From Peribolospora baueri (lineage: Eukaryota), in NCBI GenBank assembly GCA_029717555.1, contig JAMDHS010000105.1, forward strand, positions 1 to 64,000: DNA of 64,000 nt, in the 5' to 3' direction. The notes beneath the pieces are model-generated. The model made no database searches, had not been told where the DNA came from, and worked only from the letters and a program-made list of their open reading frames with translations. Shown one piece after another: positions 1-64,000 of this stretch (positions are counted from its first letter, which is position 1; the number at the start of each line of letters is the position of its first letter). Position numbers and translations under genes: made by a program.

Positions 1-3000
1 TGGTAAAGAGAAGGAAAAAAAAAAAAAAAAAAAAAAAAAAAGGAACCCGTCACACGGGCGATCAGCGCGCAAATCCAACCAACCCAGAACCAAAACCTCT
101 CGTCGCTCACCAAGCAGAAACCACAAAGCTCGGGCATGAGGACAAGCTCGGCAAGGTTGTGGACCGTCGAGTTGATCCAGCGTCGCCTCTGGGACAAGAG
201 AATGCCCCATCGGTCGGGCGCGGCGGTGTGAGCGACGGCGTCGGCGGTAAACTTGGTACGAAAGGCGGGGAAGTGCTTGAGGATGAGCGTGGTCAGGTAC
301 CTGTCCTCGCCGAGCGAGAGCAGGTTCTTCTTGTGCAGCGTGTCCACGTGGTTTTCCGAGTAGTCGTCGATGACGCGGTTCGAGATGATGACCGGCCGGC
401 CCTTGTCGGCCGTTCTGATGCGGTACATGGAGAAACAGCCGGGCAAGCAGGTGACGCTGCCGAAGAGCGATTCGAACGCCTTGGCGAGGTGGTGGGAGAT
501 GTAGTACTCGTACACCTGAATCATCGTCCACCAAGAGCCCTCCTCATTGTCTAGCTTGGTCTCGCCGCAGATGCCGATGACCGACGAGTCATCCGCGGTC
601 TGAGCGACCAGTCGGTTCAACGAGTCAGGTTCGACCGACGTGTCAGCGTCGACCATGAGAATATACCTGACGCGGGAAGAAACGAGGAGAGAGCCCAGTC
701 AGCCAGCAGCGCTCCGACCGCCCGCCCACCAGTCAGTCACACTCACTCATAAAACGCCGGATCGATGCCGATGACGTTCTTCATCTGGTGATACATCTCC
801 AGTTCCAGCGGCGCCATAGGTGAATCAAAGTGGACGCGGTTGAGGTATCTCATGAGCAAGATCTGCGTGTCCCTCTTGCCGCGGTTGCCCGGCCTCGACC
901 GCTCCGACGGCTTGCCGACCTTGACGACGACGATATACGGCACCACGTGTCCCTCAAACTCGTACAGACCCGAGTAGACCTTGCCGTAGTTGAGCTGCTT
1001 GCTACCCTCGCCGACCGACTTGAACATGAGCGGCTCCGGATCCACCTTGGGATCGACGCCAAGGATGTCGAGCACGATCCGAGGCGTCGGTCGATCGTTG
1101 CCGGAACCGACGATCATGCCGTCACAGATGATGAAGAGCAGCTTGCGCTTGTCATCGTACTTGAGGTTGGCCAGCGAGTCGATCGTCTTGCGCAGAGAAT
1201 CCTCTCCCTCGGTATAACACGGCACCTGGCAGATGACAAACTTGTCCTGCATCTCCGGCATGCGCTTCGTCGACAGCTGAAGGGCAGCGACAAACTTTGC
1301 GAGCAAGGTGGCGACGAGGATGATGGAGAAGGCCAGCAGGAGGTAGTTTTGCACCTGGCAGCGCGCCGAGTTGCGGAAGTCTACCTTGCCGACGTAGCTG
1401 TAGAGAAGAGAGGAAAGAGGATGGATCGATGCTATGAACCCCGCGGCCCGCAGTGAAAAAAGAAAGAAGCAACTCACAAGACCTGCTTCAAGCACGTATA
1501 AACCTGCTCCTGCGTCGTCTGATTCAAAGCAGCCATAGCAGCGTTATAATCCTTGGAGATATCCTGTCCAGGCTGCTGCTGAAAGAGGTTCGAAATAGAC
1601 GAGTCGATAAAGTGCGGGTCTTGCACGCCCGTCCCACTACCCGTGCTGACCGAAGCGGTGTATATATAGTTGGATAGGTCGAAAATCTCGCCGTTGACGA
1701 TCGCCCACGATCGCTGATCGTTGTCGGCCTGCTGGGAGATGGTGCCCTTGGAGTAGACGAGCGGGCCCTTGTGGTACTGGACCATCTTGGGGAGGAACGT
1801 TTTCGGGTACCAGTTCTCGTCCGTCAGCGCCGCGCTGCCGGACATCATCGTGTGTGAGTGGATGGCCTGCGTGACGGTGGGCGCGTACGTGTCGTTGGCG
1901 ATCTGCAGCTGATAGTTGTCCGTTTGAACGAGGCCGGGACAGCCGACGGTCATGGGGATGGGGAAGTAGTTGGTCAAGTCCTGACCCGCAAGCTGGATCA
2001 TCAGGTCGTTCGTCGTCTGCAGGTTCGCGTCGTCGGAGTGCTGTCCCCTCCAAAAGTGGGTCAGGTCGTACACCTCGCCGCGCACGGTCACCCAGTAATC
2101 GTCCGGGCCCTGGTGCTCGTTGACTTCCTTGAGCGACCAGGCCTTGTCAAAGTTGGGGCAGAGGAGCTTTCCAAAGACGAGGATGTAGAAGAGGACGAGG
2201 GCGCAGGCGAAGAAGATGAGCATGCACAACGTCACCTTTTCTCTCCACGCCAGCCGCACGTCGGGCCGCTTCATGCCTCCGAGCGAGGAGAGCAAGAACG
2301 ACGGAATCCACCACGTCGACAGCCATACGAACCGGACCCACCACCGCCGTGTGGCGGACGTGGGTACCTCCTCAACGGCGTCGAGCGGGCCCCTCTCCTT
2401 GACCACCATCCTCGAACCCAACGCCGCGTCCTTCTCCAAGGCGTTCACCATCGGCGAGCTCTCGTAGCCTCCTCCCATGCCGCCGACACCGCCAGCGCCA
2501 CCCCCGCCGGGGGACACACCTTCGCCGCCGGCACCGCGCTTGTTCCAGCTTTCGCCCCAACCGACGGTGCTGGGCGCGCCGCCGGCCTCGGAAGAAGGGC
2601 CATCGAAGGGCGTGCGGAAAGGGTCGGAGACGAGCGAGGGCCTCCGGAGCAGGAGGTCGTCCGCGCTTTCCCCCACGCCCGGCCTGGTGGCGCTGGCGGA
2701 AAGATCACCCCAGTCGCCTCCGGCGCCATCAAAGTAGGACGAGTTGGTGCCGCGGCGGCCCCCGTCGTCGCCGCCGAGGGGAGGGTAAGCGGTGTCGTCA
2801 CCACCGTCCTCGTCGGCATAAGGCACGACGGCATCATCCTCGTGCGGCTCGGATGCGATCAGCCGATCCTCGAGCTTCCTCCACGCGCCGTACGTGAGCC
2901 ACACCCGATCTTTGCCCGCCGCATAGTCCAAGCCGTCCCTCCACGCGCTGGCGATCGCGTACGCCTGTAGTTTCTCCTTGGGCGTCGAGGCTCCGACGGC

Positions 3001-5316
3001 AGTGGCAGTGGGTTCGACGGCGAGGGCGTAACGTTCGCAGAACTGGTCGAAGGGCAGGTTAGAGACGTACTCTGTTCTGCGCCGGCCGACGAGGTCCGGG
3101 AGAAGGGTGGCGCGGATCTGCTGCTTAACGCGACGGACGTCGAACGACGCCGGTTGGGCGATGTCGTTGGGCCGGAAGCAGAGCACGTCCCAGACGAGGC
3201 CGCACTCGTCGATCTGGGCGAGCAGTTCGGCGAAGGTGGAGTTGAGCTGACGCGTGACGGCGTACACCTTGGACGAATCGAGTAAGGGTTGGGCGGGAGA
3301 AGGTTCGCCGCCGTCCGCCGTCGAGCTCGGACGGCGGAGAGGAGAGGAGGACACCTGAGCGGCGACGACGGAGTTTTCGTCGAGCGGGTGTGCCTCGGTG
3401 GCAAGACAAGGTCCGGAGAAGAGCTTGGCGACAAAGGGGGCGCTACTGGAGCGCAAGAGACTCACGAAGGCGGAGTCGAAGAAGTCGAGGTCACGTTCGA
3501 CGAAGCCGCGAACGTCGTACGAGCACGAGCCGGAGTAATGGTTGATGCCGAAGATCGGCGGCCTCGATTCAGCGCCGGGGCCGGCGGAGCGGGAGGAGAC
3601 GAACGAGTTGTGCACGGCGAACTGGTTGTCGAGCTCGGTCAGCAAGGCTTCGTCGTCATCCTCGCTGGCCTTTCCGGCGCGGACGCGGTGGCACGTCTTG
3701 TCCAACACGCCAAGCACGCCGCCGGGCTTCTTGTCCGCCCTTGTGCCGAGAAGGGTTCCGCGGAGGAGCTCGACGCACGCCGTGTTGTCCATCGTCACAA
3801 TCTCCGGCAGGCTCAAGCCATCGCGAACGAGGGGGGCATTGGCCGGCGAGGCGTCGTCGAAGGAGCGGCGCGTGAGCCAAGACTGGAGGAGCTCGGCCTG
3901 GTAGTTGATCGCGAATACGTCGAAGGCGTTGCTCGTCTGGGCGCCGGCGGAGGGAGCAGACATGCTGCCGCCGGGACGAGTCTGGAAGCCGGGCAGGTCG
4001 AGCTGGACGATGCGGCGGGAGGACGACCGTCCGTCGTCGTCCTCGTCGGCATCAGGGGCGACGCGGTGGTTGGCGGTCTCGACGACAAAGGCGAACAGGA
4101 TGGCGTACAGATCTCGAGCCAACGCATCCCTCTGAGCGGCGGCTCCGTCGGCGTTGAGGAGGATGGTGCAGAGTTCCTTGCGGACGTAGCGAGAGCGGTT
4201 GGTGAGCACCTGCTCGAGCTCTTCCGAAGTGACGCCGAGGAGCTCAGCGGCGTCGGCGAGCGCGGCTGGGTTGGAGATGCAAGCGGACTCGTAGGACGCG
4301 TCCTTGGCACCGTAGTCGTAGAAGGTGATGTTGCCGAGGAGAAGGATGGCAGAGAGGAGGGAGAAGATGGAGTGGACGTGCTTAGGCTTGAAACCGAGGG
4401 TCTTCATGGCGGCGCGGAGCTCATCCATGGCGATCGCGTCGTCGCTCGAGGGTCCTCCGGAGAGGCGATAGCAGCCGGAGGAGGAGAGAAGGGCGTATGA
4501 GGTGACGTCATCGAGTCGGAGAGTGTCGCGCTCGTCGGGGGTGGCGCCGGCGAGGAGCTGGTAGAAGACGTGGAAGGTGCGCTCGTCGTGGGCGAGGGGC
4601 GCGTTGACGCGGACCTTGTCGAGGCCGAAGGTGAGCACCTTGGCGGCGGCGACGCGACCGAGCGGGGTGAAATGCATTTCGAGGTAGCGGCCGTAGCGGG
4701 AGGCATTCGAGTTGGCCGTTGTCTTGGCAGAGCCGAACGAGTCGAGGACGGTGTCGAGGGCCTTGATCTGGTCGGCCAGTTTCTGCTCTCGCTTCTGGCG
4801 CGCGGAGAGGCGAAGGATTTGGGCGGTGAGGAGGCGCGAAGTGAAGGTCTTGCCTGAGCCGGTGATGCCGCTGAGGAGGGGAGGAGGACATGGATGAGCC
4901 ATACGCGGCGAGGGGCTGACGCTGACGCCGGGCGCTCACCTATACACGACGCCCTGCGCCTTGGCGGTCCTCTTCATGGCCATCCAAACCCTGCCGGCCG
5001 TTTCGTAGGGATGAGGCTGGAGGGCCGCGGGTTGGGGCTGCTTGGTGGCCGTCTCATACTTTGCGCTGCTCTCGTCCGAGAGGTTGGCCAACGTCCTCAG
5101 CGGGTTGACGACGACGAGGCCGAGGCCGGAGGAGGAGAGGTGGGTGTAGGGAAGATCGGCTCGGAAGCGAGCCTGGAGGGCGGCGAGGAGGACGTCGTCA
5201 GAGGGGTAGACGGTGGAGGATGTGGTGGAGGAGATGAGAGAGGCGAGGTCGTGCGTCGATGCGGGCGGGGGCCCGTTGGCGACGAGCGCCGAAAGGGTGG
5301 ACGCTCGTGCGGACAT
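1..5316 (-). CDS. Chitin synthase with N-terminal myosin motor-like domain (class V/myosin-17 type) and cytochrome b5-like domain; multi-exon, 3' end runs off the window
   Basis: ATG at 5316. Intron 4871-4939 joins [12 protein letters not shown] (P-loop). Also NSNASRYG (switch I), DLPGF (switch II), b5-like '[13 protein letters not shown]', and Chitin_synth_2 motifs '[11 protein letters not shown]', 'GNRGKRD', '[10 protein letters not shown]' (~285-320) and '[10 protein letters not shown]' (~165-195). Confidence 0.95.
16..41. repeat. Poly-A run (poly-T on the sense strand) inside a chitin synthase intron
   Basis: About 26 consecutive A, downstream of the minus-strand GTGAGC donor at ~110. 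Confidence 0.85.
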
Positions 5317-5579
5317 GACAAGGGAAAGGGAAGGGAGCGTGGTCGGTGTCGAAGCCGGCCGGTGGAAGTGTCCGTTTAGGGGAGAAAGAGGGAAGAGAAG
5401 AAGGGAGAAGAGAAAAGAGAAGAGGCGAGAGGGTGGGAAGAAAGAAGATCAAGGTCAAGGTAGGCCGATCCGGGGATGGTTAGTGGTGGAAGGGAGGGAG
5501 CGTCGATGGAAGGCGGAGGAGGCGAGAAGGGATGAGGGACGGTCGTCGTCCGCCTGTTCCTCTCTTTGCCTCTCCTTTT

Positions 5580-5965
5580 CTATCCTATCCTATCCTATCC
5601 TATCCTGTCCTGTCCTTTCCTTTCCTTTGCCTGGCCGTTCGTTCCTTCCGCCTCCCAAAGTCGCGTCGAGATGGTGGAAGAGAAAAGAAAAGAAAAGCGG
5701 GTGGCGGGTTGGGCGAAGGAAATAATGAAGGCGGTGTGAAGACTGATGATATGATGATGAGCGGAAGGCCGGCCGACGACAGCCGCGGCCGTGCTGCGGC
5801 GACCTGGGGTGATCGACTGCCCGGAGGTCTCAGCCGGGGACGGCCCTTGCACGACGTCGTCGATGCGAAGAGTGGGTGTATGTTGTATGTTGTATGTTGT
5901 ATGTTGTACGTGTATGTATTTATGTTGTATGTCGTATCTATGTATGTGCTTGTGGTGTATGTGTG
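5580..5965. repeat. Microsatellite/low-complexity tracts: (CTATC)n and (TGTATGT)n
   Basis: CTATC repeats at ~5580-5605 and TGTATGT-like repeats at ~5877-5965, between the chitin synthase and methyltransferase start codons. Confidence 0.75.
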
Positions 5966-6468
5966 TGCTACATACATGCCCACTCCTTCCACCGCCCGGA
6001 TGGAGCCAAGGCCAAGGCCAAGGCCAACTCGCTTGGCCCGCCTTCTTTCCCCTTCCTCCGATTTCTTCCAGCCCTTGCCGCATACCCTTTCTCCCTGTCC
6101 TCCCTCTTGCCGCAGCACACCCTTCGTATAGCACTACCGCCAAGCAACCGTCAGTCAGCACGGCCGGCGTCCGGGTTCTATACAGAAGAGCAGAGCAGGT
6201 GCAGTCTGGATACCGAGGAGGCTGGAGCAGAGCAATGGGAGAACGTGCGCAACTATATGATGTGACCATGGACGGACGGACGGACGGCCCGTCGTCTATC
6301 TACGCGCCGCGAGCCAGCAGCCGATGATGGCCCGTGCCCATCCGTTCATCTTCTCTTCTCTTCGCCCAGTCCAAACACCATCCTCAGCCTTGCTTGGCCT
6401 CCAAAACGAAAAACATAAAGTAAAGTAGGCCATACACTTTCGTCTTTCACCTCGCCCTTGTGCCCCCT

Positions 6469-7567
6469 ATGGCCGACTCCGACTCCGATTCGGCCGCCGA
6501 CATCGACATCTTCGAGTCCTCCCTCGCCTCGCTCTTCCACCATCTCCCCGTCGCCTACGGTGATCCCGCCGGGACATTCGTATGGACGCCTCCCGATCGA
6601 GACAGACAGGGAGATCGCACGCGCCTGCCGTCGTCCGACCCCATCGTCCTCAAGCTCGCTTCGCCGCCCGGCGACAAGACGGCGCTGCAAGGTGAGTGCG
6701 CGGGCGATGGAGCGAGCGATGGAGCGATAAGAGAGCCAGCCAGCCAGTCCACCGGTCGAGCCATTCGCCTGACGTCTTGCATCGCATCGTCACATGCGCT
6801 CCGCTTCGTTTGCCCCAGCACACCACGTCTGGACAGCCAGCCTCTACCTCGCCTCCCTCCTCCTCGACCCTCCCCATCCCACCCATCCCTCCCCGTCCAT
6901 ATCCGTCCGCAACCTCCGCGTCGCAGAGCTAGGCGCCGGCGCAGGCCTCGCCGGCATCGCCGCCGCGAGAGCCGGAGCGAGGGAGGTGGTGGCGACGGAT
7001 TATCCGGACGAGACCATCTTGGATGCTCTATGTGCCAATTGGACGGCCAACGTGGGTCACCATGGCGAGCGCGCCACTTGTTGTACGTGGCAAGTGATGG
7101 GCCACGAGTGGGGCACCTCTGTCCAACCTCTTCTCCTCGCTCCTCGTCCCGCGCGACCCCGCCCATTCGACATCATCCTCCTCGCCGACGTCCTCTGGAT
7201 ATCCTCCCTCCACAAACCCCTCGTCTCCTCCCTACTTGGCCTCCTCCACCCCACACGCGGTCGCGCCTACCTCACCGCCGCACTCCACACCGGCCGCGCA
7301 CCGCTGCACCGCTTCGCCGCAGAGGTGGATAGGCAAGGCGGCGTCCTCTCGTGGAGAGGCGAGGCCAAGGCCAAGGCGGGCGCTTTTTTGGCCGGGGCCG
7401 GAGAGCGCGCGGAGTGGGAAGAGTATCGACCGCCTGTGGGCCGCGACGAGACCGCGGACGAGCAGAGAGGCGTCGTTGTTTTTTGCGAGGTCAGGCATAA
7501 GGCTTTTGTGGAGAGACGATGCGAGCGTGAATGCGAGTGCGAATACGAACGCGAATACGATGACTAG
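6469..7567 (+). CDS. Seven-beta-strand protein lysine/N-terminal methyltransferase, EFM7/NNT1-like (METTL21/MTF16 family)
   Basis: Exons 6469-6691 and 6819-7567 (GTGAGT...CCCCAG). The joined protein reads 'ALQAHHVWTASLYL', motif I 'VAELGAGAGLAG', 'VVATDYPD' and 'FDIILLADVLW'. Confidence 0.85.
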
Positions 7568-7675
7568 CCGTTTCGTCGACTTGTTTCTCGGACGGTGCAA
7601 GAACTAGCTAGTATCCATCCTCGGTTCGATGACGACACTCTTTAGCAATCCAATCCATCTTTCCACTCCTCTTCC

Positions 7676-9120
7676 TCAAGGCAATCGATACCTCACTCTA
7701 TCTGCTGCCAACAGAAACTCTTGCCCGCCTGCCCTCCCACCACCACCATGCCCCAACGCTTGCGCTTTCACCTCCTCTCCGACCTGCTGCGCCAGTCCGC
7801 CCCCGGCGCCCCCAGCGCTGAGCTCGTGCCACCCCAACGGCCCACAGTCGCAGTCGGCGCACGTGAGGTACTTGACCTTGGCCGACGGCCGGGAGGGGAC
7901 GGTGGCGTCTTTCGAGAAGCCTACGTTTTCGAACGATAGCGGCGAGGGGACCGAGAAGGCGGGCAGGAGTCCCGTCGTCGACGTCAACGATGGCGGCGCC
8001 GGCGAGTTGGCAAGCTTCAGGTTCGGATCGGCCAGCTAGGGGTGCGTGCGGTGCGCACCAAAAATGAAGGAAACCTCACGACTCGATCAGCACCGACGGC
8101 CGACCCCACCCGACTATCGCGGATGGATTCCCGTCGACTCACCGGCCATCCATCCCGTTCGACAAACTCAGCCGCTCCCTTGCGCACGAGCAAGCAGCCA
8201 CACTCCTCCCTCGGACAGAAGAGGTCCGCCCTGTTCGTCCATTTCCCGTCCGCGCCTTCCGTGATCAGCTCTTTCATCGAGCCTCCGAATGATCCTACCG
8301 GTTTGCCCGGGTTTCGAGACGGTCTAGCAGATTGCTGAGCTCGTAGGGCGGCCAGTGCCGCCTCGGCACTCAAGCCCGTGGGCGACCGGGACGACATCGA
8401 TGAATTTGGCGGGCCGTCGGAAGAAATCGAAGCGGACGACGTGCCGGACGAGAACTTGGAGAGCGGCAATCGCATCTCCCACCACGGTTCGCTGCCCCAC
8501 GCCACCGCGCTCCTCCCGCCATCCTGAAAGCCGACTTTTTCGTAGAACGGCTTGAGTTGGTCGTGAGCGAGCAGCGCCATCGCCTCGTACCCCTTCCCTC
8601 CCTCGGCGCCCTTCCGCCGCTCAGCTTCGGCCAGGCGCCGGACGTACTCTCCGATCAGGGCCCGGGCGATGCCGCGGCCTTGGTAGTAGGGCACGACTAC
8701 GAGGGAGTGCAAGCAGACGAGATGGGCGTCGGGGGAGGTGGAATGCTCAGACATGGACTCGAGCGTCAGCGCGGACGCCGCCGTGGAGATGGCGTGGCCG
8801 ATCAGCGTGCGGCCGGAGGACGGTGTGGGGACGTATGCGCCTAGGAAGAGGTCAGGGGCGTGCTTCTGTCTGTAACTGCAGTGGGAAAAGAACGAGACGG
8901 ATAACCGAACCGAGACCGGTCGTGTCGGCGACATTCCTTCCGAAGAGAGCAAATGACCGCCATCCATCGCCCCGCCGTGCGCTCACCGAAGTTTCTCCAA
9001 CGAGGCCGCCTCGTCCGGCGGGAAGCCTTGCGCCTCGATGCTGTGCGCAGCGTCCACCTCGTCCGGCGTGACGAGGTCAAAGAACAAGCCTTCGGGAAGG
9101 TTGGAAGACGTCGTCACCAT
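7676..9120 (-). CDS. GNAT acetyltransferase (PAA1/AANAT-like) fused to a C-terminal Mss4 (Rab GEF/chaperone) zinc-binding domain
   Basis: Exons 9120-8987, 8875-8143 and 8035-7676 splice in frame. GNAT motifs: 'IEAQGFPPDEAASLEKLRYR', 'VCLHSLVVVPYYQGRGIA', 'LKPFYEKVGF'. Mss4 motifs: 'NRADLFCPREECGCLL', 'FENVGFSK', 'KYLTCADCDCGPLGW', 'FLLAADRV'. Confidence 0.85.
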
Positions 9121-9981
9121 GAGGATCTGCTTCCTGACTCGTTCTCTCTGGTCGGGGAAGACGTGGAGCGAGAAGGGGCCGCCCTGTGCCAACCAATGTC
9201 ACGTGGCCGATCGGTTCATTATGCCAGCGGCGGGGTCGGAGTTCATCTATAGGATAAGGCGTGGCGAGCGGGGTGGAAGACGGCAGATGAGAACTTGGGA
9301 AAGGAGAGCACGACGTCGAGTCTCAACGTCACGGTTCGGTGGCGACAACGACGGCGACAACCAACGAACGCGTGCGGCGCATTTGGAACTCGTCCGTGTA
9401 AACAACGCTACATGTGCCCTAGGGAACTGGCACTACTTTGTGGGCCTCTGACAAACACGCACCGCCTCGCCCAGAGTATGCGTGGGAAGCCTCACCCAAT
9501 GCGGGACGGTGTTACATTCACTCCCACCAACGTCCCCTCTCCATGGACGAAGAGCGGTCCAGCCCCGGCGAGGAAGGTATGAAAGAAGCCTCCTTCCCCG
9601 CCTCCCCTATCTTCTCCCTCCATCCTCCACTACCAATCCTCTCCCACAAGCTTCGTCCTCCCCCCACTTTTCCATGACCGTCGCCGGAGGGCCTACTACT
9701 CTCTTCTTGTCTAGCTTTGTCAGGTTCCTCGCTCAGGTCCATCCTCTCCTTTGGACTGCCAAGTCACAACCTGCAACTGCTCTGGTGCCGACGCCCGAGT
9801 CTTTGGTGTCTTCGCCATCGTGTCGCGCCTGAAGATGCTCTATCCTGCCCTTCCCTTCCCACCTGTCGCCTTTCGCAAATCAGGTGAGTGTCTCGGGGCA
9901 TTTAGATTCAGGCCTTCTGCTCTCAGGAACGAAGACTCAACGTGTCTTGGTCCATACTATTGCAGATTGTCATCGATCTTC

Positions 9982-10188
9982 CGGAACTCGAGCTGGGCGG
10001 TGTGCGGCCCCTTGCGCACCACTTCCTCCATCCCTCCAGCCAGGCCGGCTCTTTTTCGAGCTCGGCCTGGGCCGCCCTTCGCAACACGGAACTCGAGCTC
10101 TGGGCGGTGTGCGGTCCCTGCGCACCACTTCCCCCATCCCTCCAGCCAGGTCGGCTCTTTTTCGAGCTCGGCCTGGCATCACAACACG
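9982..10188. repeat. Tandem direct duplication of ~105 bp, each copy containing a GC-rich hairpin
   Basis: Copies start CGGAACTCGAGC at 9982 and 10087 and are near-identical apart from small indels. Hairpins CCAGG(C/T)CG-GCTC...GAGC-T-CGGCCTGG at 10040-10070 and 10146-10176. Confidence 0.85.
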
Positions 10189-11347
10189 ACCTCGGTCGCG
10201 ACCCATCTTTGGGCCAGACGAACGTTCAGCGGCAATGGTGGCACCTGAGGAGCGACAGCGACCCGGATAGAGCATCGTCAAGCGTACCGCGATCGTGGGG
10301 ATGTTGAAGATTCCGGCGTCGGTGTCGGGGCATGCGCGGGGCGTGACGACGCAGTCCTGGAGGGGGTGGCAAGTAGTGAGGGACGCGGCAAGGCTGGACT
10401 TGGAGAGGGGAGGGGGCTAGCCAGTGACGGTTATGGTGAGTGGGGATGGGCAAGCGCTTGTGTGAATGGATTGACTGTCCGACTTCATGTTTCCCCCAGA
10501 AGGCGCCTTCGGGTTCCGTATGGAACGTGGACACGAGGGATGAAGAACCCCTCCCCCCTTTATTCTCCACTGATCCGACCTCGCCGACGTCAGCCTCCCT
10601 CCCCACCACCGATGATCCAACCTCTCCCTACCTTCCCTCCTCTCCATCACTGGTGATCCGAACTCTCCCCTCCCCCCCCCCTCCATTCTCATACCGTAGG
10701 AAAGATGAGTGCCTTTTAGCGTAGCTGCCCCTTCCCTCCCCCTCCTCCAAGTAGATGCAGACCATCCCCCTTTTCCCCCTCCAATTAGAAGCGGACCATT
10801 CCCCTCTCCCCCCTAGGTAGCAGAAACCCGGTCATCGTCTACCTTTTCCATTTTATATACCACATACTTCCCTGCAGTGTATATCCCATTAAATAGGAGT
10901 CGTTAATGATTACTGCTACTTTGGTTGACCTTCTATCGTCTCTGGCCTCGCACGAGCACACCCGCTGGTCTGATGCTTCGAATGCTTCTCACGAAAAGGA
11001 AAAGAATAGAATTATAAAAAATTCAATACATATTTTAATACTACTTAAAAAGGTCCTCCTTTGGCCGATCAACTTTCATTGCGAGGAGGAAGATTCCGTC
11101 CCATCACGAGTGAGTGAGGAGGTACGCAATCATGGGCTATGGGGAATGTGAACGGGCGTTAACTCGTTCACGTCATTTGCCCCCTCTGTGCGGGATGAGA
11201 TTGAAGTAGACGGCTTTTGGCAGAAAGGAGGGCAAACAATGCCTACGCTCACTCAATGGGCGGAAGGGAACCTTGCGCCGAGCGAGGTTCAAATCCAATT
11301 GGAAGGCGCTCGCCCACTTCTTTCCGGAGGTGTCTGGGACGGAAGAG

Positions 11348-11400
11348 ATTGGCAGAGCCCGCGACAAGTCACGTGACCAATCGTTCATTATATAATATTA
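11348..11400 (+). promoter_or_regulatory. Putative promoter of the sugar transporter: palindromic E-box flanked by CCAAT boxes, then a TATA-like element
   Basis: ATTGG at 11348-11352, GTCACGTGAC at 11368-11377, CCAAT at 11377-11381 and TATAATATTA at ~11391-11400, about 170-220 nt upstream of ATG 11570. Confidence 0.4.
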
Positions 11401-11569
11401 GGTCTAAAAGGCGGGGTGAGCTCCATATCGGGTGGGCGGCGCCGGCCATCTATCTGACTGCGAACACCACCACGTAATTCTTCTGTTTCGCCCCTCCACC
11501 TTCCATGGCCACGCAGCCTTCCCCCTCCATTACATTGCGTCTTGTTTCGTTACACCGTAGGATTTCACA

Positions 11570-14500
11570 ATGACGCCCCAAGAGCGCTTAAAAGCCGTCG
11601 TCCCACGGCTTCTCATGGTGACGCACAGCACCGGCTCCGCTGAGTCCGATCACGCGCTCAACGGCGATGCGCCCAAGCCTCCACCAGATGCGACTGTTTT
11701 CCCCCCACGGGAGGCAGACCCCACCTCGCTAGAGGACGCTGACGATGACGACGTCGGGTTGGAGCACGTGTTAGACGGCTTGGAGGGCGCGGGCGCGGGC
11801 GATGGCGATGGAGACGGCAAGGCGGGGGGTTGGTGGAAAAACAGGTTCTTGGCCAGGTTGACCGCCGTTGCCGGGCTGGGAGGTGAGCTCAACGTATTGA
11901 TGCTGCGGGCGTGGCTTTTCATGTGAGGTGCTCACTCCTTCTGTGCGGGTTTCACGTTGCGCTCGTTCTGCTTAGGCCTCGTGAGTCGCTCGCTCGGCGC
12001 TGCTCGGAGGAGGGTTTCAAGTTTCTTCCTCTGACTTTTACCGTATTTCTCCCGTTCTCTGGACTTTGACCAGATGTTTGGATGGGATACAGGTGCGAGG
12101 TTTGGCCAGGGTCACGGAGAGAGGATCCAGCTCTCATATCCTTGGCTCTATTTCTTTTCGCTTTACCCGTCCGCAGGTGTATGCGCCGGCGTACTTGTCT
12201 CCGTCGGCTCGGATTTGGGACATGCGGTGAGCCTTTTTCCGTCAGTCATCCCAACCTTCTCTCGGTCCTCATTATTGTTTTCCCTTTTAACCTCGCACTC
12301 GATTGCTCACAGCTCTCCCCCGCCGAACAAGAGCTCCTTGTGTCCGCGACCACGGTAGGCGCCATCTTCGGCGCTTTGGCTGCTGGGAGGTTATCGGACT
12401 GGATCGGACGCAAGATGGTGCTCGTCATTAGCAGCGTGTTTTTCTTGCTCGGGGCGGTCGAGCAGAGCGCCGCAAACATCTTGAAAGAGGTAAGGCACAG
12501 TTACTCGGTGAGGAAGGTCGCCCTTTCTGACCTGCATCGTTCTTCGCGCAGATCATCGTAGGACGAGTTATTGTCGGCCTAGGTACGTATGCTCATGGAT
12601 GGCGTTGGCCTCAGGTCTGCTGGCTGGCTCACGTCTCTGTCGCTTTAGGTGTCGGACTGGCATCCGTCGTAGTTCCCATCTATCTTGCAGAAATCAGTCC
12701 CCCATCAGTCCGAGGGCAGATCGTCTCGCTCAACGTCGTCCTCGTCACTGGTGGACAGGTAGCGGCCTATGTGCTTGACTCGATCCTATATCACGTTCCG
12801 CATGGCTGGCGGTGGATGGTCCTTGTGAGTTCGAACGTAGCGAATAAGCCGTGGTTCCTTCTGGAGTCGAAGATTGATGCGACTTGTATTTTTATAGGCG
12901 GGCGGGGTTCCTGCGATTGCTCAGATGGTTGGCCTTTACCGTTTACACGAATCACCGGTACGCAGCAACTTGAGTCTTTCTAAGTACTGCTCATGCGCGT
13001 CTTTTCGCATCGCTAACATAGCCCCCGATCCTTGTCCGCCTACATCACAGCGGTGGGATATCGCCAACGACCGCGTCGACCACGCGCGAAACACCCTCTC
13101 CCTCATCTTCCCAGAGGCGACGCCCGCGCAAATTGACCGCCAGATAGAACTTGTCCAACGGAGCTTACACGGCCGCGGCACGCACGGGGGGATCAGGTTG
13201 CATGAGAGGACGGGCAAGCTCCGCTTGCTGTTCAGGGAGCCGAGCAACCGGAAGGCACTCATGATCGCTTGCATGCTTCAGCTGTTCCAACAGGCCACGG
13301 GCTTCAAGTGAGTTCAGATCAGATTGCTGTTTGGATATCATCAATGTCTCATTCAGCACTCACACACGCCCTCTCTCCTCCTTTTTGTCCAAAGCTCACT
13401 CATGTGAGGTGCAGGCCCGGCTTTATAGGTAACAGTAAACTGTAGAAGACCGATACTGATATATATTTCACATTTTGTGCTCATTGTCTCAGGTATTACT
13501 CTTCCAAGGTGCTTCAAATGGCCGGTTTCGAGAGCAACCCGAACACGGCAGCGATCGGAGTCGCCCTTGCCAACTGGATCGGCACGATCGTCGCCCTCAA
13601 ATACATCGATCGGGTGGGAAGGCGAAGAATGCTGTAAGTGGATACGCCGTATCGAGGACTCTCGGCATGTTCTTCGGTGACCGTATGGCTTGCATATTGG
13701 CTGAATGATTCTGACTGGCGATCTCATCGTGTCCGCTGTCAGACTCTGGACTCTCGTCGGCATGATGATAGGCCTTTTCTTCCTCGGCCTCTCATTCCAG
13801 TTCATCCATCTTCGCGAGACCAGCCTGGACACAAAGCCGCCCTCGTCCCCTGAGATTTTGAACTCGACCCTTTCTACGCCGAACGGGACTGATTTAAACG
13901 ATGCGTCTGCTAGATCCTCGACCGTTACCGCCGCCGTTCGAACATTGCTGACGGCCGTCCGAACAGAGGTAGAGGCTGCAGCACGGTCAGGCGGCGGTGG
14001 CAGCGGGGGTCTATGGACGTGGATCTGCCTCTTGTCCATGATCTTTTTCTGCTCGTCGTTCGCCCTCGGCCTGGGCAACGTTCCGTGGCTCGTCATGAGC
14101 GAGATCTTCCCGAACAACGTCAGAGGTATCGGCTCCGGGTTCGCGACGGGTGAGCCTTCTATCCCGCTTCGGAGGGACTGGCCTGGCCGTCTTGCCTCGT
14201 CATCATATTGTTTTTGTTGACGTTCGGGCCGGTTCCTCGTGTGCTACGCTTGCTAGGCACCAATTGGCTCGCGAACCTCGTCGTCGCTGCGACGTATCTG
14301 CATCTCGTCCAAGGTGAGCGCCTGCCTGCAGCCCATTCTCTCGCCTCAGCCTGCCTGCTGATAGTCCTTCCATTCCATGTATGTTATGCTGTGGCACAGC
14401 AATCACCGCGAGCGGCACTTTCTGGCTCTACTGTGCCATATCTGGACTCGTGAGTTAGATTGTCCTAAAGTAGGCTGTTCAAATGGCCCGGTTTGGCTGA

Positions 14501-14674
14501 CGTGCTCTTCCTACCTTCCAGGCCTGGATCTTCACCTACCATTACGTGCCGGATATGTCCGGAATGTCGCTAGAGGGAGCGGGGCAGGTCTTTAGCCGCA
14601 ACATTGCATCCGGGGAGGAAGGCGGACCTGGCAGAGGAGCATATGCCGCTCTTCGTACACAGGAAGATCGATGA
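11570..14674 (+). CDS. MFS sugar porter, myo-inositol transporter (ITR)-like; many introns and two micro-exons
   Basis: Spliced motifs 'GLGGLMFGWDTG', 'GRLSDWIGRK', 'VPIYLAEISPPSVRG', 'LQLFQQATGFNSLMYYS', 'IDRVGRR', 'GLGNVPWLVMSEIFP' and 'VPDMSGMSLE'. Stop TGA at 14672-14674. Confidence 0.9.
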
Positions 14675-15015
14675 ATGCGACCTTGCTTTGGACTCCTTTA
14701 AGACTCCTCCTACGTTAATCTAATTGATCCCTTCGTCCACTGCGCGAAAAGGCATTGTGCATTTGTGATCATGTTCGGATTCTTGTCATACGTACATAAA
14801 GAGTGTTGAATGTGCCGCGTTTCTTTGCGCGGCCAACGGAGGGTCGCGAAACCTCTGGTCGATGTCATGGGCGCTCGTCCACTGCTCTGGCGCGGATGCT
14901 CTTCTTAGGGAAGGTCATGATCGGTCCGTCATCTTCCACCGATCACGTCTGTGCGGCAGCTTCTTTCGTCAGCGTCATATCCACTCAGAGCTCCTAATTT
15001 GCTTATATCGTCATC

Positions 15016-16128
15016 ATGTCCGCACCGGGGCCATCTCAACGCCCTCCGAGACCCCTCTCTCCCAACTCGATTACCGCCATCTCATCCTGGCTCTCCCTGC
15101 CCACATCGCCGACAGCCTCCGAAGAAGTCCGGCAGCTGACCACCTCGCCGCTCTCGTTTCTCTCTACACACGCCCACTTCCTACCTCCTCACCTCCTGGC
15201 CCTCTTTGCCAATGTCACCACGCCGGAGGAGAGAGGTAGGATTAAGGAGGTGCGGAATAGACGGACGAGGTGGGCCACACAGCGCCCGCCGCCGAAGGAG
15301 CTGGGGTTGAGGGAGTGTAGGGAGAGGGATCCGCTTCTGTACAGCAGATTGGTGGGTAGGAAGGCGCCTCTGGAAGTGTCTTGGACAGCGGCGGGAGCGG
15401 CGTCTTCAAAGAGTCGAGGCGGTGTGGAAGGGGGTGGTGGATCGGACGCAGAGTACCCTGGTGTGCTGGGGAGGACTGGACCCAGTCAGCTCGGATCAGA
15501 GGAGGCAAGGGTTACCGCCAGTAATGGCGGGAATGCGAGCGGCTTTCACCGGCTGATCCAAAAGATGGATGAGGAAGAGCTGGAGGCGAAGCGAGGCAGG
15601 ATGCTTGCTGAGGAGACGCCTGAACCGGAGTACGACACTGACACTGACACTGACACCGATGAGGAGATGGAGGAGGACGAAGGAAATGGGCCCAAGTCGG
15701 CCGAACAAAAGAGATTTGAAGCGGTGATGGAAGCGGAGGATGAAGAGCTTCACGAAGCGGACGAGGAGCGTGAAGCGATCCGGACTGGCGGAGCTGGGCC
15801 TGGGGTGGAGCATGCGACGGTGGAGGAGGAAGAGAGAGATGATTTGAGGAATGTGGATGGGGAGCAAGACTTCTTGAGGACCATGACCGAGCTTTTCATC
15901 GCTGGCACTGATGTGAGCGGTCGAATGCTTGTATCACGCCTACCCCAGGATGGGATTGACCTCGTTTCTCCCCCTAACCTCTCCTCTCTTTTTCAGCCAG
16001 AGATGGACTACTCAGTAGACTTTGATGAGCGATGGGACGGCGCGGTGGCATCTACGCTCGAGGGCGAAGGGATGGGCGCGATAGATGACGAGGAGGAGCG
16101 GTGGTTTGAGGAAGAGGAAGCAGACTGA
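15016..16128 (+). CDS. CCDC97/CCD97-like protein (DUF2052-type acidic C-terminus)
   Basis: Motifs 'VRNRR', 'FLRTMTELFIAGTD|PEMDYSVDFDERWD' and 'DDEEERWFEEE'. Likely 84-nt in-frame intron at 15913-15996 (GTGAGC...CTAAC...TTTCAG). Confidence 0.7.
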   Translation: MSAPGPSQRPPRPLSPNSITAISSWLSLPTSPTASEEVRQLTTSPLSFLSTHAHFLPPHLLALFANVTTPEERGRIKEVRNRRTRWATQRPPPKELGLRECRERDPLLYSRLVGRKAPLEVSWTAAGAASSKSRGGVEGGGGSDAEYPGVLGRTGPSQLGSEEARVTASNGGNASGFHRLIQKMDEEELEAKRGRMLAEETPEPEYDTDTDTDTDEEMEEDEGNGPKSAEQKRFEAVMEAEDEELHEADEEREAIRTGGAGPGVEHATVEEEERDDLRNVDGEQDFLRTMTELFIAGTDVSGRMLVSRLPQDGIDLVSPPNLSSLFQPEMDYSVDFDERWDGAVASTLEGEGMGAIDDEEERWFEEEEAD

Positions 16129-16417
16129 TCCCATTCATTTACTGAACGTCCGCGTCCATCCTTGTGAGGTTGCTTGCTAGCGATGCCATATCTATCACTT
16201 TACCCACCACGGAGCGCACGACTACCTCGAGCACGGACGAATGACACGTAGCTGCTGGCGAGGCCCTTGCGATACATTGCTATCTAACTAGTTTACACGG
16301 CGCCCAAAGGAACGGCACCAAAGACATCGAGATCACTCTACATGAGAACCGGCCGAGGTACCATCCTGCTCTCCATCCCCTCCCTCCATGACCCCCTGCG
16401 CGACTGGATGTGTCCCA

Positions 16418-19400
16418 TCACCGCACTAACGTCCCGTTACCCGAATCCCCACGGGCGCTAGCACCCCCCGAACCCCAAGGGTGATCGGCGGGCCACTTGA
16501 AGTCTCCTCTCCCTTTGAGCCAGATGGGGTCCCACGGCTCGACGGTCCCATCGCCGAACGCACGTCTGGCGGAGCGGCCGTCGTTCTCTTTCCCGTTTCC
16601 TCCGAGCACGACGCCAGCAGGGGAGGCAAAGCGGCCGTTGCCCGCGCCCGGCCTGGGCGAGCCGAAGGACGCTCCGACAGCAGCGGATGCGGGCAGTAAC
16701 GGCGACTGCCCGTGCGAAAAGTCGATCGGCTGTACGACGCTTCGCGGGACCGTGGCAGGGAGGAACAGTTCTCCGCTCTCACCCGCCAGCCCAAGGCCGT
16801 AGCCCATCCCGTTCTCAGCAACGCCGTCTGCGACGCCCATTGCCGCAAGCCGTTCAGCTTCCCACTCCGCCGCAGACGCGGCAGCTCGGGCGGCGAAGAA
16901 AGTTCGCTTTCGAGGAGCTGGTCCTTTCCCCTTCCCGTTGGCCTTTCCGTTGCCGAAACGCATCCCTCGCCCAGAGCCAGTACCAGAACCTGATTCAGCT
17001 GCAGAGCCGGAATCGGCACGGGACATGCTGGGGTAGTCGTCGGTGAATACCGACTTAGCCAGTGCAAGCCGGTCGGAAGCGGGCCATAGCGGTGGGCGGG
17101 GTGAGAATTTATCTCTTCGTCGACGCGAGGAGCGTTGCCGGTGATCGTCTTCTTCGTCCGACATGGCCACGTCCGACTCCTCGGATGAAAAGGGCGAAGA
17201 AGCCAACACTCTGCTGGGGCCGTATCGGTCGATGTGGGCGTCGCGAAGGCGTTCTATCGAGGCAAATACAAGAAACGTTCAGCCCACCTTCGACGGACTT
17301 GACGTGCATATGTTTTGAGCCTTGCAAGAGACGATTGAAAGCCAGACACTCACGATTGATCGAATCATCCAGATCCGAGTCCTCGTCGTCTGACAACTCC
17401 ATCTCCCCCGGGTTGAGGCTGTCCCGAGGTGTCTCTTGCATCTGTATGCTCGGTGCCAGCGGCAGGTGTCGGAGGTTGTCAATGATCTTCGCTCTGTATG
17501 TGCATGTCAGGGGATGGGCGTAAGGCATCGTCAAAAATCATCGGCCGCGATCCCAACATCCCCATCGAGGGAGGAGCGAGCACGCCAGCGGATACTCACT
17601 TGATGTCCTCGAGGTACTGCCTCGTGTTAAGGTTATCCATATTATTGTTCGGCACGTCGAGACGATACTCCGGACCAAAGTATTGCAAGTACTCATTGAA
17701 CGGCAGGTCAGCCTCGACGTGCTGACCGGTGAGTATGCTAGTCTCGTATGTCCACGTGCGCGCGACGTTGCGGACCGTGTAGCCCCCACCGCCAAGGCAG
17801 AGGGTGGGTATGTTGAACGACTTGACGAACCGGACACACTCAGCGTGGCCTGGGGCGTTTATATGTGAGAAGATGATTGAGGGGACGTGTGTGTAAAGGG
17901 TCGGACACGCAAGCAGAGCCGCGACCTCACCTCTCATGCTCAGGTTGAAATTTCCCAGCTTATCGCCCGCAAGGGAGTCCGCCCCGCATTGAAGCACCAC
18001 CGCGGCTGGCCGATACCACTCCATGATGTGCCGGACGATCTGTGAAGCGGGTTCAAGTTCGAAGGTCGAGTTGCGAGTGATTGGGGGAAGGATCAATGAG
18101 CGACGACGAAAGCCTGCACGGCGACCTAGGCCAGACTTACCGGTTGGAAGATAGATTTGTATGACTCATCATCCATCCCATCCCTCATCGGCACATTGAC
18201 GGCGTAGTTCTTTCCCCTCTTCATGCCTATATCCCTCACGTCACCCGTTCCGGGGAAGAAGAACTCCCCTGCCTTGTGGAAGGAACAGGTCATGACGCGG
18301 TCGGTGGTGTAGAAGGCCTCTTCCACGCCGTCGCCGTGGTGGACGTCGATGTCGATGTAGAGCACTCGGTGGTGTTGTCTGCGACGGCAGACAAGGAAAC
18401 AAGCGAGTGTAAGCAAGGAAACGGAGATGTTACTTAGATCAGAGATGGCTGCTCACCTAAGCAACTCGAGAATAGCCAACACGATGTCATTGATGTAGCA
18501 GAACCCGCTGGCCTCTCGCTTCTTCGCGTGGTGCAGTCCGCCGGACCAGTTAATAGCTATGTCTGCTTCGCCGCTGTTCAGGCGATTAGCGGCGCCTTTG
18601 CATACGAGGAAAAGATCAAACATAAGCATTGAGAAAAAGGACCGACTCGTCAAAAGACAAGAGGGATAGCACCCACCGATCGAACCCCCGGCTGAGATGG
18701 TGCAAAACTCGAAGAGGCCTTCAAACGCCGGACAATCTTCGCCGATCAAATCTGTAGGTCGGTAGGCAAGCAGAAAGAGGGTAAGGAGAGAATACAGGGA
18801 CAAGCATTGGAGAGACGAGGAGGCGAAAGGGAAGGAAAGGGATAGAACGGAGTTGGGAGAGTTTATCAGTCCATCACTCTGCGAACCAACTTGTTTTCCT
18901 CCAATTCGGGACCTCCATCACCCAACGCCAGTAAAGTAGAGACCAAAGGAAACTCACACCTCTGTCCATACCCCGTAAGCTCCTCCACTGTTTCGGGGGT
19001 GACGCGCTGCAAAAAGTCGACGTACTCGTCCGTGTGAAAACGCGTCATTTGTTCTGGTGTTGCCCGTTTTGGGCGCTGGAGAGCGGGTGAGAGAATGGCA
19101 GAGGAGAGAAAGCCAGTGCAATGTAAGAGACGGGGAAGGCGGGGAGTGGTGGTACGTGGGGGGCCGTGCCGACGGGATCAGTGTGATCGAGGGAGGGAAG
19201 GATATGGAGACGGCGGGGAGGTCTCGGCACGACGGCATGCAGAGCCATCAACCTTAAAGGCGCTGTCCCACTCATGCTCAACCAGAGGCTGTCCAGCGTG
19301 ACCCACGGGGTTGCAGTGGCAGATGAACAGACAGCCTAAGCTCACCAGAATGTCCATATGCTGTGTCAAGCCGTAGTTGACGATGAGGTTGTGCGCCATG

Positions 19401-19880
19401 CGCATCCTGTGCGGCTTCATCGGGCTAATAAAAGGGCGAGGAAGAGGATGTATGGCGCGGTCGACGAAGGAAGAGGAACGGAGGAGGTGTTCGGCGAGGT
19501 CGTGAGGGTTACGTGCAAAGCATGAATGGCGGAGGGACACGAGCGGCGGAGGGCAAGGAGTGGTGAGAACGAACTGTCGACCGCCAGCAACTCGGATGTC
19601 CCGACATGGAGATATGGATAGAGTAAAAACGGGACGGCGCGCAATACTCACTGCCCAAGGCCGTAGTTGAAGTTGCCCACGTCGGCTGATATGGCGAGCG
19701 TCGCCAAAGCAGGCGCGAGAAGCGGGCAAGGTGAGCTCAGCTGGGGCCGAAAACAAGCGCCGCGCAAACGATCTCGTTGAAATGGGAGAGGAAGAACAGC
19801 TCACGGTCATAGTAGTATGATATTCGCTTGTTGGGCTGGCGCAGTGCGACCGGCGGGCTTTGTTGCTGCTGCTGCTCCAT
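16418..19880 (-). CDS. Class I histone deacetylase, RPD3/Clr6-like; multi-exon
   Basis: ATG 19880 begins '[46 protein letters not shown]'. Further motifs: '[13 protein letters not shown]', '[22 protein letters not shown]', '[17 protein letters not shown]', '[13 protein letters not shown]', '[12 protein letters not shown]'. Confidence 0.95.
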
Positions 19881-20368
19881 CGCGGGGTATGTGCGACGGC
19901 GGACTGGCGTCGGCTCGCTGGTCGAAGGAGGGATGCGGCAGATGAGGTGGACGAGCGGGTGAGCGACAAGGTCGGATTGCCTGGGATGCAGTGAGAGTGG
20001 GAGGGGGAAGGAGGAGGTTGAGGTCGCCGCCGAGCTGACTGCCTTTCGCCCGCTGGCGTCTCTTTGTCCGTTCCCCCGCTCACGCTCTCATCTTGCCGTC
20101 CTTCGTTCCGACTGTCCGCGCCGCACGTGACCGGCGAAGCGCATATCAGCGTCGACTGCGGCGAGGTTTGAGGCGATGCGATCGGGAAGCCGGCGTGCGA
20201 GACACGACGACACAGATGGACCAGTCCCGAATTCTTCCCGACCCACTCCACCACCGCCTCCGCCTCCTCAGCGCTCGCACACAGACTCTGTGTCTCTTTC
20301 GGAGTCTGTACGGCTCCACAGCAACCTAGTTTTCCTTCTCAATTCGACAACGCCTGCAGCTCCTCGCC

Positions 20369-21753
20369 ATGGTGCACGGCGCCATCGTAGCGTCGGTCGT
20401 AGTCATGAGCGTCGGCACGACCATCTTCCTCGTCGACCGCTACCTCCGTGCCCGTCAGGATTCGGGCGAAGAACCCATCACGGTGCTGGCTAGGGAAGTG
20501 CGGGAGCATGCCGAGCGCACGCGCAGGCTGGTCAAGCAGGACTGGGAGAGGGTGAGGAGGGCTTGGGAGAGGGGCCGCGGCGGTGAGGGAGAGGGTGGGG
20601 GAGAGGGAGGGGATGGAGGATGGGAGGAGAGGGAGATGAAGGAGAGGGACACGAGGGACACAGAGACCACGGAAGGGGAGCTCGGGCCATTTGGAAAGGC
20701 CATCTGCGTCAATGACACGTCGAAGGAGGGATTGAGAAGGAGGGGAAGAGGCGAAGATGCCCGCCATGCTGAGGTTAGTTACCTGATGAGCGAGCGACCG
20801 GAGAGCTTTTCCTCCCTCCTGGTCTTCATTGTCTTGCGTGTCGCTCATAGGACCGGACAAACTTTTTCTCTTTCTTTGAACGACTCTACAAGGTCGATCC
20901 TATTATCACCTTCGACATGGACTCGCCCCGTCGCTACGTCTTCGACGGACCCCAAAATTCTGCGATATCCACTACTGGCCTCCTCTTCGACTTTTCTGGC
21001 GATCAGTCCGCTCATTCTGCTCAAACGCGCATAGATACTCCTTCGCCGCCTTTGTCCGCCTCGTCCTCCACCCTTCACTCCTCCGAATCCCGTCGATCTT
21101 CCTTTTCGAGGATGGACGCTGGACACGCCGACCAGTCTGTCCGAGCTTCCCCACATCGGCGTCAGCACGAGGTAGATCCCTTCCTAGCCGCAGAGCGAGC
21201 GTCCACCGTTGCCTTCGACGGCATCCTCTCATTTCCCTCCAGCGAAGCGGGGACGGAAGCTGGCACAGATCGTGCTGCGGATACGGGCTTAGAACTGTTC
21301 AGCCCACCTTCCCAAGGCTACACTTCTTCGTCTGCCTCTTACGTCGGGGCAGGGTCTGATCGAGGGTGGGATGGTCTAGATGGGGAGGAGGGTAGCGATG
21401 GTGGTGGCGTCGCCGTTGATTTATCTCCTCATGCGGACGTCGATGGAGAAGGATTTTCCGAACCCGAACTTCTCCCAGACAATCTCTCTGGCAATTGCAA
21501 CGCCTACGACGCCTACGATCCCTTCTCGGACGAGACGGCGTTCGTCAGCGAAGAGGAGCATCTCAGGCAAGAGGGAAGTGCCATCTCGGGGGATATGTTC
21601 GAAGAGGATGTTAACGACAACGAGAGCTGGGCGAAATTGAGCGATGTCGGCTCCGGATACGGCTCCGCTTTCGGGTCTGGTTCGATGGAGGGGTCCGGCG
21701 TGGACAGTGAGGGCGAGGGGGCAAGTGAAGCGGGGAGGTGGGCTAAGATTTGA
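20369..21753 (+). CDS. Hypothetical protein: N-terminal transmembrane/signal anchor, short charged helix, long acidic Ser/Gly-rich disordered tail
   Basis: Exon 1 20369-20773 (GTTAGT donor) joins in frame at acceptors 20850 or 20892 to the ORF ending 21753. Hydrophobic N-terminus 'AIVASVVVMSVGTTIFLV'. Confidence 0.65.
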
Positions 21754-22432
21754 GCTGAGCTGATCTTAGCTAGGCAAGGTAGGAGGATGTGGCGGCGAAC
21801 GGGCCCTGAGGGTCTCTGCTCCGGTCTGGCGGGGCCGGCCGGGGGCGGCCGGGGAAGCCCGGTCGCCCCCGCATTTGATGCGATCTACGTCCCTGCCTTG
21901 TTCTTCTCGTCCCGCTTCGAGGCAGACGCTGCTATGCCGTTGGATGAGGTGCCGTTCTCTTCATCTTCGTACTAGTTCCCTCTCTTGTCGTTCACCTCCC
22001 TCCGACTTTCTCGAGAGACGACCCGGTTCGATTATCTCCACCTGGAGTTTTTCTTTCCTTTCTTTGGGTATGTTTGTCTTCCTCTGGGTTTGCCTGTACT
22101 CTTCCTCCTGTATCCCTTTCTGTCCACGCCGCTACACGCTGCGCGTGCGCGACTCTGTATCACTTTCTGTCCCTACCACCACCATTGCGTCCAATTTAGT
22201 CTGACAACTTAACCGCCTTGATCGATGTGTGGAGGACCGTGCGCAACCGCCGCAGTCGTTCTCCTCGCAGGAAGCATTTCTCGAAGTCTGGGTCCTTCAG
22301 GTTCCTTCTCGTCCATATCACATCGTCCATAGTCTCCACTGGCACACGACCGCGCGTGGCTGACTCTTTCGTAGCAGACGAACCCCTCCGCCTTTCATCA
22401 GAAGGTGTCTCTGGACCCGGTCGCAGTGAATC

Positions 22433-24408
22433 ATGGCGTCCACGTCCACCTCGACCCCGCCCTCCTCCTCCGCTTCTCCCATCCACGCCTCCCTGAGCCC
22501 ACAGCGCGCCGTGCTCAACGCCTCCCTTCTGACCGCCTGTTCCGCGCCTGACCTACCTACCGTCATCTCCTTGTTAGATCAAGGGGCAGATGCGTGGTGG
22601 GAGGAAGAGGAGACCGGGTGGAGCGGTCTGCACTTCGCCGCTGAGGCTGGGGATGTGGACGTCGTGAAGGTCTTGTTGAGGCGCGGGGCCATTTGGAATG
22701 CTGGTGAGTTGGACGGAGGGCAGTTTTTCTTTTTGGCTGTGCTAACAGACTGTCCCCCCATCTCCGGTACTTTTTGCCTTGCTCCCTTTTATCCACTTCT
22801 CCGGACCCCGTCCCCTACCCAAGTCGACAGACTTGGCATAACGGCTGGAGAAGTTGCTTGGTCGATGAACCATGCAGAGTGCTACCGAGCTATTTTTGAC
22901 GGTGAGCGGGAGGCGGTGTCGGACCGTGGAATTCCATCAACTCTTTGCTTCCTTTCTGCTCTGCACACTCCTCGAACCCAAACCTCTCTTTTCTTCTCGT
23001 TCTGTCGCAGAGGGCGTACGAACCGAACTTCTCCTCAACCTCATCGGACGGAAGGGCCAGCAAGCTTCCGGCCCTGACATCCTCTCCCTCAGGCCTGACG
23101 ACAACGTCGTCGCTACAGACAACGAGGCCTTTCTGAAGAGTCGGTTGGAGTTCACGGTGGATGAGAAGGGAAAAGAGAGAGCCTTGGATGTAGACGGTAA
23201 CTGCGTCATGGCCGCTTGGGAAAGGTCAGTGTTTGGGCCTTGTTCGTTCCCGCACATGAAACCCGTCCGTTAACGCAGCCAATGAATTCTTACTGGTCTT
23301 TAACGACGGCCTTATCCGTCTAATCGTCACTCCAACTAGCGACATCATGCGTGAAACGGCCAAGGCGCTTTGCGAGTCGCACGGGGACGCGTCAGACGGT
23401 CTTTCCATCCTCAATATCGGCTTCGGCCTAGGGATCGTGGGTACTTTCACATTGTCCGCTTGTCTCTAGTTTTGATTCACTGTGGCTCTGGAGAGCCGAG
23501 GAAAGAGGCGACGAGGCAGCCAGAAATTGAAGTCGTGCTCTGGTGTGCGTCGTCTTCTCACAGGTCGATGAAGAGTTTCAACGTTACTCGCCAAAACAAC
23601 ATACGATCATCGAGGCCCGTGCGTTCATTTTCTCAACTTTGTTGGTCTCCTGTTTCTCACCACTGCATCGGGACGGCCTCCCCTTCCCCCGCGCGGGTCT
23701 CTCTTCTCCCAACTTCCTTCACCCCGTAAACCAAACAGACCCAGACGCAATCGCCCATGCCAAGTCTAAGGGCTGGTATACGCGACGGGGCGTACGCATC
23801 CTCGAGGGCCGATGGCAGGACTTCATCAATGATCCTGAACTCGGTACTTTTGACGTTATGTGGGTATTGTGTGGTAGTATACGCTGTCGCGTCGCCTTGC
23901 CCTTTTTCGGATAGCGTTACGTTTGAATTCCGGTAGTGGATCTTCGGCTGACGTCTTTCCACCCGCTCAACGTTCTCTCCTTCCCCTGCACCTTGGCTCC
24001 ACAGCTATTTCGATACCTACTCCGAAGACTATGCCGAGCTGAGGACACTTTTCGACGAGCTCCCCAACTTGCTCAACGGGCCAAGTTCTCGTTTTTCCTT
24101 CTTTCACGGCCTGGGGGCCACAAATCAGGTGAGCGACAATGGATGGTGGCGGCGGCCGTCCTTTTTCTTGGCTTGTCGAACGCACCGCGCTCGTCCGTAC
24201 TGAAGTCTCGGCACACCCTCCGCCGCTCAAGTTTTTCTACGACATCTACACTCGTATCACCGAGCTGGATCTCCGCGACATCGGACTCTCCTGCACCTGG
24301 CATGAGGTGGAAGTGGGTGAGATGAGCGAGGAGGTGTGGAAGGGCGTGTTGAGGAAGTATTGGACGCTCGAGAAGTATCGGTTCCCCATTGCTAGCTTGG
24401 GTTTTTAA
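22433..24408 (+). CDS. RMT2: Protein arginine N-methyltransferase 2 (ankyrin repeats plus GAMT-like MTase)
   Basis: Ankyrin 'GWSGLHFAAEAG'; then 'DVDGNCVMAAWE', 'ILNIGFGLGI', 'HTIIEAHPD', 'EGRWQDF', 'YFDTYSEDY', 'FSFFHGLGATN' and C-terminal 'VWKGVLRKYWTLEKYRFP'. Confidence 0.92.
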
Positions 24409-24813
24409 ATGGAAGAGAACGGGTGGAAAGGGACGAACGGAGAGGCGGTAGAACGAGGGCGGTATCGCGCCCCACCTTATCGTATGAATCGCACCGTAGT
24501 TGTGAATTTTTTAACAACTGGGATGACCCCGTTTTTGAGGTCGCTTTCGAGACAGCAAGAATTCGACGTGGATTTGATGGTGGCCTCTCGTGCGCAGAGT
24601 TCCGTGGGCTCGGCAGGATTCGAGCTCGGGGAACGAGACAGGAAGACAAGTGGCGTGCAACGCCCCGTCTTCCCCATCGAGACGGAGCCTGCAAATTTCC
24701 TTACCATCCCACGCCAACTGGGGCAATCGCATAAATACGTAAGCGTCTACGTGTTGTTAATATCTCTAGCAATAGATCTATCTTATCTAAACGGCGCTGC
24801 GCTTCCACTGACC

Positions 24814-26100
24814 TCACGCCAACCCCGCTTGCCTCCTAACCTCCTCCTCAAAGCTCTCTTTCTCCCTTCTCTCCATCCCTTCGCCAACCTTCCATCTTCG
24901 CATGCCGACCACGCTCACCTCCCCCTCTGAATCCTCGGCTCCTCGCCCTTCTTTCAGGCCCTTCGCGATCGCCCATTCCTCCAACACGCTTCGTACGGAT
25001 TTGGAAGATGGGTCATAGGAAGAGGAAGGTTGGGCGGTAGGGAGAAGCATGATAAACGGCTGCAAATAGAGGGCGGGGGAGGACGCATCCAGCTCCTCGC
25101 CCTTCGAGGTATCCTCTGGATGGATCGAAGCCGTCTCCATACCCGCCGCCTGTCGCGCGAGGCTACGTCCGAGCGCCGCGACGGACTTCTGAAAGTCGGG
25201 AGACGACGAGAGCGTCGGCAGCGATGGAGAGCGGAAACGGTTTAGGAGGAGGGAGGAGACACGGCCAGCTGACAGCAGCACGTTGTCGGGTAGTTTGCCG
25301 CTGGAAGAAGAGGTTGGCGTGGGGGGACCTCCGTGAGCAAATGCGCTAGGGATAAAGAGTGTCTTTTCCTCGTAGTTCCTCCTTGGCGCGTCCGATGCTG
25401 GCACAGGTTCCGGAAAGATGGCCGCGGCACGACGGAGAGAGATCTTTTCGCCAAGAGCGCCAATGGCGTCTCTGATCGCTGAGGCAACGGTCCGAGGCAA
25501 CGACGGAGCGGAGGATTCGGGCGTGGCGGATGGTGAGGCGGGAAAGAGGGGGAACTCGAGAAGGGCCGACACAGGCAAGTCCATCATGGCAGGAGCCGAC
25601 TGTCCACCGGCAGCCTCGGCAGGGGGAGTGGAGAGGCTAGGGAAAAGCGAAGCGGTGTGCGCGACGTCCTTGACAAGCTGCACAAACGTCTCGTTGCGCG
25701 CCACAAAGTCCGTCTCACAGTTGAGCTCCACGATGGCTGCCCTCGCCTCGCCCTGGGGACCGACCGCGTTTACTACGACTACGCCGACCAACCCTTCCCC
25801 GGCCTCCCTTGCCTCCACCTTCTTAGCCTTCTTCTCGCCGCTCTTCTTCCTATCCTCCTCCAACCACTTGACTGCCGCCTCTATGTCGTTCCCAGAGGTC
25901 GTGGACGAGAGGGCTGAGCGAGCTTTAATGAGCGAAGTGCCGGGTAGGAGCTTCCTGAGCTCCGCGATGGAGGCCACGGAGGGTTTCTTGGACGGGGCTT
26001 CGTCGGCATAGAAGCGAACGGAAAGAGGCCTCGAGCGCGTCGCTCTCGCCGTGCTTCGCGCCAGGGCCGAGGAAGAGGCGATCAGTTGCCGACGAAGCAT
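24814..26100 (-). CDS. TSF1: Mitochondrial translation elongation factor Ts; intronless
   Basis: Arg/Ser-rich presequence 'MLRRQLIASSSALARSTAR'. UBA-like 'IAELRKLLPGTSLIKARSAL', 'EAGEGLVGV', EF-Ts signature 'VELNCETDFVARN', 'LGEKISLRRA'. Confidence 0.93.
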   Translation of the reverse strand: MLRRQLIASSSALARSTARATRSRPLSVRFYADEAPSKKPSVASIAELRKLLPGTSLIKARSALSSTTSGNDIEAAVKWLEEDRKKSGEKKAKKVEAREAGEGLVGVVVVNAVGPQGEARAAIVELNCETDFVARNETFVQLVKDVAHTASLFPSLSTPPAEAAGGQSAPAMMDLPVSALLEFPLFPASPSATPESSAPSLPRTVASAIRDAIGALGEKISLRRAAAIFPEPVPASDAPRRNYEEKTLFIPSAFAHGGPPTPTSSSSGKLPDNVLLSAGRVSSLLLNRFRSPSLPTLSSSPDFQKSVAALGRSLARQAAGMETASIHPEDTSKGEELDASSPALYLQPFIMLLPTAQPSSSYDPSSKSVRSVLEEWAIAKGLKEGRGAEDSEGEVSVVGMRRWKVGEGMERREKESFEEEVRRQAGLA

Positions 26101-26332
26101 CGCTGGTGACGGTCTCTGGTGATAATATAATGAGATACCTGCTGAATGCCGAGGCCCACTGTTCTTCTTGAGCCGCCGCAGTCGCCGTTCTTCCACGTGG
26201 CTCCACCCGGCTTGTCCGCCGCACGCTGGATTTCGCGCACGTCGGTCGACTCCGGTGCGATCAACGAGGCGAAGCACTCGACCCATACGATAGATAGGAT
26301 CACACCACCATCACCACCAGCAGGGCATACAG

Positions 26333-27170
26333 AGTGAGTGGATCAATGATGGGGTGATATTAGGAGACCAGTTGACGTGCTGCCTTAAAGAGAAGAAGAC
26401 TGACTGTCTTTTTCTCTTTCATACGCCGCTCGTAGTGGAGTTTAGACAGTGCGTGGCATGCGCTCTCCTTTCCGCAATCCTCTTCCTGACTCGTTCCCGC
26501 TGACTTTTGTCCTTTCTCTTGTCTACCAAATCCCTCCTATCTCGCTGTCGCCACAGAGACCTCCCCCCGAAGGGCGGGTACGAGCCCGTGCGATACAAGC
26601 GCAACCTCCCCGTGCGCGGCCCGGGGGGACTGGCGATCTTCGGAGGCGTGCTCGCCATCTGCGCTTACGGCTTCTATCGCGTCGGCCAGGGTAACTTGGA
26701 GATGAGGTGTGTTAGAGTGGGATAGGCTTCTTATGCGATGATGCGCCGTGCGATGGTGTGCCGGTCGTACTGATTCTTTGCCTTCTTCCTATTCCTTCTC
26801 TGCATCTGTCCAACCCCGTTTCCACGCTCCTACCTCCTATGCAGGGAGCTGAAGCGCGAGAACGCGTGGTCGCGCATCCATATCGTCCCCCTCCTTCAAG
26901 CTGAGGCTGACAGGGACACCTACCGCCGCGACCAGGCGGCACTCGCTAGGGAGAAGGAGATCATGAAGGACGTGGAGGGTTGGGAGGTGCGTGTCGTCCG
27001 CTTTGATTTGTTCGACCCGCGTCAGTGTTGGGAGGGTCGAAACAGCCGAGGTGGCCCGTTAGCGCATGACTCATTTCTTTTTGCCATCGTTTGTCGATCC
27101 TCTCATCTAGGCCGGAAAGAGCGTGTACCACACCAAGCGCTACAGTCCCCGGACCGTTGTGGTCTTGTAG
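26333..27170 (+). CDS. NDUFA13: NADH:ubiquinone oxidoreductase subunit A13 (GRIM-19/B16.6); 5 coding exons
   Basis: Exons 26333 (A only), 26436-26448, 26557-26706, 26845-26986 and 27111-27170 give 'MEFRQDLPPKGGYEPVRYKRNLPVRGP...RELKRENAWSRIHIVPLLQAEADRD...MKDVEGWEAGKSVYHT'. Confidence 0.92.
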
Positions 27171-28005
27171 ACTACGCTCCCTTACCTCCCTTCCTCCCTC
27201 CCTCTGTCACCCACGCTTCTGCCATCTCGTCTCCACCAGTGCAGTGTCTCCGGGAATTGGAAGTCATTTCCTCTAGAGTCAGTCGTGTGCACGGGCTCGC
27301 TCGTCACAGGATTCAGGACGGGGAAAGGCGAGCAGACAAACACGGGCGCTCGTTCGACTCTTGCAGGCGCCTCCCGTCTAATACGAGTGAAGTGACGCTC
27401 TCCCTGCTGACAGAGCCATCAGGGCTGATCGGCCTCTACGGATGCCTGATCTTTCACTTTTTCGCCCATTGACCTTGACGAAGACTGCGAAAGGAGAACG
27501 CAGGTCGGTCGATCCTCCGCCATGACGCGTTTCAGGTGCACAACAAAATTGGCGGCAAAGAAAGAAAGCACACGGGCGCCCGATACCGACTCCAGGGCCA
27601 TCTATCTGCCCCAGAGCTTCCTGTCTGCTCCTGTCATTATGCGGAGCTCCAGCCAGCTCCAGGATGGACCCAGCGTGCCGTGCTCACGCTCTGTCGATCA
27701 GCAAGCGAACCCATCCACCCGGCCATTATCTGACCCCCACTTCTGCATCCCCATTGTTCCGAACCCTTCCTTAAGGCGGTGCATCGAGATAAGGACAAAC
27801 AAACCTGACCAAATGAACATGGTCATGGTCATGGTCAGCTCGACAGCCGTAGCTGCAGTGCCCCGTTATTTCGGTCGCTTAGCCACACAGCCGCGCCGAC
27901 GCTCATCCAGCTAGCTAGCTGGGCCATCCCATCCGTCTTATCGTGTGTACGATACTGCTACTCTACGTGCCCTGCCCGGCCCTATCGCGATCCGGCCGGA
28001 CCCAG

Positions 28006-29484
28006 CTAGCTATTGAACAACCGAGTATGCAAATGATCGTGCCTGGCTTGCAAGATCTCGCCCAGCGGCCACGTCGTCGCCCCTGTCTGCGCGGCGAGAA
28101 GCCTAGTTCGTGCCGCCGCGGCTACGGCCGCTGGCGCCGGCATGGATGGATGAGGATGAGGGGGAGTGGTGATGGTCATAGAGAGGGAGGATTCCTCGGA
28201 TTCAGCCCAGGATTTGTCCCACGGTGGGAGCGTGTCCAACGACGACGACGACGACGACGGTGGAGGAGGATGATGTCCGCCCTCTTCTACCCCAGACACC
28301 TCCATCTCCATCTCCACCTCCGCTGCCTCCAGCGTCCCTCTCCTCCTTTCCTTCGCAAGCACGCTTTCGATCAGCGGGCGCACCTCGAACAATAGAATGC
28401 GCTGGGCGAGGTAAGGCCCGAAGAGGTTGGACCGCACGGCAGAGGAGAGGAGGGAGCGGGCGTGGAGGAAGAGGTGAAGGTGGAGAGTCCGGGCTGCGGT
28501 GAAAAGGAGATAAAAAAATAATAAGAGACCAAAAAGGGAGGCACCTTAAGCCTTGATGCGCTCGGAGGAGATCACCAAACGAAACACGAGTCCGTGGGCT
28601 CACCCTTGCTCAACCCTAGAGCGGCGCAGAATACGCCAAAGGAGATCGGCAGGTGGCCCCTCATATCTCCTCTCCGGACGCTCCGTTTAAACTCGTCGAC
28701 CAGCAGCGCTGCCATCGCCGCCCTTGCTCCTTTCACGGAAGGATGTTCGGAGAAAGCCTTTGCGTAGAGGGTCATGAGCGCGACGCCCTGCGCTCTGCTC
28801 GCTCTCCGCGCTACGTGGCTGAGGGTGAGGGCGTGGTAGGCATCATCAACCTCGGTGAGGTGTTGGAGACCTCGGCGAACGAGGCGGTCATGGTCGGGGA
28901 GGGGAGAGGATGTGGCAGAGGAGGCGACGTCGTACGCTGCGGAGACGAAGGGCAGGGAAGAGCGGGCGTAGGCGGAGAGGGAGGAGGTGAGGAAGAAGAG
29001 CGTCGCTGCCGGCGTCGTGGGCTTGGTCTTGGTCTTGGTCTCTGGTTGCGGAAGTTCGGCAGGAGGGGCGGTTGAGGACGACAGCTGCGCCTCCTGAGGA
29101 TCGTCGCTGGCCGAGCGAGGTGGTGGAGGAAGGGGAAGAGAGAGGAAGCCATGGGACACGTACGACTCGAGGCCGGCCGAGGCGACGAAGCCGCCTGTGG
29201 GCGTGAAAGAGAGAATGCAAACCAGCAGGCGAGGTGGATACGGTGATGGTCAGCGCTATTGGCACGGACGAGGACCGGTGGATGTGGATGTGTATGGGCC
29301 TTGGATGGGATTCTGCACCTCCCGGATGCTCACCGGTGGGTAAATTGGAGTCTGCGAGGAGGAGAAGCAGGTAAGACTCCATCATGCCTTCCTCGTCTTC
29401 TCTCTTCTCCTCCTTCTCGTCCATTCTACCTGTCCCCCGTGCCCGCTCTCGCCCGTCACTGTCCTCCATCCTCGTCGTGTACAT
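28006..29484 (-). CDS. ureF: Urease accessory protein UreF
   Basis: Motifs 'LLLLADSNLPTG|GFVASAGLESY', 'RRASRAQGVALMTL', 'GHLPISFGV', 'LFLHARSLLSSAVRSNLFGPY' and C-terminal 'EILQARHDHLHTRLFNS*'. Exact start ATG uncertain (29484, 29424 or later). Confidence 0.92.
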
Positions 29485-29776
29485 GGCCGCCCGCCGTCTC
29501 CTGGACCTCGCTTGCCTTGGCGTCTTAAGCAGTGCCTCACGTGCGACCAGAAGACGGACGGCGAGGTCATCATGACAAATGACCGGCGCTCGACGTGTCC
29601 GGATTACGTACGACCTGGACCACCCGGGCACAACGTTCTCCCGTCGCCGTATCTTGGGGCATCTTGGCCGCGGCGGATACGAAGGTCCGCGGAGACAAGG
29701 TACAGTAGTGGTGCGGGGGAATGGCGATAGAAAACGTGCGGGGGAAGGAAGGCCCAGAAGAAGCCGCCCGTATGAG

Positions 29777-29858
29777 CCTCGCACAAACCATCCTCGCACA
29801 AACTACAAACTACCCTCGCATGAACCGCCGTCGTACAAACCACCCTCGCACAAACTAA
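29777..29858. repeat. Five degenerate 15-bp units (CCTCGCACAAACYAY) between ureF and the acyl-CoA ligase
   Basis: Units start at 29777, 29792, 29814, 29829 and 29844. Confidence 0.75.
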
Positions 29859-29962
29859 CCCCACCATCCGAGCCGCCCGCTCTCTTTCTTCCATCTCCAC
29901 CCCGTTCTCCTTCCCCTTCCTCTCCCTCCTTGGTCCGACGCAACCTCGGGCCACCGCATACC

Positions 29963-32712
29963 ATGTCGCTGCCAACGCTGCTCAACTCTCCCTCGTCCGA
30001 CGTCTTCACCTTCCTCTTCTCCAACCCTTTTCTCGACCCTTCCCACCCCCTTCGCAACCCTCGCTCCTCCTTCGCCTGCCAGCCCACTCACACGCCCGAC
30101 GTAGACGATAGAGGCCTCGTCCTGGTCCGTGATGAAGCCGACCCCACTGAAGGGCAGCGAGCACTCCCTCATCCCGTACTGCCCCACCGGCCGCTCTTCG
30201 TCGAAGGCTCTACGGGGGCGAGCATCACCTTCTCTCGTCTCCGTCTCGACTCACTCAGAATCGCTCGCGGACTATGCGCTCTCCTAGGCGACCCGCTCCA
30301 TCTACCACCCCCTCCGACCACCGCATCGGCCTCCCAGGACTCGTCAGCCCTGATCGACCCGCGCTCCACGATCCTTCTTCACCTTCCCAATTGCCTTCCC
30401 TACGCCCCCCTCCTATTCGGCGCTCTCGCCGCCCGCTTTGCTGTTTCCATGGCCAACCCCTCTCTATCCCCCCGGGAGCTCGCCTGGATCGTCGACCAGA
30501 CTCGTCCCTGTCTGATCCTCACTACCAAGGGAGAGGGCGAGGCGGCCATGAGAGCGGCGTTGGAGATGGTGGAGAGGGCGGAGGACGGGAGCAAGGAGGA
30601 ACACGGGTGGGGGAGGAAGGAGAGGAGGAGGTACGTCGACGAAATGGTCCGCATGGGCGACAGGATCCTCGTCGTGGATCTCGACGAGGAGTATTACGGC
30701 CCGGCGGCCGAGTCGAACAAAGGAGAAACGGGCAGGAAGCGAGGCTCCTGGGCGACCGCCCCTCCGTCTAGGTCTTGGACCACCCTCTTCGCCAATCCAG
30801 CCTCCTCGTCGCAGAAGAAAGAAGCGCAATCCTCGACGACGTCTCCGCCGGTGGCAGCGAATGACGACCGAAGAATAGCGGACGCCATTTTCTCCGTTAA
30901 GCCGATGGATAGGGAAGAACAGGATAAAAGGGTGGCCGTTGTACTCTGGAGCTCCGGCACGACGGGGAAGAGCAAGGGCGTCTTGCTCTCCCATCGTGAG
31001 TCCGCCGTTTCTCTTTTCCACCTTGCCTTCGCCCACCGTCTCCCATTTTTTCCCCTTCCTCTTAGGCGCGTGCGTCGCTGCTGTCGCCGGAGTCTATCAC
31101 GGGAACCCCACTTACGGTGACGACGAGGTGAGCGAGCGACCTCCCTCCAGACTAGATGTTACCTTGCCAGTCGCCGTTTGGGAACGGTCCGGTCAAAGCC
31201 CGTTGCTTCCTTCTCCGGTGACTCGCTTACCCTTCAATTGCAGCGCTGGGTTGGCTTTGCGCCGTTCTACCACGTTTGTGAGCGCATGCTCCTCCTGTTC
31301 AGGCATAGAGGAAAGACGATGACGTACGTCCGCTCACTCCGTATGTGCTCTCGGCCTGGTCTTCACTCGCTTCTCTCTTCCGTTTAGATGCGTTGACGAA
31401 CGTCCTGCTTATCGCGCCCACCATCGGCGCCACCGTGATCATCATGCGCAAGGTGAGCCGATGTGCGCAGGGGTTGCCGGATTGGCCGCCATGTCATGTT
31501 GGGCTCCCTCTGACGACTCTATTTACCGACAAAATTCGTTTCGTCGTGGCAGTTCAATTTCGCGACCTACCTCCGCTATCTCTCCACCTACCGCATCACT
31601 CACGGTCACATCGCTCCTCCCGTCGCCGTTCTACTCTCCAAGTCGCCCCTCGTGGACACTTCCAAGCTCGACCTGCGCAGCCTGACGGGATTCACCGCCG
31701 GCGGGGCCCCGTTGAGCGTGGAGGCGATCGAGCTCGTCTGGCAGAGGTTTGGACGAGTCGTGAGTATGGGCTATGGCTCAACGGAGACGGGCGGCTTGAC
31801 CACCACTCCAGGGGCCACGCTCAAGGAGCTGAAGGAGAAGGGCATGCTGGGGAGCACAGGCGTGCCGTTCAAGGGCGTCGAGATGCGCATCGCTTTGCCC
31901 GATGGAAAGTTTGCCTTTCCCTCCGGGGGCGAGGACGAGGAGGGCACGGAGGGAGGCGAGATCCAAGTGCGCGTGGCGTCGCAAATGATTGGCTACTTCC
32001 GCAACCCGGAGGCAGACGCTGCCACCTTTGTGCCCGGAGAAGACGGCCGCGGAGACTGGATCAGAACGGGCGACAAGGGGAGGTTTGATGAGCATGGCAA
32101 TTTGTGGATCACGGGCAGGTTGAAGGAGATGATCAAGGTTAAGGGGTCAGTGGGTCCTCTTCTTATCGCTCGCTGCCGGAGAGTTGCATCGAGAGGTGCT
32201 CACTTCCTTCTCTCCTCTCTTATCGTATGCCGTCGTCCGGATCTCCGGCCCACAGCTTCCAGGTCTCTCCTCCAGAACTGGACGGTCTACTCGGCTCCTC
32301 CCCTCTCCTTCTAGACGCGGCGGTGACAGGTTACAACGTGCCCGAAGAAGGCACCGAAGCCGTCGTCGCCTATGTCGTGCCCCGCGACCCGTCTGCTCTC
32401 AGCAACACGCTGAAGGCGGAGAAGCTGGTCTCTCAGCTGGCAGAATGGATCTCGAGCAGGGCCGTGCATTACAAGTGGCCTAGGGCGTACGTGCTCTGCG
32501 AATCCGTACCAAAGAGCAACAGGTAAGCTGTCGCGGGTCTTCTACGTTGGTCTGTGTTCTGATTGGGTTTTGTACGCTTCCCGTCTCACGTCTTTGCCTT
32601 ACGCCCCATCCTTCGCCCCGACGTTAGCGGCAAGATTATTCGCAAAGAGCTGCACCATACCCGCGGCACGCGCTACGAGGCGCCCAAGTTGCGCGCGAGG
32701 CCGAAGCTCTGA
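29963..32712 (+). CDS. 4-coumarate/phenylacetate-CoA ligase-like AMP-binding enzyme, probably peroxisomal (C-terminal PKL)
   Basis: AMP-binding 'LWSSGTTGKSKGVLLSH', 'APFYHVYAL', 'GGAPL', 'MGYGSTETGG', 'WIRTGDKG', 'GRLKEMIKVKG|FQVSPPELD' and 'PKSN|SGKIIRKEL...ARPKL*'. Confidence 0.9.
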
Positions 32713-33364
32713 CCGTGACTAGGTTCGACGAGGCGGTTCGTTCGGCCCAATGCTGTAATGGATCCGGGTTTCCAAGATGTGCGCAATGTCATGTTGTTGT
32801 TCTATGGACATAGTGTGTGCGTGGATGAGAATGAATGAGACGCTCCTTGTTTTACGGTGCACTTGTCTTCAGTGGGAGAAGTGTATGACGCGCGGAGCCC
32901 GGCTCGTAGGCGTCTTCTCGTCTTGAGACTTCGCGAGACGTCTGCGTCGACTCTGAACTTGGCCCGTGCGCAGGCCATTACTGCGGCGGATAAGATCACG
33001 CTGCCGCAGCACACTGATGACTGCTAGCCGACACTATCTTCTCGACGATCGCTCCCTGTACAGACAGCAGACCAACCCGACAGACTCTTGGACGCCCGAG
33101 GGTTCGATGCCGAGGGGAGCTGTTCCTATCTTCGTCACGAGCCTCCCTCTTCTCCGGCCGGCCCATCCTCCACTTTCCATCTCGTGTTGTGTCTTTCGCC
33201 ACAGACCGATCAGCGTCGAGCAGCGAGATATCCATCTCCTTATCCCTTCTGGCTCGCCACACCTGACGGCGCCTGATCGCCGATTTTCCACCTCGATTGC
33301 AGCATATCGGCGACGACACCCGTACTTGAGCGGCCAGCGGAGATTTTACAGGGCGCCTACGACC

Positions 33365-35017
33365 ATGGCTTCCACCTCCGGCACAACGGACGTGCGCTTT
33401 TGCGACGCCGCCTCCATCTCCTTCCGCCCTCCACCGAGCACCTCGACCGACTCGAGCTCCGATGCATCCCTCCTTGACCCGCAGCTGCACGTTGCGGACG
33501 CAAGAACCGCTGCCGCTCTCGCGGACGCCGCTCGGACCCTCAATCAAGGAGACGTGGTCGCCTTCCCCACAGAGACTGTGTACGGCCTTGCCGCGAACGC
33601 CCTCTCCTCCTCGGCGGTGGGACGAATCTACGCGGCGAAGAACCGGCCAGCGGACAATCCGCTGATCGTACACGTCAGCTCCATTGCCATGCTCCGCAGC
33701 TTGCTCCCCCCAGGTTGGGAGATGCCGCCCTCGTACTCGGCTCTCATCCGGGCCTTCTGGCCTGGACCTTTGACGCTCCTCTTTCCCGCCAACAGGGACC
33801 TCGTCCCGGACATTGTCACTGCAGGACATCCTACCGTGGCTGTGCGCATGCCAGCCCACCCCGTCGCGAGGGCGCTCATCGCGTCGTCAGGCCTTCCCCT
33901 CGCCGCTCCCAGCGCCAACACGAGCGGCCGACCGAGTCCCACGACTGCGATACACGTGCTCAAGGATATGGAGGGCAGGATCCCGATCATATTAGACGGC
34001 GGGAGTTGCGACGTGGGGGTAGAGAGCACCGTGGTCGATGGTTTGGAGAAGGGAGAGGCTCTCGCGGCGCAGCAGCGACGACCAGCCAACGGGTTCTCCA
34101 CCCCCGCCTCGTCAGGCGTCAGGGGCGGGAGGAGCGCTCCTCTCACCGTCCTCCGGCCAGGCGGCGTGACGGTCGAAGACCTCTCCCGAACCCTCCTTAC
34201 AGTCTCCTACGATCTACTCCCGCGCGTCTCGTCATCGCCGGACGGATCACCGTCGGCGTCTTGTGCTCAGAGGCCGGACGTCCGCGTACACGTCAGCGGG
34301 TCGGATCTCTCCTTGGAAGCCGCACCCACGACGCCGGGAATGAAGTACCGCCATTACAGCCCCGACGCAAAGGTGCTGCTATGCGTCCCCGCCGAGTATC
34401 GCGCACGGGATCGTAAACATCCGCCGGAGCCATGTCCGACGGTGGGCGAAGTGCTCTTTGCCCAATGCGCACCGCTGAGGGAGGCGTTCCCGGACAAGAG
34501 GCGGTTCAAGGTTGGCGTGATGAGCCACGATGACTCTCCGTTCATGGATGCTCTCGTCCGCTTGGGTCTGTCTCCTGGTGGCCGGGAGCGAGAGCATCGC
34601 AAGGGAGCGGGAGAGGGTTCGTGGAGATGGAGGAGGAATGGTAAGGGCAAGGGCAAGGAGAGGCAGGACGAAAATGCCGTCGGAGCGATGGAGAGCGAAG
34701 ACAGTGTCCCTTTCGAGCTCGAGCTCGAGCTCGAGGGGCCATCCACACCCACCGCTGTCGCGCCTCACGCGAACGGCTTTCCTCAACCGTATACCATTAT
34801 AACGCTTCACCGTTTCTCCCTCGGTCCCCTCTCCTCTCCCTCCGTCGCGGCCCGCCACCTCTTCCGTGGCCTACGCGAGCTGGACGAGGAAGTTGGGGTG
34901 GATCTGATCATCGTGGAAGGGTTGGAAGAGGTGAGGGAAGGGAGGGCGGTGATGAATCGGTTGGAGAAGGCCGCGGGGGAGGTGGTCGTCGTTACGACCG
35001 CCGACGGGGACGAGTGA
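33365..35017 (+). CDS. SUA5: Threonylcarbamoyl-AMP synthase Sua5 (YrdC plus SUA5 C-terminal domain); intronless
   Basis: Motifs 'VAFPTETVYGLAANA', 'KNRPADNPLIVHV', 'FWPGPLT', 'PLAAPSANTSGRPSPT', 'GVESTVVD', 'PGMKYRHYSP', 'AVMNRLEKAA'. In-frame upstream ATGs at 33017 and 33107. Confidence 0.95.
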   Translation: MASTSGTTDVRFCDAASISFRPPPSTSTDSSSDASLLDPQLHVADARTAAALADAARTLNQGDVVAFPTETVYGLAANALSSSAVGRIYAAKNRPADNPLIVHVSSIAMLRSLLPPGWEMPPSYSALIRAFWPGPLTLLFPANRDLVPDIVTAGHPTVAVRMPAHPVARALIASSGLPLAAPSANTSGRPSPTTAIHVLKDMEGRIPIILDGGSCDVGVESTVVDGLEKGEALAAQQRRPANGFSTPASSGVRGGRSAPLTVLRPGGVTVEDLSRTLLTVSYDLLPRVSSSPDGSPSASCAQRPDVRVHVSGSDLSLEAAPTTPGMKYRHYSPDAKVLLCVPAEYRARDRKHPPEPCPTVGEVLFAQCAPLREAFPDKRRFKVGVMSHDDSPFMDALVRLGLSPGGREREHRKGAGEGSWRWRRNGKGKGKERQDENAVGAMESEDSVPFELELELEGPSTPTAVAPHANGFPQPYTIITLHRFSLGPLSSPSVAARHLFRGLRELDEEVGVDLIIVEGLEEVREGRAVMNRLEKAAGEVVVVTTADGDE

Positions 35018-35281
35018 AAGGTTGATTGGATGATGGGAGTGTTTGTACGTTAGAGTGGGCGCGCCTGTTTTGCTAGTGTTCTGTCGAAACGAGCTGTGGC
35101 GAGCTTTCGACGACTTCCCATTCACTTTGCCTTCCAACTTGAGTCGCCCTCCCCTTTGCCAAACCGCGTGAGGAAAAGATTAAACTACGTGAAATACCCC
35201 CTCCGCTCAATCCCCGTCCTCATCTTCGTCGCTCGTGGTATCCCCGTCGCTCGACGACTTTGCCGCCCCCTCTGGCTCTGA

Positions 35282-38200
35282 CTACTCGTTCTCGTCACCT
35301 CCCTCGTCAGAAGATTCGCTGTCCGAAACGAATTCGGCCGATTTGTACTCTTTCGAAGGATTGTCAACTTGTCCGCCGCGTTCCGCTCGCACATCGCATA
35401 CTGCCATCATTTCGTCGAGGAGTTCTGCCGGGTTTACGGACAAGGCGCGGAGAGGTTGTGTAGAGCACGAGAAACGTTCGTCAGTAGTTTTTCTTTTTTT
35501 CGGCGTTGAGAAGACGGAACACGGTCCCATCAACCCCTCTCTTACGCCGCGGCGCGTCACGCCGAACCTTCCCAGCGCTCGCGCGAACTTACCAGGCCAA
35601 GAGAGATCGGTGTTTCTCGACTTCTCGATCGCCATCTTCTTTAGCCTCTTAAAACCCGCCCGGAGTCTGAAGTAGGTGATCCCTTTGAGGCCGTCTTGCT
35701 GGCTGAGTTTCATAAAGTCGGCATCGCGCTCGGACTCGTATGCTCGAAGTCTAGTGGAGAGGGAATGGGTGTGAACCGCCATAGGGGGACGATCAGATCA
35801 AGATGGGTCAGACGACATTTGCGGGTCAAGAAGATTTCAGGCCAACGTAATCTCGGGGAGGAAAACGACGACATACTTCTCGACTAAAATCGGTCCTGTT
35901 GTTCCGATATTCCACTCCTTCTTCTTCTTTGTCCCCGCCGGCTCTCGGCGGTCATCGCTGTCGCTATTGTGCTCATCGTCGTCCGAGCCGTCGCCATCGC
36001 TATCTTGTAAGATAGTGGGATACTCTTCGAGATTTCCAAGCCTGATAGATGAATGAATGTTAGATCAACAGAAAGATGCGCAGAAAAGCGGGAACCAGGC
36101 CACTGTGTCAGCGAACGAACTCGATAACCCTGGACACCCCCTCCTCCGGTCTCAACTCGATTAGCCACCACGTCGTCCCGACAAAACTTACCACTTGACT
36201 CTACACTGAAGTGCCGTCCGCTGTCCACACATTTTGCCCGCCACCTGACCCCAGAGGAACCAATTGTTGGGAGCATCCATCTTGCGCACCTCCTTCATCG
36301 CCTTTCTTAGCTGTTCCTCCTCTGCTGCTGACCAGACGCCTGCCGCACGATAAAGAGGATGAAAAGTGTGTCGGAGGGAAAAAGAACGACAGATGAATCC
36401 TCCAGAGACGTACAAGCGAAAAAAGGAAGGACCGAAGCGAGCCGAAAACGGACCTGTATTCTTCCCCTTGTCCTTCAAAGCAAACCTCCATCGATCCCTG
36501 CAATCTGGGCCAGACCTCTCGATGAGTGCTCCAATCTTCTGCCACTTTGGACCGTGCTCGAGCAAAAGCCTTTCAAGCTCTTCGTCCTCCTCTTTCGAAA
36601 AGGGCCCTTTGCGAGCGTGGGCATGGTAGATGCGCATTACGTGGTGTCGGACCGTTTGGACTGGGCGGTCGCCTAGAGCAGATGCTTTGAAGAGAAATGG
36701 ACGACGAAGCGGGAAGACGTAAGCCAAGGGACAGCACGTTGAACGCCGACGTCCGATCGATCCAGTTGCTCAACACGACCACTCACTGACGTCGAACCAA
36801 AACCCCTTGTGACCTTCCTTGGCCTTGGATGCGCCCGCGTAAATGAGATCGCGCAGCTGCTCCTCGGAGAGATTAAGTCTGCGCTTGAGAGCGTCGAAAT
36901 GGGCGTGGATTTTCTCGTCCTCACGCGTTGTGAATTTGCCGATCTTGTATTTTATGCCTGTGAGTACGGGAAAGTGAACGTTATAATGAAGGAGAGTAGA
37001 GAGAGAAGAAATTGGGTTGGTTAGACGGGTACGCTGGGTTGCACGTCTGTCAGATAGGTTATCGCGGGATATGTCGCGCCAGCCGAAGGAACACAAGGAT
37101 GGCAAGTAGGCCGGCGGGACGGGCTCGCCAAAAAACGTACCCAGAGCATCCAAATCCTTCTTGCCCAACCAAGTCCTGGTGAGCACCTCATTCTTGTCCA
37201 TCCTCTTCAGCTCGTCCAGCTTTTCGGCCTGTGACTTTCTCTTCCCCACTGCGTCATTCCGCGATCTCATCGGTTTCCCTACGTTGCGAAGGGCCCTGGC
37301 GGCTTCGGCGACAGTGATTCCGCCGGCAGCGTCCGCGTCGTTTGCGTTGGGATGCCGCGACGAGGAGGACCGATGATCGCCGGTCATGGTACTGGAAATA
37401 GCACGAGACGGCGGAGGAGCGTTAGAGGCACGCGAGCGAAGCGCCGTGGCGAAGGAGCTTTCCCGATCCTTCCCTCCGTCCGCGTTCACGTTCAGAGCGT
37501 TCGAAGTCTTCTTTGCTCCCTTCGAAGTCGACCTTGGGCCCATGCGCGAGCTATGGGCTTCGGTTGCGCCTACGCTTGCAATGGCGCCAAAGTCCATGCC
37601 GGGAGGGAAGAGGCTCGGGTCGAAATCAGCATTCCCTGGGGTGGTTTGATGAGACGTAGATGCGGCTGAGGCTGTTTGGAAAGGATTGGGGAAGCGACGT
37701 GCAAAGGAAGCGGTCGCCGAAGCGCTGCCAGAATGTAGTGGAGCCGACTTTGCATGGGCTTGGGTGGAAATGCTTTGACCGGCATGTTCATCCTGATGCC
37801 CAGGGCAGTGCTTTTTCTTCTTCTCCGTCCGCCGCTCCTCTTCGTTGGCGCGCTTCCTCTTCTTATCCTTCTCGTGTCTCTTCTTTCCATCCGAGCCCAA
37901 TCCGTCCACACGCCCATCACCTTGCACGAGCTGAGCAGCAGCGACGGGCTCGGTCGCCGATTGGGCAAGTTTGCGAGCCCGCTTCTCCTCTTTGCGTCGT
38001 GCTCGCTGAGCGCTATCGTCGAGTGTCCCTCCACCTGACGCCGACAGATCCGCCGCTCCAGTGGCTTCCAATGCGTCCACCTTCTTCCTCTTCTCCTTGC
38101 CTTTTTCCTTGCCTTGCTTGTCCTTGTCCTTGCTCTTGCTTTTGTGCTTCTTCGTGGCCTCGCTCGGTGCCCCATTTCCGCCGGACGCGGACTGATCAGC

Positions 38201-38362
38201 GTCCGGGGCCCCTGCGTCATTGTACGAGCGCATCTTCTTCTCTTTCTCCTTCCTCTTTTCCTTCTCCTTCTTCTTCTTCTTCTTCTTCTCCTCCATCTTC
38301 TCCTTCTCCTTCTCCTCCATCTTCTCCTTCTCCATGCTCGGCGCCTTGTCCTTGTCGTGCAT
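35282..38362 (-). CDS. Myb-repeat DNA-binding protein, Reb1/TTF1/DMTF1-like, with Lys/Glu-rich N-terminus
   Basis: Myb repeats 'KIGKFTTRED', 'RKGPFSKEEDEEL...HGPKWQKIGALIERSGPDCRDRWR' and 'GVWSAAEEEQL...WGQVAGKMCGQRTALQCRVKW'. C-terminal 'YKSAEFVSDSE'. Start ATG uncertain. Confidence 0.8.
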
Positions 38363-38746
38363 TTTGAGGTCCTACCGAGAGGCCCGCGGTCAGGCGACGC
38401 TGGGCGGGTTTTGGGACGGCCAACCAAAGACTGCGGCCAGCCGACGAGGCGACCGTTCTCGGGCGCGGTTCGCCGAAGTTCCCACGGGCTGGTTACCGCG
38501 TGCTTGCGCTCGTGATCGCCTGCGGCCGGTGATCTCGAGCCAGAGCTGACCAGCCCAGGCAGGCGACTGACCTCGTCGTCACCTTCTCCGTCTCCTTCTC
38601 CTCGTCCTTCCCACCGCTCTTGCTTTGCGATCGCGCACTTACCACCTCCATTGCTCGCTTTCTTGGCACCCTCGCCCTTCTCTGTGCGCTTCCTGCTTCC
38701 TTGGCTCACCTTGTGCACAACAGACGACGGCCGGTGACCAGCAGGA

Positions 38747-41700
38747 ATGGCGCCCGCTATCCCCATGGACGCTCACCACAGCACGGCCACCAACGCCGGA
38801 TACCGCTCCTCCTCCGCCTCGTCGCCCGTCCTCGACTCAGATGGCGCCGGCCCGTCCTCCTCTCGTGCGAGCTCGCCCTCGCTCTCCTCATCCCCTCCGG
38901 ACACCGTGGCGCCGCCTCCGCGCTCTTCTCGCGCGCTCTCGCGCTCCTGCTCCTCGCCCCTTCGAGACACCGATCGCCCGTCTTCTTCGTCCCTTGGCCC
39001 GCCGGGGGGCGGCACCCCCGCGCCAGCCTCGCCCAGTAGCACGTCGGTCTCCGATGACATGGACGAGTTCGTAGATCTCGCCGGCTCGGGTTTCAACCTG
39101 GATGACCGGCGAATGACCTTGACGAAGGACCGTCCCCGGCCCTCATCGCTCGTGCCTCAGTCCCCGACGTCGACCACTGAAAGCTGGCTCCACCCGCAAA
39201 ACTCTTTGCCGGGAAGCGTCCATCCTCCTAGTCCGGCAGCGAACCTTCCACATGAGATCCTGCTTCACGTCTTCAAATTCGTCGCCGTCCACCCTCCCGA
39301 TCTCGCGAGCTGTCTGCAGGTGTGCAAGTCCTGGTGCCTCTGTGGTGTTGAGCTGCTGTGGTATAGGCCCACCTTTTACCGCCTCTCCGCGCTTGTCAAG
39401 CTCATTCGAGTGATCCAGAGCGGGCGGGACGACTCCATGGACGAGAGCGGTGCCGTCGTCAGCCAGAACGGCAACTGGAGCGATATGGGAAGCGGAGACG
39501 CCGGAGCGCCCGGCCCCACTTCCCGTCCCATCTTTGAATACGCCACCTTTATCCGGCGACTCAACTTCACCGCGCTCGGCGAGGGCTTGGAGGACAATCT
39601 TTTCGGTCGCCTCACGCCGTGCGAGCGCCTCGAGCGACTCACTTTAGCTGGCTGTTCCGCCGTGGAGGACGCTACGCTCACCAAGGTGCTCTCTCACACT
39701 CCTCGGATCGTGGCTATCGATCTCTCCGGCGTCACGAATTGCACAGACACCACGCTGGACATGCTCGGGAGAACGTGTGCTCGTCTGCAAGGGATCAGTT
39801 TGGCCGAATGTAAGGAGATCACCGATGCCGGTATGGCGCGTCTGGCACGGAGTTGCAAGCTGTTGCGAAGGGTCAAGCTTTGTGGGTGCGTCAACATCGG
39901 CGATGAAACGGTGACGACGATGGCAGAGTCGTGTCCAATGCTCCTTGAAGTCGACCTCAGCGGATGTGCAAGCATCACCAACGAAGGCGCGATCAAGCTG
40001 TGGCAGCACAGCTACCACATGCGCGAGCTCCGATTCGCTCGATGCTCTCGTCTTACCGACGCGGCTTTTCCCGAACCGTGGCCGCGTTCGAATGTCCTCA
40101 ATGGCGGAGGCGGCTTTGGCGATGCCATCACAGGTTCCCCCGCCCACCGCAATGCCCGTTCCTCGCGCTCAAAGCAGGACCGCCCGCCCTCGGTCGTCCC
40201 CGGCACTCTCGGAGCGCCGAGGATGTTCGACCACCTGCGCATCCTAGACATCACCAACTGCGCTTCCATCACCGACAAGGCAATTGAAGGCATCGTCACT
40301 AACGTACCTCGGCTACGCAATCTCAGCTTGTCCAAGTGTATCCACCTCACCGATGACGGCGTGTTTAGCATTTGCAAGCTCGGAAAGCATTTGCATTTCT
40401 TGCAGTTGGGCCATTGTGGCAAGTGAGTCGATCGATTTCGGAATCGTGCTGCGCTTGGTTTCAAGTATTCTATGGAGATGCCCGTCTATTGTCTGACATT
40501 GCCCCCATACAATCCCATTTTTCCTTCCCTCGCCCATCTAGTATCACCGATCGTGCGGTTACAGCGCTCGCCCGTTCCTGCACTCGACTCCGGTACCTAG
40601 ACCTCGCCTGCTGCATGCTCCTCACCGACCTCAGCGTGTTCGAGCTTGCCGTGCACCTGCCCAAATTGCGTAGGATTGGTCTAGTCAGGGTGAGTGAGCG
40701 TCCCTTGAGATGCGCACTGACGAGGGTGTGCGATCGTTTTAGAGTGACTGACGTGCTACTCTTGTCTTTCCTACAAGGTGGCCAACCTAACCGACGAAGC
40801 CATCTACGCACTGGTCGATCGTCACACCGCTCTCGAACGCATTCACCTTTCCTACTGCGAGAAGATCTCCGTCCAAGCCATTTTCTGGCTTCTGACTCGC
40901 CTTCATCGCTTGACCCACCTCAGCTTGACGGGAGTGCCGTCCTTTAGGAGACCGGATTTGCAGCAGATGTGCAGACAGCCTCCCAAGGTGAACTTGCCTT
41001 GATTTTATCGTCGATTCCATATTTCCGAATCTCGCTTGTTTCTCCGCTTCCTTTGATAATAAGGTGAAGACTGACCCGGCGCTTGACTCGCACTACTCTT
41101 CGCCGGCCGCAATCCATCCAACTCGATCCCATTGCAGGATTTCACCGAACACCAGCGGGAAGCCTTCTGCGTCTACTCGGGTAGAGGCATCCACGACCTT
41201 CGACGCTACCTTCTCAGCCAGGCCGACCCGCAGATGCAGCGCCAGATCGCGCTCACCGACCACCGTCGTCGTCACGAGCGACATGGACGCCACGGTCATC
41301 ACGGGCACGGGCATGGACAGTCCCAGCCGCGCCATCACGATGGCGGCGCCGGGGGAGAACGCGCAAGCGGGGCTGCGGCCCAGGGCGTTGGGAATGGTCA
41401 CTTCGCGGATCTGTTTGGTCCGAGCCAGGTCCATGCCGGTCCTTGGGCCGCGGATTTCTCTGGAACGGCGACGTGGGGCGGCGCTGGCGGAGATCCTTTG
41501 GACGGTCCCCCAGGCGCTTCGGCTGCGAGCGTGCAGAGACAACGGGCGAGGCTCGCGAGGGCTTCGGCGGACGACGTCAGGCAGAGTGCGCAAGCGGCTG
41601 GTCGGAGCGCGGGTGGAGGGATGTGGGATGCTGCCCCTACGGGTTCACAGCCTCTCGGATCGCCAATGCAGGGTGTTGCTTCGCTCGTCGGCGGTCTCAC

Positions 41701-42175
41701 GGGCGCCGTTGGCGGGCGGCAGACTCCGCGAGCCACGTACTTCTTCCCGTCCGATACTGTCGGCGGATGGCGCGCGGTCAGCTCGCCGGCAGATGCGCCC
41801 GGTTTACCCGGTATACCGACCGCGCGAGGTGACGTACAGCCTTCGGCGAATGGGAATGGGTACACGTTTGGTTTCGCCAACGGCGGAGCTGCCGGGGAAG
41901 CAATCCGGACGCCTACTGCCGGGCCACCTGCTTCTCCCTTCCTCCCGCAAGCGCCATTCCCATCCGCCGCGCGAAGAGAAGGCGGAGGCCTGGCGAACGC
42001 GCCGGATGAGGCTCAGACTCGGCAGGCGTACCAACAGGAGCAGATGATGACGATGCGGATGAACGCCCTTCTCCAACAGCAGAGCGAGAGGCTTGCTGCT
42101 GCCGAGGCGCTCACGAGGCAGAGAAGGGAGGAGGATGGCAGAAGGGAGAGAAGGGCGGAGAGTCAGCAGCCGTGA
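38747..42175 (+). CDS. GRR1: SCF F-box/leucine-rich-repeat protein Grr1
   Basis: F-box 'LPHEILLHVF...CLQVCKSWCLCGVELLWYRP', 'FIRRLNF', 'CERLERLTL', multiple LRRs, 'LPKLRRIGLVR' and the Grr1-type C-terminal 'FTEHQREAFCVYSG'. Confidence 0.92.
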
Positions 42176-43002
42176 TACGGGGGGAAACCGTTCCCGGCTG
42201 CTATAGGCCCCTTCCTCGCGGTTGCCGCGTCTGTCTTTCGTGCCTCCACTCCGGCGCTGCTCGCTTGTCCATGTGCTAGGGGTTTTCTCCCGGTTTCTTT
42301 TGCTCAGTTGGGCACCGTCGTCGTCGTCCTGCAGTTCGTTCTTCCTCTTCCCGTTCTATTCGGCGACCTCTTCACACCGCTGCCCGTTTGGATTACGACT
42401 CTGTCTGTTTTCGTTTCTTCTCGTCTCGGCCACTCTCGTCGCCGTGCATTCCCATTTTCTTGTAGAACATTTTTCCTCTTTTCCGAAGTCTCTTTCCGCT
42501 CGTACTCTCGTCTCGTGTTTATCATCCACACACGCTTTCCCCTGTCTCCCCCATGTCTTCATCCATCCATCATCCATTCCGTCTTCGTAACCTTTTTTTT
42601 CCCTCTCAGCAGCTCTCAAGGTTCGAGCGCCCGCCTCCCATCCATCCACTGATCTCAATCAAGTCTGTACTCTATCTGTTCAAGCAATCCTCGGTCTGTT
42701 TTCCGTGCTCCTGCGAGCTTGCGAGCGCGGCGACAAAGTTGTCCTCCGTTCCTGACAGCTAGTTTCAGTAGTCGGCTCGCCTAGAGGGGACACATCGTTC
42801 GCATGGATGAATGCCCGGGCAACCCACGTTCATTTTCAGGAGCGGGGATGACATGTCGAAAGACTATTTAAAAGACCGTCATTGCACGCCCCACCCCCGC
42901 CCCCTAGAAGTCCTACTCAATCCGACGGGTGTGAATCCATCTCTGTCTGAGCAGTACTGCACATCCCCACTAGTATCATACATACAACGCACTGGAGACC
43001 CC

Positions 43003-44305
43003 TCAAGTCCCCGTGGATGCGTCCTGTGGTGCGGCGGGGCCATCTGGAGGTGCGGCGGATGCGGGTACGGAGGCAATAATCTCTTCGAGTGACACCCGTG
43101 GCATTGGAGGTATAGAGTCGAGAGATATACCCAGCTCCTTTGATATCCGCTCGTATGCGGCCTTCCAAGCTGCGGGGAAGGCGGAAGAAGTGAACAGTGT
43201 CAAACAGCTAAGTCCAACCCGCGTGTCTGCGCCTTTTGCCGAACCGACAACTACCACTGCGCACCTTCTTCCTCTGTTCTCGATTCCTCTTCCAATAGTT
43301 CTCCGTCCTCTTCGTCATTATCGCCGTAGTACTCCAGCGGCATGTTCCGGAAGCGCGTGTACCGTTCGGTCTTGTATGAATCGAGCTCGGCTTGCTCGGC
43401 CGCTGTGTTCGATGAACGAGGATCAGCCGGATTGAGCTTTCACGCAGTCCGAGTGCGCGGTGTCAATAGCGACAGAGAAGAGCCGACGCTCACCCGATCT
43501 CGAGAACAGCTCCTTCACGCCAGGTAACTCTTTTGCTCGTCCAAAGTACCTGCTCACGCGGTTCGCAATCGCGGACGTTATCAGAAGGACGGTCATTTTG
43601 AACATCTAGACGCGAGGGCCCGCAACTCACTTGTAGCCGCGCGTGCCCGGCACTTCTCTGCCGCCGTCGTCGAGCATCTTAGGCACGCCGCGCTTGTAGT
43701 TGGCGCCGCCAAGAGCGACGATCTGGTTCTCCCAATGACCCTTCTCGCGGATGAGTTTGTTGATCTCATCGTTCAAATCCCTGATCTCGTAGTCGTTCAA
43801 TCCAGCTGAAAAACATGCGAGGCACCAGCGGTCAACTTATCGCCAGAGCCCAAGGAAGCGAGCACATCGTCCCCCGCCAGTCAAGCAGGCGCATTATCAG
43901 GCAATTTTTACGCACCATCTTGGATTTTAGACACCTTCCTGCTGATTTCCCTCAACACCTCCCCACGCCACCGCTCGCAGTCGCGAAGGTTCTTGACGCT
44001 ACTCGCAAGTCGAGGCCTCCTGTCCGTCTTGCGCGTCGCCAGACCCAGCTCGGCGGCTTGCGCCTCGCGAAAGCGGTACAGCATAGACCTACGTGGAGCA
44101 TGTGAGAACGCGAGACGCCAGGTCAGGAGAGCGATGAATAGAATAAAGCTTGGCACGGAGATGCTCACTGTGCCTTCTCCTCATTACGCGCCTGAGGTGG
44201 TGCGTCATCAAAGAAGCGAGAGACAAAAGGTGGCAGCGGAGGTCAGCCCTAGAGACATCTCCTCCATGCACCCATACTACCATAGCGAAGAACCCTGCTC
44301 ACCAT
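43003..44305 (-). CDS. ISY1: Pre-mRNA splicing factor Isy1 (NineTeen complex)
   Basis: ATG-only first coding exon (44303-44305, then GTGAGC). Continues 'ARNEEKAQ|SMLYRFREAQAAELG...CERWRGEVLREISRKVSKIQD|AGLNDYEIRDLNDEINKLIREKGHWE...GYK|YFGRAKELPGVKELF'. Confidence 0.93.
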
Positions 44306-44529
44306 ATTGAAAGACTATATGTGTTTGGATGAGGATGGGATGAATGACCTCGACGACAACGGCTGTGGGTGGACAGGGAAGAAGACGCGGACCGTAATCG
44401 ATGATCGTCCGCAGCTGCGGCAGTGATCAACTTACCTCGCCCCGGACCAGCTCATCTCTCCGTCTGCCCACATCGGTCCGCACATCGTCGGAAGTACTCC
44501 TCGCCTTCTTCTCCTTCACCATTCCAATC

Positions 44530-45731
44530 ATGAGCGGCTTGGAGAGTGAGTCGAGTTTAGGGGAGCGCGCTTGGCTTCTATTGCGCCTCAACTGTGCAGC
44601 TCGAAATGCGGGCCAAGTGCTGACCGTGCTCCTATCTTTCGTCAACTCGCCTCTCGCAGAAAGCCTTTTCCAGCTCAAGGTGAGCGTGCTAGCTTGTACA
44701 GGCCACCTATCTTCCTTTCATTTCTCCTCTGCTGGTCTGGGATAGGTCGAACGACTAACATCACGATCGATCTCTACGATTCCAGTTCACGGCCAAGTCT
44801 CTCCAGCGACAAGCCAAGAAAGCGCAGAAGGATGAGACGTCTGAGAAAGCCAAGTTGAAAAAGGTGCGTCAAACGGTGGAGCGATAACGCTCATTACCAG
44901 CGTAATACGTCTAATACTGGGGTGTCCTGCTTTGGCTCAAATGCTCTTCACTCGCATTTTGCTGCTATCGTACTCTGTCTGCTCCGCTTTCCGTGCTCGC
45001 CCTTTCGAAGGCTTTGCAACAAAACAACGTCGAAGGCGCCCGCATCTACGCCGCCAACGCCATTCGGAAGAAGAACGAGAACCTGAATCTTTTGAGACTC
45101 GGTTCCCGCATCGATGCCGTGGCTAGTCGGGTGGAGACGGCGGTTACGATGCGGCAGGTGGGTAGTAGGCCGACCGCTCGTGACGGGGGTCACCTTAGGC
45201 CGCGAAGGCTATCGTACAGTTTGGATGGATTGTTTACCGTACGTCTTTGCGATTTATGCTCATTTTCAGGTGACCGGAAACATGGCGAACGTGGTGCGAG
45301 GGATGGACAGGGCGATGGAGAGCATGAACTTGGAGAAGGTGATTGTCAACTCACAGTCTTCCTTCCTTTCGTTAGTCAAGCTGATGACGAACCCTCTGTC
45401 TCGTTCCCCGATTTACTCATTCTCTATCCGCGATGCACAGATCTCAATGGTGATGGACAAGTTCGAGACCCAGTTCGAGGACCTGGACGTGCAGACCGAG
45501 TATATGGAGGGCACGGTGGGCAACACGGTGGCGACGTCGACGCCTCAGGACCAAGTGGACCTGCTACTGCAGCAGGTGGCCGAAGAGAATGGGCTTGAGG
45601 TGCAACACTCGTTGGGCGAGGCGGGGCTGGAGGGCAAGGTGAAGGACCTGGAACAGAGTCAAAAGGGCAAGGTCAGAGCCGAGGACGATGCGCTCGCTGA
45701 GAGACTGAGGGCTTTGCGGCCTGCGACATGA
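44530..45731 (+). CDS. DID2: ESCRT-III-associated protein Did2/Vps46/CHMP1
   Basis: '[29 protein letters not shown]...|[23 protein letters not shown]...[14 protein letters not shown]' and C-terminal MIM '[12 protein letters not shown]'. Confidence 0.95.
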
Positions 45732-46094
45732 TCCTTTTATTCGTGCATCCGCTTTCGCTATTTCGCGCCCAGGGGTCCAGGTGCAACTCGCTCACCTCTT
45801 TTCTTCGTCCGTCTGCCCGGGCCAGCCTTGACGCCTGCCATCTCTCTTCTCGTGTAGACTTTTTTGCTCGTGTATCTGTACAATGGATATTTCCCTGCCA
45901 CGTCCGGCGTCGATTGAGTCCCATGTCTGCGCATTTGCAAGTCGCTCTTCGCTGTCGCATCGATAAAAGTATCCCTAAGCTTGATACAAAGCACAAAGTG
46001 ACGGAAGACGTAGACATACAACAATCTAGGCGTGTGGAGAGGAGAGGAATACACACAGAGGGGCCGAAAAACGCCACCACAGAACAAGAGGACA

Positions 46095-48260
46095 TCACAC
46101 GATCTTGCGCAATCTGCTCCACAACCATAGCACGGCTAATCCGGCGACGGCGAGCCCTCCAGACGAGATGGCGAAAGTGGGTGCAAAGCAAGCCCTGCCG
46201 GCGGTACACACCACCGTCTCAGCTCCAGACGCCTGCTGTCTCTTAGCGACGCGGTCGTGGATTGCGCCGAAGAGCATGGAAAAGGCAAAGCTACCGACGG
46301 CATTGGCGTAGCTGAGCGTGCCCCAGTTCCTGCCAAAGTGCTCCTTGCGGTACAGGCTTGCTGTGAGGGCTGGGACTAGGCAGAATACGAAGCCGTATCC
46401 GATGCCTACCGGCACGCTGAGTAGGGGGAGACGGGAGGTGGTGGAGAGGTAGGCGGCGGACCAAGCAAAAGTGAGGGTGAGGAGGGCGACGGCGGAGAAG
46501 AGGAAGAAGAGGCGGGAGACCCGTATGTTGGAGATGCGAAAGCGCAGGCGGGAAAGTGAGGTGGACGCAGAGCCGAAGGATGGGGGTCGAAGGGGACGAG
46601 AGGGGGAGAGGACATCGGAGAGAGCTCCGGCTAGGAGGCGAGAGAGTGTATTGGCCACGGCTGAAAATAGAAGTAGGAAAGGAAATATTCACTACATTGT
46701 CAGCCTGGAGGAACCGCGGTAACACGAAAACGGCGGAAAAAAGCTCACCAATAGACTGTACTTGTCTACTCCTAATGTTCATGGCCTTTCCGCCCAGCGG
46801 GTTCCCCTGCGCGGTGGCCATCAACTTGGCTGCAGTATGGACGACGCCAGATGTGGTGCTTGGAGAGGACGTCGCCTTGCCCTGGTCGCCCAACAAGCTC
46901 ACGACTATGCTGCCCACGGAGCTCATCACCATCTCGCTAGCGCCTACGGCGACGAAGAGCAGGAAGAGCAAAACGAGAGTAGATGGAGCGCACAGGAACG
47001 CGCGGAGAGGCTCGTCGTCCGAGGAGGGCCCAGGGGTGCTGTGCGACGAAGGGTGGGAAGACGGTAGCAACGGTGTTTGCTCGTCCGACGGGAGGCTACG
47101 AGCATGCCCCTCGTCCTCCTTCACCTCATCTACGTCCTCTGAAGGAAGCACTCTCAGCCCCCACGCACCGACCAGATTGACACTGAACAAAAAGAGGCCG
47201 AGGAAGCTGAGGAAAGCGGTAGTATCGAGGTCGCCCGAGCGTTGGTCTACGAAGAAGAAGTCGGCTATGCCAGAGAGGAAGAGAGAGGAGAGAGAGAAAA
47301 GGGTGAGGGGTATAGCAATGGCGAGACCTGGTGAGGAGGGGAAAGAAAGGGTGGAAGTTGTGAGGGCAGAAAAATAGCTACCGAGAGAGAGAGGACGACG
47401 ACGACGACGAAAACGACGATGGTTTAAACAAGTACTTGGTTAGCTGCAGCCTGAATCTGGCCCAGAATAAAGCAAGGACAATAGAGCGCTCACCTGGCAC
47501 AGGTGCCAATCCCAACAAAGACAAAGTAGATTGCCATCCAGACAAATCCTGTCTCTTGCCTCAACGGGGGAGACGTCGTAGGCTCGTCTCCTACGCCAAG
47601 GACTGGGCGCGGCGAGCTGAATTGGCCATGGACGGCCGCGTCGATGCTATAACCACGCGACATGAGCGAGTAGCCGGCTAGAAAAAGAACGGCGGCAACA
47701 AGCGATAGGCTACATCGCATGACCGGCACAAGAACGATGGGAGCGCGAGCATCAACGACGTCGGCCGAACATGGCTGCGTCCGGTCAGGGCCTCATAGGC
47801 AGATCACTCACACTCTCCCGCCCCACCGGTCGGCAATCCCGCCGCAAAAGCCCGCAACTGCGTACTGCCCGAGCACGGCACCTGACCAGACAGCATTGGT
47901 CTCTGTGAGCGAAAACCCCAAGTCGGAAGTAAGTGAGGGGCCGAATAGGGGGAAGGTGAAGATGGAGCCAGCGGTGATCCTGTTTGGCGGTGGGGGCGGC
48001 AAGTCGGGAACAGGGAGCGAGCACGGTGAGAAAACTGCAATATGTCCTGAGCAAGCGTCTTCTTGCTCCTTGTAATATAGGCAAAGCGGCCCGCTTGCAT
48101 GGGTTGCGCTGCTCATGATCAACACTCACGAGTTCGCGGCGATGCAGACATAGGACACGACCGCTCTCGCCTTCGGCAGCGTCCTCGAATGTCGCTGCCG
48201 TCTCTCTGGCTGGTGGTCCGCAGGCACTGCGACGGCGACGCCGGGATCGACGTCGGCCAT
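46095..48260 (-). CDS. MFS transporter, MCH1/nodulin-like
   Basis: 'SITAGSIFTFPLFGP', 'GGIADRWG', 'FVGIGTCA', 'GASEMVMSSVGSIV', 'ANTLSRLLAGALSD', 'HFGRNWGTL', 'CTAGRACF'. Multiple hydrophobic helices. Confidence 0.8.
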
Positions 48261-48540
48261 GTTGTGCCCTAACTAGTTATAAGTGGCGTCGAAAGACTCT
48301 TAACTGTCGTTTGTCGTCTGAGACTGTGGATGGTAGTAGTCCCTAAATAAAAGCGCCACGGTGTGATCGGCGGCGGCCATCAAACGCATCCGTCGCCTAA
48401 TTGACGACATCGCCGAGTCCCCTTCTGCTTCTCGTCTTCCATCGTCAGCCACCTCAAAGCGCACTTAGCGTTCACCCTCGCCAAAGCTCGGCGCGCCACA
48501 GCCTCACCTCGGGAGGCCAGCGTTCAGAGGTGTCAGCATC

Positions 48541-51500
48541 ATGGGTGAGTATCGCTCTAGGCAGCGAACGCGCAGTTGGCTGGCGAGCTGACCGCCGTTC
48601 TTCACGGGTTGTAGATCCACCGTTGCAGCGAGCACTCCATGACAAGATCTACGAGAAGAGGAAGGTGCGTGAAAGGACCGGTTGCCTCTCGACAGTCTCC
48701 TTACTAATCCCTCTGCCTTCTCCTTGTCCCTCCAGGCGGCTGCGCTCGAGCTCGAGAAGTGCGTCCCCTGAGCCCTTTGGCCGGCCGAACCAATGGACAT
48801 CATCACTAACCTTTTGTCGCTCCATCGGCCTGCTCCCTCTCCTTCCAGGGTGGCCCGAGAGTGCCTGGCGAACGGAAACCGCGAACGTATTTCCCAAATC
48901 GTCTACCAGCTCTGCGGCTTCCTTTCTAGCTCTCCCCCCCAAAACGTCAACGCTCGAAGCGGAGGCCTCATCGGCCTGGCCGGCATCGGCATCGCTCTCG
49001 GCGTCGAGATCGCTCCCTATCTCGAGACTATCGTGCCCCCAGTGCTGGCTTGCTTTACCGATCCCGACAGCAAGATACGGTATTTCGCCTGCGAGAGCTT
49101 TTACAACATCGCCAAGGTCTGCAAGGGAGAAATATTGATTTATTTTAATGAGATATTTGATGCCCTGAGCAAGGTGAGCCCTTCAGACCAATCCATTCTG
49201 AACGACACAGTCGACCTATCTAATCTTGTTCATCTTGTTACTATTTAGCTCGCGGCCGACTCGGAACTGTCTGTCAAAAACGGCGCCGAATTGCTGGATC
49301 GTCTGTTAAAAGACATCGTGTCCGAAGCAGCACCTTACTACGTCTCACAGTACCAGGATGTACCTCTCATCCGGGCCAAGCAAGAGCAGGACGCCGCCGC
49401 ATCACGAGAGGCGGCGGCTAAGGGACTGCCTGGATCCCTCTCGGCGGAAGGCCTCGGCATCGTCACCAATGGCTCCACGACATACCCAGAGCCGACCACC
49501 GCAGTTCGAAGCAACAAGCGCAACAAGACGTTCAGTCTGGAGCATTTCGTGCCCCTCCTTTCCGAACGGATGTACGTCATCTCGCCCTTCACGCGCAACT
49601 TCCTCGTCTCGTGGGTCACAGTGATCGGCTCCGTGCCCGACCTCGAACTCGTGAGCTACCTGCCGGCCTTTCTCGACGCCCTGCTCAAGTACCTCAGTGA
49701 CCCCAACACGGACGTGCGCATGGCCACTGCCAACGTGTTGGGTGACTTTTTGAGGGAGATCAGGGAGGCGGCCGAGGTGGAGGAGAAATTGAAGGCGGAG
49801 GCAAATGAGCGCAAGGCGCAGAGGGACGAGCAGAGGAAGGAAAAGAGGGAAAAGGAGAGAGAGCTGGCGAGATTGCGGGAGATCGCAGAGGCGAGGGCGG
49901 TGGGCGAGAGTCTTCAGGCGACACCGAGTGGTGCTGCGAGCGAGGACGATCGCCCGTCGAGCCCTGAAACGACGAAGACGAAGCTACAAGAGAGGGCTGA
50001 TAAAGAGGAAGAGGAGGAAGGAGAGGAAGAGGAAGAAGAAGAGGCTGGTCTGTGGGTTCCTGGACAGGGAGTGCACATCGACCATGCGGCCATCATGGAA
50101 ATCTTGATCCAGCACATCGCCTTTCCAGGTGAGGCTTCTCTTCATTTCGTATCGCGTCAGTAGGGTATCGCGTCAGTAGGGCTCTGCCGTCTCGCTCATG
50201 CAGTCTTGATTCTAATTCTTGGTTTGGAAGACGAGGAGATTCAATCGACAACGCTACAATGGATCGCCCAATTCCTGCTCTTCGTCAAAGACGTCGTCGT
50301 GCCCTTCACGCCTAGGCTCATCCCCGCCATCCTGCCCTCGCTCGCTCACCACATACCTCAGATTCAGAGCGCCGCAAACCAGACCAACGTGAATCTGTAC
50401 CGAGTGATCCAGAGCTTGCCTTCGCCGCCACAGCCACAGCCGGCTGCCGTTGTGGAGAAGGTGCCTCCGTCTCGGAGCGCAGCCGCCAGTCCTTCGCCGC
50501 GAGAAGGTGCGCTTGGTCTGGCAATATCGAGGGCGATGCGGGCGGAAAGGGAGAAACAGAAGGACGCGGAAGGACCAGAGAAGGCCTCCCCCATCACTGA
50601 TCAGGCCGACCTCCCGAACGTGGACAAGCCAGTGGCGCTCCATAAGCCCGTACCGCGGAGAGGCACCGAGTCTGCGGCGCAGACGCCCACTTCTCGTACC
50701 TTCTCTTTGCCTCCCGCTCCGAGCGGTTATGAGACGCCGCCAGAGAAATCGGAGGCCAGTCCGGTCGAAGATACGGCTCCAGAGGAGCAGGATCCTTTCG
50801 ATTATCAGGCGACCGTCAACGCGCTCACGCTTCAGTTTTTGGACGAACACGAGGAGACTAGGGTGGCCGCGTTGGAGTGGTTGATCATGCTTCATCAGAA
50901 GGCCCCGAGGAAGGTGAGTCGGTCACGGGTCGCTATGCTGGGAGAGAGTGAAGGTCGACTAACGAAGCCCACCTGATGTTCGCCGGTCCTTAGATCCTCG
51001 CAATGGACGACGGGACCTTCCCAGCGCTCCTCAAAACGCTCTCAGACCCTTCGGAAGAAGTGATAAAATGCGACCTGCAGCTGCTAGCGCAGATCTCCTC
51101 CTCCTCTGAAGATTCATACTTTCACTCTTTCCTCGCCAATCTGCTCTCTCTCTTCTCTACCGATCGACGCCTGCTAGAGACGAGGGGGAGTCTGATCATA
51201 CGACAACTCTGCCTCAGCCTCAACACCGAACGCATCTTCCGAACGTTCGCTGAAATCTTGGAGAAGGACGAGGATCTCGAGTTTGCGAGAATTATGGTGC
51301 AGAACCTGAACATCATCTTGATCACCAGTCCCGAGCTCGCCGAGTTCAGGAAGAGACTAAGGAATTTGGATTCGAAGGTGCGTTTATAGACGGGCTGGGA
51401 TTCATCTGCGCGTCGAGCCACATCGCACTCGTACCTACCCCGTCTCTGCTTCTGTTATTTTTTTAAAGGACGGGCAAGCGCTGTTCTCCGCGCTGTATCG

Positions 51501-52680
51501 TTCTTGGTGCCACAACGCCGTAGCGACATTCTCGCTCTGCCTCCTCGCTCAAGCGTATGAGCACGCTTCGAACCTTCTTCAGATCTTGTGAGTCTTGCTT
51601 GCCTTTCACTTTTTCTTTTCTCCTCACCTTGGGTCTCGTTGAGCGTGCTCTGAATTGGCCTCGCTTTCTGTTGATAGTGCGGACCTGGAGATTACCGTCA
51701 GCCTGCTCATTCAGATCGACAAGCTCGTGCAGCTGCTCGAGTCACCTATCTTCACCGGTGAGCCTTCATTAACTCCAGCTTAACCATAAGCGTCGCCGAT
51801 TCTAACAAGCTGCTCGCTTCCAACAACGCAGCTCTACGTCTACAGCTGCTCGAGCCGGAGAAGAACCCGTACTTGTTCAAATGCCTCTATGGTCTGCTTA
51901 TGCTGCTTCCGCAAAGCAGCGCGTTTGCGACGTTGCGCAACCGGCTGAACGCAGTCAGCTCGATGGGTTTCTTGCACATGGTCCCTCGGTCGTGAGTGCT
52001 TCCGCCGCATGTGGCTTAACTTAGGCGCGCTTTTTTCAAACCACGTTAGCGATCCTCGTTTTCCCAGAACGTACGCCTCCGCGACACGGTCCAAGATAGG
52101 CGGGCGAGAGGACATCAAATGGCAAGAGCTGCTCACACATTTCCGCTCGGTGCAAGGCCGCCACGAGCGAGCACGGCGACAGGCGCTGCACTCTCTCGGC
52201 GTCGTTTCCTCGGATCCCTTCAGTGGAGGCGTGGAGGTCATCCCTTCCTCGGCGGGGCCGGGCGCTGGCGTCGGAAGTAGCAGGGCGGCGAGTACCGGCG
52301 TCTCGCCGCCGAGTGGTGGTGTGACGCCCGGCCGACTCAACGCGTCCATGACGTCGGCGAGGAAGAAAGGTTCAGCTCTGACGACGGGCCGGACGGCGGA
52401 CGGGGCCACGATGCAGAGTGTGAACGTGTCCTCGTCGGCGACGTCGACAGGCGGCAGGACGGGACTGATTTCGCCCAGTCCGCTCAACCCGCGACCTATG
52501 AGAGCGGCTGGGCCCACAGGAGGCTTTTTCCATCCTAGCGCAGGCGCGATGGGCGGCGGCGCAGGCAGCACCGGCGGGTCGGTACCTTCGAGTCGACCAA
52601 TGAGCCCTACGGCGAGATCAGGCGTCGGTGCCAGCGGGAAGCGTGTCGCCAGCGCCAGGCAGACACCGACTGGACGCTAA
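48541..52680 (+). CDS. VAC14: Vac14, HEAT-repeat scaffold of the Fab1/Fig4 PI(3,5)P2 complex
   Basis: '[26 protein letters not shown]', '[10 protein letters not shown]', '[14 protein letters not shown]', '[17 protein letters not shown]', '[13 protein letters not shown]', '[11 protein letters not shown]', '[14 protein letters not shown]', '[15 protein letters not shown]'. Confidence 0.96.
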
Positions 52681-53398
52681 TTTGAACGTGGGCGGGTCAG
52701 GTACTTTCAGCAGTTGGGTAGCTGGGTTTTGTGTAGTTCTCCGGGTGTTCCACGTCAATTTTTTATGTTGCCGTGCTTTGTCAATTGGCGCCGGACACTT
52801 CGTCTGGCAGTATTGAGTATAATATACCGCATTGTGAACATGGAGGCGTGAAGGTAAACGAAACAGAATACGGCGATATGCTGCAGGGTCGTGAAGATGT
52901 TCGTCAGCCTGCGCATTCTCTCTCATCCAACGTTATGTTCCACGTTCCGCCGGGATGCAGCTCATTTCTGGCCTTGTAAAACCGCATGGCATGCATCTCC
53001 CCGTTCCACAAGCGTTCGAAAAGACCTGCGCGCATGGGAAGAACCTGCCGAAAGGCGGTTTTTCGGAGAGCGAGGGCAAACGTCGGAATGTGGAATGAAA
53101 GGGAGATACCGCTCGGGCGCTGTCGAAGGACGACGCATTCCTCGATTCATCTAATCAAAGCCGCCCGGAGAGTTCCAAATTTGTTATGCTCAGCACTCAC
53201 AACGTCGGTATGCTGACTTCTCGGAGAAGAAAGGGGGACTCGACCTGCGGAAAAGGAAAAGGTCGATCAAGGACGACGAACTGGCTCGCGAAGCATTATC
53301 ACGAGAACACAAGCTGAGGGGTGCGTTTGGTTGCAGCAATGTCAAGGATACAGATCGTACACGGTGGGACGTCCAGGGCGGGGGAAAGCGACAGACGA

Positions 53399-53762
53399 TC
53401 AAGCAAGCGGGCTGATGAGCTTGATCAGGCTTGGTCGGGGGTTGCTCTGAGTGAAGCCAACGTCTGAAGGCCGAGCCGCCCAACGTGAAAAACCGGCGCC
53501 GAGCTGGGATGAATGCGAGGTGCCGACGAAAATGCGTGGCCGTCGACGAGCAAGCACTCACAGAGGATGAAGGGAATCCAGCCCCAGTGGACGACCGTCT
53601 TGGTGACGTCAACCGCCTTGACGATGCGCTCCTGTCAACGGCGAACGAGACGACGTGCACCGGCGATGAGCTGACTGGTTCGTGCTTCCACCTCCTTTCG
53701 ATACCCTTTACTACGCTCCCAACGTTCGTACTTGCCTTAGTGTCCTCGGAAAAGGTGAACAT
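53399..53762 (-). CDS. TOM7: Mitochondrial outer-membrane translocase subunit Tom7 (53 aa); not present as such in the ORF track
   Basis: Exons 53762-53736, 53631-53562 and 53463-53399 give MFTFSEDTKERIVKAVDVTKTVVHWGWIPFILYVGFTQSNPRPSLIKLISPLA*. Intron 1 is GC-AG (GCAAGT...GACAG). Confidence 0.93.
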
Positions 53763-53955
53763 GGCTGGGGTTCTCGTCGTGAGCGTTCAGAGGCGGTGGA
53801 TGAGCGTAGGGACGGCGATCGGAGGAGGGAAAAAAGGACGCATCGGCGCCTACGTCCGCTCATATCCGCGAGAAGCCCTTTCTTCTCGAGGACGTCAGTC
53901 ACGCCTCGTCGTCGCCTCAACGTTCTCCTTCCCGACTTCACCGTATCCGCCCAGC

Positions 53956-55349
53956 ATGGCTCTCATCGCAGATCCCTCCTCCTCTGCTTTCCACCTCAAG
54001 TTCCCCCCTTCCGCGGGCGGCGGCCTTCTGCACTCTCGCTCGCTCTCTCAGGTGCGCGTCCACCCTGTCGCGCTCTTCACTATCCTCGACCACTACCTCC
54101 GACGCAATGACGAGCAGCCACGGGTCATCGGCACCCTCCTCGGCGTGCGGACAGAGAACGAAATCGAGGTGCGCAACGCATTCAGCGTACCTCACAACGA
54201 GACCCAGGATCAGGTGCAAGTGGACATGGAGTACCACCGCGCAATGGTCGATTTGCATCAGAAGGTTAACCCGAACGAGGTCATCGTTGGCTGGTGAGTG
54301 AGCAGTCATTTGGGAGGACGGTGCTCCCATGTGACAAACACGGACTACTGCATATGCATATTTGCATGACATCCTCACACGGCTTGTACACCACTCGGCC
54401 CCTGCACCGCCTTCCCCTCCTTCCGCTCACAGGTATGCCACTGGTCTTGAACTGAACACCTACTCCGCCCTCATCCAAGATTTCTACTCGCGCGAGACAG
54501 CACCGCACCAGGCCGTCCACCTGACCATGGACACCAACGTCAAGGACAAGAACCTCGGCGTCAAGTCTTACGTTAGGTGAGCATGCGAGCGACGAGCGTC
54601 CGCGGCGGTTTAATCCTTGCCCGAGCTCTGCGCTTGTTGGTTGAAAGAAACGATGCTGATTTGTGATGCGTCTCACATTGGCTCTCCAATAGCTCCCCCA
54701 TCGGTGTAGCGCCTAAGCCGGAAAACTGCGTTTTCCTGCCCGTCCGTTGCGAACTCCTCTACCACAGTGCGGAGCGAAGCGGACGTGAGTATTCGTTGCT
54801 CTTTTCGACTGTGCTTCATGAAGAGCTCAGTCACTGATGAACCAACGGCTTTCTGTCTTCGTTGCTTTCGTGTCGCTGCTCTCGTCGGAATTAACTGCTC
54901 GCAGTCGAGCTCCTTTCCCGCACTGCCACTGCCAACGCCTCCACCGCCTCCCCCGCCACCGATATGGATTCTCTGGCGACCTCGCTCGAGACTGTGCTGG
55001 GAATGCTTGAGCGCGTGCTCTCCTACGTCCGAGCGGTTATCGCGGGCGAGAAAGAGGGGGACCCTGTCGTTGGGAAATATATCCTGGACACGATCAGCGT
55101 CGTACCCATCGGCGAGGACGGGAAGGGCTTGGAAGCGGTTTTCAACAGTCATTTGCAGGTGAGGGATGCGTTTCAATTGTGGCGACGTTCCTCCAAGTCT
55201 GAGCTGCTCTCACGCTTGATCGTGCTGATGCCTTTTGGCGGGCCTTTGGCTACGCACTTGCTTTTCAGGACGTCCTCATGGTCTCCTACCTCGCCAACGT
55301 CATTCGCTCACAAGTCGAGATTTCGTCTCGACTCACTCTCCTCACTTGA
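53956..55349 (+). CDS. EIF3F: Eukaryotic translation initiation factor 3 subunit F (MPN/Mov34 domain)
   Basis: 'VRVHPVALFTILDHYLRR...RVIGTLLG...NAFSVPHNE', 'VNPNEVIVGW|YATG', 'LNTYSALIQDFYS', 'FNSHLQ|DVLMVSYLANVIRSQVEIS'. Confidence 0.93.
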
Positions 55350-55835
55350 TGTCGAGGCGCCGCGCTTGCTCGCGTGACAGTACCAAAAGGGCACTTCTTT
55401 TGTCCGTGTCTCGTCCGCTCTATCTATCACGACTGAAGTCGTTCCAGACTTCATTCCCCCTCCGCCGCCACGGCTCGCGCGCACGTTGGTCACCCCACCC
55501 CCTTCGTTTGTGTATCATGGCACCACGCACTCGCACTCTGGTTGTCTGGAGGAAGACATTCATGGCATAACCGTTATCGCTTGCATTCGCGCTCGTAAAC
55601 TTGGGTTTAAGCAGTCGTATGAGTCGTATGAACTGGCCCTGAGACAGTCCCGGTTGGGTCTTCGTTCGATCTCGGGAGCTGAATGGACGATTGGTGTTTG
55701 CTCAGCAAGAAGGACTCCTTACTCAGCCCGATCGCCGATCCGAACTCCGCATCCTCGCAGGCACATCTCATTTATTAGGATGCGCACAGGACCCTCTCCC
55801 ATTCCGTCGACAAATTCATCGAGAAGCTGTTTACC

Positions 55836-57548
55836 ATGTCTTTCCCAGACAAGTGCAAAGCCATCGTGCTCGAGTCGCGCGACGAGTCGCTCGACGGTCT
55901 CAAGCTCAAAGAGGTGCCATTGCCCAAGGAGCTCGAGCCGGATCAGATCGTCGTGCGCATCCACGCCGTTAGCCTCAATGCTAGAGATCTTCGTGAGTTT
56001 TTTTGCTCTCCCCTTGTGCCATTGCATGCCAGCTCGACGGCTAACCTCGGTGGTTGCAGAGGTGGCCACAAACACGTACCCAGCCCCTCCGGGTGCGATC
56101 CGCCCGGCGAGTCAAGAGATCATCCCGTGCTCAGATGGGGCCGGTGAAGTGGTAGCAACGGGGGCTAGAGTCCAAAGGGTCAAGAAAGGCGACCGTGTCG
56201 CAACACAACTCGCCCAGGGTTGGCTTGAGGGAGAAGGCACAACTTGGCTCATGCAGAGCACCGGACTCGGCGCTGCGGGTGACGGTACGCTGACCGAATA
56301 TATCGTCCTCAGCCAGGTGGGCATCTGCTTGGTCGGATGATCATCGATTCACATGTCGCCAAGGTAGCTGAGTACGCCCTTGGACCATGCTGCCCATCGA
56401 ACAGGAAGGAGTTGTGAAGATCCCGGACTTCCTCTCCTATGAGGATGCGGCAACTCTCCCCTGTGCCCCTCTAACCGCTTTCCACTGCCTGTTTGGCCCT
56501 GAGCGCTCGCTCAAGCAGGGTCAGAACGTCCTCATCGAAGGTGCTTATCAGATTTTTATCGATATTGTTATCGCTCGTGTTCTGCTCGCCTCCGTCTCGT
56601 CAGTCTCTCAACCTAACCCGCTCTCTTGATACACCAGGTACCGGTGGCGTCTCCATCGCGGCCCTTAAATTCTCGCTCTTTGCAGGCGCCCGACCCATCG
56701 TGATTTCGTCCAGCGATGACAAGTGAGTCTTACAGTCTCAATCGTCAGAGGTGATGACGGCGAGGCCGTCACTTTCTTACTCTCTCACACGTATTGTGTT
56801 TGTCCTTCGATCTCATGCGCCCCCCTGATGGTAGACTTAACCGTGTTCATCAGCTCGGAGTGACTGACACAATCAACTACAAGAAGGTACCAGAGTGGTC
56901 GGAGCCTGTGGTGAAGATCACTGATGGTGTTGGGATCCACCATGGTGTGCGTTCTACTCTGGTCTTTAGAGCCTCCCCTGCTCCAGACATGACGTCTCGA
57001 GCCGCTGCTCACGTCTTTGTCTATTTCTTGTCTGCTTGCTCTGCATGGTCGAAACTCTGCAGATTGAGATTGGTGGCCGCGACACCATGCCCAAGGCACT
57101 CAGTACCCTTACTGACCATGGAAACCTCTGGGTTGTGGGCTACCTTGATGACTACAAGAAAGAGCACCGGACGCCCGCTGAAAGCCCAGATCTGGCAAAA
57201 ATGTGCCTCTTGAGGCAGTGTCACGTAAAAGGAGTGCGTGGTTCAATGCGGTCGATGGCGGCCCTCTTCCTGTGTCTCCCTAGATGTAGGGCGAGACGTT
57301 CACAACGATCGGTGTGCATTTCCTACCCCCAACAGGTGTACACCGGCTCCCGCGCCCTCTTCGAATCCATGCTTGGGGCCTATTCCGAATCCGCTCGTCG
57401 TGCGAAAGCGGCGGGCAAGGACCCGACGAAGGAGCATGCGCTCAAGCCATCCATTGATCGCGTCTTCCCCTTAGACAAATCCAAGGAGGCATTCAAGCTC
57501 ATGGGGACCGGGCAGTTCTTTGGTAAGATTGTCATCAAGGTGCAGTGA
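55836..57548 (+). CDS. Medium-chain dehydrogenase/reductase (zinc-type ADH-like / quinone-reductase-like, MDR7-type)
   Basis: 'VRIHAVSLNARDL', 'IPCSDGAGEVVATG...KKGDRV', 'EDAATLPCAPLTAF', Rossmann 'EG|TGGVSIAAL', 'ISSSDDK', C-terminal 'PSIDRVFPL...GQFFGKIVIKV'. Confidence 0.9.
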
Positions 57549-57580
57549 ACGCGAGGTAAAGACGTCGTTTGTAGTTATAA

Positions 57581-58126
57581 CTACGTGTTACAGTGTAATC
57601 CCACGCAAAAACGCGCTGCTGCCTGGCGTTTTGCTTGTTCCGTGCTCCCCTCTGTCGGCTCGTCCTTGGCTGCACGGCCGGTCGGAGGGGGACCAAGTGA
57701 TGCGTTGAAAACTATGAGCCCGAGCACGAGGAAAATATGGCGGGAGGTTTTAATAATAAGCCTACGCTCACCCGTCACAGCTTCGACCACCTCAACCACC
57801 GTACTCTCCTTCAACCCTTGCGAACCGGCGCGTCCCCACATCGGCCGGTCATCCTCCGTCGCCACAGCTAAGCCTTTCCGCCCGCTGAGGCCTGCCTCCT
57901 TGACGTCGGTGTGGCCATTCACACTCCAATGCGTCCGTTTTCCGTCCAGACCGTCATAAGCTCCTCGCCCATCTCCCTCAAGTGCCCGATCCCTCAGAGT
58001 CCCGCAGAGACTGAAACTGCCATCGACGGTGAGCGCCTCTTTGGCGGCCACGCCTATGAGAGCGATGGACATTAGGAGGACGGCGGCAAGGAGGGGAAGG
58101 AGGATTGTGACGAGAAGGTCGGACAT
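57581..58126 (-). CDS. Small hypothetical protein with an N-terminal hydrophobic helix
   Basis: ORF begins 'MSDLLVTILLPLLAAVLLMSIALIGVAA'. Likely in-frame intron ~57670-57771 (GTGAGC...TGCAG). No family recognised. Confidence 0.45.
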   Translation of the reverse strand: MSDLLVTILLPLLAAVLLMSIALIGVAAKEALTVDGSFSLCGTLRDRALEGDGRGAYDGLDGKRTHWSVNGHTDVKEAGLSGRKGLAVATEDDRPMWGRAGSQGLKESTVVEVVEAVTGERRLIIKTSRHIFLVLGLIVFNASLGPPPTGRAAKDEPTEGSTEQAKRQAAARFCVGLHCNT

Positions 58127-59280
58127 GGTTGGATGGTGGGAGCGATGGACGAACCGAGAGCCTGCGGGCGAAGGGGGGAGCCGTTGACGGGGTCGACGGG
58201 TTGTCTCTGTTTGGAATCGTCGTTGTACGACTTGCTCGTTTCCGTGTTTTCGCTCGGTCTAGTCAGCTTGTCGTGGGGTCGTTAAGAAACAAGGCAAGGG
58301 AGACCGAGTGGTAGGGGTCGTGTGGCGGTGGTGGTAGCAGTCCAGAGCAAGGAACAAGGAACACAGTGCGAAGCCACTACCTGTCGACCGAGAAGGCGGC
58401 CATCGAGCAGCTATGGGATCCCCTTCAGAATTGAAATGTTGAGGAAATTCGTTATCGCTCGGACAATCGACGTGGCCCAAGCGGCCACCGGGACATGAGG
58501 TGCCTGGTGTCTACGGCGGCTTGGGCGATAAGGCGATGTCGCGTTGGTGAAACGCCTGAGGATTCATCTTAACGCTCGTCTCGCGTACCAAATCTCCCTC
58601 CTACTGCCTTCTTGGAGCAGAGCGCGGACGACGGAAACGTACTCGCACGCCGGTGGTGAGTAATTGGACGTCAGGCGGTACGTAATCGCGACGGCAGAGA
58701 TAAGATCGGGCAGCGATCGACGGCGCCGAATCTTCCCGAGTCTCATCCCTCGACGCCAGTTCATAGGTACGTGCGACTTAGAAATAGATTTTGCATTTCT
58801 CAACGACAATGATTCTCTTCAGGCAAGCATACCGTACCGCAAACATTTCGTATTTGTACACTTCTGAAGCCAGCAGCCACTCACTGCTTGTCGATCCGCT
58901 TGAGCGCGGGCGGATTGCCCGGACGGTCAGGAGGATGGACGGCGCAAATCAGTGAGAGAGCGAGAATCGCAGAGCATGATGCCATGACGCAAGAGGGGGC
59001 GACTCGGGTCAGGTACGAGAACGGAGTGGGCTCGATTGTGTAAATACCCCCTTCCCTTCCCCTCCACCGCCACTTCTCGTCTAACGACGGCTACCGCAGT
59101 CAGACTTTTCCCACGCTGCCATCCCTCCCTTTAGGTCGATACCGGCCTGTAAATACGGACTTTAAACAGAATAATCAATCAATCAATCATTCTGTCCAGT
59201 TCGGGTGCCGCTTCGCATTAATCGGTGTGACACTCCCATTGAAGGCTTCAGCTCGCAGTTTGGCAGCATCGCTGGTAGAC

Positions 59281-61269
59281 ATGGCTTCGGTATGGAGGGC
59301 CGCCCGACGAGCGGAGCTGCCACCCCTCACGACCGCCGGAGGAGTCTGGCAAACAGTTGTGCGACTACGGGGCCCGAGGAGGGGGAGCTTCGCCGCGGCA
59401 AATGAGGGCAAGGGCAGGCTGCCCAGATCGTTCTCGTCTTCTCCGATTTCGTCGCTGTTCAAGGCCTTCTCCCCACCCTCCGACGGGAGTGCCTTCGGCC
59501 GGTACACTGTCCTTTGTCCTCCATCATCCTCTTCAGTCACCCCCTTCCCTGACGCACCCCTTCGAACCGTGCCACATCGCATACGCCGACCGCTTTATGC
59601 GCTTCCTGAATCGGGAGGCACGGAGGCGGGAGATGGGTACGAGGGAGAGGAGGGTATTGGAGACGAAGAAAAGGGAAGGATAGATGGAGGTGACATGGCG
59701 ATGCGCGTGCGGGCAGCGGCGAGGTTGGCAAAGGAGGTGTTAAGGACGGCAGGTGCGCTGGCGAAGGTGCGTCGAGCTTATACCTGCCTCGCTGCCGGTG
59801 ACGGGAAATGAGATGAGACTGGGAATTGCAGCGGAACCGACGTACCACTCTCTAATCCTTCAACTCAACGACCCATCAAGGTCGGCACGACGACAGACGA
59901 GATCGACGCCCGCCTGCACAAACTCATCGTCTCCAAAGGCGCCTACCCGTCTCCGCTCGGCTACTCCCGCTTCCCGAAATCAGTGTGCACGAGCGTGAAT
60001 AATGTGCGTTCGTGAGGCAGTTCAACCCCGCCATTGCGACCACTTTCCTTGATGGTCTGTGATGTGCGGTTCCTGCTGGAAAGTGAGGGTGCAGCCCCTT
60101 TCGTCTCGCTCATCCGTTTTTGTTTCTGCTTGCGCTTCTGGGTCGCCTGGGAATAGGTTATCGCCCATGGCATTCCAGACGAGTGAGTCTGGCCATCCAT
60201 GAACGTCGTGCGCATCGGAGCGTCGGTTTCCCTTGGCTTTCTCACCTTAGTGACGATTCTGCGGTCCCCAATTCATGATCTTCGAAAATCTTCACCACTT
60301 CCCCACTGTCGCGCCCATAAGCCGCCCTCTCGAGTCCGGTGACATCGTCAACGTGGACGTGACTGTTTATCTCGACGGCGTGCATGGTGATACTTCTGAT
60401 AGCTTCCTCGTCGGCGACGTGGTGCGTCCCGATCCCTCTTCCATTCTTGCTTCCTTCCACCAGCTAATTTGTGACTGAACTCTCATTCCTTCCCCCGGAA
60501 TATCGTATGCGCGCATCGCAGGATGAGCGAGGAAGACACCTAGTTTCGACGACCCGTGAGGCACTCTGGGCTGGCATCCGAGCTTGTGGGCCCGGACGAC
60601 CCTTCAAGGATATCGGACGAGCAATTAGGTGAGCGAGGTCAGACAGAGCCGGGTCAATTTTATCTGGTCCGTGGAGTCGAAGCGAGCTGATCCGTCACCC
60701 GTCTCTTACGCACTTTCACATACGTTTTCAATCCCAGCTCGTATGCCTACGCAAATGGCGAATACCTCGTTAACCCTCAGTTCACAGGGCATGGCATCGG
60801 AGAGAAGTTCCATACTCCGCCCTGGATCCTGCATCACGCCAATGACGAACCCGGTGAGCTTGCCTATTGCGATCAAAGCTTAACGTCGGCGCGTGCTTGA
60901 CTTTGCTGGCGCTGTCGTCTCTTACTTCTCCCTTTCTCAGGTGTTATGAGACCAGGTCATCTCTTCACCATCGAGGTTAGCCCCATAGCCCATGGTCTCC
61001 CCATCTGCTGTCTTACCGGCGTTGACACCTTTGCCATCCCCCCATTCGCCCCGACCCCTCCTCCTTTTCATGCCCCCGCCCCCCTTTTCCAGCCTTCACT
61101 CGTCCAACCGCCGCCTCCGTCATCCCGCCACACGTCCCCACTTGCGGCTGCCTCGGGCTTCATGTGGCCGGACGAGTGGACGGTGTCGACGCGCACGGGA
61201 GCGAGGAGCGCTCAGGCCGAACACATGGTCCTCGTCACGACGGACGGGGTGGAGGTGCTCACTGCTTGA
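59281..61269 (+). CDS. Methionine aminopeptidase type 1 lacking the N-terminal zinc finger, probably mitochondrial (METAP1D-like)
   Basis: Arg-rich N-terminus. Motifs '[30 protein letters not shown]', metal ligands 'VNVDVT...GDTS', 'FTGHGIG..FH', 'FTIE|P' and '[11 protein letters not shown]'. Confidence 0.9.
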
Positions 61270-61666
61270 CGCCGTCCGTGTCATACATAGACAGCAGGGG
61301 GAAGCATGTGATAGAAATCCTAGCGCAATCCTCTGAAGGTCAAAATGAGAGCAGACTTTCGTCCCCACCTCCACCACCACCACCACCAATTCAGGAGACC
61401 CGTCTGTCCGTCCTCGTCGCGCGGCGACTCGAAGGAAAAAACACACTGAGCCAAGATTGTCACGTGTGCATGGAGCGGTGGTGTTTTGCAAGCTAGTATA
61501 CAAGCCGACGGCCAAGCGCTTGCCTCGCTCATTCAACGCCTATTTTGAGTGTTGGCGTGCCTCGCAGACAGCGTTCCGAGGCAAGCCACGGAGAGCGAGT
61601 TTCGCCCGCGGCCGGGCGAACGGACAGGAAGCGGTGCGAAGGACGCCAAGCGAAGCCGTTTCCGTT

Positions 61667-64000
61667 TTACTTGTTCGCCGTTGGCTGCGGCTGTGCCCCC
61701 TGCTGCTGCTGCTGCTGCTGCTGCCCGCCTGCGCCGCCGAACGGAACACCTTTAGAGAACTGCGAGGGTCACAAAGAAATTGCCGCGAGGACCGTCAATC
61801 CGTCTCCTCTCTCCTTTCCCTAGGTCTTTCATTCGCTGGCTCAAAACCACCTCTCGAAAAAACTCCGAAGAAGACAGGCGGTAGGCCGACTCACAAAGTC
61901 GAAAGCGGCCGACTTCATCTCCTGCATCTGTTTCTGCCTCTCCTCCTCAAGCACGCGCTTCATCTCCGGCTCCTGCTTCTTCCAATACTCTTGGTCCTCG
62001 AGGTAAGCCTGCTGGAACTGCTTACGCATCTGCTCGATCGGGAGCTCTGGTGGCTGGGCTGAGGCGCTCGGACGCTGTGATATGTTGTAGACAGGGACGG
62101 TGACGAGAATCGACTCTGGTGAGCGTCCGTTTCGACGGGAGGGCGATAGCTCGACCATACTAGCACGACAGCTGAGCGTAGGGTCTTCTTCGGAGAGAGT
62201 CTGCACTCACCCCGGTGTTCAAGCCAAACAAGCCTCCCAGCCCTCCCAAGCTAGGCTTCTCCTTCTTCCTCTTTTGTTCCTCCTCCCACTGCTCGACGAT
62301 GCGCCTCTTGATGATCGCCTCGCGCCGGGCGTACTCGGTAGGGACGTGGGTGCCTTCGAAGGACTTGAGCAGAGGCCGCACGTCTTTCACGTCGTATTGG
62401 CCGATGACGATCGCTGTGTCACGTTGCGAAATGAAAATGAAACACCGGGGAGCAGAAATTAAATGAGGACAGTAAGCAGGACGAACGACGGTGTTGGGAC
62501 GTTTTTGCTCCCCAGCATGCTCACACTCCAAGAACGGGATGAGCGCCACCAGCTCCGTGTCATTCTTCTCCCCCTTCCAAGGCTTGACATAGACCGCGTT
62601 CTCAGGCTGCAGCGAGTAATGCTCCGGTTTGGTGTCGAGAATGATGACCTTTGCAAGGTCCCTGTTGAGATAGGAGAGGTCTTTGACTATTTTTCCGTCC
62701 TTGAAGCGTGTCGCCTCGCGGAATAGCTTGTAAGGCATGTAGAGGCCGTAGGGATCCAGCTTCTCCGCAATCGGGGCGGCGCTCTGCGTGAAGGGGATGA
62801 GGGGGTGGCATCATGTTACGAGGCCGGAAAGGATGGGCGTGAGACGATGACTCAGTGGTGCGAGCTAAGAGGCCTTTGGAGACGTCTGCACACTCACGTA
62901 TGCGGGTTGAGAAGTGAAGAGGACAATCTCGTAGAACTGGGACAGGTAAGCGAGGAAGTAGTCCACACCGGGTCGCTTCGCCGTTCGCCAACCAGTTTCT
63001 CGCTGAAGTGTCGGCGTAAAAAGCGATGCAAAAGTCGAGAAAAGCCGAAAGACGGAGTTAGTGAGGGCGACGGTAACGCCAGGCGCGTCGTCGAAAGGGT
63101 CACCAGCGACTCACGGTCCACTCAGAATGAATGAGGAGATCCTCAAGGTCGACGAGAAGGGTGAAAGGACGCTGGTGAGGAGGTGGCAAGAGGTCTGGAA
63201 GGAGCGTATCCCAGGCCGGCTTGTTGAAAGTCTGGACGGAGCAAAGGAAGAGGAGAGCGACGATCAGCTTCGCCCAAGGCTACGATGCGGTAGGGGTGCA
63301 GAATGGAGAGACATCGAGTGCTCACATCCAGGAGATCGGAAAAGCGCAGCTTGACACGGCCGAATCGAGAGCCAGAGTTGGGATCCTAGAGGAGGGGCCA
63401 GAGGAAGTGCCTAGAGATCAGGGTCTGCCAAGGGCATGAGATGGTCGGGGTAGAACGCTGTCCAGAGTGGCGACGCGGTCTGCGACAAAGCATACAGCCA
63501 GGACAGGAGGAGAAGCGCCAAAGAGCGTACGAATCGGAATCGACTCACGTTTTCATGCTCCATCTTCTCCCTATCCGTCTCCCACTCCCTGCCCAAATGC
63601 CAAGCGCCGCCTGCTAAGCCGCCGACGGCGAGGGCGGCGACGACGCGGAGCATCATCTGCCTCCTCTTCTCGATGCTGCTCATGGAGCGCTTCCCAGCGG
63701 TGCTCCTCGCCCCGGTCGTCTCCCCGGGGAAGTGCTGGTCGTCTCCACCTCCGGCGGATCCAGCGCGCGCTTCGTCAGGCGTGGGATGGAGCTCTTCGGC
63801 GGCAAGCAGATCCTGCGCGAGCGTCGTCTCTGGCACCTTCTTGGCCTTGGTCGCGGAGGCAGCGGATTGCCCTTGAGCGTCATGGCTCCCTTCGGGCGTT
63901 CGTTCTTCCTTCTTATCGTCCTTGTCCTTCTTTCCGGTGGCATACGTTCGCGAGGCCGCTGAGCGGGTCAGAAAGGTGGGAGACAAGTGGGCGGGAGCGG
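61667..64000 (-). CDS. TIM50: Mitochondrial inner-membrane translocase subunit Tim50 (FCP1/NIF-like domain); 5' end outside the window
   Basis: TM '[21 protein letters not shown]'; '[29 protein letters not shown]', '[32 protein letters not shown]', 'VKDVRPLL'. Last exon 61759-61667 encodes a poly-Q tail from a CAG repeat. Confidence 0.94.

What the first reader, a model, noticed from the sequence alone, without database searches (positions are those of the whole stretch)
7676..9120. Acetyltransferase-Mss4 fusion: a small-amine GNAT joined to a Rab-GTPase chaperone/GEF domain
Seen in sequence: three exons with canonical GT-AG introns (8876-8986 and 8036-8142) give one frame. The GNAT-to-Mss4 junction, a Ser-rich linker, lies inside a single exon, so it is not a gene-model artefact. 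Both Mss4 zinc-ligand pairs (CPREEC, CADC) and the GNAT acetyl-CoA loop (QGRGIA) are intact. Established: in S. cerevisiae PAA1 (polyamine/arylalkylamine acetyltransferase) and DSS4 (Mss4 family, acts on Sec4) are separate genes in unrelated pathways. Inference: the fusion could couple acetylation of polyamines or proteins to exocytic Rab handling. I recall similar architectures in basidiomycete annotations but know of no functional study.
Basis: partly seen in the sequence, partly recalled or inferred. Interest (0 to 1): 0.72.

Follow-up and report, generated by a model that had tools for sequence, protein, structure and literature searches.

The report
Conserved basidiomycete acetyltransferase–Mss4 fusion gene
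This is a real three-exon fungal gene that joins a serotonin/polyamine-type acetyltransferase to an Mss4/Dss4 Rab-chaperone domain, an architecture already annotated in many basidiomycete genomes, with no functional study found in the papers searched.

Summary
On the minus strand, exons 9120-8987, 8875-8143 and 8035-7676 (GT..AG introns of 111 and 107 nt) give one 408-aa frame.

- **Domains:** Exon 2 matches three GNAT Pfam families above their cut-offs. Exon 3 matches Mss4 (PF04421, E 1.1e-11). The nearest solved relatives are serotonin N-acetyltransferase and Mss4.
- **Gene model:** The spliced protein aligns end to end with full-length fusion proteins, across both junctions.
- **Distribution:** The fusion is not rare. 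All 120 listed relatives carry PF04421, and 118 of them also carry a GNAT family. They come from Agaricomycetes and Dacrymycetes. Long versions occur in Ustilaginomycotina. The window's protein is a compact Ustilaginomycotina-type member.
- **Splitting:** Some Agaricales encode the Mss4 unit, including a conserved linker motif, as a separate protein. The covalent link therefore looks dispensable.
- **Outside the phylum:** The named non-basidiomycete GNAT relatives (Mortierella, Funneliformis) stand alone.
- **Literature:** Four searches found no paper on the fusion.

Most likely this is a two-function protein, a small-amine acetyltransferase plus the lineage's Dss4-type Rab holdase. Any coupling between the two halves is untested. 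Interest is moderate: a new member of a database-known, unstudied architecture.

The parts
8987..9120 (-). Exon 1 (134 nt; Met1 to the first two bases of codon 45). It encodes the N-terminal part of the GNAT domain, including the DEAAS motif (residues 36-40).
   Evidence: It aligns with the N-termini of 14 full-length fusions.
8876..8986 (-). Intron 1, 111 nt, GTGAGC...CAG.
   Evidence: Removing it restores the conserved RYRQ motif.
8143..8875 (-). Exon 2 (733 nt). It holds the rest of the GNAT domain, the whole linker, and the start of the Mss4 domain with the first zinc pair.
   Evidence: (GNAT Pfam families).
8461..9120 (-). GNAT (AANAT/PAA1-like) domain coding span, residues 1-183, interrupted by intron 1. 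The acetyl-CoA loop QGRGIA lies at 8665-8682. Cys99/His101 and Tyr156 sit at the positions of the AANAT catalytic residues.
   Evidence: The standalone Mortierella GNAT (186 aa) matches 9120..8461 by tblastn. AANAT alignment. Conserved columns.
8239..8460 (-). Linker, residues 184-257, Ser-rich (18 S in 74 residues).
   Evidence: This stretch is variable in the alignments.
8305..8358 (-). Conserved linker motif ALAALRAQQSARPSRNPG (residues 218-235). It is the counterpart of 'GLWEALQ.SS.R.RP' in Agaricomycetes and of 'AAL..Q...RNPG' in Ustilaginomycotina.
   Evidence: Predicted helix 179-191 in the model of P0005. Standalone Mss4 units start just before this motif.
8036..8142 (-). Intron 2, 107 nt, GTGAGT...TAG. 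It lies in the variable loop of the Mss4 domain.
   Evidence: The Ceraceosorus orthologue bridges the junction. The nearest relative, P0004, reads into an intron at the same place.
7676..8035 (-). Exon 3 (360 nt including the stop TGA at 7676-7678). It encodes the core of the Mss4 domain: FENVGF at 7916-7933, the CADC zinc pair at 7850-7861, and a roughly 29-aa insert after GPLGW.
   Evidence: PF04421, E 1.1e-11; Mss4 structures, E about 8e-7. The insert is shared with Ustilaginomycotina.
8200..8217 (-). First zinc-ligand pair, CPREEC (Cys265, Cys270).
   Evidence: These align to invariant Cys columns of the 110 fusions.

Best explanation
Shown:
- Window 7676-9120 (minus strand) is one three-exon gene for a 408-aa protein.
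- Its N-terminal 183 residues are a GNAT acetyltransferase of the non-vertebrate AANAT / yeast Paa1 kind.
- Its C-terminal roughly 150 residues are a Mss4/Dss4-family zinc domain.
- The two are joined by a Ser-rich linker that contains one conserved helical motif.
- The same co-linear architecture occurs in Agaricomycotina and Ustilaginomycotina. The window's copy is a compact member of the Ustilaginomycotina type.

Inferred:
- The fusion arose in an early basidiomycete and has been kept since.
- The Mss4 half is the lineage's Dss4 orthologue. It should act as a holdase/weak exchange factor for nucleotide-free exocytic Rabs of the Sec4/Ypt type.
- The GNAT half should acetylate small amines, polyamines first and arylalkylamines second, using acetyl-CoA.
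- The two halves fold and act autonomously. The link provides 1:1 co-expression and perhaps places the acetyltransferase at Rab-bearing secretory membranes, rather than building a new composite active site.
For: - Gene model and frame.
- Domain identity: GNAT families and PF04421 all score above their curated cut-offs. The closest solved sequences are serotonin N-acetyltransferase (E 3e-4) and Mss4 (E 7.5e-7).
- Structure of a relative: the AlphaFold model of the Ceratobasidium relative P0005 (pLDDT 91.9) matches serotonin N-acetyltransferase best (E 4e-14, TM 0.89). It also matches Mss4 1hxr (E 2e-7, TM 0.75).
- Integrity: the window keeps 20 of 22 invariant columns and 72 of 95 columns that are at least 90% conserved in 110 fusions. 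The kept residues include His101, Tyr156, the four zinc Cys and F-E-N.
- Conservation: 120 of 120 listed relatives carry PF04421, and 118 of these also carry a GNAT family. Of 27 long relatives, 21 carry PF04421. The named long ones are Ceraceosorus, Thecaphora, Exobasidium, Parajaminaea, Tilletia and Tilletiaria.
- Indirect evidence for single transcripts (inference): 18 of the 120 listed relatives (JGI, Logan or ENA records without a species name) are uninterrupted ORFs of 261-370 aa with both domains, on contigs of only 1.1-2.3 kb. Assembled spliced mRNAs explain this best.
- Autonomy: pTM is only 0.58 despite pLDDT 91.9. Standalone Mss4 units (22 of 120 aa or more) and a standalone GNAT exist in some Agaricales. 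On a tree they nest among fused orthologues, for example Gloeophyllum with Neolentinus and Heliocybe (support 100).
- One Mss4 per species: none of the 31 short Mss4 hits comes from a species among the 120 listed fusions.
- Outside Basidiomycota, the named GNAT relatives (Mortierella 186 aa, Funneliformis 182 aa) are standalone.
- Function of the homologues: Paa1 acetylates polyamines, with spermine cited as the main in vivo substrate, and weakly acetylates arylalkylamines (passages of PMC10220653). Mss4/Dss4 act mainly as chaperones of nucleotide-free exocytic Rabs (passages of PMC6767298).
Against: - No transcript evidence exists for this organism, and no whole genome is held. A second Mss4 or Paa1 gene therefore cannot be excluded.
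- The window replaces the two Trp of the otherwise invariant 'WW-L-V' strand (T310/G311 in the alignment). It also has extra Cys next to both zinc pairs, so its Mss4 half is divergent.
- The first His of the vertebrate AANAT His pair is Cys here, as in 104 of 110 fusions.
- Long retention of the fusion in two subphyla argues for some functional link beyond co-expression. That fits less well with fully autonomous halves.
- The conserved linker motif stays with the Mss4 unit even when the gene is split. Its role is unexplained.
- The 'one Mss4 per species' point rests on a word-seeded search with only 32 candidates, and on 120 of 263 fusion hits being visible.
- Neither enzymatic activity nor Rab binding was tested.
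Confidence: 0.6

Rival explanations
1. Direct enzymatic coupling. The Mss4 half is a substrate-recruiting module. It holds a partly unfolded, nucleotide-free exocytic Rab, or a Rab-associated protein, and the GNAT half acetylates it on a lysine or at the N-terminus. Secretion would then respond to acetyl-CoA.
For: - The fusion has been kept in two basidiomycete subphyla.
- A conserved linker motif could position the halves.
- GNAT folds of protein N-terminal acetyltransferases are the next-best structural matches after AANAT (Naa50, Naa10; E about 1e-8).
Against: - The GNAT half is clearly nearest to small-amine AANAT enzymes (E 4e-14 against about 1e-8).
- No confident inter-domain packing is predicted (pTM 0.58).
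- Natural splitting of the gene in several Agaricales shows the tether is dispensable.
- No acetylation data exist.
Confidence: 0.13
2. The Mss4-like half no longer binds Rabs. It serves as a zinc-stabilised regulatory or dimerisation domain of the acetyltransferase, and the Dss4 function is lost or supplied elsewhere.
For: - The window lacks the conserved Trp pair and carries lineage-specific inserts in the Mss4 half.
- DSS4 is non-essential in yeast (recalled).
Against: - The most conserved Mss4 family elements are all kept: FENVGF, the CxxC-GPxGW knuckle and four Cys.
- PF04421 scores twice its cut-off on exon 3 alone.
- Standalone orthologues of this very unit exist. That fits an independent Mss4-type function.
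Confidence: 0.1
3. Gene-model artefact. Two neighbouring genes (a GNAT and a Mss4) are wrongly read as one.
For: - Some species have the two halves annotated separately.
- No RNA data exist for this organism.
Against: - There is no stop codon between the domains. GNAT end, linker and first zinc pair lie in one exon and one frame.
- The same continuous frame occurs in 118 of 120 listed relatives.
- It also occurs in intron-free short contigs that look like transcripts.
- No excess of Met codons upstream of the linker motif was found: 19 of 110 against about 20% expected.
Confidence: 0.03

Closest known systems
Basidiomycete GNAT-Mss4 proteins in public databases. Examples: Ceraceosorus bombacis CEH18902.1 ('Arylalkylamine N-acetyltransferase', 842 aa), Thecaphora frezii KAN0066427.1 (677 aa), and Ceratobasidium/Rhizoctonia/Trametes 'acyl-CoA N-acyltransferase' or 'Mss4-like protein' entries of 330-390 aa.
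   Same: - Co-linear GNAT, linker motif and Mss4 architecture.
- Shared with the Ustilaginomycotina type: the RNPG motif, CPREECGC, the stretch 'GPL..NL.L.NSPAPPS' across the exon 2/3 junction, and the roughly 29-aa insert after GPLGW.
- 39-55% identity over the matched stretch (mostly the GNAT half, some into the linker) to the nearest representatives.
   Different: - The window's protein is compact at 408 aa. It lacks the 60-100-aa K/E/S-rich insert before VKYL and the 'ALEARL' segment of named Ustilaginomycotina members.
- It is only 35% identical to the Agaricomycete form.
- It lacks their WW pair.
Yeast Paa1 / non-vertebrate AANAT family (arylalkylamine and polyamine N-acetyltransferases); vertebrate serotonin N-acetyltransferase structures 1cjw, 1b6b, 1l0c.
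   Same: - GNAT fold.
- These are the best sequence matches in the PDB (E 3e-4) and the best structural matches of the relative's model (TM 0.89).
- The acetyl-CoA loop, plus the His and Tyr aligned to the AANAT catalytic residues (residue roles recalled).
   Different: - Paa1 and AANAT are single-domain proteins.
- The first His of the vertebrate His pair is Cys here.
- The substrate of the fused enzyme is unknown.
Mss4 / RABIF / yeast Dss4 (Rab holdase chaperone and weak GEF; structures 1hxr, 1fwq, 2fu5).
   Same: - PF04421 match.
- Four zinc Cys; the second pair aligns exactly to C-A-D-C of Mss4.
- The FENVGF motif.
- Fold match of the relative's model.
   Different: - It is fused behind an enzyme.
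- The first zinc pair is Cx4C. This is as in my recollection of Dss4, whereas the recalled Mss4 form is CxxC.
- There is an extra N-terminal helix motif and a lineage-specific insert in the last hairpin.
- Rab binding was not tested.

Membership tests
GNAT superfamily (Pfam clan of Acetyltransf_1/7/10) | Profile match above the curated gathering score | tested here: met
   on the exon 2 translation: Acetyltransf_7 35.2 bits against 27, Acetyltransf_10 29.7 against 23.6, Acetyltransf_1 21.8 against 20.7.
GNAT superfamily | Acetyl-CoA binding loop Q/R-x-x-G-x-G/A (motif A; definition recalled) | tested here: met
   QGRGIA at residues 110-115, inside the Pfam-matched stretch.
GNAT superfamily | GNAT fold | tested here: met
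   Tested only on the relative P0005 (33-35% identical to the window). Model pLDDT 91.9. The top 5 Foldseek matches are serotonin N-acetyltransferase chains. The spliced window protein itself could not be handed to the folding tool.
AANAT / Paa1-type amine N-acetyltransferases | Closest characterised relatives are AANAT-family enzymes | tested here: met
   the five best PDB sequences are all serotonin/arylalkylamine N-acetyltransferase (E 3e-4 to 1.4e-3). In one search these rank 1-5. A source names the Ceraceosorus orthologue 'Arylalkylamine N-acetyltransferase'.
AANAT / Paa1-type amine N-acetyltransferases | Catalytic His pair and Tyr (vertebrate AANAT His120/His122/Tyr168; numbering recalled) | tested here: inconclusive
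   In the alignment the second His matches window His101 and the Tyr matches Tyr156, while the first His is Cys99. The His column is invariant in the 110 fusions (H97). The Cys is shared by 104 of 110, and the Tyr column is at least 90% conserved. PMC2897805 (passages) lists the His pair among the vertebrate-specific features.
AANAT / Paa1-type amine N-acetyltransferases | Acetyl-CoA-dependent acetylation of polyamines or arylalkylamines | not testable with these tools
   This needs an enzyme assay.
Mss4 / Dss4 family (PF04421) | Profile match above the gathering score | tested here: met
   45.3 bits against 22.6, E 1.1e-11, on exon 3 alone (profile positions 51-91 of 104).
Mss4 / Dss4 family (PF04421) | Two Cys pairs that bind one zinc ion | tested here: met
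   Cys265/Cys270 and Cys348/Cys351 fall in the four invariant Cys columns of the 110 fusions. CADC aligns to C-A-D-C of Mss4 chains 2fu5, 1fwq and 1hxr. Metal binding itself was not tested.
Mss4 / Dss4 family (PF04421) | Mss4 fold | tested here: met
   Tested only on the relative P0005: 1hxr_A, E 2e-7, TM (target) 0.75, 30% identity.
Mss4 / Dss4 family (PF04421) | Binding of nucleotide-free exocytic Rab and nucleotide release | not testable with these tools
This needs a pull-down or exchange assay.
Basidiomycete GNAT-Mss4 fusion proteins | Co-linear full-length alignment with both domains and the linker motif | tested here: met
   The window keeps 72 of 95 highly conserved columns.

The most novel reading that the evidence does not exclude
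The fusion may be a metabolic gate on secretion that is specific to Basidiomycota. The Mss4 unit would capture a nucleotide-free Sec4-type Rab through its zinc domain and the conserved linker helix. It would present that Rab, or its vesicle cargo of polyamines, to the tethered AANAT-like acetyltransferase. Acetyl-CoA or polyamine status would then directly set exocytic Rab availability or acetyl-polyamine export at the growing hyphal tip.
Probability: 0.12. Interest if true: 0.75.

Novelty: new member of a known kind. Interest (0 to 1): 0.4.

Why it matters
A domain fusion kept in two basidiomycete subphyla works as a 'Rosetta stone' hint. It suggests that small-amine or polyamine acetylation and exocytic Rab chaperoning are functionally linked in these fungi. 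In yeast and animals the two activities sit in separate genes and unrelated pathways.

The family is large, yet no paper on it was found in the searches made here. It also comes with natural split variants that would serve as ready-made controls, so the link is cheaply testable in model mushrooms.

For this window alone the finding is ordinary. It is one more member of the family, compact and divergent.

Tried and rejected
- **RNA evidence.** No RNA holder was listed for 7600-9250, so the read-laying tool was not used.
- **Whole-genome check.** No genome is held for this window. A search for a second Mss4 or GNAT copy was possible only inside the 64-kb window, where tblastn found none.
- **Complex prediction.** I planned to dock the GNAT half against the linker plus Mss4 half of alignment A1. 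The queue was full, then the tool was declared not available. Nothing was folded.
- **Internal start codon.** I tested whether a conserved Met before the linker motif could give a separate Mss4 isoform. Only 19 of 110 fusions have a Met in the 16 residues upstream, against about 20% expected by composition. Rejected.
- **14-3-3 site.** I tested for a 14-3-3 mode-1 site (R[ST]x[ST]xP) in the linker, by analogy with vertebrate AANAT regulation. It occurs in 1 of 110 fusions and not in the window. Rejected.
- **Hidden intron.** By eye, I checked whether the Gly-rich insert after GPLGW hides an intron. The candidate GT..AG spans are 43-55 nt and out of frame, and they would destroy the conserved C-terminus. 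The insert is also shared with Ustilaginomycotina orthologues. Rejected.
- **Protein atlas.** It gave only generic GNAT and Mss4 clusters, with scores of 0.93 or less and 0.89 or less.
- **Earlier scan findings.** Nothing was returned.
- **Papers.** The Itzen 2006 Mss4:Rab8 paper is not held, so Rab-contact residues could not be checked one by one. Literature search was badly framed: among its 10 listed papers (of 5,955 matching) none contained Dss4, so it is not used as evidence.
- **Tree.** The careful tree search did not finish. Only the quick tree is reported.
Full report
**Observation.**
- Reading the minus strand of 7300-9500 confirms every coordinate of the finding.
- The ATG at 9120 is the first in-frame ATG after a stop.
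- Intron 1 runs 8986-8876 (111 nt, GTGAGC...CAG). Intron 2 runs 8142-8036 (107 nt, GTGAGT...TAG). The stop TGA is at 7678-7676.
- Joining the exons in a script gives 1227 nt and 408 aa, with no stop other than the terminal one.
- Exon 2 (733 nt; translation P0001) contains the larger part of the GNAT domain, the whole Ser-rich linker (18 Ser in 74 residues) and the first Mss4 zinc pair, all in one open frame. The domain junction therefore does not depend on any splice prediction.

**Domain identity.**
- Pfam on the separate exon translations gives four matches, all above the curated cut-offs:

| Exon | Pfam family | E-value |
|---|---|---|
| 2 | Acetyltransf_7 | 1.6e-8 |
| 2 | Acetyltransf_10 | 7e-7 |
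| 2 | Acetyltransf_1 | 2.4e-4 |
| 3 | Mss4 (PF04421) | 1.1e-11 |

- Exon 1 alone (44 aa) matches nothing.
- Against solved structures, the five best sequence hits of exon 2 are serotonin/arylalkylamine N-acetyltransferase chains (E 3e-4 to 1.4e-3).
- Exon 3 hits the three Mss4 structures 2fu5, 1fwq and 1hxr (E about 8e-7). FENVGF and C-A-D-C-x-x-G-P-x-G-W-H align residue by residue.
- In the AANAT alignment, window His101 and Tyr156 fall on the second catalytic His and the catalytic Tyr. The first His is Cys99 (residue roles recalled). PMC2897805 passages list the His pair as a vertebrate-type feature.

**Gene model checked by homology.**
- The spliced protein aligns from Met1 to the C-terminus with 14 full-length fusion proteins.
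- The exon 1/2 junction recreates the conserved RYRQ motif.
- The exon 2/3 junction lies in a variable loop. It is bridged by the Ustilaginomycotina-type stretch 'GPL..NL.L.NSPAPPS'. tblastn with the Ceraceosorus protein also bridges it: residues 606-639 match 8238-8137 and residues 638-709 match 8035-7904.
- The nearest relative, P0004, comes from an unnamed assembly and is 48% identical. A gene caller that ignores introns read it into an intron at the same position.
- The window retains 20 of 22 invariant columns and 72 of 95 columns that are at least 90% conserved in an alignment of 110 fusions.
- That alignment used 110 of the 120 listed hits. Ten partial or odd-length rows were left out: P0007, P0011, P0015, P0017-P0020, P0054, P0062 and P0084.
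- Losses include the Trp pair of 'WWLV' and Ser-to-Cys after the first zinc pair. The Ustilaginomycotina type has 'FWTV' and the window has 'AFSV' at that place.

**Distribution.**
- *Word-seeded search with exon 2.* It found only two relatives, because the window's protein is divergent.
- *Search with the Ceratobasidium fusion P0005.* It found 263 proteins (E at most 1e-3). Among the 120 listed, all carry PF04421 and 118 also carry a GNAT family.
  - The named sources are Agaricomycetes from Cantharellales to Agaricales, plus Calocera (Dacrymycetes).
  - They are annotated 'acyl-CoA N-acyltransferase', 'N-acetyltransferase domain-containing protein' or 'Mss4-like protein'.
- *Exhaustive phmmer of exon 2 against 1.84 billion representatives.* It gave 718 hits (E at most 1e-3), 208 (at most 1e-10) and 16 (at most 1e-30).
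  - Of 27 long hits (469-1261 aa), 21 have a C-terminal PF04421.
  - Named long fusions are from Ceraceosorus, Thecaphora, Exobasidium, Parajaminaea, Tilletia and Tilletiaria, that is, Ustilaginomycotina.
- *Position of the window's protein.* It shares the derived features of this group: RNPG, CPREECGC, and the roughly 29-aa 'GGLA..VGE' insert after GPLGW. It lacks their large K/E/S-rich insert, so it is a compact member.
- *Outside Basidiomycota.* The named GNAT relatives are standalone: Mortierella 186 aa and Funneliformis 182 aa.
- *Not resolved.* Pucciniomycotina and Tremellomycetes were not resolved.
- *Age of the fusion.* It is at least as old as the split of Agaricomycotina and Ustilaginomycotina (inference).

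**Split forms.**
- A search for short proteins with the Mss4 part of P0005 found 31 hits (32 candidates), all PF04421. Twenty-two of them are at least 120 aa.
- They come from Collybiopsis, Gymnopus, Lentinula, Marasmius, Tetrapyrgos, Dendrothele, Amanita, Rhizopogon, Pisolithus, Exidia, Gloeophyllum, Infundibulicybe, two Mycena species and others. None is a species among the 120 listed fusions.
- Most start 'MS..' just upstream of the conserved motif '[LIVM]P.GLWEALQ.SS.R.RP'. One is a complete ORF from a transcriptome collection (P0135). The Gloeophyllum entry starts at the Met of the GNAT motif 'EMR' and looks like a truncated model.
- Marasmius fiardii has a separate 173-aa GNAT and a separate Mss4 fragment.
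- A quick maximum-likelihood tree was built from 51 Mss4 units: 30 of the 110 fusions, 20 of the 31 short proteins, and the window.
  - The standalone forms nest among fused orthologues along taxonomic lines. Examples are Gloeophyllum with Neolentinus and Heliocybe (support 100), the Boletales together, and a marasmioid group of nine.
  - The tree needs 8 changes of the label, at least 2 of them forced by well-supported branches.
  - The careful search did not finish, most forks are weak, and the window sits on a long branch.
- Reading: these are orthologues, not a second paralogue. The gene was split, or was annotated as split, several times. The linker motif belongs to the Mss4 unit.

**Structure.**
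- AlphaFold2 on P0005 with the 110-row alignment gives pLDDT 91.9 but pTM 0.58. The motif forms a helix (179-191) of middling confidence.
- I read this as two well-defined domains without a fixed mutual orientation. That is an inference, because no error map was available.
- Foldseek puts serotonin N-acetyltransferase first (E 4e-14, TM 0.89), protein N-terminal acetyltransferases next (about 1e-8), and Mss4 1hxr at rank 34 (E 2e-7, TM 0.75).
- The spliced window protein could not be submitted, so the fold evidence is for a relative 33-35% identical to it.

**Mechanism.**
- Shown: both halves are intact members of their families, and the fusion is conserved.
- Established for the homologues:
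  - Paa1 acetylates polyamines, with spermine cited as the main in vivo substrate, and has weak arylalkylamine activity (PMC10220653, passages).
  - Mss4/Dss4 bind nucleotide-free exocytic Rabs and act mainly as holdase chaperones with weak exchange activity (PMC6767298, passages).
- Inferred:
  - The protein carries both activities.
  - The Mss4 half is the lineage's Dss4.
  - The halves work autonomously, with the tether giving co-expression and possibly co-localisation.
- Direct coupling, in which a Rab or its cargo is the acetylation substrate, cannot be excluded and is the most interesting reading. The AANAT-like pocket, the loose domain arrangement and the natural splits speak against it.

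**Rejected ideas.** These were a conserved internal start codon, a 14-3-3 site in the linker, and a hidden intron in the C-terminal insert (by eye).

**Literature.**
- Four searches found no paper that treats this fusion:
  - Mss4 + acetyltransferase + fusion gave 11 papers; none of the 10 listed concerned the fusion, judged by title and abstract.
  - PF04421 / IPR007515 / 'Mss4-like protein' gave 12 papers.
  - Dss4 + basidiomyc* gave 3 papers, unrelated by title and abstract.
  - Mss4 + GNAT + Rab gave 0 papers.
- The AANAT evolution paper notes basidiomycete AANAT homologues but contains neither 'Mss4' nor 'fused'.
- Subscription journals are largely outside the library.

**Verdict.** Functional coupling is untested. 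This is a new, compact, divergent member of a database-known but unstudied fusion family. Interest is 0.4.

Noticed in passing
window 6424-7567 (+ strand): There is a convergent downstream gene whose ORFs end about 110 nt from the stop of the fusion gene. The translation contains 'VAELGAGAGLAGIAAARAGAREVVATDYPD', which looks like a class I SAM-dependent methyltransferase motif. This is judged by eye; no profile was run.
   Followed up: no
window 9200-11500: The roughly 2.3 kb upstream of the gene has no clean long ORF. Overlapping ORFs at 9715-10307 repeat similar peptide stretches (for example 'PSSQ.GSFSSSAW' and 'RPGWRDGGSGAQG' on the other strand), which suggests a direct DNA repeat in the intergenic region. 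GC drops to 0.48-0.53 around 10600-11400.
   Followed up: no
window 12070-13311 (+ strand): ORFs here contain 'GRKMVLVISSVFFLLGA' and 'PIYLAEISPPSVRGQIVSLN'. They look like a major-facilitator sugar-transporter gene with introns (by eye).
   Followed up: no
related proteins P0125-P0146, P0206 (Agaricales and others): There are natural split versions of the fusion. The standalone Mss4 units keep the linker motif at their N-terminus, most clearly in a marasmioid group (Collybiopsis, Gymnopus, Lentinula, Marasmius, Tetrapyrgos, Dendrothele). In Marasmius fiardii the GNAT and the Mss4 fragment are separate records whose longest contigs have different lengths.
   Followed up: partly
related proteins P0159, P0163, P0189, P0216, P0218, P0239, P0290 (Ustilaginomycotina): The same fusion is inflated to 677-1261 aa by low-complexity inserts in the linker and inside the Mss4 domain (between FSKD and VKYL). 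The folded cores stay conserved.
   Followed up: partly
literature, PMC11682019: A transcriptome paper on the basidiomycete yeast Xanthophyllomyces dendrorhous reports a UV-induced 'MSS4-like protein'. It explains it with the unrelated yeast MSS4 phosphatidylinositol-4-phosphate 5-kinase. This looks like a name collision. Whether that gene belongs to the family studied here was not checked (passages).
   Followed up: no
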